The notes: a model not told the origin generated them from the letters alone. Shown: positions 1 through 64,000, numbered from the stretch's first letter. The stretch: 64,000 nt of DNA from an uncultured Acidobacteriota bacterium (GCA_913043225.1 CAJWLU010000015.1:10193-74192), one strand, 5' to 3'. Made by a program: numbers and translations.

Positions 1-1254
1 GAGTCTCCCTGGTCTCGTATCGGTTGGCGCAACCTCGGCCGGAACCGCAAGCGCACGGTCCTAACCGCGCTCGGGCTCGCCGTCGGCTTCTTCGCGGTGG
101 TGTTCATCGTTGGCTGGTCGCAGGGCCTGATGGTGGCAATGGTCGAGAGTGCCACCTCGCTCGTCAGCGGCCAGATCGAGATCCACGACGCCGAGTTCCG
201 GCCCGAACGCAGCCTCTACGACACCATCGGCGGTCGGGATGGGACCGACGTAGATGCGATGCTGGCGGCGCTTGACGCTGACCCGGCGGTGGTGGCTGCT
301 GCGCCGCGGGTCTATGCCGGCGGGCTGGTTAGCTCCGGCGACTCGACGTCGGCCGGGATGCTGATGGGCATCGACGTGGCGCGGGAACTCGGACTCACCC
401 GGTTCCTCAACGAGTTGCGCGATGGTGCGCTCCCGGAGGCCGGTCGCAACGAGCTACTGGTGGGCGAGGAGATGGCTCGTCAGCTGTCGGTGGCGCCGGG
501 CGATGAGCTGGTCGTGGTGGCCTCGGGCGCCGACGGCTCGATGGCCAACGACCTGTACACGGTGTCGGGCGTGTTCCGCTCCGGGCTGGTCGAGCTTGAT
601 CTGACCTTCGTGGTACTGCCGATGGGCGACTTGCAGGATCTGGTGGTACTCGACCGGGGACGCATCCACGAGGTGGCGGTGTCGACCGCCGACCCCTGGA
701 TTGCCGAGGCGACGGCCGAGCGGCTGGGCGGCGCGTTTCCCGCCACCGGCCGGCCGCTCGAGGTGGTGCCTTGGCAGGAGCTGAACCCGGCCATGGTCGA
801 ATACGTCGCGCTGGCCGACGCGATGTATTTCGTGATCGTGATCCTGGTGTTCTCCATCGCCATCTTTGGCGTTGCCAACACGATGCTCATGGCGACCTAC
901 GAGCGCCGGCGCGAGTTCGCGGTGATGCTGGCACTAGGCGCCACACCGCGGTCGGTGCGGAGCGTGGTGCTGTACGAGGGGTTGGCCCTAGGGACGCTGA
1001 GCCTCGCCTTGGGTGCGGTCCTGACCTTCCCGTTCATGATCTGGTTCCACGAGGCGCCGCCCGACTTGAGCTGGGCGATGTCAGACGTGACGCTGATGGG
1101 GGCGCTGTTGACCCCCAGCCTGCGGGTCGAGTACGACGTTCCCTTCTGGTGCGGCGCGGCCGCAGCGCTCTTCGTCACGGCACTCCTGGCGGCGCTCTAT
1201 CCGTCGTGGCGGGCCTCGCGTGTCCCGCCGGCCGACACCCTGGCGGGGCTGTAG
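1..1254 (+). CDS. ABC transporter permease, FtsX/LolE/MacB family (5' end outside window)
   Basis: Frame is open from base 1 (ESPWSRIGWRNLGRNRKRTVLT, the typical N-terminus); periplasmic domain, then C-terminal TM helices with ERRREFAVMLALG and AALYPSWRASR. Confidence 0.9.
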   Translation, partial: ESPWSRIGWRNLGRNRKRTVLTALGLAVGFFAVVFIVGWSQGLMVAMVESATSLVSGQIEIHDAEFRPERSLYDTIGGRDGTDVDAMLAALDADPAVVAAAPRVYAGGLVSSGDSTSAGMLMGIDVARELGLTRFLNELRDGALPEAGRNELLVGEEMARQLSVAPGDELVVVASGADGSMANDLYTVSGVFRSGLVELDLTFVVLPMGDLQDLVVLDRGRIHEVAVSTADPWIAEATAERLGGAFPATGRPLEVVPWQELNPAMVEYVALADAMYFVIVILVFSIAIFGVANTMLMATYERRREFAVMLALGATPRSVRSVVLYEGLALGTLSLALGAVLTFPFMIWFHEAPPDLSWAMSDVTLMGALLTPSLRVEYDVPFWCGAAAALFVTALLAALYPSWRASRVPPADTLAGL

Positions 1255-1255
1255 C

Positions 1256-2548
1256 ATGCCGACTCCACGCCGCGCGATGCACACCGGCGTCATCGTCCAA
1301 CTGGCGATGCGGAATCTTCGTCGGCACCTGCGACGCACCATCCTCACCGCCCTCGTGATGGTCCTCGGCGGGGGGCTGCTGATCTTCGCCTTCAGCCTCG
1401 GTGACGGGACCCACGAGAACTGGATCGATTCAGGCGTGCGTACTTCCACCGGGCACGTCACCGTCCAGCAGCCGGAGTTCCAGACCAGCCGCAAGATTGA
1501 GCACCGGTTGCCGGCTGATATCCGGAAGCGAGCCGAGACCGTTCTCATCTCGGGGGAGCTCACTGATCAGGTGGTGGCTGTGTCGTCTCGGCTTAGCCTG
1601 AGCGCGCTGGCTAGCTCGGCGGCCGGCGCCCGCCCGGCCCAGATCCTGGCGGTGGATCCGGTGGCCGAGTCAGCGTTCAGCACGCTCGACGAGCAGGTCG
1701 TTGAGGGCCGCTATCTCGAACCAGATGACCGGCTGGCCGCCTACATCGGTGTGGGGCTGGCGGAGAGTCTTGAGCTGAATCTGGGGGCCCGGATGGTGGT
1801 GCAGGCGCAGGACGCCGACGGGGAGATCAGCGGGCAGCTGCTCCGCGTGGTCGGCATCTTCCGCAACGGTGTGCCTGAGGTCGATCAGGGCACCGTCCAC
1901 ATTCCGCTCGGTATCGCCGGCGAGTGGCTCGGCTCGGGCGAGGACGTCACGAATGTTGGTGTGGTGTTGGCCGACAGCGCGGCGGCGCCGGCCGTCACCG
2001 CCTCGGTGGAGCGGGCGTTGTCCGAGCCGATCGGCCGCGGCGAGGCTCGGGTGATCGGATGGCGCGAGGCGAACCCGGCACTAGCGGCGGCGGTGGCGAT
2101 CGACGACTTCGGCAACTACGTCATCTTCGGCATTCTGTTTCTGATTATCGCCTTCGGCATCGTCAACACCGTGCTGATGTCGGTGCTGCACCGGCATCGT
2201 GAGTTCGGGGTGCTGCAGGCGCTTGGACTGACGCCGGGGCAGACCGGGGCCGTGGTGCTGATTGAGGGGCTGACGCTCACCGCGATGAGCGGTTTCATCG
2301 GGGTGACTCTCGGCGGGCTACTCACCTGGTACTTCTTCGGCGATGGGCTCGATTTCTCGGTGCTGATAGGAGAAGAGATGACCTTCTCTGGCGTGGTCAT
2401 CGACCCGGTGATGGTGCCCCAGTTCCGCCCTGCCCGTCTGGCGCAGACTCTAGCGTTCATCCTGTTTATCGGCGCTGTCGCGTCGGTGTATCCCGCCCTC
2501 CGCGCGATGAAACTCGACGTTGCCGAGGCGATGAAGTTCGACCGATGA
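1256..2548 (+). CDS. ABC transporter permease, FtsX/LolE family
   Basis: MRNLRRHLRRTILT, HRHREFGVLQALG and SVYPALRAMKL motifs; ATG lies 1 nt after the upstream stop (alternative start 1277). Confidence 0.9.
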   Translation: MPTPRRAMHTGVIVQLAMRNLRRHLRRTILTALVMVLGGGLLIFAFSLGDGTHENWIDSGVRTSTGHVTVQQPEFQTSRKIEHRLPADIRKRAETVLISGELTDQVVAVSSRLSLSALASSAAGARPAQILAVDPVAESAFSTLDEQVVEGRYLEPDDRLAAYIGVGLAESLELNLGARMVVQAQDADGEISGQLLRVVGIFRNGVPEVDQGTVHIPLGIAGEWLGSGEDVTNVGVVLADSAAAPAVTASVERALSEPIGRGEARVIGWREANPALAAAVAIDDFGNYVIFGILFLIIAFGIVNTVLMSVLHRHREFGVLQALGLTPGQTGAVVLIEGLTLTAMSGFIGVTLGGLLTWYFFGDGLDFSVLIGEEMTFSGVVIDPVMVPQFRPARLAQTLAFILFIGAVASVYPALRAMKLDVAEAMKFDR

Positions 2549-3249
2549 CGACACCCGATACCCTTGCCGTCGAGACCGAACACCTCTGGAAGACCTACAC
2601 GCAGGAGGCCGAGGAGGTGCACGCCGTGCACGACGTGTCACTGACCGTCGAGCGCGGTGAGTTTACTGCTTTGGCCGGTCCGTCTGGTTCGGGCAAGACC
2701 ACGCTGCTGAACGTCATCGGCGGGCTGACCAGGCCCACCAGCGGCAAGATCCGGGTGGCCGGGCAAGAGCTCACCGACATGTCGAATCAGGAGCTGGCCG
2801 AGCTGCGGCTCGATCAGGTTGGGTTCGTCTTCCAGGCCTACAATTTGCTGCCGGTGCTCACCGCGATGGAGAACGCCGAGTTCCCGATGCTGCTGCAGGC
2901 CGTCGACGCTGCTGAGCGGCGCGCTCGGGTCCAGGCGCTCTTCGAGCGCACCGGCATGGTGGGGTTGGAAGACCGGCGACCAGGGAAGCTGTCGGGTGGG
3001 CAGCAGCAACGGGTGGCGGTGGTGCGGGCGGTGGCGAGCAAGCCGGCGCTGGTGCTGGCCGACGAGCCGACCGCGAATCTCGATTCGGCCGCCAGCGCGG
3101 CGCTGCTCGACATGATGGTGGAGCTGAACAACGACCTGGGCGTGACGTTCGTTTTTGCCACCCACGACGCTCGGGTGATGGAGCGCTCGCGCCGGCTGGT
3201 GCAGATGGTCGACGGCCGGGTCGATTCAGACGAGATCTGCGCTGTATGA
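2545..3249 (+). CDS. ABC transporter ATP-binding protein, LolD/MacB-like
   Basis: Walker A GPSGSGKT, LSGGQQQR, LADEPTANLD, THD; ATGA overlap with the permease. Confidence 0.95.
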   Translation: MTTPDTLAVETEHLWKTYTQEAEEVHAVHDVSLTVERGEFTALAGPSGSGKTTLLNVIGGLTRPTSGKIRVAGQELTDMSNQELAELRLDQVGFVFQAYNLLPVLTAMENAEFPMLLQAVDAAERRARVQALFERTGMVGLEDRRPGKLSGGQQQRVAVVRAVASKPALVLADEPTANLDSAASAALLDMMVELNNDLGVTFVFATHDARVMERSRRLVQMVDGRVDSDEICAV

Positions 3250-4433
3250 CGAGCCGCGTCGTCCGCGGGCTGCTCCTCGCCGGCCTGGTGCTGGGCGGCG
3301 CGTTGCCAGCCGCGGCGCAGACGTCGTGGCTTTCGGGTTATCTCCAGACGGTTCCCTTCTTTAGCGCGTCCACCGAGATCTCGCCATCGAACGTGGCCGA
3401 CTTCAGCAGGCTCCGGCTGTCGATGGAGCCGTCCCTGGGGCCGCTGTCGTTCGAGGTGGCCTATGAACATGCTGCCACGGCGCAGCAGCGAAACAGCCGC
3501 GCCGGGTTCGGTCTGGGTGCCGTCCCCAGCGGGGGCGAGTGGTTCGACCTGGACTGGACCATTACCGAAGGGGACCACGTGCGCTGGCGCCATCGGTTCG
3601 ACCGGCTGGCGGTCGCGTGGCGACCGGTCGGGGCGGTTGAGGTGACCGTGGGTCGGCAGGCGGTCTCCTGGGGCACGACCCTTTTCTTGACACCGGCCGA
3701 CCCGTTTCTGCCGTTCAACCCCGCCGATCCCTTTCGCCAGTTCCGCGGTGGGGTCGACGCGATGCGTGCGCGGATCTACCCCGGGCCACTCAGTCAGATC
3801 GATCTGGTGGTGCGGCCCAGCGACACCCTGCTCGGTGAGGAGGTTACCGCGCTGGGACGAGGACTGACGTCGATCGGGACCTGGGAGGTCTCCGGTTGGG
3901 CCGGCACGCTCTACGGTGACACGGCTGGCGCCGGGGCGTTCGCGGGCGGTATCGGCGCCTGGGCCGTGCGCGGCGAAGGCGTACTCCGCGAGGTCGACGG
4001 GCTGGTCGTGTTCCGTGGCACCCTTGGTATCGACCGGATCGTGCAGCTGGGCGGACGCGATCTGTTCCTGGTAGCTGAGTATCAGCGGGACAACCTAGCC
4101 GCCGCCGGGCCGGACGGCTATCTCGCGTTGGTACAGTCTGCCCCGTTCCGCCGTGGCGAGTTCCAGGTGCTAGGGCGTGACGAGACGGCGATCCAGGCGT
4201 CCTACCAGGTGCACCCCCTCTGGGCTGTCGCCGGGCTGTGGCTGGTGAACCTGAACGATGGGAGCGCCCTCATTTCGCCCAGTGTTTCCTATTCAGCGTC
4301 GAACGACGTCTCGGTGGGCGCCGGTCTGTACTTCGGTATGGGGAACGACGAGATTACGCCGCTCCGTCCCGTACCGTCCGAGTATGGCCTGGCGGGTCAG
4401 ACCGGTTACATTTCCCTCGCCTGGTTCTTCTAG
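3246..4433 (+). CDS. Probable outer-membrane beta-barrel protein associated with the ABC system
   Basis: Signal peptide (AAA-Q), amphipathic strands, VGRQAVSWG motif, C-terminal aromatic YISLAWFF; ATGA overlap. Confidence 0.65.
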   Translation: MTSRVVRGLLLAGLVLGGALPAAAQTSWLSGYLQTVPFFSASTEISPSNVADFSRLRLSMEPSLGPLSFEVAYEHAATAQQRNSRAGFGLGAVPSGGEWFDLDWTITEGDHVRWRHRFDRLAVAWRPVGAVEVTVGRQAVSWGTTLFLTPADPFLPFNPADPFRQFRGGVDAMRARIYPGPLSQIDLVVRPSDTLLGEEVTALGRGLTSIGTWEVSGWAGTLYGDTAGAGAFAGGIGAWAVRGEGVLREVDGLVVFRGTLGIDRIVQLGGRDLFLVAEYQRDNLAAAGPDGYLALVQSAPFRRGEFQVLGRDETAIQASYQVHPLWAVAGLWLVNLNDGSALISPSVSYSASNDVSVGAGLYFGMGNDEITPLRPVPSEYGLAGQTGYISLAWFF

Positions 4434-4530
4434 GTTTCCTGACAAGCCGTCCGTTTGGTCGGCGTTGCTTTGTTGGTCACAGGCTCCCGCGCCCTCGGCC
4501 GCCTACCGGTACTTGTATCCTGTTGGACCA

Positions 4531-5496
4531 ATGTCGTCCTTAGCGGGCCAGTCCTGGCGTGCCCGACTCCGCACCGAAGAGTTCCTGTTTCTGCTGCTCT
4601 TTATCCCTTCGAGCATCGTTACCGTCTGGGCGAACTATGACCTGTATGCGGGTGGGGTCGATTCTCGCCGTATCCAGGGGGGGCTCCTGCGCCTGGCGAT
4701 CGTAGTGCTGCTCGCCATGATTGTCCCGACACTCGACCGCTGGCGGCATCGGCTGCCGTACGGGACCGGCCGCAGCACGGTCGATTTCTTTCGTACGTTT
4801 CTGCCCTTTGTGTTCTGTGTGGCCGTGTACACCAACCTCCATGACACGGTGCGATGGATCAACCCGAACGATATCCATGGGCAGTTGATGCAACTTGAGC
4901 AGTGGCTGTTCGGGTTCCAGCCGGTCGTGTGGGCGGAGCAGTTCATTACCCCGGCGCGCACCGAGTTCTTCAGCTTCTTCTACACGAATTTCTTCGCGCT
5001 GACGGTGGCGGTGTCGAGCGTGCTCTGGGCGCTAGGCCGGCGGCAGCAGTCCAGAGAGACGCTGCTGGGGATCGTGGTCTGCTTCTATTCGGGCTACATC
5101 CTCTATCTCATCTTTCCGGCTGCTCCGCCACGTCTCTACTACGAGGCGATGGGTATGTTCTCGGTCGACCTGGGCGGTGGCGCCATCGCCAGTTTCCAGA
5201 ACGCCCTGATCGCGTTGATGCCCAACGAGGCGTCGCGCGCCGCGTTCCCGAGTCTTCACACCGCCGTCAGTTTCGTGGTGCTCGGCTACGCCTGGAAGTT
5301 CTGCCGTTGGTTGTTCCCGATCCTGCTGGTGTTTGTGCTCGGCTTGCTGGTTTCGACGGTGTACCTCCGTCACCACTACGTTGTGGACCTAATTGCGGGT
5401 GCGATGATGATTCCCTGGGTGTTCTGGGTGACCCCGCGCATTGACCGGTGGTGGAACCGCTCGGCTAGACCCTACGACCTCGGCGAGCGTCCCTAG
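4531..5496 (+). CDS. PAP2-superfamily membrane protein (Aur1/IPC-synthase-like, PAP2_3)
   Basis: PAAPPR, AAFPSLHTA and STVYLRHHYVVDLIAG motifs; several TM helices; start reassigned to ATG 4531. Confidence 0.8.
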   Translation: MSSLAGQSWRARLRTEEFLFLLLFIPSSIVTVWANYDLYAGGVDSRRIQGGLLRLAIVVLLAMIVPTLDRWRHRLPYGTGRSTVDFFRTFLPFVFCVAVYTNLHDTVRWINPNDIHGQLMQLEQWLFGFQPVVWAEQFITPARTEFFSFFYTNFFALTVAVSSVLWALGRRQQSRETLLGIVVCFYSGYILYLIFPAAPPRLYYEAMGMFSVDLGGGAIASFQNALIALMPNEASRAAFPSLHTAVSFVVLGYAWKFCRWLFPILLVFVLGLLVSTVYLRHHYVVDLIAGAMMIPWVFWVTPRIDRWWNRSARPYDLGERP

Positions 5497-5560
5497 TGCG
5501 CCGGACCAGCCAAGACGTGGTACTGTCTGAGCGTCCTTTTCATGTAGAGGTACTGGCCCA

Positions 5561-6541
5561 ATGACCACTCGACTGACCGCGTTCGCCGCCGTGGCCGCGC
5601 TCGCGCTGCCCCTGTTTGCCGTTGCTCAAGAGCTCCGGACGCCCCACGGGCACCCGGACATCAGTGGGGTCTGGGACTTCCGGACCGTGACACCGCTCGA
5701 GCGGCCCGAGGAGTTTGCCGATCAGGAGTTCCTCTCGGCCGAGGAGGTGGCCCAGTACGCGGCTGAGCGTGTCCGGGCCAACAACGCCGACCTCGATCGC
5801 GAGGAGAAGAAGCAGATCACGACCGCCCGAGGAGAGGTGAATGGCACCACCGAGACCCGCGATCTTGCTCTGGCCTACAACGACTTCTGGTGGGATCGGG
5901 GCACCGAGGTGGTCGACACCCGCCGGACGTCACTTGTCATCGATCCGCCGAACGGCCGGATTCCGGAGTTGACCGCCGAGGGCGCAGCTCGCCGGGCCGA
6001 ACGCACGCGGATCAACCAGCGTCCGACTGAGGGGCCGGAAGACCGTCCCCTGGGCGAGCGGTGCATCACCGGGTTCAACTCGGGTCCGCCGATGCTGCCC
6101 GCTGCCTACAATATGAACGTGCAAATCTTCCAGACGCCAGACCACGTGGTGCTGCTGAACGAGATGGTGCATAACGCCCGGGTTATCCCGCTCGGTGGCG
6201 GCGATCACGCCGGCGTGCCGCTCTGGACTGGCGAGTCGCGTGGCCGCTGGGAAGGTGACACCCTGGTGGTCGAGACCAAGAACTTCCTGCGCGAGACTAG
6301 CTTCCGCGACTCGACCAAGAACCTCCACCTCGTCGAGCGGATTACACGGCAGGACGACGAGACCCTGATCTACGAGTTCACCGTGACCGATCCGTCGACG
6401 TGGACGGTGCCCTGGACGGTCGAGTTGCCTATGCGGAAAAGCGATCTGCCGATGTACGAGTACGCCTGCCATGAGGGTAACTACGGCATGGACGGGACGC
6501 TGACCGGCGCCCGCGCCATCGAAAAGAATCAGGGGCAGTAG
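5561..6541 (+). CDS. Exported conserved hypothetical protein ('PDLxGxW' family)
   Basis: Signal peptide; GHPDISGVW, ERCITG, GRWEGDTLVVET, YEYACHEGN; paralogue of 50681..51571. Confidence 0.8.
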   Translation: MTTRLTAFAAVAALALPLFAVAQELRTPHGHPDISGVWDFRTVTPLERPEEFADQEFLSAEEVAQYAAERVRANNADLDREEKKQITTARGEVNGTTETRDLALAYNDFWWDRGTEVVDTRRTSLVIDPPNGRIPELTAEGAARRAERTRINQRPTEGPEDRPLGERCITGFNSGPPMLPAAYNMNVQIFQTPDHVVLLNEMVHNARVIPLGGGDHAGVPLWTGESRGRWEGDTLVVETKNFLRETSFRDSTKNLHLVERITRQDDETLIYEFTVTDPSTWTVPWTVELPMRKSDLPMYEYACHEGNYGMDGTLTGARAIEKNQGQ

Positions 6542-6631
6542 CTGGCTCCGAAGTCCGGACGGCGTTCGCCGTCCAACCGTGCCGGGTCTTCCGACACAGT
6601 TGGGCGGCGGCCCGCCGTTATCACCTGGGGT

Positions 6632-7426
6632 GTGCCTCTCGTGGTCGGCGCCCTGCTGGTCGGCACGCTCTGGACCATCCGTTCATCTTCTCCCTCGCCC
6701 TCGGTCTCATCAGAACAGCGCGTGGCGCCCGCTGTTGTCCGTAGCCTCCGGGTGAACGTCGAGCGGAAGATCCCCCACGACACCGAAGCCTTCACGCAGG
6801 GGTTAGTGTGGGAGAACGGCGTGCTCTTCGAGAGTACGGGACTCCGAGGAGAGTCCGACCTCCGGCGCGTCGATCCCGCCACTGGTGAGGTGCAGGCGCT
6901 CGTCACCATCGAGGAGCGGTACTTTGCCGAGGGCCTCGCGCTGGTCGACGATCGCCTCATCATGATCACGCTCGACGAGGAGGAGGCGTTCGTCTTCGAT
7001 CCGAACACACTCGAGCGGGTGAGTACGTTCAGTTACGAGGGCGCCGGGTGGGGGCTATGCTACGACGGCCAGCGCCTGGTGATGACCGATGGCGGCGACA
7101 GGCTGACGTTTCGCGATCCAGAGACGTTCGCGGACCTGGGCAGCGTGCAGGTCCGGCTGCGGGGACAACCGCTGCGTGAACTGAACGAACTCGAGTGCGT
7201 GGGCGGTGCCGTCTATGCCAATGTCTGGGGCGAGGAATATCTGGTCCGCGTGGATCCCGACACCGGTCGGGTGACCCACCAGATCGACGCCTCGGGGCTG
7301 CTTTCTCCAGAAGAGCGCTCCGGCGCGGACGTACTCAACGGGATTGCCTGGAATCCGGAGCGCGAGACCTTCTACATCACCGGCAAGTGGTGGCCGACGA
7401 TGTTCGAGGTCACGTTCGAGGAATAG
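6632..7426 (+). CDS. Glutaminyl-peptide cyclotransferase (plant/bacterial beta-propeller type)
   Basis: HDTEAFTQGL, ESTGLRGES, FAEGLA, GWGLC, LNELE, ANVW, VLNGIAW, TGKWW. Confidence 0.9.
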   Translation: MPLVVGALLVGTLWTIRSSSPSPSVSSEQRVAPAVVRSLRVNVERKIPHDTEAFTQGLVWENGVLFESTGLRGESDLRRVDPATGEVQALVTIEERYFAEGLALVDDRLIMITLDEEEAFVFDPNTLERVSTFSYEGAGWGLCYDGQRLVMTDGGDRLTFRDPETFADLGSVQVRLRGQPLRELNELECVGGAVYANVWGEEYLVRVDPDTGRVTHQIDASGLLSPEERSGADVLNGIAWNPERETFYITGKWWPTMFEVTFEE

Positions 7427-7431
7427 GGGGC

Positions 7432-8721
7432 CTATTGGCGCTCGGCCACTAGGCGCCGCATCAGCTCGATGGTGTGCGTCGGGGCCTCATATTCCGCTTC
7501 GCCGAGAGGGGTGCGCCCGTGATGGTCCAGCGCTTCGAGATCCGCGCCAGCTTGCACCAGGAACTCTACCGTCTCGTCCTCACCGAACCGGATGGAGATG
7601 TGCAGCGCGCTCGGTTGGCCGGCCGGAGTGACATTTACGTCCAGCCCGAGTTCGGTGACCGCGAGCACCACCGCCTCGTGCTCACGGCTGCGCGAGGCCA
7701 GCAGCACCGCCCCCGCGCCTTCGTTCGAGAGGGCCGAGGCCTCGGCGCCCAACTGGGCCAGCGTTCGCATCGTCTCGGTGTGACCCGCAAGCGCCGCCGT
7801 TAGGAACGGGGTCAGCCCGCTCGTGCGGCGAGCCGCGTTCCCGGTCGGTGCCCCGCTGGTTCTACTCTGGAGGTCAGCGCCTCGCGACACCAGTTCCTCG
7901 ACAAGATCGGTTTTGCCTTGCCGTGCGGCGGCATGCAGCGGAGTCGCGCCCTGATCATCGCGGGTCTGCACGTCGGCACCCTGGTCGAGCATCAGGGTCA
8001 CCACCTCGTCGTGGCCGCCCGCCAAGGCCAGCAGGAACGGCGTTTGTCCGTCGGGTGCCGCCACGTGCGGGTCGGCGCCGGCCGCGATTAGCGCGCGGGT
8101 CGCGGCGGCGTCGCCCTGCCGGGCCGCGAACAGGATGGGGAGGAACCCGCTGGTCGAACTGGCGTCCACCTGAGCGTCTCGGCGGATCAGGAGCGTTGCG
8201 ACGTCGGAGTGTCCGCTTGCGATGGCCCACATCAGTGCGGTCTGGCCCATCCGCGTTTCGCGGGCGTTTACGTCGGCGCCGGCATCGACGAGAAGTTCCG
8301 TCAACTCGGCGTTGCCGCTCCTGGCGGCGGCGAGTAGCGGCGTGTCGCCGCTCCAGCGCGCCACGTCGATGCGCGCGCCGGCGTCGAGCAGTTGGCGGGC
8401 GATGGCGAGATTGCCACGGGCGCTGGCCAGCAGCAGTGGGGTTTCGCCATTCTCGTCCGCGGCGTTCGGATCGGCACCAGCTTCCAGCAGTGCGTTGGCG
8501 ATCGCGACGTCGTCGCGTAGCGACGCCCAGGCCAGAGGGGTGGAGCCGTCCGACCGAGTCACGTTGACGTCGACGCCGTCGGCCAGCAGCCGGCTCACCG
8601 CGGCGATGTCCCGGCGCTGCACCGCGTCGAAGAGCGGGTCGAGGGCCGTTTGTGCACGCAGGGCTCCGGCCGTCAGATGGGCGACCGCGCACGTCGCCAG
8701 GAGCGCGCTAAGGCGTCGCAT
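7432..8721 (-). CDS. Exported ankyrin-repeat protein
   Basis: About ten GxTPL...A...G ankyrin repeats; signal peptide from MRRLSALLAT (start reassigned to 8721). Confidence 0.9.
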   Translation of the reverse strand: MRRLSALLATCAVAHLTAGALRAQTALDPLFDAVQRRDIAAVSRLLADGVDVNVTRSDGSTPLAWASLRDDVAIANALLEAGADPNAADENGETPLLLASARGNLAIARQLLDAGARIDVARWSGDTPLLAAARSGNAELTELLVDAGADVNARETRMGQTALMWAIASGHSDVATLLIRRDAQVDASSTSGFLPILFAARQGDAAATRALIAAGADPHVAAPDGQTPFLLALAGGHDEVVTLMLDQGADVQTRDDQGATPLHAAARQGKTDLVEELVSRGADLQSRTSGAPTGNAARRTSGLTPFLTAALAGHTETMRTLAQLGAEASALSNEGAGAVLLASRSREHEAVVLAVTELGLDVNVTPAGQPSALHISIRFGEDETVEFLVQAGADLEALDHHGRTPLGEAEYEAPTHTIELMRRLVAERQ

Positions 8722-8746
8722 GGTGCAATGGTAAACTGTCCGTCCA

Positions 8747-11050
8747 GTGCGAGAACAGAGGTGGATCTGTCGCACGCTGCTGCTCGCCTGGCTCTGCCTC
8801 GCGGGTTGCTCGGTGCCGGCTTTGGCGCAGGGCGGAGGCGGTGCCGAATTGGTTGATGCCACCGTTTCGCGCTACTGCGTCGCCTGCCATAACGATCGCA
8901 CTCTGGTTGCCGGACTGAGTCTGGCCGAAGCACCAGCGGCCGAGCTTGCTGGCCATACCGACGTCTTCGAAAAGGTGCTTCGCAAGCTACGGGCGGGCGA
9001 GATGCCTCCCGCCGGCCGACCGGCACCGGACGCCGGCACCCTCGACGCCATCGTGTCCTGGCTCGAGGATTCCCTCGACGGACTGGCCGCGGCTGCTCCG
9101 AATCCCGGGAGCCCCGCCATTCACCGGCTGAATCGAGCGGAGTATGCCAACGCCGTTCGGGATCTGCTGGCGCTTGATCTCGACCATGCCATGGATCTGC
9201 CGGCAGACGACTCAGGCTATGGGTTCGACAACATCGGGGACGTACTTACCGTGTCGCCGCTACACGTCGAGAAGTACATCAGCGCCGCTCGCCGCATTAG
9301 CCAGCAGGCGGTCGGCACTCAGACGCCACGACCGGTCGTCGTCCGTCACGAAGCGCGTCGGGGCACGGCTGGCGAGGCGCTCGGTGCGCTGCCGCTCAAC
9401 GTACGCGGGGGGCTCGTTACCACCCACTTTTTCCCGTTTGACGCCGACTACACGTTGACCGTACGTGTCCGTGGACGACGGTCGCTCGACCTGCCGGCGC
9501 CGAAGCTCGACGTAAGGCTCGATGGACATCGTGTCCAGCTGATCGATGCCGATTTCGACGTTGAGGAGGCGAATCAGGGTACCCGGAACTTCGAGATCCC
9601 GATCACGGTGACGGCGGGCGAATACGAGATCGGGGCTGGGTTCCTCACCGAGTACGCGCGATCGGAGGAGGGGGCCGGTCAGCAGACCGGACTCTACTCG
9701 GTCGACTATGTCCTGGTCGGAGGTCCCTATGACGCGACCGGGCCCGGAGAGACGCCGAGTAGGCAGCGCATCTTCCGATGTCGCCCATCGGCGGGTGAGC
9801 CGGAGCACCTCTGCGCTCGCGAGATCCTGTCGCCCCTGGCCAGGCTGGCCTACCGGCGAGGGGTCAACGACGCCGACCTGACGCTACTGCTTGAGCTGTT
9901 CGACATGGGGCGCGAGGACGGTGGGAGCTTTGAGGCGGGTATCGAGATGGCTCTCAGCGGAGTATTGATGTCACCGAGCTTCCTGTTCCGGAACGCGACC
10001 ACGCCGGACGGTGTCGCTGCGGGTGAGGTGTACCAGCTGACCGACTTCGAGCTGGCCTCGCGCCTGTCCTTCTTTCTGTGGAGCAGTATCCCCGATGAGC
10101 CACTGCTGCGACTGGCCGCGGCTGGCCGTCTGAGTGAGCCGGACGAACTCGACCGTCAGATCGTCCGGATGCTGGCAGATCCGCGGGCCTCGTCGCTGGT
10201 CGAGAACTTCGGTGGCCAGTGGCTCCACCTCCGCAATGTCGCCGACTGGACCCCTGATCCTGAGCGGTTCAGTGACTTCGACGAGCCGCTGCGTTACGCC
10301 TTCGAGCGCGAGACGACGCTGTTCCTCGAGCATCTGGTCCGTGACGACCGAAGCGTCCTCGAACTCCTGGACGCGGACTACACCTTCGTGAACGAGCGGT
10401 TAGCCGAATTCTACGGGCTCGAGGACGTCGAGGGCGGCTACTTCCGGAGAGTGTCGCTGGCCGGGACCGACCGTGGCGGCATCCTGGGGCATGGGTCGGT
10501 GCTGATGGTGACCTCGTACCCAACCCGCTCTTCGCCGGTGCTCCGCGGGAAGTGGGTGCTCGAGAATCTCCTGGGCGCTCCGCCACCGGCACCGCCGCCC
10601 GACGTGCCGCCGCTCTCGGACACCGCCGAGCAGTCGGCGGGAAGTCTGCGAGAGGCGCTGGAGCAGCATCGGGCCAATCCGGCGTGCGCGGTCTGTCACG
10701 CCCGGCTCGACCCGCTCGGGTTTGCCCTCGAGACGTTCGACGCGGTTGGCAAGCGCCGCTCGGAGGAATCCGGATTGGTGGATGCTTCGGGCGCGCTCCC
10801 GAACGGTACAGTGATTGACGGACCCGCCGGGTTGCGTGACGTGCTGCTGTCTCGCCGCCAAGAATTCGTGGAGACGCTGGCCGATCGGCTGTTGACCTAC
10901 GCTGTGGGGCGAGGACTGGAAGCGTCCGATCAACCGGCGGTACGGGAGATCCGTCGGCGGGTCGAGGCTGGTGGCCACCAGTTTTCGGCGCTGGTCGCAG
11001 CCATCGTTGATAGCGTACCATTCAGGTTCAGAAGGGCTCCCGCGTCATGA
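8747..11050 (+). CDS. DUF1592/DUF1588-type cytochrome c domain protein (Planctomycete PSD/PSCyt architecture)
   Basis: CVACH and CAVCH haem motifs; HRLNRAEYANAVRDLL, ELASRLSFFLWSSIPD, SPVLRGKWVLENLLG. Confidence 0.9.
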   Translation: MREQRWICRTLLLAWLCLAGCSVPALAQGGGGAELVDATVSRYCVACHNDRTLVAGLSLAEAPAAELAGHTDVFEKVLRKLRAGEMPPAGRPAPDAGTLDAIVSWLEDSLDGLAAAAPNPGSPAIHRLNRAEYANAVRDLLALDLDHAMDLPADDSGYGFDNIGDVLTVSPLHVEKYISAARRISQQAVGTQTPRPVVVRHEARRGTAGEALGALPLNVRGGLVTTHFFPFDADYTLTVRVRGRRSLDLPAPKLDVRLDGHRVQLIDADFDVEEANQGTRNFEIPITVTAGEYEIGAGFLTEYARSEEGAGQQTGLYSVDYVLVGGPYDATGPGETPSRQRIFRCRPSAGEPEHLCAREILSPLARLAYRRGVNDADLTLLLELFDMGREDGGSFEAGIEMALSGVLMSPSFLFRNATTPDGVAAGEVYQLTDFELASRLSFFLWSSIPDEPLLRLAAAGRLSEPDELDRQIVRMLADPRASSLVENFGGQWLHLRNVADWTPDPERFSDFDEPLRYAFERETTLFLEHLVRDDRSVLELLDADYTFVNERLAEFYGLEDVEGGYFRRVSLAGTDRGGILGHGSVLMVTSYPTRSSPVLRGKWVLENLLGAPPPAPPPDVPPLSDTAEQSAGSLREALEQHRANPACAVCHARLDPLGFALETFDAVGKRRSEESGLVDASGALPNGTVIDGPAGLRDVLLSRRQEFVETLADRLLTYAVGRGLEASDQPAVREIRRRVEAGGHQFSALVAAIVDSVPFRFRRAPAS

Positions 11051-12384
11051 TCACGCGCACTTCGCTTCCACGTCGTACCTTCTTGCAAGGGATGGGGACC
11101 GCTGTCGCGCTTCCGTTCCTTGAGGCGATGACGCCGGCGTTTGCCCGTGCCGCGACGCCGATCACGCGGGTGGCCTTCATCTACACCGCCAACGGCATCA
11201 TCATGGGCGACTGGACCCCTGCCGACGAGGGTGGAGGTTTCACCATGTCGCCCACCCTGTTGCCTGTCGCTCCCTTCCAGCAGCAGTTGACCGTGTTGAC
11301 CGGTCTCGCTCACCGCAACGGAGAGGCGCTTGGAGATGGACCAGGTGATCACGCCCGAGCTGGCGCTAGCTGGCTGACCGGGGTCCACCCGAAGAAGACT
11401 CAGGGCGCAGACATTCGCAACGGTATGTCGGTCGACCAGATGCTGGCCCAGGATATCGGGCGGTCGACGCCGCTGCCGTCGCTTGAACTGGGACTGCAGG
11501 ACGTTCGGATGGTCGGTGGCTGCGATTCTGGTTACAGCTGTGCCTACTCGAACACCGTGTCGTGGAGCTCGCCGACGACGCCGCTGCCGTACGAGAACAA
11601 TCCCCGGCGCGTCTTCGAGCGTCTGTTCGGCGACGGTGAGACCACCGACCCGGCGGTACGCGCGGTCCGTTCACGGCAGAACCGCAGCCTGCTCGACTTC
11701 GTCATGGCCGACGCGGCGCGGCTGCGGCTCAGTCTCGGTGCGGGCGACCGGCGCAAGCTTGCGGACTATCTCGATTCGGTGCGCGAGGTGGAGCGGCGAA
11801 TCGAGAACGCTGAGCGCCGCGGGGCGGTCGAACTGCCCACCCTCGACCGGCCCGACGGCGTGCCGCCCACCTTCGCCGAGCACGTCCAGGTGATGTCCGA
11901 CCTGATCGCCATTGCCTTCCAGGCGGATCTCACCCGCGTCGTGACGTTCATGTATAGCCGAGAGGGCGGTAACCGTACCTATCGCGAGATCGGCGTGCCC
12001 GATGCCCACCATGGTCTTTCGCATCACCAAAACGATCCGGAGCGGATGGCGCGGCTGCAGCTGATCGACCGGCACCACGTGGCGCAGTTCGCCTATCTGC
12101 TGGGCAAGCTGGCCGAGGCTGACGACGAACAGGGCTCGGTGCTCGATGCGTCGATGATCATTTACGGGAGCAGCCTGAGCGATAGCAACGCCCATACCCA
12201 CGATAATCTGCCGACGCTGCTCGCCGGCGGAGGGACTGGAACCCTTAAGGGCGGTCGGCACCTGCGCTTCGCCGACGGCACGCCGATGACCAACCTGCTC
12301 TTGACCATGCTCGACAAGGTCGGCTCTTACCGTGAGCAGGTTGGCGATTCCACTGGTCGCATTGAGCATCTGAGCGATCTCTAG
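11047..12384 (+). CDS. DUF1552 (HXXSHH) domain protein with Tat-like signal
   Basis: LPRRTFLQG, GCDSGYSCAYSN, HHGLSHH; ATGA overlap with the DUF1592 gene. Confidence 0.9.
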   Translation: MITRTSLPRRTFLQGMGTAVALPFLEAMTPAFARAATPITRVAFIYTANGIIMGDWTPADEGGGFTMSPTLLPVAPFQQQLTVLTGLAHRNGEALGDGPGDHARAGASWLTGVHPKKTQGADIRNGMSVDQMLAQDIGRSTPLPSLELGLQDVRMVGGCDSGYSCAYSNTVSWSSPTTPLPYENNPRRVFERLFGDGETTDPAVRAVRSRQNRSLLDFVMADAARLRLSLGAGDRRKLADYLDSVREVERRIENAERRGAVELPTLDRPDGVPPTFAEHVQVMSDLIAIAFQADLTRVVTFMYSREGGNRTYREIGVPDAHHGLSHHQNDPERMARLQLIDRHHVAQFAYLLGKLAEADDEQGSVLDASMIIYGSSLSDSNAHTHDNLPTLLAGGGTGTLKGGRHLRFADGTPMTNLLLTMLDKVGSYREQVGDSTGRIEHLSDL

Positions 12385-12455
12385 CGGCTCTGACCCAAGC
12401 GACAAGTTCCGCGTTCCGGCCCCTCACGGCGGCCGTCTATCTGCCGTCCGGCCTG

Positions 12456-13598
12456 ATGGCTATTGCCCAGGCGGTGCTCTTGGTCGTGGTGCCGCTGTAC
12501 GTGCTGGAGCTCGGCGGCAGTCCGGCGCACGCCGCGCTCGTCTATGCCATGCGCGGGCTCGGCAGCGTCGCCGTGAACCTGCCCGCGAGCGTGGTGATCG
12601 ATCGCTACGGCCACCGGGCCGGCATGGTCAGCGCGATCGCGCTGATGGGCGGGGCGGCGGTGCTGATCGCCTTGACCGACGACAGCAGACTCGTTGCAGC
12701 TGCCACCTTGCTTTTTGGCGCAGGCATGGGTGGCTGGCTGTTGGCGCGGCTGGCGTTGATCACCCTGCATATCCCGAATCATCGTCGCGGTAACGCGCTG
12801 TCCGGTCTCGCCGGCTTGCAACGGCTCGGCATGCTGGTCGGGCCGCTGGCGGGCGGGATCGGCATCGAGATGCTGGGTTTCCGTCCAGTGCTGCTGCTGG
12901 TAACGACCGCGACCGTGATCGCGGTCGTACTGGTCTCGATGTTTGCTCCAGCCCCGCCAGAGCACTCGGAGCCAGAGATCGGCGGAATGTCGGCCGCTGC
13001 GCTACTCGTCTTGGTGCCGACACTGCTGCGCCGTTACCGGAAGGTGTTCCTGACCGCCGGTGCCTACGCTTTCGCTCTCCAGTTGCTCCGCGAACAGCGG
13101 GGACTCTTGTTCGTACTATGGGGGACCGGTCTCGGCATTGCGCCCGATGAGTTGGGCGGCATTATCAGCCTCGGCGCGACCCTCGACATGCTCATGTTTC
13201 CCCTTGGGGGCTGGGTGATAGACCACCGGGGCCGGAAACCGGCCGGGTTGATGTGCATCGGGCTGATGGCCCTGGCCCTTGCTCTGCTGCCGCTGACCGA
13301 GTCCGCTCTCACCTTGACGCTGGTGGCGCTGCTGGCGGCGGTGGGGAATGGGATGGGGAGCGGCATTGTGCTGACGATGGGGGCCGACTTGGCGCCGGTC
13401 AACGACACCAGCCGGTTCCTCGGCGCCTGGCGTATGGTGGGCGACGTTGGTGCTCTCTCGGGGCCGTTGCTGACCTCGGCTCTCGGTTCGATCGTCGCGG
13501 CGCTCGGCGCCTCGGCCGCCATCGGACTGTTTGGCGCGGTCATGCTCTGGCGGTTCGTGGAAGAGACGTTGTCGCGGCCCGATGTGCCCGCCGCCTGA
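12456..13598 (+). CDS. MFS transporter (true start may be about 20 codons upstream)
   Basis: About 12 hydrophobic helices; IDRYGHR and IDHRGRK MFS loop motifs. Confidence 0.85.
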   Translation: MAIAQAVLLVVVPLYVLELGGSPAHAALVYAMRGLGSVAVNLPASVVIDRYGHRAGMVSAIALMGGAAVLIALTDDSRLVAAATLLFGAGMGGWLLARLALITLHIPNHRRGNALSGLAGLQRLGMLVGPLAGGIGIEMLGFRPVLLLVTTATVIAVVLVSMFAPAPPEHSEPEIGGMSAAALLVLVPTLLRRYRKVFLTAGAYAFALQLLREQRGLLFVLWGTGLGIAPDELGGIISLGATLDMLMFPLGGWVIDHRGRKPAGLMCIGLMALALALLPLTESALTLTLVALLAAVGNGMGSGIVLTMGADLAPVNDTSRFLGAWRMVGDVGALSGPLLTSALGSIVAALGASAAIGLFGAVMLWRFVEETLSRPDVPAA

Positions 13599-13734
13599 CC
13601 ATGCATCCGACCAGTCACCGTCCCGGTTCGACCACTCGCGTCCAATTCGTCATCGATGCTCGCGTTCCTGCCGTCCAGTGGACTAGAAGCCGAGCCGCGC
13701 GGGACATGATAGGGTTTCGGCTGCATCCCACGTC

Positions 13735-14574
13735 ATGAAAAGTGCCCATCAACTCGTTGAATCTGACTCGCGGACAGATCGCCCGGTCGCCCGTCGTGTA
13801 CGGCAATTCGCCGAGAGCTTTCTGCGGCCGTTCGGCTTCGGCGTGCGCCCGGTCGCTGAGCTTGAGACGTTGGATCGTGCGCTTCACTGGAGCTACTACT
13901 GGTACAACGCGCAGAAGAAACCTGATCTTCGCGAGCGGGGAGGTTTCGGACAGATCGCGGCCGACACCATTGCGCAGAAACGGACCTACCTGAACTACGA
14001 CCGGCTCTACACTCTGTGGCAGGCGGTCAGCGGCCTGTCTTGCGATAACTTGGCGCTTGCCGAGGTTGGTGCCTATCGCGGCGGCTCGGCACGGTTTGTG
14101 GCCGAGACGCTCCGCCACCACGGCTGGTCCAACCCGCTCTACGTGTTCGACACTTTCGAAGGCCACGCCGTTGTCGACCCGACGGTCGACGGCAAACACA
14201 AGGTCGGAAAACAGTTCAAGGCGACGTCGCTCGAGAAGGTCGAGCGCTATCTCCGTTATTACGACAACGTCCAGATCACCAAAGGCGACTTCTGTCAGAC
14301 GGCCACAGTTCTGGATGAGGTGGGGGACTTCTGGTCGGTCCACGTGGACGTGGACGTCTATCCGGTGACCCTGTTCGCACTTCGCTACTTCGCGAATCGG
14401 ATGGTGCCGGGCGGGATGATCGTGGTCGACGACTACGGCTTCAAGCGGACTCGCGGAGCGGAGAAGGCGGTCGAGGAGTTCGTTGGTTCCCGGGACGACT
14501 ACGCTCGACTGCACCTGCTGACCGGGCAGGCCGTGTTGATCAAGCTCGCTGCGGGTTCCTCCGACGCCGGCTGA
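13735..14574 (+). CDS. TylF/MycF/NovP-family O-methyltransferase
   Basis: EVGAYRGGS, FDTFEG, KGDF, VHVDVDVY, GGMIVVDDY. Confidence 0.85.
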   Translation: MKSAHQLVESDSRTDRPVARRVRQFAESFLRPFGFGVRPVAELETLDRALHWSYYWYNAQKKPDLRERGGFGQIAADTIAQKRTYLNYDRLYTLWQAVSGLSCDNLALAEVGAYRGGSARFVAETLRHHGWSNPLYVFDTFEGHAVVDPTVDGKHKVGKQFKATSLEKVERYLRYYDNVQITKGDFCQTATVLDEVGDFWSVHVDVDVYPVTLFALRYFANRMVPGGMIVVDDYGFKRTRGAEKAVEEFVGSRDDYARLHLLTGQAVLIKLAAGSSDAG

Positions 14575-14598
14575 CCCTCCTGTGGGCGTCGGCGGATC

Positions 14599-16827
14599 CT
14601 ACAGGCTGTCGATGATGGCGTTGAGCGTGGCGCTCGGTCGCATCGCCTGCTCCGCCCGCTCGGGATCCGGACGGAAGTAGCCACCGAGGTCCACCGGTAC
14701 CCCTTGGACGGCCAGCAGCTCGGCCGCGATGGCGTCCTCGGCCTCGGCCAGCTGGGCGGCCACCGGGCCGAACCGTACCTTCAGCTCGGCGTCATCGTCC
14801 TGCGCCGCTAGCGCCTGCGCCCAGTACAGTGCCAGGTAGAACGTGCTGCCGCGATTGTCGATCTCGTTCACCTTCCGCGACGGCGTGCGGCCCTTAGCCA
14901 GGTACTGGCCGATCGCCTCGTCGAGGGTCTTGGCGAGCAACGTCGCCTTCGGCTTGTCGGCCTGCTGGGCTGCGAGCTCGAGCGATGGGACGAGCGCACA
15001 GTACTCGCCGAGTGAATCCCACCGCAGGTGCCCCTCCTTGAGCATCTGTTGCACGTGCTTCGGCGCCGAGCCACCGGCGCCGGTCTCGAAGAGCCCCCCG
15101 CCATTGAGGAGCGGTACGATCGAGAGCATCCGGGCGCTGGTGCCGAGCTCGAGAATCGGGAACAGATCTGTCAGGTAGTCCCGGAGGACGTTGCCAGTGG
15201 CGGCGATAGTGCTCTCACCCTTGCGTATCCGCTTCAGCGAGAACCGCATGGCATCGACTGGGGCCATGATGTGGATCGCGAGGTCGCTGGTGTCGTGGTC
15301 CGGGAGGTACGCCTCGAGCTTCTTGATGATCTCGGCGTCGTGGGCACGGTCGGCGTTCAGCCAGAAGACCACCGGCTGCCCCGAGGCGCGCGCGCGGGTC
15401 ACGGCAAGTTTGACCCAGTCGCGGATCGGCTCGTCCTTGGTCTGGCACATCCGGAAGATGTCACCGGCGCCCACAGCCTGTTCGAGCACCGTCGCCCCGC
15501 TGCCGTCGACCACCCGGATCACGCCGTCGCCGGGCGCCATGAACGTCTTGTCGTGCGAGCCGTACTCCTGCGCCTTGCGCGCCATCAGGCCCACGTTCGA
15601 CACGCTGCCCATGGTGGCGGGGTCGAGCTGCCCATGCTGCTGACAGTCCTCGATGATCGCCTGGTACATCGTGGCGTAGCTGCGGTCCGGGATCATGGCG
15701 ACCGTGTCCTGCAGCGCGTCACCGCTGTTCCACATCCGGCCCCCGTCCCGCACGACGTTCGGCATCGAGGCGTCGATGATCACGTCGTTCGGCACGTGCA
15801 GGTTGGTGATGCCCCTCCGCGAGTCGACCATGGCGAGCGGCGGACGCTCGTTGTAGACCGCGGTGATGTCGGCTTCGATCGCGCGCCGCTGCTCGTCGGG
15901 CAGGCGGTCGAGCTTGTCGAGCACGCCGGCCAATCCGTGATTAACGTTCGCGCCCACCGAGGCCAGGGGGGCAGCGTGCTTTTCGAGTGCAGACTGGAAA
16001 TAGACTGAGACGCAGTGCCCGAACATGACCGGATCGGACACCTTCATCATCGTGGCCTTAAGGTGGAGCGATAGCAGCGCGCCGTCCCGGTTGGCTTCGT
16101 CTATGGTGCGAGCGAAGAACGCCCTGAGCGCGGTGACGTTCATCGCCGCGGCGTCGACTACCTCGCCCGCCTCGATCGCGACGCGCTCCTTGAGTACTGT
16201 GGAGTCGCCGTCGCCGGCCACAAACTGAATCTGGACGTCGCCGGCCGCGGTCATAGTGGCTGACCGCTCGCTGCCGAAGAAGTCGTTGTCGTCCATATGG
16301 GCCACGCGGGTCTTGGACCCGGACTCCGGCCAGTTCTTCATCATCCTGTGCGGGTGCTGCTGGGCGTGCCGCTTGACCGCACCGGCTGCACGGCGGTCCG
16401 AGTTGCCCTCACGCAGGACCGGGTTCACGGCCGAGCCCAGCACCTTGGCGAACCGAGCCTGTAGCGCCTGCTCCTCGTCGGACCGTGGTTCTTCCGGGTA
16501 GTTGGGAATGTCGTAGCCCTGGCCCTGGAGCTCGGCAATCGCGTCCTGCAGCTGCGGGACCGACGCGCTGATGTTCGGCAGCTTCACGATGTTGGCGGCT
16601 GGCGTCTTGGCCAGCTCGCCCAGCCAGCTCAATTCGTCCGGAATTTGCTGGTCGTCACTAAGACGCTCTGGGAACGCGGCGATGATCCGGCCGGCCAGCG
16701 AGATGTCGCGGGTTTCGACTTCGACACCGGTGCCCTTGGTGAAGGCATGAACGATCGGGAGCAGCGAATAGGTCGCGAGGGCAGGGGCCTCGTCAATCTT
16801 GGTCCAGACGATATTGGCAGCAGACAT
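14599..16827 (-). CDS. icd: Monomeric NADP-dependent isocitrate dehydrogenase
   Basis: [50 protein letters not shown]; start reassigned to MSAANIVWT. Confidence 0.97.
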
Positions 16828-16919
16828 GCAAGTCCTTCTATAGAGAGACGCCTCACAGAGCAGACAGAACCTGCTATCGTACCGCACTCGAGAGCGAGAC
16901 GCGACCGGGTGGGGAGGCG

Positions 16920-18011
16920 ATGATGCGCGTATATGGGCGGAGACGGGCTGGCGTGGCGGCGGGACTCGTGGTCGGGATTGCGGCCACGGTGGCATGTGGA
17001 GGCTCTGCTCCGGTGTCAGGGGCGCCGGCCGCGGCCGCCACGGCCCAGGCGGGACCCGACTATGTACCGCCCGAGGTCACCCCGCCCTCGCGTGACCTTA
17101 CCCAGGCGGATTTCGATCAGATGATGGCGGACCTCTCCAACTGGGGTCGGTGGGGTGACGACGACGAGCTGGGTGCGGCCAACCTCATCACGCCGGCCAA
17201 GCGGCTCGAGGCGGTGTCACTGGTCACCGAGGGGATCACGGTCTCGCTTGAACATCCGCTGATCACCGAGGAGGCGCCCGATGTACCGTTCCCGTTCCAG
17301 CGCCGGATGCTTGGTGTGCCTGACCCCGACGCCGAGCCGTCCGACTACGGATCGGTGAGCGACAACTACACCATCAGCTATCACGGCTACTCGCATAGCC
17401 ATATCGACGCGCTCTGCCACATCTTCTACAAGGGGCAGATGTACAACGGTGTTTCACAGAACGCGGTTACGGAAGACGGGTGTCCGAACGCGTCTATCAT
17501 CAACCTCCATGGCGGCATTGTGACCCGCGGAGTGCTGATGGACATCCCACGCTTGAAGGGCGTGGACTATCTCGAGCCGGGGACCCCCATCTACCAGGAG
17601 GATCTGGAAGCGTTTGAGGAGATGGCGGGCGTGACGGTCCGGCCGGGCGATGCGGTCTTCATCCGTACGGGACGGTGGGCGCGTCGGGCCGAGCTCGGGC
17701 CGTGGGCGGTGTCGCAAGAGGCCGCAGGGCTGCACACGTCGACGATGCCGTGGGTGAGGGCCCGAGACATCGCCTTCCTGGGCAGCGACACAGCGCTGGA
17801 CGTGGTGCCATCACAGATCGAGGGGGTTCGCCTCCCGGTGCACCAGGTGACGATCGTGGCGCTCGGTGTCGACCTGTTCGACAATCAGGATCTCGAAGCG
17901 CTGGCCGAGACCGCCGCGCGACTCAACCGGTGGGAGTTCATGCTGGTGGCTGGGCCACTCGCCGTTGAAACCGGCACCGGTTCTCCGGTGAACGCGATCG
18001 CGATCTTCTAG
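16920..18011 (+). CDS. Cyclase-family (kynurenine formamidase-like) protein, probable lipoprotein
   Basis: [40 protein letters not shown]; lipobox-like TVAC. Confidence 0.88.
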
Positions 18012-18015
18012 TGCC

Positions 18016-18882
18016 ATGCCGGGAAGTTCGAGCCGTCTCGCGGGCGGCGTGACGTTGGCGATCTTGCTACTCGGGAGCGCGGGCGCCGCAGCGCAGCAGA
18101 TCCCGTTCTCGCAGCGACCGTTCAGCGAGACGACGATCCGGCCGAATGGCCAGCCAGTGATTCCGATCTACGACGGCTGGTACGCCAACGCCGACGGCAC
18201 CTTCACCATCTGCTTCGGCTACTTCAACCTCAATACGGAGCAGGCCTTCGACGTGCCGCTCGGTCCGGCAAACCGGATCGAGCCCGCGGAGTACGACGGG
18301 GCGCAGCCGACACGTTTCGACCCGGTGCCCGATCCGACGTTGACGAACAAGTACCGTCATCACTGGTGCGTGTTCACAGTCCAGGTTCCGGCCGACTTTG
18401 GCGACCGGCGGGTGGTGTGGGTGCTGAGTACGCAGGGCGAAGACCTCTCGGTGCCCGGACATCTGCTGCCAGCCTACGTGCTTGAAGAGCGTACGTCGCC
18501 AGGGCGGGGGGCCGAGGCGCCCCGTATTCGTCTGGCCGAAGCCGAACCGCAGGCCTATGGACGCAACGGGCTGACGGCTGCGCGGACCGTAGCGGTCGAT
18601 GAGCCGCTCGAGCTGGCAGTCTGGGTAGAACATCCCGAGCCCGGTACATGGCTCGGCTGGACGAAGCATCAGGGCGATGGTGACGTGTCGTTCACGGCCA
18701 CCGAGGTGATCGTGGCGGACTCGATCGGACGGGGTATAACCACCGCACGGTTCGCGGCTCCCGGGAACTACCTGCTGCGGGTGCAGGCGATCAACGATCC
18801 TGGGCCACGAAATCCCACCTACGGGTTCGAATTCCATTGCTGCTGGACGAACGCCTATGTCAGGGTTAGCGTCACTCCGTAG
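18016..18882 (+). CDS. Exported conserved hypothetical protein with C-terminal Ig/PKD-like segment
   Basis: Signal peptide; PIYDGWY, FGYFNLN, PGNYLLRVQA, FHCCWTN. Confidence 0.7.
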   Translation: MPGSSSRLAGGVTLAILLLGSAGAAAQQIPFSQRPFSETTIRPNGQPVIPIYDGWYANADGTFTICFGYFNLNTEQAFDVPLGPANRIEPAEYDGAQPTRFDPVPDPTLTNKYRHHWCVFTVQVPADFGDRRVVWVLSTQGEDLSVPGHLLPAYVLEERTSPGRGAEAPRIRLAEAEPQAYGRNGLTAARTVAVDEPLELAVWVEHPEPGTWLGWTKHQGDGDVSFTATEVIVADSIGRGITTARFAAPGNYLLRVQAINDPGPRNPTYGFEFHCCWTNAYVRVSVTP

Positions 18883-18913
18883 GCATTGGCGTCGGCTGGG
18901 TCGGGTATTCATC

Positions 18914-20248
18914 ATGAGGATGTTGACAGTTGCGGCGGGAGTGGCACTGGTGCTGCAGGCGGCGAACACAGGGGCGCAGACCGCGGCGGTGGCGCCGACG
19001 CCGACCTACACCGAGCATGTCGCGCCCATCCTGCAGCAGCGGTGTGGGGGATGCCATCGTCCGGACGGGATCGGGCCGATGGCGTTACATACCTACCAGG
19101 ACGCCCGTCGACATGCCTTCATCATTAAGAGCCGCGTCGAGCAGCGGGTCATGCCACCCTGGCATCTCGACCGGACGGTCGGGATTCAGGAGTACAAGAA
19201 CGACATTTCGCTGACCGACGACCAGATCGCCACCATTACTCGATGGGTCGACGCCGGCGCGCCCGAGGGCGATCCGGCGCTCGCGCCCGCGCCGGTCGAG
19301 TGGTCGGTCGGTGGCGAATGGACGCTCGCCGAGCAACTGGGGCGTCCGCCCGATTTCGTCGTCCGTTCGGCGCCCTACACGGTCAAACCGAATGCGCAGG
19401 ATCAGTGGTGGACGCCGAGTCTGCCGTTCGAAGGGCTGGATGGGCCACGCTGGGTCAGGGCCTCCGAGTTCAAACCCGCTTATCCCCAAGGCACGAAGGT
19501 GGTGCACCACGGACACGCCCAGTTGGTGCAAGAGCTGCCGGATGGCAGCCGGCGTCTCCGGGCGCTGGGACGCTACGGCGTGGGCAAGCCGGGCGATATT
19601 TTCCCCGACGATGTGGGGATGAAGATCGAGCCGGGCGGCACCGTCAGTTGGAACTTGCACTACTACCCGATTGACGTCGAGGTGCCTAACGACGTCGTCG
19701 AGGTGGGCCTGTGGTTCTATCCGAAGGGTGACGAGCCGCAGCTTGAGACCCAGGGTGAGGTGCGGTTCACCGTCGACCAGGGTGGGAACATGCCCTGGGC
19801 CGGCGACATCGTGATTCCACCCCATTCGTTAAAGGCGCAGCAGGGTATCCACGTGCTCGACCGTGCTGCGCTGGTGCACAGTTTCCGCCCGCACATGCAC
19901 ATGCGAGGCAAGGAACAGTCGGTCGAGGCGATCTATCCGGATGGTCGTCGCGAGATGTTGGCCAAGGTGGACCGCTACAGCCACATCTGGCAGATCTCGT
20001 ATCTCTTTGCGGACCATGTGAAGCCGTTACTTCCGGTCGGTACGACGCTGCTGTTCACGTCGTTGTGGGACAACACCGCTGCCAATCCGTTGAACCCGGA
20101 TCCGGATCAGTGGGTGGTCTTCGGCCAGCGCGGCGTTGACGAGATGTCCCATGTCTGGCTCGGGATGACCTACCTGACCGAGGAGCAGTACGACGAGCAG
20201 GTGTTTGCACGCGGGCGTCCAGAGCGCACCGAGGGTGGTGGAGAGTAG
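18914..20248 (+). CDS. Cytochrome c fused to copper type II (PHM/DBH-like) monooxygenase domains
   Basis: Signal peptide, CGGCH and MPPW, then VVHH, LHYYP, PHMHMRGK, DEM. Confidence 0.8.
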   Translation: MRMLTVAAGVALVLQAANTGAQTAAVAPTPTYTEHVAPILQQRCGGCHRPDGIGPMALHTYQDARRHAFIIKSRVEQRVMPPWHLDRTVGIQEYKNDISLTDDQIATITRWVDAGAPEGDPALAPAPVEWSVGGEWTLAEQLGRPPDFVVRSAPYTVKPNAQDQWWTPSLPFEGLDGPRWVRASEFKPAYPQGTKVVHHGHAQLVQELPDGSRRLRALGRYGVGKPGDIFPDDVGMKIEPGGTVSWNLHYYPIDVEVPNDVVEVGLWFYPKGDEPQLETQGEVRFTVDQGGNMPWAGDIVIPPHSLKAQQGIHVLDRAALVHSFRPHMHMRGKEQSVEAIYPDGRREMLAKVDRYSHIWQISYLFADHVKPLLPVGTTLLFTSLWDNTAANPLNPDPDQWVVFGQRGVDEMSHVWLGMTYLTEEQYDEQVFARGRPERTEGGGE

Positions 20249-20990
20249 CGCCACGGCGTCGACGACAGCCGAGCCGGCCCCGCCCCGGACCCGGCGCTGG
20301 GTAGCCCTCCACGGTTACAACGTCCGGATCTGTCACTGGATTAACGTCATCGCCGGCGGCTACCTGCTACTGAGCGGCATCCACATCTTCCTCGACTTTC
20401 CAGAGCTTTACTGGGGCCACACCGGCTACCAGGGCTATCCGGCCATCTTCCGTCTGTCGGATTGGGGGCTGTCCTGGGACGAGGCGGGTGAATTGGGTAA
20501 CCGGATGTGGGGACGGAACTACCATTTCACCTTTGCCTGGGTCTTTTTGATCAACGGGGTGATCTACGCCGTTTGGAGTGCCTGGACCGGCCATTTTCGG
20601 GCGCGGCTCTGGCCTGCGCGTGAAGACCTGCGCGCCTCGGCGCTCTCGGGCGAGCTGCGGGAGCATCTCCGCTGGTCGTCACCGGCCCGCACCGCAGCCA
20701 CCCGCTACGGGACGCTGCAGAAGTTGTCCTACAGCTTCATGGTGTTCGTATTCGTGCCGCTCATGCTATTGACCGGTCTGGCCCAGGCGCCGGCCTTTGC
20801 CGCAGCGTGGCCGTGGCTGCTCGATCTCTTTGGCGGGCGACAGACGGCGCGGACGCTGCACACGATCGGTACGGTTGTCTTTGTGCTGTTTGTCGTCGTG
20901 CACGTGCTGGAGGTGCTGTTGTCCGGCGCCGTGAACCGGATACGGGCCATGGTGACTGGACGCTTTCGTCTTCCGGAGGAAGCCCAATGA
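20235..20990 (+). CDS. Di-haem cytochrome b (YdhU/thiosulfate-reductase-type)
   Basis: VRICHWIN, RNYHFTFAW, YGTLQKLSY, GGRQTARTLH, VVHV; four His-bearing TM helices. Confidence 0.85.
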   Translation: MVESSATASTTAEPAPPRTRRWVALHGYNVRICHWINVIAGGYLLLSGIHIFLDFPELYWGHTGYQGYPAIFRLSDWGLSWDEAGELGNRMWGRNYHFTFAWVFLINGVIYAVWSAWTGHFRARLWPAREDLRASALSGELREHLRWSSPARTAATRYGTLQKLSYSFMVFVFVPLMLLTGLAQAPAFAAAWPWLLDLFGGRQTARTLHTIGTVVFVLFVVVHVLEVLLSGAVNRIRAMVTGRFRLPEEAQ

Positions 20991-21745
20991 GTGAGAGACG
21001 CGCAGGCATCACCCGTCGTCGCATGTTGGTCAGTGTGCCGGCTCTTGGTGGCTTGCTGGTGACCGGGTGTTCCGACACCTTCCGCCCCCCGGTGGTGCGC
21101 AGCGGGCTCATCGGCGCCGCCGACGTCCTCACCATGAGCACTAGTCGCTGGCTGCAGGCGGATCAGCCGCTGGCGCGCGAGTACGGCCGGGAGCACATCG
21201 CCCCGGAGTTTCCGACCTGGGGACAGACTAATCCCGACGACGAGCGCTATCAGCAGCACGTCAGCGAGCAGTTCCGCCACTGGGCGCTACCGGTCGGTGG
21301 GCTGGTCGAGCAGCCACGTTCCTTCTCGCTTGCTGACATCAAGGCGCTGCCGGTACGGACACAGATCACGGCCCATGTGTGTGAACAGGGCTGGTCGGCG
21401 ATCGCCGAGTGGGTCGGAGCGCCGCTCTCGCTGCTTCTTGAGGCGGCCGGCGGTGTTAAGCCGGAAGCCCGGTACGTGGTCTTCCATGCCGTCGACGGTT
21501 GGTACGAGAGCATCGACATGTTCGAGGTGGTGCATCCCCAGACCATCCTGGCTTACGGGCTCAACGGCGAGGAGCTTCCGGTCGGGAACGGCGCTCCGCT
21601 CCGGCTGCGGGTAGAACGCCAGTGCGGCTACAAGAACATCAAGTTCATCCAGTCGATCGAGGTGGTCGACTCGCTGGCCGGCATTCGCCGCGGTACCGGC
21701 GGGCTCAGCTCCGACTTTGGCTTCCACTGGTTCGGTGGCGTATGA
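20987..21745 (+). CDS. Molybdopterin-dependent oxidoreductase (sulfite oxidase/MsrP-like), Tat-exported
   Basis: ITRRRML Tat motif, HVCEQGWSA Mo-ligand Cys, NGAPLRLRVERQCGYKNIK; ATGA overlap. Confidence 0.9.
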   Translation: MSERRAGITRRRMLVSVPALGGLLVTGCSDTFRPPVVRSGLIGAADVLTMSTSRWLQADQPLAREYGREHIAPEFPTWGQTNPDDERYQQHVSEQFRHWALPVGGLVEQPRSFSLADIKALPVRTQITAHVCEQGWSAIAEWVGAPLSLLLEAAGGVKPEARYVVFHAVDGWYESIDMFEVVHPQTILAYGLNGEELPVGNGAPLRLRVERQCGYKNIKFIQSIEVVDSLAGIRRGTGGLSSDFGFHWFGGV

Positions 21746-22626
21746 GGAGTTGCAGACTTGCCGTTGTGTCGGTGGTGCTTCTCTCGGCGTCGACCGCTGC
21801 GGCGCAGGCTGAGGGGACGATTCAGACGGCGGTCGCGTTGCAGTGGTCGAACCCGGACGGGTACGAGCGTCTGAGCTATGGGAACCATCCGTTGCAGTTT
21901 GGCGACCTGCGGGTGCCGGCTGGCGAGGGACCGCATCCGGTGCTGGTGGTCGTACACGGCGGGTGCTGGCGGTCGGACATTCCGCTGGACTACATCGGCC
22001 GGTTCTCCGAGGCGCTGACGGCCGAAGGGGTCGCTACCTGGACCATTGAGTATCGGCGAGTCGGTGACGAGGGCGGGGGCTGGCCGGGGACGTTTAACGA
22101 TGTTGGCGCGGCGGTCGATCATCTTCGAGTCCTCGCGGATGTGCACCGGTTGGATCTGGCGCGGGTCGTCGTGGCGGGACACTCGGCTGGTGGCCATCTG
22201 GCTCTCTGGCTCGGCGAGCGGCATCGGCTGGACGACGTCTCCCTCGCGGGCCGGGATCCGCTAAAGGTCGCTGGCGCGGTCTCTCTCGCCGGTGTCGACG
22301 ACCTCCGGCGAGCGCTCGCTGACGGCGTGTGCGGCGATGTGGCGGCGCGGCTCGTCGGGGGCACGCCCGGCGAGCGTCCCGATCGCTACGCCCTGGTCTC
22401 GCCCGCCGAACTGCTGCCGGCCACGGTGCCGCAACACCTGGTGAATGGCAGCCTCGATACCATCGTGCCCGACACGTTCGGCCGTGCCTATGCGGATAGA
22501 GCCTCGAGTGTTGGCACACCGGCCGGCTTGACCCTGCTTCCTGATGCGGGGCACTTTGAAGTGGTCGCTCCCGACGCGGACGAATGGGCGACGGTGCGGG
22601 ACATCGTGCTTAGACTGCTGCCGTGA
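21742..22626 (+). CDS. Exported alpha/beta hydrolase (lipase/esterase)
   Basis: HGGCW, GHSAGG, D-x-IVP, AGHF; signal peptide; ATGA overlap. Confidence 0.9.
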   Translation: MRSCRLAVVSVVLLSASTAAAQAEGTIQTAVALQWSNPDGYERLSYGNHPLQFGDLRVPAGEGPHPVLVVVHGGCWRSDIPLDYIGRFSEALTAEGVATWTIEYRRVGDEGGGWPGTFNDVGAAVDHLRVLADVHRLDLARVVVAGHSAGGHLALWLGERHRLDDVSLAGRDPLKVAGAVSLAGVDDLRRALADGVCGDVAARLVGGTPGERPDRYALVSPAELLPATVPQHLVNGSLDTIVPDTFGRAYADRASSVGTPAGLTLLPDAGHFEVVAPDADEWATVRDIVLRLLP

Positions 22627-23474
22627 GCTGGCGGCCAGCCCTCGCGCTCATGGGCACCCTGGCCACTCTCGGGCTGTTCGTGGGAGCGATGCTCCTGCTG
22701 GTCTGGGTTTTTCAGCGATCGCTGATCTACTTCCCGTTCGATGAGGTGCCGCCACCCGATCGCCTCGGGTTGAGCGGAGTGGACCCGGTCTGTCTGTCGA
22801 CCGCCGACGGTCTCACGTTGGGGGGATGGTTCTTTCCGCAGCCGGCGGGCGCCTCGACCTGGACCGTGGTGGTCTTCAACGGGAACGCTGGTAATCGGTC
22901 GCATCGTGTTGGCCTGGCCGAGGCGCTACGTGCTCGTGGCTACCAAGTTTTGCTGCTCGACTATCGCGGCTTCGGAGGGAACCCTGGGCGTCCGAGTGAG
23001 ACGGCGCTGATCGAGGATGCTCAGGCCGCGTTTGCCTTCCTGACTGACCGGGACGGCGTGGGGCCTGGCCGGCTCGTCTACTTTGGCGAGTCGCTCGGAT
23101 CCGCGGTGGCCGTGCAGCTGGCGGCCTTACATCCGCCCGCGGCTATGGTGCTGCGGTCGCCGTTCACGTCGCTGGTGGATGTCGGTCGGGTGCACTATCC
23201 GTTTTTGCCCGTTGGATGGTTACTCGAGGACCGTTTCTCCTCTATCGACCTGGTGGGCGAGATGACGGTGCCGACGCTCGTTGTGGCCGGGGACCGCGAT
23301 CGGGTCGTGCCTGCCAAGCAGAGCCGCCGGCTCTTCGAGCGCATCGCGGGATCGAAGAAATTGGTGCTGCTGACCGGACTAGACCACAACGACCCTGCCC
23401 TGACCGACGGCCCGCCGCTTATCAACGCGGTCGATGCCTTCCTGGCCACGTTTGGGGACGACGACCGTCGATAG
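22623..23474 (+). CDS. Alpha/beta hydrolase, Bem46/ABHD13-like, membrane-anchored
   Basis: QRSLIYFP, NGNAGN, DYRGFG, GESLG, DHND. Confidence 0.9.
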   Translation: MSWRPALALMGTLATLGLFVGAMLLLVWVFQRSLIYFPFDEVPPPDRLGLSGVDPVCLSTADGLTLGGWFFPQPAGASTWTVVVFNGNAGNRSHRVGLAEALRARGYQVLLLDYRGFGGNPGRPSETALIEDAQAAFAFLTDRDGVGPGRLVYFGESLGSAVAVQLAALHPPAAMVLRSPFTSLVDVGRVHYPFLPVGWLLEDRFSSIDLVGEMTVPTLVVAGDRDRVVPAKQSRRLFERIAGSKKLVLLTGLDHNDPALTDGPPLINAVDAFLATFGDDDRR

Positions 23475-23509
23475 GTGTTGGTTTAGCCTGGTGATAGGCT
23501 CGGCCCATT

Positions 23510-24139
23510 GTGCGTGTCCTGCTGGCCTCGCTCCTGGCATCGACCGTCGTTGTCCCGCTCTCGGCCACCGAGCGTGCTGTCGTCGTGCTTGTGCCCACCG
23601 CCTCCGACGACCGCTTGGTGCCCGTCAGGGAAGCGATCCAGTTCTGGAACGACCGGTTGACCGAACTGGGCTTGGACCTGCGCATCGGGTTCCCCGAGGT
23701 TCGTGTCGCCGATCCGTTGGCCCGGAGTCTCGAGACCTACGCACGCGCGGTCGCTACCCGAGCCATTCAGCAGCTGCCGACCGGCGTCTTTGAGCCTGAC
23801 CCGCCTGAGGCATTCACTCGCTTGGGCGGCGACATTATCCTACTCTTGTCTGGTCAGGACATCATGTCCTATGCCTGGCCGTTGCCCCGGGTCGAGCCGC
23901 GGCGCCACTTTGTCGTGATCCGCATGGCGCGCGGACCTTATCGGTCAGATTCCATGGTCTCGAGTCACGTCGTAGCGCACGAGATTGGACACACACTAGG
24001 CCTGACCCACAACGACGAGGTGCATACGTTGATGTGCGGTCCCTGCCAGCCCTTGACGGCCGAAACCGATGAGACCGGCTTCCTGCCGCTCACCGAGACC
24101 GAGCGGGCCCGGCTCGTGGACTTGCACGGCACACGCTGA
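23510..24139 (+). CDS. Exported metzincin (matrixin-like) metalloprotease
   Basis: HEIGHTLGLTH zinc motif followed by the Met-turn (TLMC). Confidence 0.8.
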   Translation: MRVLLASLLASTVVVPLSATERAVVVLVPTASDDRLVPVREAIQFWNDRLTELGLDLRIGFPEVRVADPLARSLETYARAVATRAIQQLPTGVFEPDPPEAFTRLGGDIILLLSGQDIMSYAWPLPRVEPRRHFVVIRMARGPYRSDSMVSSHVVAHEIGHTLGLTHNDEVHTLMCGPCQPLTAETDETGFLPLTETERARLVDLHGTR

Positions 24140-24170
24140 GGGCGGGAGACGCACTCTGAGGAGAAGCACC

Positions 24171-25034
24171 ATGCGAATGATGGCGATGACGTGGGTGGGA
24201 TGGCTGTCGGTCGCGGCCTTGGCGGCGGCGCAGACACCTTCGGAGGTGCTCGCCCCGGACGGTCTGCGCGCGAATCGGATCACGTTTTCTCCGATCATGG
24301 ATGTACTTGGTCGTCCGGAGAGTACAGTGACCGATGCCCAGCTCGAGCAACTCGCCGACCTGCCGCTCGAGTCGATCTGGAGCACGCTCGGCGAGTATCG
24401 CGTGAACTACGTGCGCGGCTTCACTAGTACCCAACCAGGCGCCAGGGTCGCCGGTCGTGCGCTGACAATGCGGTTCCTGCCTCCCCGTCCAGACTTGGTC
24501 GAAGCCATCGACACGCTCGCGGCCGAGGGTGACTGGGATCGGCGCTACTACGCGAGAGCGGCCGAGGAGGCTCGTCCTGGTGACATCGTGGTGGCGGAAT
24601 TGGGCGGCGCCGACGGCCACAATCTGTTCGGCGCGATGGGCGCGCTCGGCATCAAGCTGCGGGGTGTCCGCGGCGTGATCATCGACGGAGGTAGCCGCGA
24701 CCTGATCGAGCTTCAGGACGAAATGTTTGCCGGGTTCCCCGTCTTTGCCCGCTTCTTCGATGTACACACGACCAGCTGGCTCGGGGTGGAATGGAACGCC
24801 CCGGTCCGGATTGGCAGGACCACCGTACTGCCCGGCGATGTGGTCGTGGCTGATGACGGCGGTGCGCTGTTTTTTCCGGAGAGGCTCGTGGCGCAAGTGC
24901 TCGAAGCGGCGAGTGCGCGCGACGCCCTCGAGGAGTACGAGCGCGAGCTGCTCCGTTCGCGGATGTATCGGTTCCGAGACGTTTATCCGTTGTCGGAGGA
25001 GCTTCGCGAGGAGTACGAGAGACAGCGCCGCTAG
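24171..25034 (+). CDS. RraA/HMG-aldolase family protein with signal peptide
   Basis: AGRALTMRF, PGDIVV, GVIIDGGSRD, VLPGDVVVADDGG; RBS GAGGAG. Confidence 0.85.
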   Translation: MRMMAMTWVGWLSVAALAAAQTPSEVLAPDGLRANRITFSPIMDVLGRPESTVTDAQLEQLADLPLESIWSTLGEYRVNYVRGFTSTQPGARVAGRALTMRFLPPRPDLVEAIDTLAAEGDWDRRYYARAAEEARPGDIVVAELGGADGHNLFGAMGALGIKLRGVRGVIIDGGSRDLIELQDEMFAGFPVFARFFDVHTTSWLGVEWNAPVRIGRTTVLPGDVVVADDGGALFFPERLVAQVLEAASARDALEEYERELLRSRMYRFRDVYPLSEELREEYERQRR

Positions 25035-25150
25035 GCGTCGTCGTCAGGAGAGCGAACAACCAGGCCACCCCGAGGGCCGACTAGAACCGATCGTTATCCA
25101 TCTGGTTGCTCCTCGGCCGCCCGACCCGCCGTCCGGCTTCGCTTGCGGTC

Positions 25151-25164
25151 TGACTTGGGACACT
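25151..25164. repeat. TGACTTGGGACACT repeat, copy 1
   Basis: Identical 14-mer at 33238-33251; both copies intergenic. Confidence 0.7.
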
Positions 25165-25250
25165 GGACTCGTATAATCATCCCAGTTTCTGACAGCGACC
25201 TCCCGGAACGAGCTGACGTGCACTCCCGCGCAGAGGGGGTGGAGGACAAG

Positions 25251-26213
25251 ATGCGAAGCAAGCTGGTACTCGTGCTGCTGGTCGGAGTCGTGGGTCTTGG
25301 TGTGTCGGTCGTTGGTGGGCAGGAGGGAAGCAACGGCGTCGACGGCTATGCGCCGAAGCGGATCAACAAGGCGATAGAACTCCTTGAGGCCGACCAGCCG
25401 ATCTACTACACACAGGTCAACGGCGGCGGCTATGAGGAAGGGCAGGCGCTGGCTCAGACCTGGGCCGACTACATCACCTACAACCTCGAGCACAGTCCGT
25501 TCGACATGAGTGAACTGCGGGCGTTTATGCAAGGTCTGGTCGATGGTGGGCCGACCAAGAGCGGTCATCGTACCCCGACTGTGATCGCTGTGCTTCCGTT
25601 CGGCGGCATCAACGAGACGGTGATGTGGGCTAACTATTGGATGGTCGAGCACCTGCTCGGATCGGGCGTCCATGGGGTGTTGCTGGCCCATGCCAACTCG
25701 CCCGAAGTGGCCAGGATCATGGTGCAGGCCGCGCGCTATCCGCACGTGCCGGCGGCAGAGGGCATCGGAGAGGGGCTGCGCGGGAATGGTGGACAGGGTT
25801 TCGCCGCCCGTATCTGGGGTGTATCGAACACCGAGTATCAGCGGATGGCCGACGTTTGGCCGTTTAATCCGGACGGTGAGATCTTACTGGGACTGAAGAT
25901 TGAGAACCGTCACGCCCTCGAGAACGCCGAGGCCAGCGTGGCGGTGCCCGGGATCGGGTTTGCCGAGTGGGGGCCGGGCGACATGAGCCTGTCCTACAAC
26001 GTCAGCCGCGGCGGCACGACCCCGCAGGTGCTGCAGGACGCGCGGGACCGGGTCTTTACCGCGACCAAGGCGGCAGGGATTCCGTTCCTCAACAGCATGA
26101 ATGCCGATACGGTCATTCCGATGATCGACGAAGGGGTGCGGATTGGGTCGAACCCGGGGCCGGAGGTCGCCGATATGGGTCGTCGCCACACCGACCGGCA
26201 GATGCCTTGGTAG
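25251..26213 (+). CDS. HpcH/HpaI aldolase/citrate-lyase family protein with signal peptide
   Basis: NLEHSPFD, LKIEN, EWGPGDMSLS; RBS GGAGG. Confidence 0.8.
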   Translation: MRSKLVLVLLVGVVGLGVSVVGGQEGSNGVDGYAPKRINKAIELLEADQPIYYTQVNGGGYEEGQALAQTWADYITYNLEHSPFDMSELRAFMQGLVDGGPTKSGHRTPTVIAVLPFGGINETVMWANYWMVEHLLGSGVHGVLLAHANSPEVARIMVQAARYPHVPAAEGIGEGLRGNGGQGFAARIWGVSNTEYQRMADVWPFNPDGEILLGLKIENRHALENAEASVAVPGIGFAEWGPGDMSLSYNVSRGGTTPQVLQDARDRVFTATKAAGIPFLNSMNADTVIPMIDEGVRIGSNPGPEVADMGRRHTDRQMPW

Positions 26214-26446
26214 CTTGCCTTTCACCTGTCACATGTCTCACACTCTGAGGAGCCTGCCGCCTCCCCAGGGGGTGAGCATTTGTTTGGTCTCAATCGTTGC
26301 GGTGTCTCCCAGCTGATCGTCCCGCTGAGCGTCTTTGGTGCTCTGGCCGTGGCTCGCGCCGCGGTCCGTCGGCTTGAAGGGATGTAGGGATAGTGTCGTC
26401 TCCGTGCCACTGAGGTGCTCTAGGCGTTCCGCTTCCGAAGGCCGGG

Positions 26447-27094
26447 CTATTCGACGAGTGAGAAGGTGACCGACGCCATCGTGTCAGCCCAGAACATCGC
26501 GAGCCGTCCCCCGGTCTCAGTCACGTCCAGAAACTGCCAGGAGAGCTGATCGAACGCCCAGGGAGGCGTCTCGACGTCCATCGGTATCCTGAGGACGTCC
26601 CGGTCGTCGGTATACCCATAGGCGCCATACAACGCCTCCGAAAAGTCCTCGTCGAAGGTTACTTGGGCTGGCCACGACGACACAATGAACTCCCATGGCG
26701 ACGCGGCTAGATCGATGAACAGGGTGTAGGTGCCTGCCTCCAGCCGGGTATCGTCGAGCATCAGCGGGACGTCGGTGATGAGCTGCGTGGTGTGGTTAGC
26801 ACCGGCTCGCCACACTTCGGCTCCGTCATTCAGCGCCTCGCGGTAGTCATCCAGTCCGAAGATATTCCGTCCTCGGGTTAAGGGGCGCCCGTAACGCACT
26901 TCGATCCATTTGTCGTTCACGAAGCCCCGGACCGGATCGAAGGGGCTGCCGCCCACCTGGGTGGCCGAGCGGCCGGCCGGACTCATGATCCGGCGCTCCT
27001 GGGCGGTCGCGGAGAACTCGGTGAAGGTCGAGATCAGCAGGCAGAGTGGGAGCAGTGCGGCTAGACCGAAGGTGAGGTGTCGAGAGGTCATCAT
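26447..27094 (-). CDS. DUF2911-like exported protein
   Basis: SPAG, IEVRYGRP, VWRAGAN, AGTYTLF, DVLRIPM. Confidence 0.8.
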   Translation of the reverse strand: MMTSRHLTFGLAALLPLCLLISTFTEFSATAQERRIMSPAGRSATQVGGSPFDPVRGFVNDKWIEVRYGRPLTRGRNIFGLDDYREALNDGAEVWRAGANHTTQLITDVPLMLDDTRLEAGTYTLFIDLAASPWEFIVSSWPAQVTFDEDFSEALYGAYGYTDDRDVLRIPMDVETPPWAFDQLSWQFLDVTETGGRLAMFWADTMASVTFSLVE

Positions 27095-27274
27095 CGGCGC
27101 AGTGTAGCGCGTCGTTAGCAGATTCATGGCCACAACTTGGCCGCATCTCGCGCTGTTTCGCTACGTCCCGTGACTGAGCCCGTCATCGACGGGTTCCTCT
27201 ACCGCCGACAGGCGACGGTGGCGCCGTTGAGTTGCTGTCTCGCTCGATGACGGCGATGCGGCCTCCAGTCCGTC

Positions 27275-27302
27275 TTGACACCGGCGGTCCCGGCGCCATA
27301 AT
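27275..27302 (+). promoter_or_regulatory. Sigma70-type promoter for the PQQ dehydrogenase gene
   Basis: TTGACA-16 nt-CATAAT. Confidence 0.7.
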
Positions 27303-27389
27303 CAGACGAATACGCGAATCAGGAGGTGCGGCGACGCTGTTTCGGTCCGTTGGATGGGCGGGGCGCCGGACGCCACCGGAGGTTACAAG

Positions 27390-29447
27390 ATGACATCGAA
27401 CGCGCAACATCGGTGGCAGACGGGACTGCTCGTCGCTCTGGCCCTGATCGTGGCGGCGCCGTTGGCTTCGGCGCAGCAGCCGGGCACCGAGAACGGCGAG
27501 TGGCGCTATCAGAGCGCTGACGCCGGAGGCACCAGATACTCGCCTGCGGACCAGATCACGGCCGAGAACTTCGGCGATCTGGAAACGGCTTGGATCTTTC
27601 GCGGCGACAACTTCAGCCCCCACGAGAACTACACGTTCAAGTCGACGCCTAGTTACATAGACGGCATCCTCTACACGGTGGCCGGCTATCGCCGCACTAT
27701 CGTGGCCATGGACCCGGCGACGGGTGAGCAGCTCTGGAGCTACCGCGAGCCACACACTGTGCGCTGGGAGCAGTCGATGCGTGCCGCCTACGGTAAGGGG
27801 GTGGGGCACAGCTATATCGACGGGCGCCTGGTGATCTACGTCATCACGCCGGCCTTCTTCCTGCATGCGATCGACGGCGAGACTGGCGAGCACCTTGAGG
27901 GCTTCGGCGGGCAGATTCCGCTCGACGGATTTCCCGAGACCGGCGTGATCGACCTGCTGGCCGACCTAGGGTATCCGTGGGACCCAGACACCGGACTCGA
28001 CCCCTTGGTCGGTTACATCACCAGTTCGTCGCCCCCCATCGTGGTCAACGACACGGTGGTGATCGGTAACTCGCACGAGCAGGGCTACAGCCAGACCAGG
28101 CTCGAGAATGTGCCCGGGCACATCCTGGCCTACGACAAGCGGACAGGTGAGCACCAGTGGAAGTTCAATGTTATCCCGCAGTCGGAGAGCGAGTTCGGGT
28201 TCGACACTTGGGAGAACGAGGCCTGGCGGTGGACCGGCGACGTGTCGTCGTGGGCGCCGCTGGCGGCCGATATGGAAAGGGGCATCGTTTACATCCCGAC
28301 CAACGCGCCAACGATCGACTACTACGGGGGATTTAGGCCGGGGGACAACTTATTCGGCACGAGCATCATCGCGCTCGATGTCGAAACGGGTGAGCGGCTC
28401 TGGCACTTCCAGACGGTGCATCACCCGATCTGGAACTATGACCTGCCGAACGTGCCGATCCTGTACGACGCGACTGTCAATGGCAGGGAAGTGCCGATGG
28501 TGATCCAGACCACCAAGCAGGGGTTGACCTTCGCCTTCGACCGCGTGACAGGTGAGCCGGTCTGGCCGATCGAGGAACGCGAAGTGGAGCAGTCGATCGT
28601 CCCGGGCGAGCAGCTGTCGCTAACCCAGCCGTTCCCGACCCGCCCGGCCCCACTCGAACTGCTGCTGCTGACCGAGGACGACGTCATCGATTTCACGCCT
28701 GAGCTGAAGACCGAGGCGCTCGAGATCATGAGCGAGTACCGGATCGGTGGCCCGTACATGCCGCCGCTGCCCGAAGGGCATGCGGAACCGGTGAAGGGGT
28801 GGGTTGGCTGCTCGGGCGGTCTCAATATCACCAATCCGGCCTCCTTCGATCCCACCACCGGATACCTGTACCAGCCGTCGGGGCCATCTTGCTCGGGGCG
28901 TACGGTGCAGCGGGGCCAGAAAGCCGATGGCGACACCCATTCCTGCACCTCTTCCGAGGGTGACTGCTGGACCACCGGTACCACGGTGTCCGAGTGGGTT
29001 GCTGGCGGACCGGGTATCGGCTGGGGGGGGCCGCAGGGGTTGCCGATCTTCAAGCCGCCCTACAACCGGATCACGGCGATCGACATGGACACTGGCGAAC
29101 ATGTGTTCTGGGCTCCGGTGGGTGAGGCTTCCGACCGCATGAAGCGCCATCCGGCGCTGCAGGGTGTCGATCTGAGTAACGTTGGAGGCGGACGGCGCGC
29201 GGTCTCGATGGTGGCCGGTGACCTCTTGTTGACCACCCGCGGCATGAACGGACCCGCACTACTGGATGCCCGGAACAAGCTGACCGGCGAATTGGTCGGC
29301 ACCGTCGATCTGCCTGCGCCCGGCCAGTACGGCATGATGACCTACATGCACGAGGGTGAGCAGTACATCGTCGTGCAGGTGGGGCGTGCCGGAATGATGC
29401 AGGGCGGGCTGGCGGCGCTCAAGCTGCAGGGTGGCGACGGCCACTGA
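27390..29447 (+). CDS. PQQ-dependent dehydrogenase (glucose/quinate-type), exported
   Basis: RYSPADQIT, SSPPIV, NLFGTSIIALD, WHFQTVHH.IWNYD, KPPYNRITAID, MTYMHEGEQYIVV. Confidence 0.9.
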   Translation: MTSNAQHRWQTGLLVALALIVAAPLASAQQPGTENGEWRYQSADAGGTRYSPADQITAENFGDLETAWIFRGDNFSPHENYTFKSTPSYIDGILYTVAGYRRTIVAMDPATGEQLWSYREPHTVRWEQSMRAAYGKGVGHSYIDGRLVIYVITPAFFLHAIDGETGEHLEGFGGQIPLDGFPETGVIDLLADLGYPWDPDTGLDPLVGYITSSSPPIVVNDTVVIGNSHEQGYSQTRLENVPGHILAYDKRTGEHQWKFNVIPQSESEFGFDTWENEAWRWTGDVSSWAPLAADMERGIVYIPTNAPTIDYYGGFRPGDNLFGTSIIALDVETGERLWHFQTVHHPIWNYDLPNVPILYDATVNGREVPMVIQTTKQGLTFAFDRVTGEPVWPIEEREVEQSIVPGEQLSLTQPFPTRPAPLELLLLTEDDVIDFTPELKTEALEIMSEYRIGGPYMPPLPEGHAEPVKGWVGCSGGLNITNPASFDPTTGYLYQPSGPSCSGRTVQRGQKADGDTHSCTSSEGDCWTTGTTVSEWVAGGPGIGWGGPQGLPIFKPPYNRITAIDMDTGEHVFWAPVGEASDRMKRHPALQGVDLSNVGGGRRAVSMVAGDLLLTTRGMNGPALLDARNKLTGELVGTVDLPAPGQYGMMTYMHEGEQYIVVQVGRAGMMQGGLAALKLQGGDGH

Positions 29448-29470
29448 GCTCATCCGGTTGAATCCGACGT

Positions 29471-29492
29471 GGGTGCTGGGAAGCCAGCGCCC
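29471..29492 (+). terminator. Hairpin after the PQQ dehydrogenase (possible terminator)
   Basis: GGGTGCTGG-GAAG-CCAGCGCCC stem; only a weak pyrimidine tail. Confidence 0.35.
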
Positions 29493-29809
29493 GCCTCTTC
29501 CCGTAACTGGAGCCGCCGCCAGTCGCGTGCCCCTGTCATGCAACGGTGCATCCCAGGGGACCGTCGTGGCGTCTTAACTTTGCAGGCGCCGCGCCAGTCA
29601 ACGACGGCTTCCGCTATTGCAGCGCTAACCAGGGCGGAGCCATCTACACGGTTCGGGTGCCGGTCTCAGTGACGCACTTTGGGGTGCTATTGAGAATCGA
29701 ATCGGTGCGATAGTGCCCGTCGTCACGGCCTTCTGATATTCTGCCTTCACGCGCTCGGTCCGCCCACGCGGCGGGAGCGTGCCCTCCTTGTGTCCCGGAT
29801 GGAGTCCTG

Positions 29810-30835
29810 ATGGCGTCGTTGGAAGTCACAGAGTTGCTCGGAGACGGAATCGGTCCCGAGCTCAGGGGGAGCGTGCACGCGGTCTCCGCGGTGCTGCCAC
29901 TGGACGTACACTTCGTCCCGGTGGACCTGTCGCTCGAGAGTCGCAGCTCCCGCGGGGCGGCGCTATTCGACCAAGCGGTCGCCCAGATGAGCGGTTCCCG
30001 GTTGGCTCTCAAGTACCCGACCGTGACCGAAACGGAGTCGCCGAACGCGGTGCTGCGGCGCCGGCTGGAGTTCAGCGTCATCCACCGTCCGGTGATCTCC
30101 ATTGACGGCATCAAATCCAACTTCAGCGAAGAGGTCTTCCTCCACGTCGTCCGGGTGGCGACCGGCGGCACCTATGAGGACCCGGGGCGGCGCATTGGTC
30201 GCGATGCGGCTGTGTCGCTCCGGATCGTGGAGCGCATCCCGTGCGAGCAGGCAGCGCGTTTTGCGTTCGAACTGGCCCGCAAGAAAGCGCTTTCGGTGAC
30301 TTCCTCGTCTAAGCACACGATCCAGCGGGTGACTGACGGGTTCTTCGAAGAGGTCGCACGGGAGGTCGGGCAGCGGTATCCAGACATCGAGCATCGGGTC
30401 GAGTTGTTCGACGCCCTGCTGGCTAAGATCATCCTCAAGCCGAGCGACTTCGGCATCGTGTTGTGCCTAAATGAGTACGGAGACTTCCTCTCCGACATGG
30501 CGTGCGGTCTCGTGGGGAGCCTGGGCATCGGCGCCAGTGGGTCCTACAGTTTCGAGGATGACGGTCGGACGCGGGTGGCCATGTTCGACCCGGCTGGCGG
30601 CACGGCGCCGGACATCGCCGGGCAGGGGCGGTGCAACCCGTCGGCCGCCCTGCTGGCGTTCGGCATGTTGCTGGATCATGTGGGTCGCTACGACTTGGGG
30701 TACGCGCTCCGTTTGTCCCTCTTGGCCTGCATTGCCGAAGGCGTGAGCACTGCGGATATCGGCGGCAGGCTGGGCACGGCCGACTTCACCGCTGAGGTGG
30801 TGAGCCGCCTGCGGGCGCGGCTGGTGACGGAGTGA
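29810..30835 (+). CDS. Isocitrate/isopropylmalate dehydrogenase family protein (divergent)
   Basis: GDGIGPEL, NEYGDFLSD, GLVGSLG, GTAPDIAGQG.CNP. Confidence 0.88.
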   Translation: MASLEVTELLGDGIGPELRGSVHAVSAVLPLDVHFVPVDLSLESRSSRGAALFDQAVAQMSGSRLALKYPTVTETESPNAVLRRRLEFSVIHRPVISIDGIKSNFSEEVFLHVVRVATGGTYEDPGRRIGRDAAVSLRIVERIPCEQAARFAFELARKKALSVTSSSKHTIQRVTDGFFEEVAREVGQRYPDIEHRVELFDALLAKIILKPSDFGIVLCLNEYGDFLSDMACGLVGSLGIGASGSYSFEDDGRTRVAMFDPAGGTAPDIAGQGRCNPSAALLAFGMLLDHVGRYDLGYALRLSLLACIAEGVSTADIGGRLGTADFTAEVVSRLRARLVTE

Positions 30836-30880
30836 TGCTGGTAGTCAGACGGTGTGCGGAACAGACAAGGAGATGATTTG

Positions 30881-31696
30881 ATGAACGGTGACGGCAACCT
30901 CGCCGTGTTCTGTGATTTCGAGAACATCGCCCTCGGGGTACGTGACGCCAAGCTGACCACCTTCGAGATCGGGCCGGTGGTCGAGCGCCTCCTGCTTAAA
31001 GGCAGCATCGTGGCCAAGAAGGCCTACTGTGACTGGGAGCGGTACAAGCAGTTCAAGAAGACGATGCACGAGGCGGCGTTCGAGTTGATCGAGATTCCAC
31101 ACGCGCGACAGTCAGGTAAGAACTCGGCCGACATCCGGATGGTTGTCGATGCCCTAGACCTTTGCTATACCAAGGAGCACATCGACACGTTTGTCATCGT
31201 CTCGGGAGATTCCGACTTCTCGCCACTTGTTAGCAAACTCCGCGAGAACGCGAAGTCGGTCATCGGCGTGGGCGTTAAGCAGTCGACGTCGGATCTGCTG
31301 GTCAGCAACTGTGACGAGTTTATCTTCTACGACGATCTCGTGGCCGAGCGGCAGCCCGCCCGCCGCCGTCAGCGGAGTCGTGGACGCGGTAAGGCTAAGG
31401 GTGAGCAGAAGGCGCCTATGGCCGAGGAGCCGGCGACAGAAGACCGCGCCCAGGAAGCGATCGACCTGATCGTGCAGACCGCGGAAGGGTTGTATGCCGA
31501 GCGCGGTGACCGGGCCAAGCTGTGGGGGTCGATGATTAAGCAGACGCTGAAGCGCCGTCGCCCCGGCTTTAGCGAGGCGGCCTACGGGTTTGGTTCCTTC
31601 AATGAACTGCTCGAAGAGGCCCAGAGTCGCGGGCTGATCGAACTCGACCTCGACGAACGCTCTGGCGGTTACGTGATCGGCTCGATCTCCAGCTGA
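30881..31696 (+). CDS. NYN (LabA/DUF88 PIN-fold) domain protein with C-terminal OST-HTH/LOTUS domain
   Basis: FCDFEN, GKNSADIRMVVDA, SGDSDFSPL, CDEFIFYD, FSEAAYGFGSF. Confidence 0.92.
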   Translation: MNGDGNLAVFCDFENIALGVRDAKLTTFEIGPVVERLLLKGSIVAKKAYCDWERYKQFKKTMHEAAFELIEIPHARQSGKNSADIRMVVDALDLCYTKEHIDTFVIVSGDSDFSPLVSKLRENAKSVIGVGVKQSTSDLLVSNCDEFIFYDDLVAERQPARRRQRSRGRGKAKGEQKAPMAEEPATEDRAQEAIDLIVQTAEGLYAERGDRAKLWGSMIKQTLKRRRPGFSEAAYGFGSFNELLEEAQSRGLIELDLDERSGGYVIGSISS

Positions 31697-31697
31697 G

Positions 31698-33161
31698 TTA
31701 GCCGGCGACAGCCAGCACTGGCCCCGCCACCAGGTACAGCACGACTGTTCCCGCCGCTGCGAGCAGGGCGTAGGGGAGCTGCGTCTGGATGTGGTCGATG
31801 TGGTCGCACCCGGCCGCCACGGACGAGATGAGCGAGGTGTCGCTGATGGGAGAGCAATGGTCACCGAACACACCGCCTCCCAGAACCGCGCTCACCATGA
31901 GCGGCACGGAAACGGGGTCTCCCGCCGCGGTCATCGTCAATGCGAGCGGGACCGCCAGCGGGATCATGATGGCGAACGTGCCCCAACTCGTGCCGATGGA
32001 AAAGGCGATGAGACCGGTGGTTAGGAAGGCCACCGGCGCCGCCACGCTCGCTGTCAGATGAGGCGCGGCCTGTGCGGCCAGAAACTCGCCGGTGCCGAGA
32101 ATGTCGCACACGTCCCCGATCGCGAACGCCAGGACGAGAAGCGTGGCGATCGGGAGCATGGTCCCTGCGCCCGCGAACGCGAGGTCGAGCAGACGAGGCG
32201 GCTGGCCGCGTTCCGCGATGAGGGCGAGGATCCCGGCCAGGGTCAGCGCCACTAACACGCCCCACAGTACCGCTGTCGAGCCGGAGGCGCCGTTCAGATA
32301 GTCAAGGAGCCGTGGGGCGTCGAGATTTGCCTCACGTACGCTGGCACGCCCCGTGACGGTAAGGCCGGCGAACACGGTCCCGACCATCGCGGCAAGCGGT
32401 AACACTAGGAGGCGCGCCTGGCCTGTGGGGGAGGCCGGGCCGAAGCGGCTCTCGTCGTCCCCGGGTGTTTCTATGGCTCCGGTCTGTCGCCGGGCACGCG
32501 CCGCGGCACCTTTCATGGGGCCCAGGTCACGCCCAGTGACCGCCACTGCAAAGACCAGCAGTACTGTGAGTAATACGTAGAAGTTCAGCGGGACGGCAGC
32601 AAGAAAGAGCCCCATCGGCTGTGTACCCGGGATCGACTGAGCTGTGAGAAGTCCTAGGATGAGGGCCCCCCAGCTGTTGAACGGGATCAGCATGCAGACC
32701 GGCGCCGAGGTGGAGTCGCAGATGTAGGCTAGCTTTTCCCGGGGGATTCCGAGGCGATCGAAGACCGGTCGGCCAACCGACCCGACCACCAGACAGGTGA
32801 CGGTCGATTCCACGAACACGCCCAATCCCAGTCCCGCCGCCAGCAACTCGGCGCCACGTCGCGTTCCTGTCCACGGCCATCGCTGGAGCCAGACGAGGAA
32901 GCCGGCGATGCCGCCGCAGCGCTTGACAATCTCGAGAAAGCTGCCCATCAGTAGGGTGAACAGCACCACGCTGGTTTGCCCCGGGTCGCCGAACACGGCG
33001 ACCAGTTGACTTACAGCGGCGCCGGTGCCACCCGCTAGTTCGCCGGTGGCGATGATCCAGCCGACCCAGACGCCGACCAGTAGTGCGCTGATGGCGTGGC
33101 GGGTGACTACCGCGAGACCGATCGCCAGGGCGGGGGGAAAGATGACGAGCCAGCTGTCCAC
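31698..33161 (-). CDS. NhaC-family Na+/H+ antiporter-like transporter
   Basis: REKLAYICDSTSAPVC, GTSWGTFAIMIP, FGDHCSPISDT, HIQTQLPYA. Confidence 0.9.
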   Translation of the reverse strand: MDSWLVIFPPALAIGLAVVTRHAISALLVGVWVGWIIATGELAGGTGAAVSQLVAVFGDPGQTSVVLFTLLMGSFLEIVKRCGGIAGFLVWLQRWPWTGTRRGAELLAAGLGLGVFVESTVTCLVVGSVGRPVFDRLGIPREKLAYICDSTSAPVCMLIPFNSWGALILGLLTAQSIPGTQPMGLFLAAVPLNFYVLLTVLLVFAVAVTGRDLGPMKGAAARARRQTGAIETPGDDESRFGPASPTGQARLLVLPLAAMVGTVFAGLTVTGRASVREANLDAPRLLDYLNGASGSTAVLWGVLVALTLAGILALIAERGQPPRLLDLAFAGAGTMLPIATLLVLAFAIGDVCDILGTGEFLAAQAAPHLTASVAAPVAFLTTGLIAFSIGTSWGTFAIMIPLAVPLALTMTAAGDPVSVPLMVSAVLGGGVFGDHCSPISDTSLISSVAAGCDHIDHIQTQLPYALLAAAGTVVLYLVAGPVLAVAG

Positions 33162-33237
33162 GACGGGTCGATCCTACTGTCCCCGGCGCAGGCCGAGTTC
33201 TGTAGAATTACCGAGGCTTCTCGGTTCTGCGAATTCT

Positions 33238-33253
33238 TGACTTGGGACACTAG
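33238..33253. repeat. TGACTTGGGACACT(AG) repeat, copy 2
   Basis: Identical 14-mer at 25151-25164; this copy ends in CTAG. Confidence 0.7.
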
Positions 33254-33265
33254 CCGGAGGTGGTT

Positions 33266-34501
33266 ATGAGCCGGATTCCAGTGACGTCACGTCGAGCCGT
33301 GTTCTTGATGGCGTTGGTAGCTTCGGTGGTCCTCGCGCCCGTCCTCGTCTCCCAACAGCGCCAGGAAGAGGAGGCCAGGCCGCCCGGGTTGCCTCGCGAT
33401 CCGGTGCCGGACGAAGTGGTCATCAATACCCACGAGATTGCCGAGGTGCGCGTGGTGACCCTCGCCCGAGGGCTGACCCATCCCTGGGGCATGGCGTTTC
33501 TCCCGGGCGGAGACATGCTGATCACGGAGCGCGCCGGGCGTCTGCGGATGCTTCGTGACGGGGTGCTCGATCCTGAGCCGGTGGCCGGTGTGCCGACCGT
33601 GCTGTCGCGAGGTCTGGCCGGCTTGATGGACGTGACCCTCCATCCAGACTTTGACCAGAACCGTCTCGTGTATCTGTCCTACACCCGACCTGTGACTGAG
33701 CGAGAGGGTACCGTCGCGCTTGTCCGAGGACGTCTCGAGGGTATGTCGCTGCGCGACGTCGAGGACGTCTTTGTCGCCGAGGCGTGGGGTGGGTCGACGG
33801 CCGCTGCCAGAATCGCGTTCGCCCCGGACGGCCTGCTGTACATGACCGTCGGCGGGGCGTTCGGGACCAATCCTGACGAGTCGCGGGCCCAGGACCCGAG
33901 TAGTCATGCGGGCAAGATTCTCCGGTTGCGCGATGACGGGTCGGTGCCGCCTGACAACCCGTTCGTGGGGCGTGACGGCTATCAGCCAGAGATTTTCTCG
34001 TTGGGCCATCGAAATCAACAGGGGCTCGCGTTCCATCCGGCCACCGCAACGCCGTTGGCGACCGAGCATGCGGTGCAGGGCGGCGACGAGCTGAACGTCA
34101 TCCAGCCGGGAGGGAACTACGGCTGGCCCGTGGTCTCCTACGGACGGCAGTACACGGGCGAGCGGGTGACTGGTCGCTTCTGGGCCGACGGGATGGTGGA
34201 GCCGCTAGTGTTCTGGGTGCCCTCGATTGCACCCTCGGGCCTGGCGTTTTACACCGGCGATCGTTTCCCGGAATGGCAGGGCAATCTCTTTGTTGGGTCG
34301 ATGATGACCGGTCGCATCGGCCGCACCGGCCATATCGAGCGGATCGTGTTCAACGAGAACGGTGAAGAGCTAGCCCGTGAGTGGCTCCTCACGGAGTTGC
34401 GTCAGCGTATTCGCGACGTCGGGCAGGGGCCGGATGGGCTGCTCTACGTCCTGACCGAGGAGGACGACGCGACGCTGCTTCGGCTCGAGCCGATGCGCTG
34501 A
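33266..34501 (+). CDS. PQQ-dependent aldose sugar dehydrogenase (YliI/GSDH family)
   Basis: HPWGMAFLP, GKILRL, LGHRNQQG, GGDELN, NYGWP, SIAPSG, RIRDV. Confidence 0.92.
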   Translation: MSRIPVTSRRAVFLMALVASVVLAPVLVSQQRQEEEARPPGLPRDPVPDEVVINTHEIAEVRVVTLARGLTHPWGMAFLPGGDMLITERAGRLRMLRDGVLDPEPVAGVPTVLSRGLAGLMDVTLHPDFDQNRLVYLSYTRPVTEREGTVALVRGRLEGMSLRDVEDVFVAEAWGGSTAAARIAFAPDGLLYMTVGGAFGTNPDESRAQDPSSHAGKILRLRDDGSVPPDNPFVGRDGYQPEIFSLGHRNQQGLAFHPATATPLATEHAVQGGDELNVIQPGGNYGWPVVSYGRQYTGERVTGRFWADGMVEPLVFWVPSIAPSGLAFYTGDRFPEWQGNLFVGSMMTGRIGRTGHIERIVFNENGEELAREWLLTELRQRIRDVGQGPDGLLYVLTEEDDATLLRLEPMR

Positions 34502-34522
34502 AACGTCTCGTCCCGATCCTGC

Positions 34523-35532
34523 GTGCGTACGCTCGCTCTGCATGGAATGCCCGCTCACTGGCGTGGGCCGGAGCTCTTCGACCGGACCGACTGGGGTCGG
34601 CGGTTGGGGGAAACGGAACTCGGTGGCCTCAGGACAGTTGCCAGACAGGCCGATCCGGAGCGGTTGGCCGAGCACGGTCTCGAGGCGCTGCCAGGTCTCG
34701 AGCCCCTGATTATAGGACTGCAAACCGAGTTGGAGGAGGGCGCTGGCGCCATCCTGCTGCGCGGTGTTCCCGTGGCGGCGTGGGGCGAGGCGATCAGCAC
34801 CAGCGCCTTCTGGGCACTTGCCAGCCATCTGGGTACGCCGCTCTCTCAGAGTGTGTCCGGGGAGCGGCTGTTCCATGTCCGAGACCACGGCTATGCGCCC
34901 AACGATCCGCGCTACCGGGGCCCCTCGTCCAGCGCAGGCTGAGTTTTCATACCGATCGTTGCGATGTCATTGCGTTCTGCTGTCTCCGGGCCGCCGATAG
35001 CGGTGGCGAGAACTACGTGGTGAGTTCGGTCGCGCTCTACGAGGCACTGCGCCGTGAGCAGCCTGACGTGCTCACTGTGCTGTGCGAGCCCTTTCCGTAT
35101 CTGCGCCACACGGTGGATCAGGGCAACGCCCTGCCGTTTTGCGGACTCCCGGTGTTCTCGGAGCGGGACGGGTGGTTCGGTGCCCACTTCTTGCGGGTGC
35201 TCATCGACCGCGCCGACCGGGCGCCGGAGGCGCCGAGTCTCACCGCGCGACAGCGGGAAGCCCTCGATGCGCTCGAGACACTGGCCGAGGACCCGGCGTT
35301 GCACGTGCGGTTTCGGCTCGAAGCCGGCGATATCCTGCTGCTCAATAACTGGATCACATTCCACCGCCGCAGCGCATTTATTGACCAGGGCGTACCGAAC
35401 GCTCGACGTCATCTCCTGAGGATCTGGTTGTCGATGGCCAACAGTCGACCGATCGCCGAGTGTTTCGGCGACCATTTCGGCGCGACGGCGGCCGGCGCGC
35501 TTCGGGGTGGGATGAGACCTCGCACGGGCTGA
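34523..35532 (+). pseudogene. TauD/TfdA-family 2OG-Fe(II) dioxygenase interrupted by a frameshift near 34930-34940
   Basis: N-half (LLRGVP...HVRD..RYRG) is in one frame; C-half (LSFHTDRCD...NNWITFHRRSAF...RHLLRIWL) is in another. Confidence 0.8.
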
Positions 35533-35636
35533 TCGTGGGGCACCACCATCATCACCGAGGCGATGCTCCCGCCGGCGCGGGCACCGTGAGCGGCCGACCG
35601 CCACCTGGCACACCCAATGTCGTGATCCCAGAGCGC

Positions 35637-35682
35637 TGTTACAGAAGTATTACAGTCCGTCCGTGGTTGCCGTTGGTAGGCT
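35637..35682 (+). promoter_or_regulatory. Direct repeat (candidate OmpR-family box) plus extended -10 of the desaturase promoter
   Basis: TGTTACAG (35637-44) and TATTACAG (35648-55) with 11-bp period; TG-N-TAGGCT at 35674-82. Confidence 0.5.
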
Positions 35683-35700
35683 GAGGCCGAAGGAGTTACC

Positions 35701-36573
35701 GTGCAGACCGACATCCAAGTCAACGATCGCACCCGGATCAGCTGGGTCACGACGATCGCGCTCATCGTATTTCACGTTCTTGCAGTGGTCGCGCTCTTCA
35801 ACGCCACCTGGGGAGCCGTGATCCTTGCCTTCGCGCTGCACTGGATCTGCATCGGCTGGGGGATCGGGCTTGGCTACCACCGGCTGCACACGCATCGCTC
35901 CTACAAGACGTACAAGCCGATCGAGTATTTCTTTGCCATCTGCGGGACCCTCACCCTCGAAGGTGGGCCGGTGTTTTGGACTGCTTTGCACCGTATTCAC
36001 CATCAGCACTCGGACAAAGAGGGCGACCCCCATACTCCCCGCGACGGTAAGTGGTGGTCGCACATTCTCTGGACGATCTTCGGTGAGGAGATGCACTCGA
36101 ACACCGAGGTTATGGGCAAGTACGCGCCTGATCTCATGAAGGACCGCTTCTACCGGGTGCTGACCAGGTGGCACTGGGTGCCGATGGTCGTGTTGGGACT
36201 GGTGCTGTTGGCGATTGGTGGCTGGACCTGGGCCCTGTGGGGTATCTTCCTGCGGGTCGTGGTCGGCCTGCACTGTACTTGGCTGGTGAATTCCGCTACG
36301 CATCTCTGGGGTAACCGGCGGTTCGATACCAGCGATGATTCCCGGAATCTCGGATGGGTGGCCCTCATTACCTTCGGTGAAGGATGGCACAACAATCACC
36401 ACGCCCATCCCACGTCGGCTCGCCACGGCATGATCTGGCGGGAGATCGACCTCAGTTGGATGCAGATCCGGCTGATGGAGTGGCTGGGGCTGGCCTGGGA
36501 CGTGCAAGTGCCCACCGCCGCCCAGATCGCGAACAAGACCATTACGGTCGACGCCGAACCTGAAGTCGCTTAG
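35701..36573 (+). CDS. Delta-9-type fatty acid desaturase
   Basis: His boxes HRLHTH, HRIHH and HNNHH; WLVNSATH; RBS AAGGAG. Confidence 0.95.
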   Translation: MQTDIQVNDRTRISWVTTIALIVFHVLAVVALFNATWGAVILAFALHWICIGWGIGLGYHRLHTHRSYKTYKPIEYFFAICGTLTLEGGPVFWTALHRIHHQHSDKEGDPHTPRDGKWWSHILWTIFGEEMHSNTEVMGKYAPDLMKDRFYRVLTRWHWVPMVVLGLVLLAIGGWTWALWGIFLRVVVGLHCTWLVNSATHLWGNRRFDTSDDSRNLGWVALITFGEGWHNNHHAHPTSARHGMIWREIDLSWMQIRLMEWLGLAWDVQVPTAAQIANKTITVDAEPEVA

Positions 36574-36613
36574 CTTTCCTCGCTGGACAGCCCGCACCGG
36601 AGACGCGACACTA

Positions 36614-37525
36614 GTGCGCATGGACCGGTCTGGTGGCACGCGGCGGCGTGCGGTCGTCCTGGTGTGGTTGCTGGGCGCCGGGTTGATCGCGGTCGCGGTT
36701 GCCCTGAACATCAGCTTCATCGTCGTCAACTGGCGAGCCGGTTTGCTGTTGCTCGTCGGCGTGGTCAGCTTCGTGGTGCTGATCGGGGGGCTGGCTCTCA
36801 ATACCGCCTTTCTGGTGCGTGAGATCCGCAAGAGTGAACAACACGATGCGTTCATCCATGCGGTGACACACGAGCTAAAGACGCCGCTCGCCTCGATCAA
36901 GCTCTACCTGCAGACCCTCCAGCAACGCGAGCTCGATAGCGCCCGTCGAGGCGAACTAATCGACACCATGCTGGAGGATTCCGAGCGCCTGCAGCAGACC
37001 ATCGACCAGATACTCCTGGCTGGGAAGACCGGCGATGCTCGCAGAGTGGACAACCCTACCGACGTGGACGTAGCGGAGGTCGTGGGTGAGTGTGTACATC
37101 TGGTCGGGAAGCGGCATCATTTGACGAACGGAGAGGTCAGTCTGGTGGACCGGTTGCCGTGCGGCACGCGAGTGCTTGGCGACCGCGACGAACTCGTCGC
37201 CGCGGTCACTAACCTGGTCGACAACGCCATCAAGTATTCGGGCGATCGCGTCAAGGTGGTGGTCGAAGTGGCCAGCGCCGGTGCGCGGCGGGTGGCGATC
37301 AGCGTGCGTGACCAGGGAATTGGGATCACCAGCGTCGAGCTGAAGCGGGTATTTCGCCGCTTCTATCGGCTGCCTGACGCGCTCCAGTCGAGGGTGCGTG
37401 GTACCGGGGTCGGGCTTTCGATCGTGCGAGCTGTGGCCAGACGCCATGGCGGACGGGCCTACGCCGAGAGCCGTGGCGCCGGCCAAGGGAGCACCTTCAC
37501 CCTTGAGTTGCCGTTGAAGACGTGA
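36614..37525 (+). CDS. Sensor histidine kinase (two TM helices, no periplasmic domain)
   Basis: THELKTPL, NLVDNAIKYS, DQGIG, GTGVGLS, GSTF. Confidence 0.95.
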   Translation: MRMDRSGGTRRRAVVLVWLLGAGLIAVAVALNISFIVVNWRAGLLLLVGVVSFVVLIGGLALNTAFLVREIRKSEQHDAFIHAVTHELKTPLASIKLYLQTLQQRELDSARRGELIDTMLEDSERLQQTIDQILLAGKTGDARRVDNPTDVDVAEVVGECVHLVGKRHHLTNGEVSLVDRLPCGTRVLGDRDELVAAVTNLVDNAIKYSGDRVKVVVEVASAGARRVAISVRDQGIGITSVELKRVFRRFYRLPDALQSRVRGTGVGLSIVRAVARRHGGRAYAESRGAGQGSTFTLELPLKT

Positions 37526-38244
37526 TGAGCCGAGTGCTGATAGTTGAGGACGAGGACCACCTCGCGGCTGGGCTCAAGCTGAACCTCGAGGCGGAAGGAT
37601 ACGACGCCGAGGTCGAAGAAGACGGCCAGGTGGCGTTCGACCGGCTCGTGGCCAGCGGGGGCTTGTTCGACGCGGTGCTACTGGATGTGATGTTGCCCGG
37701 GCTCGACGGATTCGAGGTGGTGCGTCGCTTGCGCGCCGCCGGCCAGTTCGTGCCGGTCATGCTGCTGACTGCCCGTTCGGAGCGGGATGACGTCCTCCGC
37801 GGGTTCGAGGCGGGGGCCGACGACTATCTCCCTAAGCCGTTCGACCTGTCGATTCTACTTGCCCGGCTGCAGGGGCTGCTCAGACGACACACTTGGCTGC
37901 GCGGTACCCACCAGGAAGATGACGGACCGGACCAGTTTGCCTTCGCCGGCAAACTGCTCGACTTTCGTGCCCAGGTGCTGCGCTGGGATGGTGCAGAGCA
38001 GCCGCTGACTTTGATGGAGGCCACGCTTTTGCGCTATCTGGTGCGGCGGGAGGGCCAGGCGGTGTCGCGGAAGGCGTTGCTCGAAGAAGTGTGGGGGGTA
38101 CGGGAAGACACTGACACCAGGACCGTTGACAATTTCATCGCTCGGCTGCGTCGTTATCTCGAGGCCGAGCCCTCCCACCCTCGGCATCTGCTCACGGTCC
38201 GTGGCGTGGGGTATCGGTTTCTGGCCGAGCCGGACGAGCAGTAG
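37525..38244 (+). CDS. OmpR/PhoB-family response regulator
   Basis: VEDE, LLDVMLPGLDG, GADDYLPKPF; wHTH with RTVDNFIARLR and TVRGVGYRF. Confidence 0.95.
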   Translation: MSRVLIVEDEDHLAAGLKLNLEAEGYDAEVEEDGQVAFDRLVASGGLFDAVLLDVMLPGLDGFEVVRRLRAAGQFVPVMLLTARSERDDVLRGFEAGADDYLPKPFDLSILLARLQGLLRRHTWLRGTHQEDDGPDQFAFAGKLLDFRAQVLRWDGAEQPLTLMEATLLRYLVRREGQAVSRKALLEEVWGVREDTDTRTVDNFIARLRRYLEAEPSHPRHLLTVRGVGYRFLAEPDEQ

Positions 38245-38247
38245 TAC

Positions 38248-38880
38248 ATGGCGATTGTGAAGAAGCTCCTCGTGGCCGCGCTGGCCCTCGGCATTCTTGG
38301 CTACCTGTTTATCAGCAGCCTCGAAGACACCATCTCCGAGCCGTACTCGCTGGACGGGGCGTCGCTCAGTGGGTGGACACTCGAGGTTGGGGAACCGAGC
38401 ATGCGGGGGCTTTCTGTGCTCGGTTTGCGCCCTCCATCGTTACTTCGGGCCAATCTGTTCGATCAGCTGTTCAACCGGACGATGGAGTCGATGACCGGTC
38501 CTCCCGATGACCTAGTCCCGATCGTGTTGCGGGAGGAGTATCAGCTAGGTCTGGCCGGTCTGTTGAGCCCGAGCGAGCTCCTGCAGCGGGCGCGCACGGC
38601 TGGCCTTGATCGGCTGACCTTATCGCCCGTCTGCATGGCAGTGAAGAGAGAGCCGTATCAGGGCACGACCCGCCAGTTCTATTTCGTCCTCTTCGAGACG
38701 CCAGAGATTCAGGGGTTCCGGGCGGAATTGACCGCCCTGGCTGCCGAGCGGGGCGCCTCGGCCGGACTCCTCGACCCTTTCGAGGTGGTGCTGCCGATCG
38801 CCGGCTCCGATCCCGCCTTTACCACCTGGTGGCCGCTGATGGTGGACCGCCAGAACGATTGCCGAGCTGAGATCGGGTGA
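38248..38880 (+). CDS. Membrane-anchored hypothetical protein
   Basis: N-terminal hydrophobic anchor; starts 3 nt after the regulator; coding-like composition. Confidence 0.65.
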   Translation: MAIVKKLLVAALALGILGYLFISSLEDTISEPYSLDGASLSGWTLEVGEPSMRGLSVLGLRPPSLLRANLFDQLFNRTMESMTGPPDDLVPIVLREEYQLGLAGLLSPSELLQRARTAGLDRLTLSPVCMAVKREPYQGTTRQFYFVLFETPEIQGFRAELTALAAERGASAGLLDPFEVVLPIAGSDPAFTTWWPLMVDRQNDCRAEIG

Positions 38881-39001
38881 TGGCTTCGCCGATCCACGGT
38901 CAGAAGTTATGGACCGCCGACTAACGGGCATAGGTCTTTGAGTCCTCTGCGGCCAATGCCTGGGCGGAGATGCTATTCCTGAAGCCCAAAGCCTGAAGCC
39001 G

Positions 39002-39601
39002 ATGTCCACAGTACTCCGCGTCTACACCGACTTCGTTTGACCCTGGTGCTACCTCAGTACCGGGCGTATTGAGCGACTGCGGCGGGACCTCGGGCTCGAA
39101 GTGGAGTGGGTGTACTTTCCACTACATCCCGAGACGCCTGAGGAAGGACGTTCGCTCGAATCGCTGTTCGCGGGGCGAGGCTATGACCTCGAAGTGATGC
39201 ACGAGCGCATGGCGACGCTCATGGCAGAGGAAGAGCTGCCCTACGGTCGGCGCACGCATACCTACAACAGCCGCCTGGCTCAGGAGCTGGCGGCTTGGGC
39301 GGACGGGGAGCCTGGTGGCGACGCGTTGCGCGGAGCGCTGTATCGAGCCTACTTTGTTGACGGGCGGAACCTGTCCGACATTGATGTGCTGGTGTCTCTG
39401 GCCGAAGCGGTTGGTCTGCTCGGAAGCCAAGTGCGTCAGATACTGGAGCGCCGGACCATGCGCGAGCTCGTTGACAAGCACTGGTCAACTTCGACCCGCG
39501 CTGGCATCACCGGTGTGCCGACGTTCGAAGTCGGCGGCTACCGCGCCGTAGGAGCTCAACAAGAGGAAGTGTTGCGTCACTTGGCTTCGATCGCTCCATA
39601 G
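39002..39601 (+). CDS. DsbA/FrnE-family thiol-disulfide oxidoreductase, predicted selenoprotein (Sec at TGA 39038-39040)
   Basis: ATG 39002 reads MSTVLRVYTDFV-TGA-PWCYL in frame with the 39101 ORF (FPLHP, NSRLAQ, GITGVPTF, GAQ). Confidence 0.88.
39053..39073 (+). promoter_or_regulatory. Bacterial SECIS-like hairpin
   Basis: CTCAGTAC-CGGGC-GTATTGAG: 8-bp stem with one G-U pair; G-containing loop begins 20 nt after the TGA. Confidence 0.7.
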
Positions 39602-40827
39602 ACCAACGTTTTCCACTCTTCGCGGAAGCCGCCACCTCGAGACGGTGAGACGGCAGCCATGATCACGGTCACGATGCCGTGCTCCGGGTCGATCGAGAAT
39701 CTGGTGCCGGACGAGCCGTCCCACCAGTACTCGCCCGCTCCGACCGGCCAGCCGTAGGCGCCGGCGTCCAGAATCACGTTGAAGCCGAGTCCCCAGCCCG
39801 ACCCGGCCATGTAGCCGCCGCCGATCGGCATGGCGCGGGCGGGAACGTGGTTCTCGAGCATTAAGGCTACCGTGTTCTCTGAGAGTAGGCGCGTGCCAGC
39901 CAGCGAGCCATGGTTGAGGAACATCTGCGAGAACCGGAGGTAGTCGGTCACCGACGATAGAAGACCAACGCCCCCCTCGATGAGAGACGGACGCTCGGTG
40001 AAGGGCACCTGCTCGATCGCGTACGGACGTAACTCGCCGGTCTCGCGATCGGGGCGGTAGACCGCGGCCAGTCTGTTCGCGCGTTCCCCGTCCGCCCAGA
40101 ACACGGTGTCGGTCATTCCCAGCGGTTCGAAGATGCGCTGCTGGAGAAATTCATCGAAGGGTTGTCCCGACCACACCTCGACGAGGCGTCCCAGTATCGT
40201 GGTGGAGACGCCATAGCGGAATCGGGTGCCCGGGTCTTCGAACAGTGGCATCGCGGCGACGTTGTTCACCATCGCCTCTAGGTCGATCGAACGCAGCCGC
40301 ACGTCGTGGGCCCGGTAGATCGGGCTGCTCCGACTGCCGATGCCGGACGTGTGGGTCAGGAGGTGGCGCACGGTGATATCACTTTGACGAGGCCTGGTCT
40401 GTTCGAGGTTCGGCGAGGAGGCGTCGAGGAACACCCGCTGTTCGGCAAACTGGGGGAGGTAGTCCGAGATGGGGTCGTCCAGCTGGAATGTGCCGTCCTC
40501 CCACAGAAGCATTACCGCCGTACTCGTGATGGAACGGGTCATCGAGTACAGCCGGAAGATTGCGTCCTCGGGCATTGGATCGCCAACTTGCAGGTCGCGC
40601 CGGCCCAGCGCTTCGAAGTAGACCAACTTACCGTGGCGGGCCACCGCGGCCACGACCCCCGCGACGTCGCCCGCGTCGATGTGTTCCTGGAGCGCGGCGG
40701 TGGCTGCCTGAAGTCCTGTCGAGGACATGCCGACCGACTCCGGAGCCGCGCGATCCAGATCCTGCGCGGCGGCCGGTGTCCACCAAACGAGCGCGCTGAC
40801 GAGCCATGCCATCTTTCGAAGCTGCAT
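39577..40827 (-). CDS. Exported serine hydrolase, beta-lactamase class C/esterase family
   Basis: FRLYSMTR, LLTHTSG, PGTRFRYG, IFEPLGMTDT; signal peptide. Confidence 0.9.
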   Translation of the reverse strand: MQLRKMAWLVSALVWWTPAAAQDLDRAAPESVGMSSTGLQAATAALQEHIDAGDVAGVVAAVARHGKLVYFEALGRRDLQVGDPMPEDAIFRLYSMTRSITSTAVMLLWEDGTFQLDDPISDYLPQFAEQRVFLDASSPNLEQTRPRQSDITVRHLLTHTSGIGSRSSPIYRAHDVRLRSIDLEAMVNNVAAMPLFEDPGTRFRYGVSTTILGRLVEVWSGQPFDEFLQQRIFEPLGMTDTVFWADGERANRLAAVYRPDRETGELRPYAIEQVPFTERPSLIEGGVGLLSSVTDYLRFSQMFLNHGSLAGTRLLSENTVALMLENHVPARAMPIGGGYMAGSGWGLGFNVILDAGAYGWPVGAGEYWWDGSSGTRFSIDPEHGIVTVIMAAVSPSRGGGFREEWKTLVYGAIEAK

Positions 40828-40892
40828 CGGGGGCTCCTTCCCTCCGGAATATAATCACCTTTTGCGCCATCGTCGAGCGCGGGAGGAGAGCG

Positions 40893-42119
40893 GTGAAACA
40901 GGCCTGTATGCGATTCGCATGTGCTCTGGTGGTACTCGGTTTACCAGTGTCGGCCGCAGCCCAGGACTGGACCCAGTGGCGGGGCGTCAATCGGGACGGG
41001 GCGGTGCAGAGCTTCGAGGTGCCAGCAACATGGCCTACCGCGCTTGCCGAGCAGTGGACCGTAGACGTGGGTGAAGGCTATGCCTCGCCAATTCTCATCG
41101 GTGAAAGTCTGTACATGTTCAGCCGCCAGGGCGAAGAGGAAGTGATGCAGGCGCTCAACGCCGCCACCGGCCAGACCCGCTGGCGTAGCAGCTATCCCGC
41201 CAGCTTTGAGATGATCGCCGCCACCCGTCGCCACGGTCCAGGCCCGAAGGCGACGCCCGCCTATGCTGACGGTCGTCTGTTTACGTTGGGCATCAGCGGC
41301 ATCGTGACGGCGTTCGACGCCGAGAACGGCGACCAGTTATGGCAGCGGCCGGCCGACGCGGTCGAGCCGCTCTATCACACGGGGCAGTCGCCCATTGTCG
41401 ACGGCGGTCAGGTGATCCTGCACGTAGGTGGCCACGATTCGGGGGCGCTTACCTCGTTCGACGTCGAGACGGGCGAGGAAGTCTGGCGCTGGGATGGTGA
41501 TGGCCCCGCCTACGGGTCTCCGATCGTGGTCGAGGTCGAAGGCAGCCGCCAGGTCATAACCTTCACCCAGGAGAACTTTGTGGGTGTTTCGGTCGACAGC
41601 GGCACCTTGCTCTGGAGCCGGCCTTATACGACGCAGTCGACGACCACGTCGCAGACCCCTCGGTTGTATCAGGGCGATGTGATCGAGAGCGGCCGTGGCA
41701 ACGGGATCACCAGGTTCCGGGTGGTGCGTGAAGGTAACGCCTGGATCACCGAGGATGTGTGGCACAACGACGAGGTGTCGATGCACATGTCCAACGGCGT
41801 GGTGGTAGACGGGGTTCTGTTCGGACTGTCCCACCTCAACAGCGGACAGTACTTCGCGCTCGACCTCGACAGCGGCACGCTGCTCTGGACCAGCGACCCC
41901 CGGCAGGCAGACCACGCGTCCATCCTCAATGTGGGCACTACGATCCTGTCGCTCGAGGAGGACGGCGAGCTGCTGGTCGTACCCCACAGCCGGACCGAGT
42001 TCGCGCCCGTTCAACGCTACGAGCTGGCCGATAGCGCCACCTGGACGCTGCCGACGCTCTCTGGCAATCGGTTGTTCGTCAAGGATATTGAGTCGCTGAC
42101 GCTCTGGACTGTCGAGTAG
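40893..42119 (+). CDS. PQQ-like/BamB-like beta-propeller protein
   Basis: DWTQWRG after the signal peptide; repeated AxDxxTGxxxW blades; RBS GGAGGAG. Confidence 0.85.
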   Translation: MKQACMRFACALVVLGLPVSAAAQDWTQWRGVNRDGAVQSFEVPATWPTALAEQWTVDVGEGYASPILIGESLYMFSRQGEEEVMQALNAATGQTRWRSSYPASFEMIAATRRHGPGPKATPAYADGRLFTLGISGIVTAFDAENGDQLWQRPADAVEPLYHTGQSPIVDGGQVILHVGGHDSGALTSFDVETGEEVWRWDGDGPAYGSPIVVEVEGSRQVITFTQENFVGVSVDSGTLLWSRPYTTQSTTTSQTPRLYQGDVIESGRGNGITRFRVVREGNAWITEDVWHNDEVSMHMSNGVVVDGVLFGLSHLNSGQYFALDLDSGTLLWTSDPRQADHASILNVGTTILSLEEDGELLVVPHSRTEFAPVQRYELADSATWTLPTLSGNRLFVKDIESLTLWTVE

Positions 42120-42206
42120 AGGATGTCGCCGGGAACATCAGGCCGAGGGCCGGCGTCCTATAGACCATCAATTGCTCCGGCCCACGCAAGGGAGAGAGAA
42201 CTCAGC

Positions 42207-42866
42207 ATGTCACTCAGAATCAATAGCACCGCACCAGACTTCATCGCCGAGACCACCCAGGGCACCATCAACTTCCATGAGTGGATCGGAGACGGCTGGG
42301 CCATCCTCTGTTCGCACCCCAAGGATTTCACCCCGGTGTGCACCACCGAACTGGGCACGATGGCCGGCTTGAACGACGAGTTCACCAAGCGCAACTGCAA
42401 GATCCTCGGCATCAGCGTCGACCCGGTCACCAATCACGAGAAGTGGTCGAAGGACATCGAGGCGTCGCAGGGGCACGCGGTGACCTATCCGCTGGTGGGC
42501 GACCCAACCCTGGCGATCGTCAAGCAGTACGACATGCTGCCCGCTGATGCCGGCGTCACGAGCGAAGGGCGCACCCCTGCCGACAACGCTACCTCCAGGT
42601 CTGTCTTCGTCATCGGACCAGACAAGAAAATCAAGGCGACCATCACCTACCCGATGAGCACCGGGCGGAACTTCGAGGAGATTCTTCGCCTTCTCGACTC
42701 CTGCCAGCTCACCGCGCAGAAGAAGGTAGCCACTCCCGCCAACTGGAAGCAGGGCGAGGATGTGATCATCCTACCGGCCGTTTCGGATGAGGCCGCCAAA
42801 GAGGCCTACCCGGATGGCTGGAAGTCGCCGCTGCCGTACATCCGCATCGTTCCGCAGCCGAAGTAG
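42207..42866 (+). CDS. 1-Cys peroxiredoxin (Prx6 subfamily)
   Basis: SHPKDFTPVCTTE, YPMSTGRNF, VATPANW. Confidence 0.95.
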   Translation: MSLRINSTAPDFIAETTQGTINFHEWIGDGWAILCSHPKDFTPVCTTELGTMAGLNDEFTKRNCKILGISVDPVTNHEKWSKDIEASQGHAVTYPLVGDPTLAIVKQYDMLPADAGVTSEGRTPADNATSRSVFVIGPDKKIKATITYPMSTGRNFEEILRLLDSCQLTAQKKVATPANWKQGEDVIILPAVSDEAAKEAYPDGWKSPLPYIRIVPQPK

Positions 42867-42962
42867 CGCTGCGACTGGTTGGTGCTGCACCCGGGGGGCG
42901 CGAGGCGGTTGCTTTCTAGGCGTTGTGTCGTTCTGGCCGCCATATACTTGGCGAATAGCGAC

Positions 42963-43080
42963 ATGCTTCTGACTGCTGGACAGCGTCTGGGGTCCTGTGA
43001 GGTTGTCGAGTGCGGTGAGGGAGTGTGGGGCAGGTGTGTTGCGCTCGCGAGACCCTCCGTCGACTGTGACTTTGTCTTCG
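42963..43080 (+). pseudogene. Degenerate N-terminal fragment of a Ser/Thr protein kinase
   Basis: MLLTAGQRLGSCEVVE.GEG, then shifted frame VGQVCCARET, then VDCDF; resembles the kinase start M.L..G.RLG.YE....GxGGMGxVYRARD..L.RDVA. Confidence 0.55.
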
Positions 43081-43142
43081 CCAATCTGGACCCAGCCCCT
43101 GAGACGTGCTTCGCCCCTTCCTCGACGTAAGCTACAAATCCA

Positions 43143-43625
43143 ATGCCTTCGTTCGACGTCGTCTCTCAGGTTGACCTACAAGAGGTTGGCAACGCCCTGA
43201 ACCAGGCCACGCGCGAGATCGATACGCGCTTTGATTTCAAGGGGAAGAACGCCAAGTTTGAGTTGCTGGATTCGACCATCACGATGCGGGCCCCCGATAA
43301 GTTTCAGCTGGGCCAGATGTACGACATCCTCACCGCCAAACTGGCCGCCCGGAAGGTCAACGTGCTTTGCCTTAAGCGGGACGATCCGCAGGAAAACGTC
43401 AGCGACGCCTGGCAGGTGGTACACGTGCGCCAAGGTATCGAGACCGAACTCGCCAGGCGCCTGGTCAAGGTAGTCAAGCAGGCCAAGCTCAAGGTGCAGG
43501 TGGCGATCCAGGGCGACCAGCTTCGGGTGTCTGGCAAGAAGCGCGACGTTCTGCAAGAGGCGATCACGCTCCTCAAGGAAGAGAAGGTCGACCTGCCCCT
43601 CCAGTTCATCAACTATCGCGACTAG
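43143..43625 (+). CDS. yajQ: YajQ-family nucleotide/c-di-GMP-binding protein
   Basis: MPSFDVVS, RFDFKG, IQGDQLRVSGKKRD.LQ, LQFINYRD. Confidence 0.96.
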   Translation: MPSFDVVSQVDLQEVGNALNQATREIDTRFDFKGKNAKFELLDSTITMRAPDKFQLGQMYDILTAKLAARKVNVLCLKRDDPQENVSDAWQVVHVRQGIETELARRLVKVVKQAKLKVQVAIQGDQLRVSGKKRDVLQEAITLLKEEKVDLPLQFINYRD

Positions 43626-43640
43626 CCAGGCGGCGACGTC

Positions 43641-44039
43641 ATGATACAGAGAATAGCCTTGCAGTCCACAAGGGACGAGCGTCTGCTCCCGGATCACGCC
43701 GTGGCCTCGGCCGTCGAGCGCCTCAACAAGAAGGGGCTGGGCGAGGGAGCGCGTCAGGATCTGTTGGCCATCGCGGGGCTCGGCGAGCTGCCGCCCAATC
43801 TCAAGCCGGACGTAATCGTGGCGGATATCCCGGGCCGTATCGCGCAGGTGCTGCGAGTTCTGTGTGTGATCGCCAGCGTTGGCAGCCATTTTTCGAACGC
43901 CGAGGTGGCGGTGATCAAGGAGATTGTCGCTGAGAGGGAGGTGGATTGGAGTCTGGTGACCTGCGCCTTCGACCGCACGTCGTCGGAGTGCGTGGAGGAG
44001 CCGCCGGCTCGATCCCTGTTGCATCCGTTCCTGGTTTGA
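43641..44039 (+). CDS. Hypothetical protein (weak TerB-like helical pattern)
   Basis: Fills the gap between yajQ and the NHL gene; IASVGSHFSNAEVAVIKEI recalls TerB; no firm motif. Confidence 0.45.
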   Translation: MIQRIALQSTRDERLLPDHAVASAVERLNKKGLGEGARQDLLAIAGLGELPPNLKPDVIVADIPGRIAQVLRVLCVIASVGSHFSNAEVAVIKEIVAEREVDWSLVTCAFDRTSSECVEEPPARSLLHPFLV

Positions 44040-44074
44040 CAGAGGATCTGGCTCGTTGAGGGGAGAAGCACCGT

Positions 44075-45310
44075 ATGCAGACACGAAGAGAACGCCATGC
44101 CGTAGCCGCGGTGATCTGCCTGGCCCTGGTCGGAGTCGTTGGCTTTGGCGACGCCGTCGTCGACCGGATCCAGGCTGCACAAGGCTCGATGGTCCACGGC
44201 CCGATCTTCGAGGTCGACCCGCTGTGGCCACAGCCGTTGCCTAATCACTGGCTGCTCGGGACGACGATCGGTGTCTCGGTGGATGCGCGTGACCACATTT
44301 GGATCATCCACCGGGGCGATGCGCTGTCTGCGGGCGAGGTGCCGGCCGCGCAGGATCCTCCCGTCGCGGCGGAGTGCTGCTTCCCCGCGCCACCCGTACT
44401 CGAGTTCGACCAGGATGGTCTCCTGGTCGGTCACTGGGGTGGTCCGGGTGAGGGCTACGAGTGGCCGGTCTCGAACCACGGCATCTTTGTCGACCACATG
44501 GACAACGTGTGGATAGGTGGGAACGGCGGTTTAGACTCGCACCTATTGAAGTTTGACCGGTACGGCAACTTCCTCATGCAGGTCGGGCAGGCCGGCGCCA
44601 GGATGACTGGTCCGGTCAGCGATGTCACCGGTCAGCCGACAGCGGTCGCCGACAGCAACGACACCGAGAGCTTCGGACGCGTGGCTAAGATCTTTGTCGA
44701 TCCGAAGGAAAACGAGGCCTACGTCGCCGACGGCTATTTCAACAAGCGGGTCGCCGTGCTCGACGCCGAGACGGGTGCCTTCAAGCGCTTCTGGGGCGCC
44801 TATGGCAACACGCCCGACGATGCTCCGCTGCCGCGCTACGACCCGAACGCCGAACCGCCGCAGCAGTTCCGAACGCCCGTGCACTGCGCCGACCTGTCAA
44901 ACGACGGGCTTGTGTATGTGTGTGACCGGGTGGGCAACCGGATCCAGGTGTTCCAGCGGGACGGGACCTACGTCGAAGAGCTGTTCCTGGCTAAGGATAC
45001 CCTGGGTGCTGGGGCGGTCTGGGACGTTGCCTTCTCACGCGACGCCGACCAGAAGTACATATACGTGGCCGATGGCGTGAACGAGAAGGTCTACATCATC
45101 GACCGCAAGGAGATGGAACTCATCTCGAGCTTCGGTGATGGCGGTAGGCAGCCCGGTCAGTTCTACGGTGCCCACAGCATCATGACCGACTCGCACGGCA
45201 ACATCTACGTGACCGAGACCTTCGAAGGAAAGCGGCTGCAGAAGTTCGTCTACAAGGGTGAAGGTTCTATCCGAGCTGGCGACCAGGGCGTGGTGTGGCC
45301 GTCGCGGTAG
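44075..45310 (+). CDS. Exported NHL beta-propeller, peptidyl-alpha-hydroxyglycine alpha-amidating lyase (PAL)-like
   Basis: VDPLWP, NHGIFVD, VADGYFNKRV, PVHC, CDRVGNRIQVF, AHSI. Confidence 0.85.
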   Translation: MQTRRERHAVAAVICLALVGVVGFGDAVVDRIQAAQGSMVHGPIFEVDPLWPQPLPNHWLLGTTIGVSVDARDHIWIIHRGDALSAGEVPAAQDPPVAAECCFPAPPVLEFDQDGLLVGHWGGPGEGYEWPVSNHGIFVDHMDNVWIGGNGGLDSHLLKFDRYGNFLMQVGQAGARMTGPVSDVTGQPTAVADSNDTESFGRVAKIFVDPKENEAYVADGYFNKRVAVLDAETGAFKRFWGAYGNTPDDAPLPRYDPNAEPPQQFRTPVHCADLSNDGLVYVCDRVGNRIQVFQRDGTYVEELFLAKDTLGAGAVWDVAFSRDADQKYIYVADGVNEKVYIIDRKEMELISSFGDGGRQPGQFYGAHSIMTDSHGNIYVTETFEGKRLQKFVYKGEGSIRAGDQGVVWPSR

Positions 45311-45365
45311 TGACTGAGCCGCGATGGTGGCGCTGGGCTTCAGCCTATAGGCTTTAGACCGGTTC

Positions 45366-45395
45366 GGGGCCGCGCCGTTGGCGCGGCCCCTTTTT
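45366..45395 (+). terminator. Rho-independent terminator
   Basis: GGGGCCGCGCC-GTT-GGCGCGGCCCC, a perfect 11-bp stem, followed by TTTTT. Confidence 0.9.
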
Positions 45396-45524
45396 CCGTA
45401 CACGTCCTGTTACTGGTCGGGACGCAATCGACCAGCAATCTTGGCAATTGGGATTCTCACGTTCCCGACAGCTGCGCTTCCCAAAGCCCTTGGGGCTCGA
45501 TGTTCTGAGCTTGAGTGTCCGAGT

Positions 45525-46520
45525 TCAGAACATCGCGATCGGATTCACCGGCGACCCTGTGCCATTCGGGATAGGGAGCGGGGCGATCGTCATCATGAAC
45601 TCGTAGCGTTCCCGCTCGGCCGCGGCCGCGGCCAGCGCCTGGAAGTCCGCCCGGTCCAGCACCTGGATGCCCAGGATGGTGAGGGCGAAGTTGTGCAAGG
45701 CGAGGCGCGAGATGTCGCCCTCGGGTTGCGGCATGTAGCCCGGCGTTTCCCACCCCGCGATGGCCACGTCACGCTCCTTAAGCCAAGGGATGACGTGATT
45801 GTCCAGGCCGGCCGCCTCCTGTCCGGTATCGAACGGGCCGAGGGCGTCCTCACGGGCCCATCGTCCCCACCGGACCAGGAACGCGTCGCCGGAGCCCACC
45901 CTGACACCGGTCCGAGCTTCCCAGGCTTCCAGGTCGGCCACGGTGATTCGCGTGCCAGGCTCCAGATAGGCGACGTCCTTCAACCGAGGGATGTCGTAGA
46001 GGACCGCGCGCGTAACCAGGCCGTCCTTGACCGTCATGATGGAGTTCTTGGTCGCCCCTTCCTCCATCGTAACCAGGCCGTCGATATCGTAGCCGTTCCA
46101 CATCTTGCCATCGAAGAAGATATGCGCGAATGCGTCGAGGTGCGTTGTGCCCGGCCCGTGGATACAGGGGTAGGCGACCGTGTCGCTCGCGGCCGTCCGA
46201 GTAGCTCGTACCATCGACCACTCGATCGGGCACGGGTTGGCGATGGTAGCGACCTTCTCCGCGTCAGAGGCGAGCGAGACGGTGAAGCCGTCCTCGACCA
46301 GCGCTGCTGCTTCCGCTCGCTTGGTCGGCGTGATCAGGTTAGCCGCGCCGAGCTCATCATCGGGGCCCCAGCGTCCCCAGTTCGACAGCTCTGTTTGCCA
46401 CTGGTTGTACTGGGTCTGGGTGACCAGCGGCGGCATGTTAGCCCGCTGGCCGTGGAGCGAGACGGTAAGCACGCCGGTCAGGGCCGCGACCCAGATCGCC
46501 GCGTCGCGTTGTGTCGTCAT
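45525..46520 (-). CDS. Cyclase-family protein with signal peptide (paralogue of 16920..18011)
   Basis: [40 protein letters not shown]. Confidence 0.9.
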   Translation of the reverse strand: MTTQRDAAIWVAALTGVLTVSLHGQRANMPPLVTQTQYNQWQTELSNWGRWGPDDELGAANLITPTKRAEAAALVEDGFTVSLASDAEKVATIANPCPIEWSMVRATRTAASDTVAYPCIHGPGTTHLDAFAHIFFDGKMWNGYDIDGLVTMEEGATKNSIMTVKDGLVTRAVLYDIPRLKDVAYLEPGTRITVADLEAWEARTGVRVGSGDAFLVRWGRWAREDALGPFDTGQEAAGLDNHVIPWLKERDVAIAGWETPGYMPQPEGDISRLALHNFALTILGIQVLDRADFQALAAAAAERERYEFMMTIAPLPIPNGTGSPVNPIAMF

Positions 46521-47051
46521 GGTGCCTCTCTACTCTGGTTTGCTTGAAGGGCTGTAGCGCGTGATTTTCGGGATCGACGTCCGAGGCGCCAGGGTGTCCC
46601 AGCGCATCGAATACCACCAGACCGGGGTCACCATAGCCATCGCGGATCTCAGTCATGGCTTAGCGTTCGGTGCTGCTAACCAGGAGGGGATGCACGACCA
46701 TGGAGCTCTCGTCGAGTATGCCGACATGCGGATCGCCAACGGCGGTGTAGACGGGCGCGACAGTTGCCTGGAGGGTGCGAATTCGCTCGGCGGAGCCGTG
46801 GCGGGCCAGTTTCCCCCTTGGCTTCAGCTGAAGCCTGGAGCGTCCCCAGTCGCAGGAACACGGCGAAGGCGTGCAAACCTCGCACCCGTGGGCTCCTCAT
46901 CAGAGGCATCATACTCTCGGGTGGCGGCGGAGACGGCCTCACCAGAGGCTATAATCATCATCCGTCTCGCGGAAGTATTAGCCGCCCCAGTACGAGCCGG
47001 ACGTGTATCCGCCTAACCAGTCGGCGGTGGGGTTGCGGCAAGGAGAGCAGG

Positions 47052-47537
47052 ATGCGAACGAGAGTGGTCTGTGTCGTGTTGACCGCGGTCATCGCCGTCG
47101 GATGCGGCGGGACGGAGGCGCCTGCTGGGCCGCCGTTCAGCACGGATCGGAGCGTGCAGATGTTGATGGCCAACATGCTGGACCCGGCGGCGGATCTGCT
47201 TTGGGACGCCGTCGGTACCGTCGTCGACGAGAACGGTGAGAACCACTGGCAGCCGGAGACCGAGGAGGACTGGTTGCAGGTCCGGCTCGGAGCGATTGCG
47301 CTCGCTGAGGCTGCGAACCTGCTCATCATGGAGGGGCGCGCCCGGGATCAAGGCCAGTGGGTCGAGCTATCCCAGGCCATGGCCGACGCCGCGATGGAGG
47401 CTTTTGCCGCCGCCGAGGCGGAGGACCCACAGCTGGTCTTCGATCTTGGTGAGTCCGTTTATGAGACCTGCAACAACTGTCACAGCGTCTACTGGGTGGA
47501 TGACGCTGACCGGGGTCGCGCCATCGGCAGCGACTAA
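47052..47537 (+). CDS. Lipoprotein cytochrome c (cytochrome c'-like, C-terminal haem motif)
   Basis: Lipobox AVGC; helical body; CNNCH near the C-terminus; RBS AGGAG. Confidence 0.8.
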   Translation: MRTRVVCVVLTAVIAVGCGGTEAPAGPPFSTDRSVQMLMANMLDPAADLLWDAVGTVVDENGENHWQPETEEDWLQVRLGAIALAEAANLLIMEGRARDQGQWVELSQAMADAAMEAFAAAEAEDPQLVFDLGESVYETCNNCHSVYWVDDADRGRAIGSD

Positions 47538-47842
47538 CGGCCCGGCCGGTTACGGGGTCTTTCGCATCCTTTGCTAAGCCAAGCCCTCGGTTTGTCGGCA
47601 CTGCCGGGCGTGACGGTCTGCGCCGCCGACATGCGGCCCGGTTGGTGGGATGTGGTACTGACCGCGCTGGCGCTCTCCACGATCGCCGTCTGGCGGCCGA
47701 CGAAACCGTTGGTCGCTGGGTTGACTGTTACGGCCACCCACCGTTCGCTACTGGCTTGTAACAACGAGGATCTCATCGCCGGGCGGAGGGACCATGCCAG
47801 CAGCGGGTGGTCCCACAGTGCGTCGGTGGTGGTGGACTGACC

Positions 47843-49387
47843 GTGGCCAGCCCTGGCTCGATCTGGCGTCGCGCGCTCATCTTCTGTCACCGTTGGCTTG
47901 GTATCGTCGGGAGCCTACTCCTTCTTACCTGGTTCGTCTCGGGCATCGTCCTGGTATATGCCGGGATGCCGGCTCTCGATCCGGCGGATCGACTGGCGCG
48001 GTTGTCGCCGCTCGATCTCAGCACCGCCACGGTGGGTGTCGGCGAGGTCGCCGTCACGGTCGGGTTCACGCCGCGTCGCATTCTGGTCGGGATGCTGGGC
48101 GAGCGACCCGTGTATCGCTTGGCGGGATCGGGCGGCTGGACCACCGTCTTTGCCGATACCGGTGAACAGCTGGACGGTTTGAGCCGAGAGGGAGCGCTGG
48201 GGGTGGCACGGCAGTTCGCGCCCGAGCACGCCGACACGGCTACCTACGACCGTCGTATGGTCGAGCCCGACCAGTGGACGTTGCAGAGCCTGGCGTTCTT
48301 CCCGCTCCACCGGATCACTCTGAACGATCCAGCCGGGACCGTACTGTATGTGTCTGAGCCGACGGCCGAGCCGGTGATGCGGACCACCAGCGCGGCTCGC
48401 CGCTGGGCCTACGCCGGCGCGGTGCTGCACTGGTTGTACTTCACACCGCTCCGGGCGAACGTGGGGCTCTGGAGCAACGTTGTCATCTGGCTCTCGATCT
48501 TCGGGTGTCTTCTCTGTCTGTCGGGAGTGGTGATCGGTTTACTGACTCTGGGAACGCGCGGGCACCGCTTCGCTAGTCCGTACTCCGGTCTGATGCGCTG
48601 GCATCACTATGCCGGTCTCGTGTTTGGTCTGGTTACCTTCACCTGGACCTTCAGCGGTGCGCTGTCGATGGAGCCCTGGAGCTGGCATCCAGGCACCGAG
48701 CCGCGGCGGAGTCAGGCCGAGGTCGTCGCGGGGGGGCTCCCCCGGCTCGGTGTGCTGACACCGCCCCACCTGCGGGCAGGCCTCGAGGTGTTAGCGGACG
48801 GCTTTCGTGCTCGTGAGATCGACGTGCTTCACTTTTTGGGGGTGCCCTACGGACTGGCGCTCGACCCGACGCCGCTCGGCGAGATGTCCGGCCTGCCGAA
48901 CACCCTCGCGCCGCTCGGGCAACATGGGCCCCGTCAGCGGTTGGTGGCGTTGGATGGGCGCGCGCCGGCCGCGTTCGAACGTTTCGAGGCCGACGCCTTC
49001 TCGGCGCTCCCCGAGGCGGTCATGCCCGGGGTGCGTGTCCTTGACCAGACCTGGCTACGGACCTACGACAACTACTACTACGATCGCGGTGGGCGGCGGC
49101 GGTTACCCGTCCTGCGGGTGCGCTACGACGATCCCCAGCAGACCTGGCTTTACTTCGACCCGTATCGAGGATCGATTGTAAGGAAAGAAGAGCGCTCGAC
49201 CCGGATCAATCGCTGGCTCTACCACGGTCTGCACAGCCTGGACTTCCCGTTCCTTTATGGCCACCGGCCGCTCTGGGACATTGTGGTTGTCGTGCTGAGC
49301 CTCGGCGGCATCGCGGTGAGCGTCACCCCGATCCGGCAAGGGTGGCGGCGGGTCCTGAGGCACGCGGTTCGATTGGTCGGGCGATGA
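47843..49387 (+). CDS. PepSY-associated TM helix domain protein
   Basis: HRWLGI, HWLYFTPLR, WHHYAGL, RWLYHGLHSLDF. Confidence 0.88.
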   Translation: MASPGSIWRRALIFCHRWLGIVGSLLLLTWFVSGIVLVYAGMPALDPADRLARLSPLDLSTATVGVGEVAVTVGFTPRRILVGMLGERPVYRLAGSGGWTTVFADTGEQLDGLSREGALGVARQFAPEHADTATYDRRMVEPDQWTLQSLAFFPLHRITLNDPAGTVLYVSEPTAEPVMRTTSAARRWAYAGAVLHWLYFTPLRANVGLWSNVVIWLSIFGCLLCLSGVVIGLLTLGTRGHRFASPYSGLMRWHHYAGLVFGLVTFTWTFSGALSMEPWSWHPGTEPRRSQAEVVAGGLPRLGVLTPPHLRAGLEVLADGFRAREIDVLHFLGVPYGLALDPTPLGEMSGLPNTLAPLGQHGPRQRLVALDGRAPAAFERFEADAFSALPEAVMPGVRVLDQTWLRTYDNYYYDRGGRRRLPVLRVRYDDPQQTWLYFDPYRGSIVRKEERSTRINRWLYHGLHSLDFPFLYGHRPLWDIVVVVLSLGGIAVSVTPIRQGWRRVLRHAVRLVGR

Positions 49388-49411
49388 CGCGGCGTTCGAA
49401 CAGGCTCTTCC

Positions 49412-49440
49412 TTGACCAGTGCGAGCCGGCGAGGTAGACT
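49412..49440 (+). promoter_or_regulatory. Sigma70-type promoter for the DUF6644 cassette
   Basis: TTGACC-17 nt-TAGACT. Confidence 0.7.
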
Positions 49441-49579
49441 CCGCGTCACCGTTTCGAACGGTGCACCCCGGCCAGTGAGTCCTTGGGCTCTCCCGGGTGA
49501 TGTATGCCGGTGGGCGGTTTCGGTTCAGCTGGCCACGTAGGCTGAACCCGCTTGGGTTGACTAGGGAGAAAGCTAGCGG

Positions 49580-50107
49580 ATGCTACGGGAGTTGTTTGAG
49601 TGGGTCGAGGCGTTTCCCAGCAGTTTGTCGCTGCGCGAGTCGCTCAACGGTTACGTCTACTGCTTGACGGCCCACGTCGCCAGCATGGGGCTGGTGGCCG
49701 GTCTCATTGGCTTCTGGGATATGCGGCTGGCTGGGCTGGCGCTACGCGGAATCCGGGTCACGAAGGTGCAGTCTGGCCTGTTTCCCTTGATGTTCGTGGG
49801 ACTGGGAATCAACGCCATTACCGGAATCCTGATGGTGTACGCGCAGCCGATGCGCTACTATCCTAACTTCTGGTTTTGGATGAAGATGGGGATGTTGGTG
49901 GTTGTGGCCGTGAATGCAGCCTACTTCCACATGAATATCGAGAAGAGCGTCGACAAGTGGGACAGCGATCCGATCGCACCGCTCCAGGCTCGTGTGGCGG
50001 GTTACGTGTCGCTCGCCTTCTGGTTCGGGATCATCGCCACCGGTCGCATGGTCGCCTACAGCGGGTTAGTCCCGCAGTGGTGGCTCGACCTGGGGCTGGG
50101 GTCGTAG
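49580..50107 (+). CDS. DUF6644-like four-TM membrane protein
   Basis: LRES..Y...AHV, DMRLAG, TG.LM, YYPNFWFWMKM, GRMVAY. Confidence 0.75.
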   Translation: MLRELFEWVEAFPSSLSLRESLNGYVYCLTAHVASMGLVAGLIGFWDMRLAGLALRGIRVTKVQSGLFPLMFVGLGINAITGILMVYAQPMRYYPNFWFWMKMGMLVVVAVNAAYFHMNIEKSVDKWDSDPIAPLQARVAGYVSLAFWFGIIATGRMVAYSGLVPQWWLDLGLGS

Positions 50108-50111
50108 TCTG

Positions 50112-50588
50112 ATGTTGCAACCGTTCTTCGAGTGGATGCAGGGGCTCAGATTTAGTGCCTTCTTCCTGGAGTCTGTCTGGCCCACCCCGATCGTTCAGGT
50201 GATCCATCTGAGCACCGTTGCACTCTTCATCGGCTCGGTGCTAGTCGTGGATCTTCGGCTGCTGGGGCGAGGGCTGATTGACCAATCAATTTCGGAGCTC
50301 ACCAGGAAGGTGCAGCCGTTCCTGCTCTGGAGCTTTGTGGTGCTCGTGCTCACCGGTATCCCCCAGATGTCGTCCACGGCGCTGAAGCAGTACTACAGCC
50401 CGTTCTTCTGGTGGAAGATGGGGATGGTGTTCTTCGGACTGATCGTCACGTTCGGGGTGCGCCGATACATTGCGTCGAAGGAGGAAGGGTACTTCGGTCT
50501 TGTGTGGCCGAAAGTGATTGGTCTGACGTCGATAGCGCTCTGGACGAGTGTGACCATCGGCGCCCGGCTGATCGGATTGTTGTCATAG
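50112..50588 (+). CDS. DUF6644-like four-TM membrane protein (second paralogue)
   Basis: VIHL, VDLRLLG, TGIPQ, YYSPFFWWKM, ARLIG. Confidence 0.75.
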   Translation: MLQPFFEWMQGLRFSAFFLESVWPTPIVQVIHLSTVALFIGSVLVVDLRLLGRGLIDQSISELTRKVQPFLLWSFVVLVLTGIPQMSSTALKQYYSPFFWWKMGMVFFGLIVTFGVRRYIASKEEGYFGLVWPKVIGLTSIALWTSVTIGARLIGLLS

Positions 50589-50680
50589 GAGCAAGGTGAC
50601 GTCGGTGGTCCGGGCCGTTTCGCTGTGAGACGGGCGGGCCAGTTAAGGACACGCGCGTGGCGTGAGGGAGACATAGCACA

Positions 50681-51571
50681 ATGCGAAATCGGCTCAAGAC
50701 CACGATGATTGCTGGCGCGACGGCGGCCGTGCTGGCCGTCGGCTTCACGCTGGCGCCCCAGACAGTGGAGGGGCAGGATGGCTATCGCGCCCCCCGCACC
50801 GCCGATGGCCAGCCTGACCTGAACGGGATCTGGCAGGCACTCGGCGCCCAACACTACGATATCGAACCGCATGCCGCGCGCTTCGGTCCCGTGGTGGAGA
50901 TGGCGGCCCACGGGGCGATCCCCGCCGGGCTCGGCATCGTCGAGGGCGGCGAGATTCCGTATCGTCCGGAAGCTCGGGCCCAGCAGCAGGAGAACCTCAA
51001 TTTCTGGCTGGAGCGTGACCCGGCCACCAAGTGCTACATGCCCGGGATTCCGCGGGCGAACTACATGCCCTATCCGTTCCAGTTGGTGCAGACGCCCGAG
51101 TACGTGCTCTTCGCGTACGAGTTCGCGAGCGCGAGCCGGATCGTCTACATGGACCGCCCCGACTTCGAGGCGCCGGTCGATTCCTGGATGGGTCACAATA
51201 TCGGTCGATGGGAGGGTGAAAGCCTGGTCATCGACGTGACTGCCCAGATGCCGGACACCTGGTTCGATATGTCAGGCAACCACCACAGCGTGAACATGGC
51301 TGTGGAGGAGCGCTGGACTGCTCTCAGCGAAAACCACCTGATGTATGAGGCGACCATCACCGACGATGAGATCTTCACGCGGCCTTGGACGATCCGGATG
51401 CCGATGTATCGCCGCATCGACGAGAACATGCAGCTGCTCGAGTACAAGTGCGTCGAGTTCGCCGAGGAGCTGATGTACGGCCATCTGCGGAAGGATCCGG
51501 ACCTGACCCCCGTCTTCCGGGCCAGCGGATATGGCTCCGATCGCGAGATCGTGCTCGAGCCGCCGCAGTAG
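50681..51571 (+). CDS. Exported conserved hypothetical protein ('PDLxGxW' family)
   Basis: Signal peptide; GQPDLNGIW, KCYMPGIPR, SWMGHNIGRWEG, LLEYKCVE. Confidence 0.8.
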   Translation: MRNRLKTTMIAGATAAVLAVGFTLAPQTVEGQDGYRAPRTADGQPDLNGIWQALGAQHYDIEPHAARFGPVVEMAAHGAIPAGLGIVEGGEIPYRPEARAQQQENLNFWLERDPATKCYMPGIPRANYMPYPFQLVQTPEYVLFAYEFASASRIVYMDRPDFEAPVDSWMGHNIGRWEGESLVIDVTAQMPDTWFDMSGNHHSVNMAVEERWTALSENHLMYEATITDDEIFTRPWTIRMPMYRRIDENMQLLEYKCVEFAEELMYGHLRKDPDLTPVFRASGYGSDREIVLEPPQ

Positions 51572-51625
51572 TTGTAGTAGTCAGTTTGCACCGGGCCATG
51601 GTACCCATACTGCCGTGGCCCGGTG

Positions 51626-51654
51626 TTGACGAATCCACCGCAATGGGTGATAAT
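51626..51654 (+). promoter_or_regulatory. Sigma70-type promoter for the DUF6152 gene
   Basis: TTGACG-17 nt-GATAAT. Confidence 0.7.
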
Positions 51655-51692
51655 GCTGGAAAAGTTTGCTCACACCGAGGAGGCATAGCCGA

Positions 51693-52109
51693 ATGCGAAG
51701 AAATATAGCCGTTGTCGTGGCCGGAGTTGTCATGGCGCTGGCCACTGTACCGGTGGTCGCGCATCATGCATTTTCGGCAGAGTTCGATGCCAATCGCCCC
51801 ATCCACCTTGAAGGCACCGTGGTGAAGATGGAGTGGATCAACCCCCACGCTTGGGTGCATCTGGAGCTTGAAGATGGGACCGTGTGGATGGTCGAGGGCG
51901 GCACGCCCAACACCCTTCTGCGCCGCGGTTTCACCAAGAACTCGCTGCTGCCAGGCACTAAGATCATCGTCGACGGTTACCAGGCGAAGGACGGGTCGGA
52001 AAAGGGTAATGGCCGTGACCTGACCTTCGAAGATGGTCGGAAACTGTTCATGGGGTCATCCGGCACCGGCGCGCCGAGAGACGGTCGCGACGCCACCGAG
52101 CCGAATTAA
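51693..52109 (+). CDS. DUF6152-family exported protein
   Basis: Signal peptide ending VVA, then HHAFSAEFD, EWINPH, W.VEGGTPN; RBS GAGGAGG. Confidence 0.85.
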   Translation: MRRNIAVVVAGVVMALATVPVVAHHAFSAEFDANRPIHLEGTVVKMEWINPHAWVHLELEDGTVWMVEGGTPNTLLRRGFTKNSLLPGTKIIVDGYQAKDGSEKGNGRDLTFEDGRKLFMGSSGTGAPRDGRDATEPN

Positions 52110-52131
52110 GCCCCGCTCGGCGTAACGTATC

Positions 52132-52171
52132 GAAGAGCCCGGATGCATCTGCGTCCGGGCTTTTCTTTTTT
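52132..52171 (+). terminator. Rho-independent terminator
   Basis: AGCCCGGATGC-ATCT-GCGTCCGGGCT stem followed by TTTCTTTTTT. Confidence 0.9.
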
Positions 52172-52307
52172 GGAGCGACCTTCCACCTGACTGGCCAGGC
52201 AGGTGACCGGTCGGGGAGCTCTGAGACGTTTCGAGGTATGCACGCAGCCCTCAGCGCCCCGTTGCAGGGCCGCGCCTGCCGTGTCAGAGTCTTGGGGGAG
52301 ATTCAGA

Positions 52308-53804
52308 ATGGCATTAAAGACGCCTGCGGAGTACGTCGACAGCTTGCGCGATCTAAGCATCCGTGCCTACGTGAACGGAGAGCGGATCGAGAGCGTCGCC
52401 GATCACCCGTCCATCGCGCCGCACATCAACACCGTGGCGAAGACCTACGAGCTGGCCCATGACCCGGAGCACCGGGACGTGATGACCGCAGAGAGTCACC
52501 TCACGGGTGAGCGCATCCATAGGTATACCCACATCTTCCACAGTGCCGACGATCTCGTGAAGAAGATCCAGATGCTGCGGCTGCTGGGGCAGGTCACGGG
52601 CACCTGCTTTCAGCGGTGTGTCGGTCTCGATGCCCTCAATGCGCTCTACGCCATCACCTACGAGATCGATGAGAAGGAGGGCACTACCTACCACCGGCGC
52701 TTCTGCGATTATCTGACCGGCGTGCAGCGCGCCGACCTGATGCTGGCCGGCGCCATGACCGATCCCAAGGGGCACCGGGCCAAGCGGCCTAGCCAGCAGG
52801 ATGATCCAGACCAGTTCGTTCGGGTGGTCGAACGTCGGGACGACGGGGTGGTTATCCGGGGAGCGAAGCTGCATAACACCGGAGGCATCAACTCCCACGA
52901 GGTTCTTGTCATGCCGGGCACTGGGCTATCGGACGAAGAGTCCGACTATGCCGTGGCGTGCGCGGTGCCGGCCAATGCCGACGGCGTGCTCTTCATCTTC
53001 GGTCGGCAGTCGAACGACAACCGGAAGCTGGAGGGGGGCTGTGACATCGGCAACCCCCGGTTCGGGGTGGTGGGCGGCGAAGCCATGGTGGTATTTGACG
53101 ACGTGTTCGTGCCGAACGAGCGCGTGTTTATGAACGGCGAGGCCAAGTACGCCGGCACCATGGTGAATTACTTCGCCACGTGGCACCGTGCCAACTATGG
53201 CGGGTGCAAGGGAGGCAACGCCGACGTCCTGATCGGCGCGACCGCCAAGATGACCAAGGTGTTGGGCACCGAACGGAACTCGGTGGTGCGCGACAAGCTG
53301 ACCGAGATGATCCACATGAACGAGACCACCTATGCCTCGGCCATTGGGGCCAGCGCCATGGGTTACGCACTACCTTGCGGCGCCTACATGGTCGACCCGA
53401 TGATGGCCAATACTGTGAAGCAGAACATCACCCGGAACGTCTACCAGATCGGCCGATTGAGTCACGACCTTGCGGGCGGGTTCCTCGCCACCATGCCAGG
53501 CGAGCAGTCGTTTGATAATCCCGAGATTGCGCGATTCGTTGAGAAGTATCATCAGGCCAATCCGGAGTACCAGACCCGCGAGCGGGTTAAGCTCGGGCGG
53601 TACATCGAGAATATGACCAGCGTGACCACGATGGTCGAAGCGATGCATGGCGCGGGTTCACCACAGGCCCAGCGGATTGTCATGCTGGGGCAGGCGGATA
53701 TCGACAAGAAGATCGAGATGGCTGAGCAGGTCATCGACGGCGACGACGATGTGAATGGGCTTCCCTTGCCAGGAAAGCGCCAGCCAGCGGAGGTGGAGGG
53801 ATAG
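52308..53804 (+). CDS. abfD: 4-hydroxybutyryl-CoA dehydratase (FAD/[4Fe-4S])
   Basis: TGTCFQRCVG and HRANYGGCK Fe-S ligand motifs, AMTDPKG, MHGAGSPQAQ. Confidence 0.85.
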   Translation: MALKTPAEYVDSLRDLSIRAYVNGERIESVADHPSIAPHINTVAKTYELAHDPEHRDVMTAESHLTGERIHRYTHIFHSADDLVKKIQMLRLLGQVTGTCFQRCVGLDALNALYAITYEIDEKEGTTYHRRFCDYLTGVQRADLMLAGAMTDPKGHRAKRPSQQDDPDQFVRVVERRDDGVVIRGAKLHNTGGINSHEVLVMPGTGLSDEESDYAVACAVPANADGVLFIFGRQSNDNRKLEGGCDIGNPRFGVVGGEAMVVFDDVFVPNERVFMNGEAKYAGTMVNYFATWHRANYGGCKGGNADVLIGATAKMTKVLGTERNSVVRDKLTEMIHMNETTYASAIGASAMGYALPCGAYMVDPMMANTVKQNITRNVYQIGRLSHDLAGGFLATMPGEQSFDNPEIARFVEKYHQANPEYQTRERVKLGRYIENMTSVTTMVEAMHGAGSPQAQRIVMLGQADIDKKIEMAEQVIDGDDDVNGLPLPGKRQPAEVEG

Positions 53805-53813
53805 ACGGCGGAG

Positions 53814-54404
53814 ATGTGCAAACGACGAGCCTGGTTTCTGGCCTTTTGGCTGGCCATCCCCATGCCGGGGTTGGCCCAAACGGACACACGCAGCACAACC
53901 GACATCGCCCGCCCGTCCTCGCCCGACCCTGATCGCTGGCGACTACAGCTGGTCGGGGGGGTCTTTCGCGAAGCCTGGGATATGAACGCCTCGCGTGAGC
54001 ATCTGGTGGGCGCCTCGGTCGGCGTCTCGCGCGATCTCAGCCGGTCTTGGATACTGGGCTTCGAGGCCCACCTCATGCACGTCAATCAGTCGCCGGAAGT
54101 CGATGCGTTCCTGTCGGCGGGGACCGTGGTACTGCGGTGGCGTGCCTATCGCGGTCCAAACACCACGATCTTCATCGAGGGCGGGGGCGGTATCTCCTAC
54201 GCCTCGAATGAGGTGCCGGGCCATGGGACCCGTTTCAACTTCGTGTCACAGACCGGCGTGGGGATGGCCCGCGCGCTGAACTCCCGGATTGAACTGGTGG
54301 GCGGGCTTCGCTGGCTCCATGTCTCGAATAACAGCCTGCGAGGGCATTCGCGGAATCCCGACATTCAGGCCGTCGGGATATACTTCGGCTGGCAAGTCCG
54401 TTAG
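53814..54404 (+). CDS. Outer-membrane beta-barrel, PagL/acyloxyacyl hydrolase-like
   Basis: Signal peptide; GTRFNF..Q.G.G, RWLHVSN, RNP. Confidence 0.75.
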   Translation: MCKRRAWFLAFWLAIPMPGLAQTDTRSTTDIARPSSPDPDRWRLQLVGGVFREAWDMNASREHLVGASVGVSRDLSRSWILGFEAHLMHVNQSPEVDAFLSAGTVVLRWRAYRGPNTTIFIEGGGGISYASNEVPGHGTRFNFVSQTGVGMARALNSRIELVGGLRWLHVSNNSLRGHSRNPDIQAVGIYFGWQVR

Positions 54405-54548
54405 CGGTTTCCTGACGAGGGACCTGCCCGGCGTCGTTGCTTCGTCGGTCACAGGCTTCCGGCCTGCCCTCTTGCGCCTTGCCAGGGGAACCTCTCGGCA
54501 GGAAATCTTGGCAGCCTAGCTCGCGTACAATGTGGGGGAAGACCCATC

Positions 54549-55487
54549 ATGTCCATGAGGGTTCGCGTCCGCATGTTCGGCGCCGCCGTGGCCCTGTTAC
54601 TGGCGCCCACCCTGGTCGCTCGCGCCCAGACCAGCCCGCAAGCGTCTGAAGACGCGGCCGTTTTCCGCGGTGGGGTTGAACTGGTCCAGATGTCTGCCAC
54701 GGTCTTCGACCGGGACGGCCGGCTTATCGGCGACCTTGCGGCGGCCGATTTCGAGATCTTCGAGGATGGCGAGCCACAGGAGCTTGCCCACTTCACCCGG
54801 GAACGGGTCCCATTAAGTCTCGGCGTCGTGCTCGACGTTAGCCAGAGCATGTTCGGCCAACGGATTGACGATGCCCGGCTGGCACTAGATCAATTCCTGG
54901 CCGATCGATTGCGACCCGACGACGAGGTCTTCGTGGTCGTGTTCAATCACAAGCCGCTGGTGGAGGTGGAGTGGACGGTGGGACCGCGTCAGCTGCGAAA
55001 CCGGCTCGACACGGTGCGGCCGTACGGTGGCACGAGCATCTACGACGCGATGATGGAGGCGTTGCCGCTGTTTGACGAGCGGAGTAACCAGCGCGCCGCG
55101 GTCGTGCTAATCTCGGATGGTTCGGACACGGGGAGCCGTGCCGAACTCCGGGACGTCCAGCACGAGCTTCGTCGGAGCGACGCGTTCGTTTATGCCATCG
55201 CGATCGATGCTCCGAAGACCCGACCGATCAACGACCGGGTCAATCCTCTGGCGCTGAGTGAGATTACCGACGAGAGCGGCGGCTACACCGAGGTGGTGCA
55301 CGACAGTCCCGAGTTGAGTCCGGCGACCGAGCGGATCGCCTACGAGCTGAATCATCAGTACACGCTGGGCTACGTGCCGGAGCGTCCCCCTGACGGGTCC
55401 TATCGGTCTATTCGTGTACGGGTCGCCGGTGGCGAATACCAGGTTCGTACCAGACGCGGGTATGTTGCGGAGCGGTCCGCTCGGTGA
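54549..55487 (+). CDS. VWA domain protein (acidobacterial VWFA-related type)
   Basis: FRGGVELV, FEDGEPQ, DVSQSM MIDAS motif, GGTSIYDA, ISDGSD, QYTLGY, RTRRGY. Confidence 0.9.
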   Translation: MSMRVRVRMFGAAVALLLAPTLVARAQTSPQASEDAAVFRGGVELVQMSATVFDRDGRLIGDLAAADFEIFEDGEPQELAHFTRERVPLSLGVVLDVSQSMFGQRIDDARLALDQFLADRLRPDDEVFVVVFNHKPLVEVEWTVGPRQLRNRLDTVRPYGGTSIYDAMMEALPLFDERSNQRAAVVLISDGSDTGSRAELRDVQHELRRSDAFVYAIAIDAPKTRPINDRVNPLALSEITDESGGYTEVVHDSPELSPATERIAYELNHQYTLGYVPERPPDGSYRSIRVRVAGGEYQVRTRRGYVAERSAR

Positions 55488-55626
55488 GCTCAGCACCCGG
55501 GCCGCTCGGCTTGTCGAGCAGCACGCGTTCGACCCGCTAGTCTCAATTCGGTCTCTAACCGTCCGATTCGGTCTGTTTTCCGGGACGAAGCTGCCCGGAA
55601 GCTGGCCTCGGTGTATCGTTCTGTCG

Positions 55627-56340
55627 ATGCACGTGCTCGAAGCGGTTGACCTCCACAAGACCTATGGCGATGGAGCTGGCGGTGTCCAGGCGCTGGCCGG
55701 GGTCAGCCTGACCCTGTCAGCCGGTGAACTGGTGGCGGTGGTCGGGCCATCTGGCTGCGGGAAGTCGACTCTGCTGCATCTCTGCGGTGCGATGGATCGT
55801 CCGACCTCAGGTCGGGTCCACGTGGGGGGAGTTACGCTCGCCGATCTCGACGACGAGGCACTCACTCAGTTGCGGCGAGAACGCGTCGGTTTCGTCTTCC
55901 AGTTCTTTAACCTGCTTCCGACCCTGACACTGCAGGAGAACATCGAGTTGCCGCTCCTGCTCGCCGGTGTGGAGGCGACCGAGTCTGAGCGGCGGGCTCG
56001 GGCGAGCGCCGAGCGGGTGGGAATCGAGCATCGACGCGACCATCATCCTGGCGCAGTCTCCGGGGGTGAACTGCAGCGGGCCGCGGTGGCCCGCGCGCTT
56101 GTGCATGAGCCGGCCCTGGTGATTGCGGACGAGCCCACGGGCAATCTAGACAGCGAGAACGGGCGTCTAGTGCTGACGCTGCTTACCGAGCTGACCAGGC
56201 AAACCGGGGTGGCGATGCTCCTGGCCACTCACGATCAGGCGATCGCGGCGGCCGCCGATCGGGTGGTGCGGATGCGCGACGGGCTTGAGGCACGAGACAC
56301 CGACGTCACGATTTTTGGCGCCGTCGCCCCGTCGTCATGA
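55627..56340 (+). CDS. ABC transporter ATP-binding protein, LolD-like
   Basis: [28 protein letters not shown]. Confidence 0.95.
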
Positions 56341-58922
56341 TCCTGTTCCGACGTTTTATCGGCCGGGCGCTCTGGCGGGATCCGGTGCGGACGGCGGTCA
56401 CCGTTGCCGGTCTGACGCTCGGCGTCGCTGTGGTTCTGGCGATCCGGCTCGCCAATACCGGCTCGGTGCGCGGATTTGAACGAGCGCTCGAGTTGGTTGC
56501 GGGTCGAACCTCGCTTGAACTGGTGGGCGCTGGCGTGGGCGTGGCCGAGCCGGCGCTGGCCGAACTCGGCTGGCTCCGTGAACACGGACGCGTCAGTCCG
56601 GTTATTGACCGAACTGCCCTGGTACTGACTCCAGATGGCACCGAGTGGCCGGTTCGCGTGCTCGGCGTCGACATTCTTCGCGACCAGCCGTTCCGGGATT
56701 ACCGGCTGCTCCAGATTACCGAAGACAACCTCGACGATGTCCGCCCTCAGGATTTTCTCGAGCTGCTCGTCGATCCTGGTTCACTTATCCTGACCGAGCA
56801 GTTCGCCAGCCGCCACGGGCTCACGCTCGGCGGGCCGGCCCGGCTCGTCGTGGGCGACGTGGTCCACGAGATGTCTGTCCGAGGGCTGCTGCGAGATGAG
56901 GGGCCGGCCCGTGTCGTCGACGGCCAGCTCGCGTTGGTCGATATCGCTACCGCGCAGTGGCTCTTCGCCAGGATCGGCTGGGTGGATCGAGTCGAACTGC
57001 AACTGTTTGAGCCGGAGGCGATCGACGAGATCGAAGCGAAGGTCTCGGCGCGCCTGCCTGAGGGCGTCCAGGTGCAACGACCCGCACAGCGCGGTCGACA
57101 GGTCGAGAAGATGCTGGCCGCTTTCCACTTCAATCTCAATGCGCTCTCCTACATCGCCCTGATCGTCGGAGTGTTCCTGGTCTACAACACCGTGGCTGTC
57201 TCGGTGATCGCTCGTCGGCGTGAGATCGGCACCCTCCGGGCGTTGGGGGCGACCCGCGGGCGCGTACTGCGGCTGTTTCTCGGTGAGGCTGCCGCTTTGG
57301 CCCTAGTCGGCGCCGGTCTGGGAGCGCCTCTTGGCTGGCTTTTGGCTCAGGGGGCGGTCCGTCTGACGTCCACCACGGTCAACACACTCTATGTGACCTC
57401 GGCGGCGACCGTGCCGTCGCTCGGGCTCGCAGACCTGCTGCTTGCGTTGGGAGTGACTGTGCCGCTGGCCCTGCTAGCGGCGGCGCAACCAGCCGCCGAG
57501 GCGGCGGCAGTGCCACCCATCGACGCGGTACGTCAGATTGATCCATCGGCCCAGGCAAGGCGCGCTAGTCGTCGCCCTCAGGTCGTGGCGGCGGTCGCGT
57601 TCGCCGTGGCCGCCTGGTGCTCGACCCGTCCGCCAGTGGACGGGCTGCCGCTCTTTGGTCTCGCCGCCGCGCTGGCGGTGGTGTTGGGCGCCGCCATGTT
57701 GGTGCCGGCCCTACTGTCCTGGTTGCAGCGGGTGGGGCGCGCGCCGCTGGCGCGCTGGCTCGGCGTCGAGGGGTTGCTGGCCCACGCCAATCTTTCGGCC
57801 GCGGTATCGCGCCTGGCGGTCTCGGTGGCGGCCCTCGTCGTCAGCCTGGCCATGCTCGCCGCGATCGCCATCATGATCGGCAGTTTCCGCGAGACGGTGG
57901 CCTACTGGGTCGGGCAGACTCTTCAAGCCGACCTGTTCGTGGCGGTTGGCGATCGGGCGCCGGTTGGCGCGCCGCTGACCATCTCGGCCGATACCGAAGC
58001 CCAGCTGGCGTCACATCCCCAGGTGCGCGCGATCGATCCGTTCCGCAACGTCGACCTGCCCTATGGTCCAGACGGGGACCTCATCATTCTGGGCGCCGGC
58101 GATTTTCAGGTGCTGCTCGATTATGGCGGACTCCTGTTTAAGGCGCCCGCTGATGCCCGCACAGCCATGCGCGCGGCGGTCGATGCCGATGCAGTGGTGG
58201 TGTCGGAGGTTTTCGCGAACAAACACGGGGTGTCGGCAGGCGAATGGATCTCGCTCGACACACCGGGCGGGCGCCGTTCGTTCAAGGTGGCGGCGGTCTA
58301 CTATGACTATTCAAGTGATCGGGGGCTTGTGGTCATGGATCGTCGGACCTTCACCCGTCACTATGGGGCACTGCGCCCGACGGGGATGACGCTCTATCTG
58401 GATCCGGATGCCGACCCTGACGGGGTTCGCGACGAACTGCTCGCCGCGGCGGGCCCTGACACCCGATTGTTCATCCAAACGAATGCTACTCTTCGGCAGG
58501 AGGTCCTGCGGATCTTCGATGCCACTTTCGCCATCACTTATGCGCTCGAGGCGATCGCGATCGTCGTGGCCATCATGGGCGTGGCCGCGACCTTGTTGAC
58601 CCTCGTCCTGGAGCGCCGGCACGAGCTGGCCATGCTCCGTCTCGTTGGGGCCGGCCGGCGCCAGATTCGCCGCATGGTGATCATCGAGGCGACCCTGCTC
58701 GGCGCGTTGAGCCAGGGGCTGGGGCTCGTGGTGGGGTTCGTGCTGTCACTCATCCTCATCTACGTGATTAATGTACAGAGCTTCGGCTGGACCATCCAGT
58801 TTCATCTGCCGGTCGGGTTCCTGGCGCAGTCGACCCTCCTGGTGGCCGCGACCACCGGGCTAGCCGGTCTCTATCCGGCGGCGGTCGCCATGCGGACCTC
58901 AGGAGGAGACCGCGAACGATGA
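56337..58922 (+). CDS. ABC transporter permease, duplicated FtsX-like (AttF/G type)
   Basis: Two FtsX units (RRREIGTLRALG; ERRHELAMLRLVG), INVQSFGWT; ATGA overlap. Confidence 0.92.
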   Translation: MILFRRFIGRALWRDPVRTAVTVAGLTLGVAVVLAIRLANTGSVRGFERALELVAGRTSLELVGAGVGVAEPALAELGWLREHGRVSPVIDRTALVLTPDGTEWPVRVLGVDILRDQPFRDYRLLQITEDNLDDVRPQDFLELLVDPGSLILTEQFASRHGLTLGGPARLVVGDVVHEMSVRGLLRDEGPARVVDGQLALVDIATAQWLFARIGWVDRVELQLFEPEAIDEIEAKVSARLPEGVQVQRPAQRGRQVEKMLAAFHFNLNALSYIALIVGVFLVYNTVAVSVIARRREIGTLRALGATRGRVLRLFLGEAAALALVGAGLGAPLGWLLAQGAVRLTSTTVNTLYVTSAATVPSLGLADLLLALGVTVPLALLAAAQPAAEAAAVPPIDAVRQIDPSAQARRASRRPQVVAAVAFAVAAWCSTRPPVDGLPLFGLAAALAVVLGAAMLVPALLSWLQRVGRAPLARWLGVEGLLAHANLSAAVSRLAVSVAALVVSLAMLAAIAIMIGSFRETVAYWVGQTLQADLFVAVGDRAPVGAPLTISADTEAQLASHPQVRAIDPFRNVDLPYGPDGDLIILGAGDFQVLLDYGGLLFKAPADARTAMRAAVDADAVVVSEVFANKHGVSAGEWISLDTPGGRRSFKVAAVYYDYSSDRGLVVMDRRTFTRHYGALRPTGMTLYLDPDADPDGVRDELLAAAGPDTRLFIQTNATLRQEVLRIFDATFAITYALEAIAIVVAIMGVAATLLTLVLERRHELAMLRLVGAGRRQIRRMVIIEATLLGALSQGLGLVVGFVLSLILIYVINVQSFGWTIQFHLPVGFLAQSTLLVAATTGLAGLYPAAVAMRTSGGDRER

Positions 58923-60055
58923 GGGGGTGGCGTTTCGTTTGTGTCGTCGCGGCACTGCTAGCCGTACTGGATGTGATGGTCTCCACTGGTGTGGGCGCCC
59001 AGGACAGGGGGGCGACAACGTCCGACGGATGGCGCCAGGCCACCAGCGGCTACTCAATGGCGTTTCCGCGCGACCACGGCAGTCATCCCGACTACCGGAT
59101 CGAGTGGTGGTATTACACCGGGAATCTCGAGAGCGCCGACGGGGGGCGATACGGCTATCAGGTGACATTCTTCAGGGTCGGTGTCGACCCGGCGCCTGAG
59201 AACCCCTCGGCCTGGGCGGTCCGTGATCTGTTCATGGCCCATCTGGCCGTGACAGATGTGGACGGGGGACGGCAGTGGGTGGCCGAGCGTCTTGAGCGGG
59301 GCGGCATCGGATGGGCGGGGGCGCGCACGGGGACGCTGGAGGTCTGGAACGGAGATTGGCAGGCAGAGTTGGTGGGGGAGAGTCACAGTCTTGTCGCGTT
59401 CGATCGCGAGTTCGGCGTGGAGCTGTCACTCGACCCAGGGAAACCGCCGGTACTACATGGCGAGGCCGGTCTCAGCCAGAAGGGTGAGACGCCGGGAAAT
59501 GCGTCCCACTACTACTCCCTGACTCGCATGCCTACGACGGGCCGGCTGCTGATCGATGGCGATGAGGTTGAAGTGTTCGGGACCAGCTGGATGGACCACG
59601 AGTTCGGCACGAGTTTTCTTGAGCCCGGACAGGTGGGGTGGGACTGGTTCTCGCTGCAACTCGATGATGGTTCTGACGTGATGCTGTTCCAACTCCGTCG
59701 GAACGACGGGCGTGCGCCGCGGCTAGCTGGTACCTGGGTGGCCCCGGATGGGACCACACGCATCATCCAGCCGGGCGACATCGAACTGGCCGATGGGCGC
59801 CGCTGGACTTCGCCAGCCAGCGGGGCGGTGTATCCAGTAGAGTGGCGGCTCTCCTTGGGCGATCCCAGCGCCGAACTCGGCGTGAAGCCGATGCTCGATG
59901 CTCAGGAGCTGTATACCGAGGAGTCGACTGGCGTCACCTACTGGGAGGGGGCGGTGGAGGTGTCGGGCGAGGTCGAGGGGCGCCCGGTGCGTGGTCTCGG
60001 CTACCTGGAGATGACTGGCTATGTCGGCCGGCCGATGAGCGAATTCTTCCGCTAG
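58919..60055 (+). CDS. AttH/CrtC-like lipocalin-domain protein (carotenoid 1,2-hydratase family)
   Basis: FPRDHGSHP, EWWYYTG, SHYYS, WMDHEF, GWDWF, YWEG, GYLEMTGY. Confidence 0.9.
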   Translation: MRGWRFVCVVAALLAVLDVMVSTGVGAQDRGATTSDGWRQATSGYSMAFPRDHGSHPDYRIEWWYYTGNLESADGGRYGYQVTFFRVGVDPAPENPSAWAVRDLFMAHLAVTDVDGGRQWVAERLERGGIGWAGARTGTLEVWNGDWQAELVGESHSLVAFDREFGVELSLDPGKPPVLHGEAGLSQKGETPGNASHYYSLTRMPTTGRLLIDGDEVEVFGTSWMDHEFGTSFLEPGQVGWDWFSLQLDDGSDVMLFQLRRNDGRAPRLAGTWVAPDGTTRIIQPGDIELADGRRWTSPASGAVYPVEWRLSLGDPSAELGVKPMLDAQELYTEESTGVTYWEGAVEVSGEVEGRPVRGLGYLEMTGYVGRPMSEFFR

Positions 60056-60272
60056 CAGCGGTGGACTGTCTTCAGAAGCTGCTTCCGGACTAGGCCGAGG
60101 CGCTGATGGAGCATCGGTTCGTCGCGATTTTCCTCGAGCGCCCGTTCGAATGCGGTGCGGGTTCCGGCGAGATTGCTGGCGTCGAGGGCAGCCCAGCGCG
60201 CGAGCGGCAAGGAGCGACGGTCGCCGGGCGGGGTAGTATTAGCACCTCAGATCGACTGGAGAGGAGACACTC

Positions 60273-61517
60273 ATGACCGACCCTCTGACGCGTCGTCACT
60301 TCTTGCACGCGGCTAGCGCTGGCGCCGCCTCGGTCTGGATTCCGCGCTCGGTGCACGGCTATTCGGCAGGTGAGGTAGCCCGATCCATATCCGAGAGGCA
60401 GCACCGGGCTGGCATCTCGAAGTGGGACCTGGATACGCCCTGTCTCGTCGTCGATCTCGATGCGCTGGAGCGGAACATCGCGCAGATGCAGGCAACCATG
60501 ACCCGGAACGGCATCGCGAGCCGTCCGCACGCTAAGACCCACAAGACCCCGGCCATTGCCCGGATGCAGTTGGCTACCGGGTCGGTCGGTATTTGCACGG
60601 CCAAGGTGAGTGAGGCCGAGGTGATGTTCGAGCACGGCATCGACCAGATCCTGCTGACCACAGTGAACGTGACGGCGCCGAAGATCCGTCGGGCTATGGC
60701 GCTCCGGAACCAGTGCGACGGCTTCGTCCAGTCGGTCGATACGTCGGAGAACGCACGCGACTTGTCTGCCGCGGCCGCCGAGGCCGGTGTCACGGCCGAT
60801 GTGGTCGTCGACCTGGATCCGGGCGGCCACCGCACCGGCATCACGCCTGGGGCGCCCGCGCTGGAACTGGCCCAGCTGGTCGATTCGTTGTCGGGCCTGA
60901 CACTGTGCGGCGTGCTGTGCTACGACGGTGGCGCTCAACATGTAACCGGCTTCGCGGCTCGTAAGAGCCGGGCACTCGAGCGGCTCGAGGCGGCGGCCGA
61001 GACGAAGGTTCAGATGGATCGCTCTGGATTGGACACCCGCATCTTCAGCGGCGGCGGTACCGGGACCTACAACATCGACCATGGCACCCCCGGACTCACC
61101 GACGTGCAGGTTGGCAGCTATGTATTTATGGATGCCCAGTATCTGGGCATCGGGGGCGAGCGGGACGAGGAGGTCTATAGCGACTTCGAGCCCGCACTCA
61201 CAGTCCTGACCACCGTGTTGAACGCGCAGTACGAGGGTCGGGCCACCACCGACGCCGGCGCCAAAGCCAACACCATCAACCGGCCCTGGCCGATCGTCAA
61301 GGGCGAGACGGGCATGAGCTATACGTCCGGGTCGGACGAGTTCGGCAGCATCCGCTACGAGGACAATGCCAGTCGCATCTATCGGGTCGGCGACAAGCTG
61401 GAGGTCATCGTGTCCCACTGTGACCCGGTGGTGAACCTCTACGACCAGATGTACGGCGTTCGCGGCGACACGGTCGAAGCGATTTGGCCCATCGCCGGTC
61501 GCGGTCACAGTATCTAG
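60273..61517 (+). CDS. DSD1-family PLP enzyme (D-threonine aldolase/D-serine dehydratase-like) with Tat signal
   Basis: LTRRHFL; LDTP, RPHAKTHK, RTG, SGGGTGT, GSYVFMD, HCDPVVNLYD. Confidence 0.9.
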   Translation: MTDPLTRRHFLHAASAGAASVWIPRSVHGYSAGEVARSISERQHRAGISKWDLDTPCLVVDLDALERNIAQMQATMTRNGIASRPHAKTHKTPAIARMQLATGSVGICTAKVSEAEVMFEHGIDQILLTTVNVTAPKIRRAMALRNQCDGFVQSVDTSENARDLSAAAAEAGVTADVVVDLDPGGHRTGITPGAPALELAQLVDSLSGLTLCGVLCYDGGAQHVTGFAARKSRALERLEAAAETKVQMDRSGLDTRIFSGGGTGTYNIDHGTPGLTDVQVGSYVFMDAQYLGIGGERDEEVYSDFEPALTVLTTVLNAQYEGRATTDAGAKANTINRPWPIVKGETGMSYTSGSDEFGSIRYEDNASRIYRVGDKLEVIVSHCDPVVNLYDQMYGVRGDTVEAIWPIAGRGHSI

Positions 61518-61658
61518 CCGGTCGGCGGGGTGGACGCTAGCCCGCTGACCTTAGGGCATTGGCACATGGACCCTGTCGTGCCAATGCTTGGCGCCAAGGC
61601 CCTAACTGGGTATTGGCATCACGATTCTGGCCAATGGCTGAGTTATAATCCCACTGAC

Positions 61659-62033
61659 ATGTGGACGAAGCTCCAGAACAACCCGCGCAAGAGGGCGCCC
61701 CGCAAGGTCGCCGTAATCGATCCGTATAGCTGCTTTGGCGCGTTCGCCTGCTCGATCTGTCAGGCCGCCTGCCCGGTCGAGGACTGCATCGTCGAGGAGA
61801 AGGACGAAAACGATCGATGGGTGTGCGCGGTTCGCATCGACAAGTGTATCGGCTGCGGTTTGTGCGTCACCGTCGGTAACCCGACGGCACCCGGCAAGCG
61901 TGACTTTGGCTGCCCCGCCGACTACGACGCCATCGACATGGTGGCTTACACCGACGTGGTGGATGCGGTCGAAGAGGACATGGGTCAGGCCAAGGGCGAT
62001 GCCGAAGCAGAGGCTGGACCCGCTACCACCTAG
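61659..62033 (+). CDS. 4Fe-4S dicluster ferredoxin-like protein
   Basis: CFGAFACSICQAACP and CIGCGLC...GCP; start reassigned to ATG 61659. Confidence 0.8.
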   Translation: MWTKLQNNPRKRAPRKVAVIDPYSCFGAFACSICQAACPVEDCIVEEKDENDRWVCAVRIDKCIGCGLCVTVGNPTAPGKRDFGCPADYDAIDMVAYTDVVDAVEEDMGQAKGDAEAEAGPATT

Positions 62034-62042
62034 CGTGCGACG

Positions 62043-62525
62043 CTAGTCGATTTCTTCTAGCTCCACTAGTGGCACCCCGGGCTGTACCTGGTCGCCGACC
62101 GCACACTGCAGAGCTGTCACGCGACCTGGGCGCTTCGCCCTAATCGGCGTCTCCATCTTCATCGCTTCAAGTATCACCAGTGTGTCGCCGGAGGCGACCG
62201 TGTCGCCGGGAGCGACCCGCACATCCGTCACCGTGGCTGGTGTCGCTGCGGCGTGTGTGCCGTCGTGGTGCCCGTCGCCGCCGGCCGGCGCCTGGGTGGC
62301 GTGGGGCCATCGCACGGTGTGCCCGTCCGCCTGGCCCCAGTCGGCCGTCGATCCGCGCGCCAGCGTGACCGTCACGCGTCGTGTGCCCACCTCGACCAGG
62401 TAGCGACCCGCCCCGAGCGGTTGCACTCGCAGCGGAGTGTCTCGGTTCGGTGTGCGGACCACGGCACTGACGCCACCCTCTCCCGTCTTGAGTGACTCCA
62501 CCGTGACCTGCGGGCGTTCGGTCAT
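62043..62525 (-). CDS. Biotin carboxyl carrier subunit (BT-like plus biotinyl domain)
   Basis: LEAMKMET biotinylation motif; ATGA overlap with the biotin carboxylase. Confidence 0.9.
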   Translation of the reverse strand: MTERPQVTVESLKTGEGGVSAVVRTPNRDTPLRVQPLGAGRYLVEVGTRRVTVTLARGSTADWGQADGHTVRWPHATQAPAGGDGHHDGTHAAATPATVTDVRVAPGDTVASGDTLVILEAMKMETPIRAKRPGRVTALQCAVGDQVQPGVPLVELEEID

Positions 62526-64000
62526 GTCAGCCGCCAGCCATCGAGGGTAGTCCAGGGGGCGTCGTCCACTGCATCGACGGCATCGGTTAGACGTCGCCGG
62601 CTGAGCCGGTCGTCCACGGCCAGGGCCGCGGCCAGCGCCAACTCGATGTCGTCCTCGGGCGGTGCCGTGAGTGCATCCAGATGGGCTTCGAGAAATCCGG
62701 TGTCGACGGCGCCATGCTGGACAGCAGCATGCGCCAGCGTACGCCGAAGGAAGTCGAGGTTCGTGTGCACACCGAGGATGACGTAGCGGGCCAGGGCGAC
62801 CCGGGCGCGGGTTAGCGCTGTCGCCCGGTCTTCGGCGCAACTCACTACTTTGGCGAGCAGACCGTCGTAGTGCGGTGAGATCGAGCCTCCGGCTTCGACC
62901 GCCGCGTCCACGCGCAGGCCGGGACCCGCCGGCTCCTCGTACCGCAGGAGCCGGCCCGCATCCGGGCGGAACTGCGCCGCCGGGTCTTCGGCGTAAACCC
63001 GGCATTCCACTGCGTGTCCGCGGACCGTAATCTCTTCCTGACGCCAGGGGAGAGGCTTGCCGCTGGCAATCTCAAACTGCGCGTGCACGAGGTCTCGTCC
63101 GGTCACCGCCTCGGTAATGGGATGTTCCACCTGCAACCGGGTGTTCATCTCGAGGAACGCTATGGTCGCGTCTTCTCCAGGTTCAGACGCGTCGACGAGA
63201 AATTCGACCGTTCCGGCGTTCCGGTAGCCAGCCGCGTGGGTGGCCGCTACGGCGGCGTCGGTGAGGCGGCGTCTGACCCCCTCCTGGAGCCGGGGCGCCG
63301 GGCTTTCCTCGATCACCTTCTGGTGGCGTCGTTGCAGGGAGCAGTCCCGCTCGTGCAGATGCACGACCTGGTCATGGTCGTCGGCCAGCACCTGTACCTC
63401 GATATGGCGCGCCCGGGAGAACAGGCGCTCGACATAGAGTGTCCCGTCGCCGAAGGCGGCAGTGGCCTCTCGTCGAGCCAGCTGCACTGCCTCGGTTAGT
63501 TCGGCGTCCAGATCGCGTACGACGCGCATGCCTCGGCCTCCGCCCCCGGCCGAGGCCTTGATCAGCAGCGGCGCCCCGACGCTTCGCGCGGCCGCCATAA
63601 CCCCGGTGTCGCTCTGATCGTCTGGCGTGCCGCCTGGGACCACTGGCACCCCGGCCCGTTTCATGAGCTGTCGCGCCTCAATCTTCGAGCCGAGACGCGC
63701 GATGACTGCGGCCGGAGGGCCGATCCAGGTCAGTCCGGCACTGGACACTGCCTCGGCGAAGTCCGGGCTCTCTGACAGGAAGCCATAGCCGGGATGCACG
63801 GCATCGGCACCGGTCTCGCGGGCCGCGTCAATTAGGCGTCCGATGTCGAGATAGCTCTTCTGGGGGTGTGGGTCGCCGATGATCACACGCTGGTCGGCGA
63901 GTCTCACGTGGGGGCTGTCTTGATCGGCGGTCGAGCAGACTGCGATCGCGTCAAGTCCTCGTTCGTGGCAGGCGCGGATGATGCGGCAGGCGATTTCGCC
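62522..64000 (-). CDS. Biotin carboxylase of an acyl-CoA carboxylase (5' end outside window)
   Basis: GEIACRIIRAC from the window edge, HPGYGFLSE, GGGGRGM, ERDCSLQRRHQK, EMNTRLQVEH. Confidence 0.95.
   Translation of the reverse strand, partial: GEIACRIIRACHERGLDAIAVCSTADQDSPHVRLADQRVIIGDPHPQKSYLDIGRLIDAARETGADAVHPGYGFLSESPDFAEAVSSAGLTWIGPPAAVIARLGSKIEARQLMKRAGVPVVPGGTPDDQSDTGVMAAARSVGAPLLIKASAGGGGRGMRVVRDLDAELTEAVQLARREATAAFGDGTLYVERLFSRARHIEVQVLADDHDQVVHLHERDCSLQRRHQKVIEESPAPRLQEGVRRRLTDAAVAATHAAGYRNAGTVEFLVDASEPGEDATIAFLEMNTRLQVEHPITEAVTGRDLVHAQFEIASGKPLPWRQEEITVRGHAVECRVYAEDPAAQFRPDAGRLLRYEEPAGPGLRVDAAVEAGGSISPHYDGLLAKVVSCAEDRATALTRARVALARYVILGVHTNLDFLRRTLAHAAVQHGAVDTGFLEAHLDALTAPPEDDIELALAAALAVDDRLSRRRLTDAVDAVDDAPWTTLDGWRLT

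Follow-up and report, generated by a model that had tools for sequence, protein, structure and literature searches.

Does the TGA that interrupts an oxidoreductase gene in an uncultured Acidobacteriota bacterium terminate translation, or does it specify selenocysteine (Sec)? The question is raised by positions 39002-39601 of the 64-kb stretch of DNA analyzed here (64,000 nucleotides, hereafter the window), where a frame related to the FrnE and DsbA proteins carries a TGA at the place of the first cysteine of a CPWC active-site motif. We hold it to be very probable that this region is a functional FrnE/DsbA-like gene in which that first Cys is replaced by Sec, inserted through the UGA codon. 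The argument proceeds from the reading frame and the encoded protein to the behaviour of the TGA and of the adjacent hairpin among relatives, and then to the genes of Sec decoding, before competing readings are weighed.

The ATG at 39002-39004 is the first ATG, GTG or TTG past the in-frame stop at 38939-38941. The frame that it opens runs through MSTVLRVYTDFV to the TGA at 39038-39040, continues as PWCYLSTGRIE and closes at the TAG of 39599-39601; it contains this single in-frame TGA, and reading through it yields the active-site motif D-F-V-U-P-W-C (U13-P-W-C16). The first-pass annotation had described an in-frame ATG at 39002 opening past the TGA to PWCYLSTGRIE and an ORF track that starts the gene at 39101; the frame was re-read and found to be exact, and the standard ORF list indeed gives a start at GTG 39101 and a product of 166 aa. 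The elements of the locus are as follows.

39002-39601, plus strand: proposed full-length gene for the FrnE/DsbA-like selenoprotein; 199 codons, Sec13 counted, closed by the stop TAG at 39599-39601.
39038-39040, plus strand: TGA in frame, proposed to encode Sec13 at the head of the U-P-W-C redox motif; of 80 related loci, 78 share the TGA and two have TGC; directly before helix 14-30 of the structural model.
39047-39049, plus strand: TGC, Cys16, partner (resolving) cysteine of the UxxC motif, sole Cys of the protein and invariant in alignment A3.
39048-39050, plus strand: 5' side of a lower stem of 3 bp predicted for the family by RNAalifold; the window forms the G-C and U-G pairs only, the middle pair being C/A.
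39053-39073, plus strand: predicted SECIS upper stem-loop, with 5' arm CTCAGTAC at 39053-39060, loop CGGGC at 39061-39065 and 3' arm GTATTGAG at 39066-39073.
39075-39077, plus strand: 3' side of the predicted lower stem (RNAalifold).
39101-39103, plus strand: GTG start of the truncated 166-aa product given by standard ORF calling, which is without the active site and covers Pfam profile positions 34-188 only.

The genetic code of the window is standard, and recoding at this locus would be site-specific, since TGA is the stop codon of 24 of the 55 window ORFs (TAG serves 29 and TAA two). A global reassignment of TGA is ruled out by the same count. Among the 44 TGAs of the window that lie between open, high-GC3 stretches, a redox-motif context is encountered at 39038 only.

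The protein obtained by read-through matches the Pfam DSBA profile (PF01323) from position 2 to 188 of 191 with 100.2 bits (cutoff 25.6), against positions 34-188 and 63.8 bits for the 166-aa ORF. It follows from this extension of the match that the first strand and the active-site helix, absent from the called product, are encoded in the 33 codons that precede its start. Standard gene calling would halt at the TGA and restart at GTG 39101, leaving a catalytically meaningless annotation. The suspicion voiced from the start that the gene is mis-called is well founded, as the 166-aa ORF lacks the catalytic centre and the closest database entries suffer from the same defect. In the protein search, the database proteins nearest to the window product are five distinct entries (P0001-P0005; identity 80-93% within the segment covered), every one of them an N-terminally truncated call of 163-182 aa, and a further close fragment, P0017, is truncated at 150 aa. 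Five more distant entries (P0097, P0100, P0112, P0118 and P0119, 61-63% identity) start past the active site, four of them at '(M/V)RIE[KR]L...' and P0118 at 'MRWVFFPLHP'; P0100 continues beyond the usual C-terminus of the family and reaches 239 aa. Full-length relatives carrying Cys share about 55-62% identity with the window protein.

An AlphaFold model built on a 39-sequence alignment (A3) reached a pLDDT of 94.7 and a pTM of 0.91. In this model residue 13 stands at the N-terminal end of helix 14-30, directly behind strand 4-9, and the N-terminus of a helix that follows a strand is the canonical place of the nucleophilic residue in the CxxC motif of thioredoxin folds. The first strand of the model starts at residue 4, which would leave a signal peptide no space, and no hydrophobic N-terminal segment is seen, a reading taken from the sequence and the model. 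When the model was compared with the PDB using Foldseek, the FrnE entries of Deinococcus radiodurans came first (5co3, 5cnw, 5xwh and others; TM 0.90-0.91, 0.91 for 5co3; rmsd 2.0-2.1 Å; 31-32% identity), and periplasmic DsbA structures gave TM values of about 0.55-0.65. The nearest solved structures by sequence are again D. radiodurans FrnE (5cnw/5cp1, E = 1.6e-20) and also Streptomyces SCO1869. The window protein is thus closer to FrnE than to periplasmic DsbA in both sequence and structure. An NCBIfam assignment to another thioredoxin-like (seleno)protein family was rejected, at 29.7 bits for a cutoff of 190.

With the periplasmic DsbA of the E. coli type, a disulfide oxidase, the window protein has in common a thioredoxin fold with a helical insertion and a CxxC-type motif, but the two are distant at the TM values given above, and the CPWC-type motif of the window differs from the CPHC of E. 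coli-type DsbA. The resemblance to D. radiodurans FrnE extends to the same fold, an active site of C-P-W-C type opening helix 1 and the apparent lack of an N-terminal export extension. The window protein departs from it by Sec in place of the first Cys, by its length (199 aa, against 260 residues in the PDB chain) and by the absence of a C-terminal CxxxxC tail, the chain ending at residue 199 with Cys16 as its only Cys. According to the available part of one study, FrnE of D. radiodurans (DR_0659) is a cytoplasmic disulfide reductase/isomerase of the DsbA family, FrnE subfamily, regenerated by its C-terminal CxxxxC tail (PMC8945050). The same part of that source finds the tail in many FrnE members and not in all, does not treat it as defining and notes a differing recycling route for tail-less homologues (PMC8945050). 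Because the window protein is devoid of this tail, its recycling route must differ from that of the Deinococcus enzyme.

The fate of the TGA among relatives was followed in 80 related loci from genome_contigs, among the matches listed (at least 600 stretches), the best of which is 63% identical. The codon aligned with 39038-39040 is TGA in 78 of these loci (75 recognized by pattern, and L025, L054 and L069 read separately) and TGC in two; the loci were found with search patterns taken from Sec-type sequences, and the counts describe this set rather than a Sec:Cys ratio for the whole family. By record title, the loci include Alphaproteobacteria (32), Betaproteobacteria (22), Acidobacteriota (nine), Gammaproteobacteria (seven) and other Pseudomonadota (three), together with single loci from Vulcanimicrobiota, SAR324 and Rokuibacteriota. 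The peptide that precedes the TGA is conserved as ..L[EQ][VI]F[ST]D[YF][VI].

Alignment of homologues at the TGA column, which the first-pass annotation had recommended as a check for alternation between Cys and TGA, reveals this alternation: the TGA faces TGC in loci L033 and L066 and Cys in database proteins P0006, P0007, P0053 and P0094. The assertion that the TGA stands for the first Cys of CPWC is therefore upheld. TGC or TGT in relatives had been named as the finding that would speak against recoding; relatives instead carry TGA with the two exceptions just mentioned, and this includes the syntenic loci described below. In the two TGC forms (L033:10037 and L066:10028) the hairpin sequence has been lost, their peptides reading YLASARVARL and YLGSARVARL where the TGA forms read YLST[GV]RIE[KR]L, and unrelated GC-rich sequence occupies the place of the hairpin.

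Two loci, L001 (Acidobacteria bacterium SZUA-1123) and L004, preserve the gene order of the window to either side of the gene; their neighbours are 44-86% identical to those of the window, and each possesses the TGA and the hairpin. The order common to the three is desaturase, histidine kinase, response regulator, hypothetical protein, selenoprotein gene, convergent serine hydrolase, PQQ-like protein, peroxiredoxin and YajQ. Since the TGA is kept in this pair despite the divergence of the neighbours, the codon has outlasted substantial sequence change. As to the neighbours themselves, the 3' end of the selenoprotein gene overlaps by 25 nt (39577-39601) that of the convergent gene of the serine-hydrolase/beta-lactamase family (39577-40827, minus strand), whose best NCBIfam match, methyl acetate hydrolase AcmB-like, is below cutoff and which is also present in L001 and L004. 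The peroxiredoxin gene, 2.5 kb downstream at 42123-42863, is of the PRK13189 type (E = 3.7e-52) and matches the PrxU model less strongly; it appears full length, has no in-frame TGA and is conserved in both syntenic loci.

Immediately 3' of the TGA, an 8-bp hairpin with a CGGGC loop starting 20 nt after the codon had been reported, and it was recovered as such at 39053-39073, one of its eight pairs being G-U. Its folding energy is -8.2 kcal/mol (z = -0.89); 46 of 200 shuffles fold as well, so that by thermodynamics alone it is no better than chance, and the minimum free energy fold of 39038-39080 is another, mutually exclusive hairpin (-14.8 kcal/mol, z = -1.75). The case for the predicted SECIS beyond chance is comparative, not thermodynamic.

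The hairpin is present in 78 of 78 TGA-bearing relatives (75 counted, and L025, L054 and L069 read individually). In an ungapped alignment (A2) of 76 sequences, the window and 75 loci, of which 75 are distinct and served for the pair counts, 91.8% of stem cells are paired, against 18-51% when the 3' partner is slid. Seven of the eight are each retained by 92% or more of the sequences, and the outermost is C-G in only 32 of 75; pair 19-33 is broken (A/C) in six sequences. Compensatory replacements were observed from A-U to U-A in L039, L057 and L074, and from U-A to C-G in L048, L058 and L079, the latter at the cost of an Ile-to-Val change. Such double-sided changes amount to six cells at two of the eight pairs, a figure reached by none of 500 shuffles. 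RNAalifold recovered the same stem and added the 3-bp lower stem, pairing columns 11-13 with 38-40 (pairs 11-40, 12-39 and 13-38). Pair 12-39 is C-G in 30 sequences, U-A in 23, U-G in eight and unpaired in 15, the window with its C/A mismatch being among the last; it covaries through the synonymous third base of Cys16.

Codon choice bears the same imprint. The synonymous codon entropy of conserved degenerate codons is 0.56 bits for the nine codons of residues 14-25 and 1.24 bits for 91 codons elsewhere, and two six-fold degenerate residues use one codon throughout, with Leu18 as CTC and Arg22 as CGT in 76 of 76 sequences. Codons of the hairpin are rare in the 55 window ORFs, where AGT makes up 9% of Ser codons, CGT 15% of Arg codons and ATT 17% of Ile codons. 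The bSECIS model, as far as the available text of a 2026 review describes it, allows a loop of 3-9 nt, a stem of 4-16 bp, a G in the first two loop positions, a spacing of 16-37 nt and an MFE of at most -7.5 kcal/mol (PMC13188914). With a 5-nt loop, an 8-bp stem, G at loop position 2, a spacing of 20 nt and -8.2 kcal/mol, the window hairpin lies within all constraints of this E. coli fdhF-type, or consensus, model as that text presents it (PMC13188914). The G at loop position 2 is invariant (76 of 76), and the base that follows is G or U, G in the window. The hairpin is matched by no Rfam family, and its binding by SelB is a prediction: the whole 64-kb window gave no Rfam match at gathering thresholds, and 38950-39200 searched at E <= 10 gave no SECIS family, only chance matches to SNORD23 and GHRLOS.

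Another hairpin, pairing columns 7-13 with 19-25, was considered as the SECIS and rejected. It pairs in 98.9% of cells but displays no double changes, and the very A>T substitution for which compensation occurs in the SECIS stem disrupts it. A mere 10 nt separates its loop, which is devoid of G, from the UGA, and the codons that compose it are those of Trp, Cys, Ser and Thr; it may nonetheless compete with the SECIS. In the window and the other Gly21 variants (loop CGGGC), an alternative hairpin of 11 bp at 39040-39067, ACCCUGGUGCU / AGUACCGGG.CGU, is the minimum free energy structure at -14.8 kcal/mol, and it is weakened in the Val21 variants (CGUGC). This structure may compete with SECIS formation or modulate it.

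Sec insertion requires dedicated genes, which were sought in the window and around its relatives. No tRNA was detected by ARAGORN in the 64-kb window, NCBIfam found no selA, selB or selD among its 55 ORFs, a span of 64 kb that says little either way, and tblastn with SelA and SelB of L062 and L055 gave no match to the window. Among relatives, ARAGORN identified tRNA-Sec (anticodon TCA) in the 10-kb flanks of six of the 80 loci (L007, L041, L050, L055, L062 and L080), and in L050, L055 and L062 about 540-570 nt separate its end from the TGA downstream. Given one selC per genome, six flanks out of 80 represent a linkage far above chance. Both selA (TIGR00474, E down to 1e-175) and selB (TIGR00475) occur in the flanks of five of the 80 loci, next to the tRNA-Sec in L055, L062, L041 and L080 and further in L028. 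The claim of the first-pass annotation that the UGA encodes Sec and is closely followed by a SECIS is supported by the TGA of the 78 relatives, by a hairpin conforming to the bSECIS model and by the selA-selB-tRNA-Sec genes beside the gene in relatives.

The arrangement is most explicit in two metagenome-assembled genomes of Burkholderiales type (L055:6100-10591 and L062:6283-10597), where selA, selB and tRNA-Sec are followed, after about 0.5 kb, by the TGA-containing frnE-like gene; a short contig (L050:68-1297) holds the pair of tRNA-Sec and frnE-like gene. Two ORFs upstream of selA in L062, an ORF at 4908-5462 combines the N-terminus of a MerC-like transporter with a C-terminus matching 'GDCCVxC domain-containing (seleno)protein' (NF041374, 103 bits), and the ORF between them (L062:5534-6094) has no family match. 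By this profile match, the GDCCVxC-type ORF is a second predicted selenium-associated family near the sel genes of L062.

A quick maximum-likelihood tree of 81 sequences, unrooted, groups the window with L001 and L004 (SH-aLRT 97) among other Acidobacteriota. Class labels are clustered on it, with nine changes against 30.8 in shuffles, an indication that inheritance within classes was mostly vertical. L033 and L066, the two Cys forms, pair as sisters (SH-aLRT 95) inside a group of betaproteobacterial Sec forms, which suggests one replacement of Sec by Cys followed by release of the RNA constraint, the direction being read from nesting in an unrooted tree. No other terminal branch comes near that of the window copy in length (0.64; median 0.14), and among the 76 TGA-bearing sequences this copy diverges most, with a mean identity of 56.8% against a median of 66.3%. 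It departs from the consensus at nine of the 79 columns that are at least 90% conserved (F8Y, G78E, H110R, A144V, V147I, D160H, V182A, P187Q and Y188E). Several of these departures are common to P0001-P0003 and hence are features of the lineage rather than decay of a single copy. The gene is 62% identical to its syntenic relatives, and nine of the 12 matched neighbours in L001 stand at 72-84%, the other three being below 70%; between L001 and L004 the selenoprotein gene is 66% identical. These figures suggest accelerated evolution of the gene in the lineage of the window. The long branch could reflect relaxed constraint, which constitutes the main caveat of the analysis.

Carried to its end, this caveat becomes the reading in which the lineage inherited a Sec-type gene and has lost, or is losing, Sec decoding, so that the UGA terminates translation and the locus is a young pseudogene or yields an inactive fragment. 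The long branch, the conserved columns departed from, the lower identity of the gene relative to most of its L001 neighbours and the absence of sel genes within the 64-kb window all point that way. Yet the frame of 199 codons is intact, the hairpin is kept base for base despite its rare codons, the Pfam score is far over the cutoff and the structure model is confident. Moreover, P0001-P0005 keep open frames and share several derived residues, which indicates a lineage under selection, and the modest identity between L001 and L004 shows that the gene is fast-evolving in the whole clade. We judge such a relic to be improbable.

Far less room is left for the view that an ordinary Cys-type FrnE gene recently acquired the TGA by nonsense mutation, or owes it to an error of sequencing or assembly, a view which has the bare presence of an in-frame TGA in its favour and nothing more. 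The same TGA recurs in 78 of 80 independent assemblies from several phyla, the two syntenic relatives included, a persistence that rules out such an accident, and a SECIS-type hairpin goes with the TGA and is missing from the TGC-bearing L033 and L066; the probability of a mutation or error of this kind is negligible. The identity of the inserted residue is a different matter, as sequence comparison does not distinguish it. The UGA might be recoded to Cys by a SelB-type factor with a non-canonical tRNA, or be read through by near-cognate Trp or Cys insertion aided by the hairpin, and SelB-dependent recoding to Cys has been proposed for some bacteria. Relatives nonetheless carry beside the gene a canonical tRNA-Sec (TCA) and selA, the maker of Sec-tRNA, and the family is catalogued as a selenoprotein in the available parts of two publications (PMC1088965; PMC13188914). 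Recoding to a residue other than Sec is in our estimation very unlikely, and Sec insertion at the UGA of a functional gene is the reading retained below.

The insertion of Sec by SelB and a hairpin is established knowledge in bacteria. At the present locus, the stem-loop of 39053-39073 would bind SelB-GTP-Sec-tRNA(Sec) through its apical part with the UGA in the A site, and Sec would be delivered to the ribosome at the UGA in competition with release factor 2. The resulting protein of 199 residues is a putative cytoplasmic thiol-disulfide oxidoreductase belonging to the FrnE subgroup of the DsbA family. By extension of the FrnE biochemistry reported in the part of PMC8945050 at hand, Sec13 would attack substrate disulfides and Cys16 would resolve the intermediate as a selenenylsulfide. 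The protein would therewith cycle between selenol/thiol and selenenylsulfide states, and it may act as a disulfide reductase or isomerase on cytoplasmic substrates in the manner of Deinococcus FrnE with its Cys. Recycling would be performed by an external reductant, the protein having no second Cys pair to do so. In the available portions of the literature cited here, no member of the DsbA-like family has selenium demonstrated by experiment.

The selenoprotein family was held to be known already when the locus was first annotated, and the available parts of the literature agree. A DsbA-like protein (COG2761, UxxC) was described in 2005 as a new selenoprotein family with nine sequences from the Sargasso Sea metagenome (PMC1088965) and was counted in sequenced genomes in 2006 (PMC1794560). 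Table 1 of the 2026 review, as far as it is accessible, lists it as 'DsbA-like protein form 1' (PF01323, UxxC), and AACY01178397 and NIP15863.1 are example sequences of the family given in the published material at hand (PMC13188914 for the table). The window gene resembles form 1, as these partial sources define it, in its PF01323 domain, in a UxxC motif with Sec first, in a SECIS located just downstream inside the coding sequence and in the wide distribution of Cys homologues; there is no essential difference between them and the window gene is a further member. This assignment is based on the domain, the COG-type similarity to FrnE and the motif, and is to that extent a probable one. Scientifically the locus brings nothing new in kind and would not surprise a specialist; its annotation needs fixing.

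Gene callers routinely truncate members of the DsbA-like selenoprotein family, and the Sec form as a full-length protein is largely absent from the predicted-protein collection searched, where the five closest entries are truncated. The comparative set assembled here, with its 78 TGA and two nested Cys forms, compensatory changes, suppressed synonymous variation and selA-selB-selC linkage, could provide a clean family-specific SECIS model. The FrnE-type selenoprotein might even be an anchor client on which maintenance of the Sec trait depends in soil and marine lineages that are largely aerobic, and it may move together with the machinery as a unit. This idea is drawn from the selA-selB-tRNA-Sec-frnE(U) order of Burkholderiales-type genomes (L055 and L062, and the pair in L050) and from the near-complete nucleotide conservation of the SECIS in at least four phyla; we regard it as speculative and give it a small chance of being correct. 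If it were true, the long branch of the window might mark a functional shift in one acidobacterial lineage. As for the organism itself, an acidobacterium-like bacterium to judge from the synteny with L001, the corrected gene marks it as a probable user of Sec.
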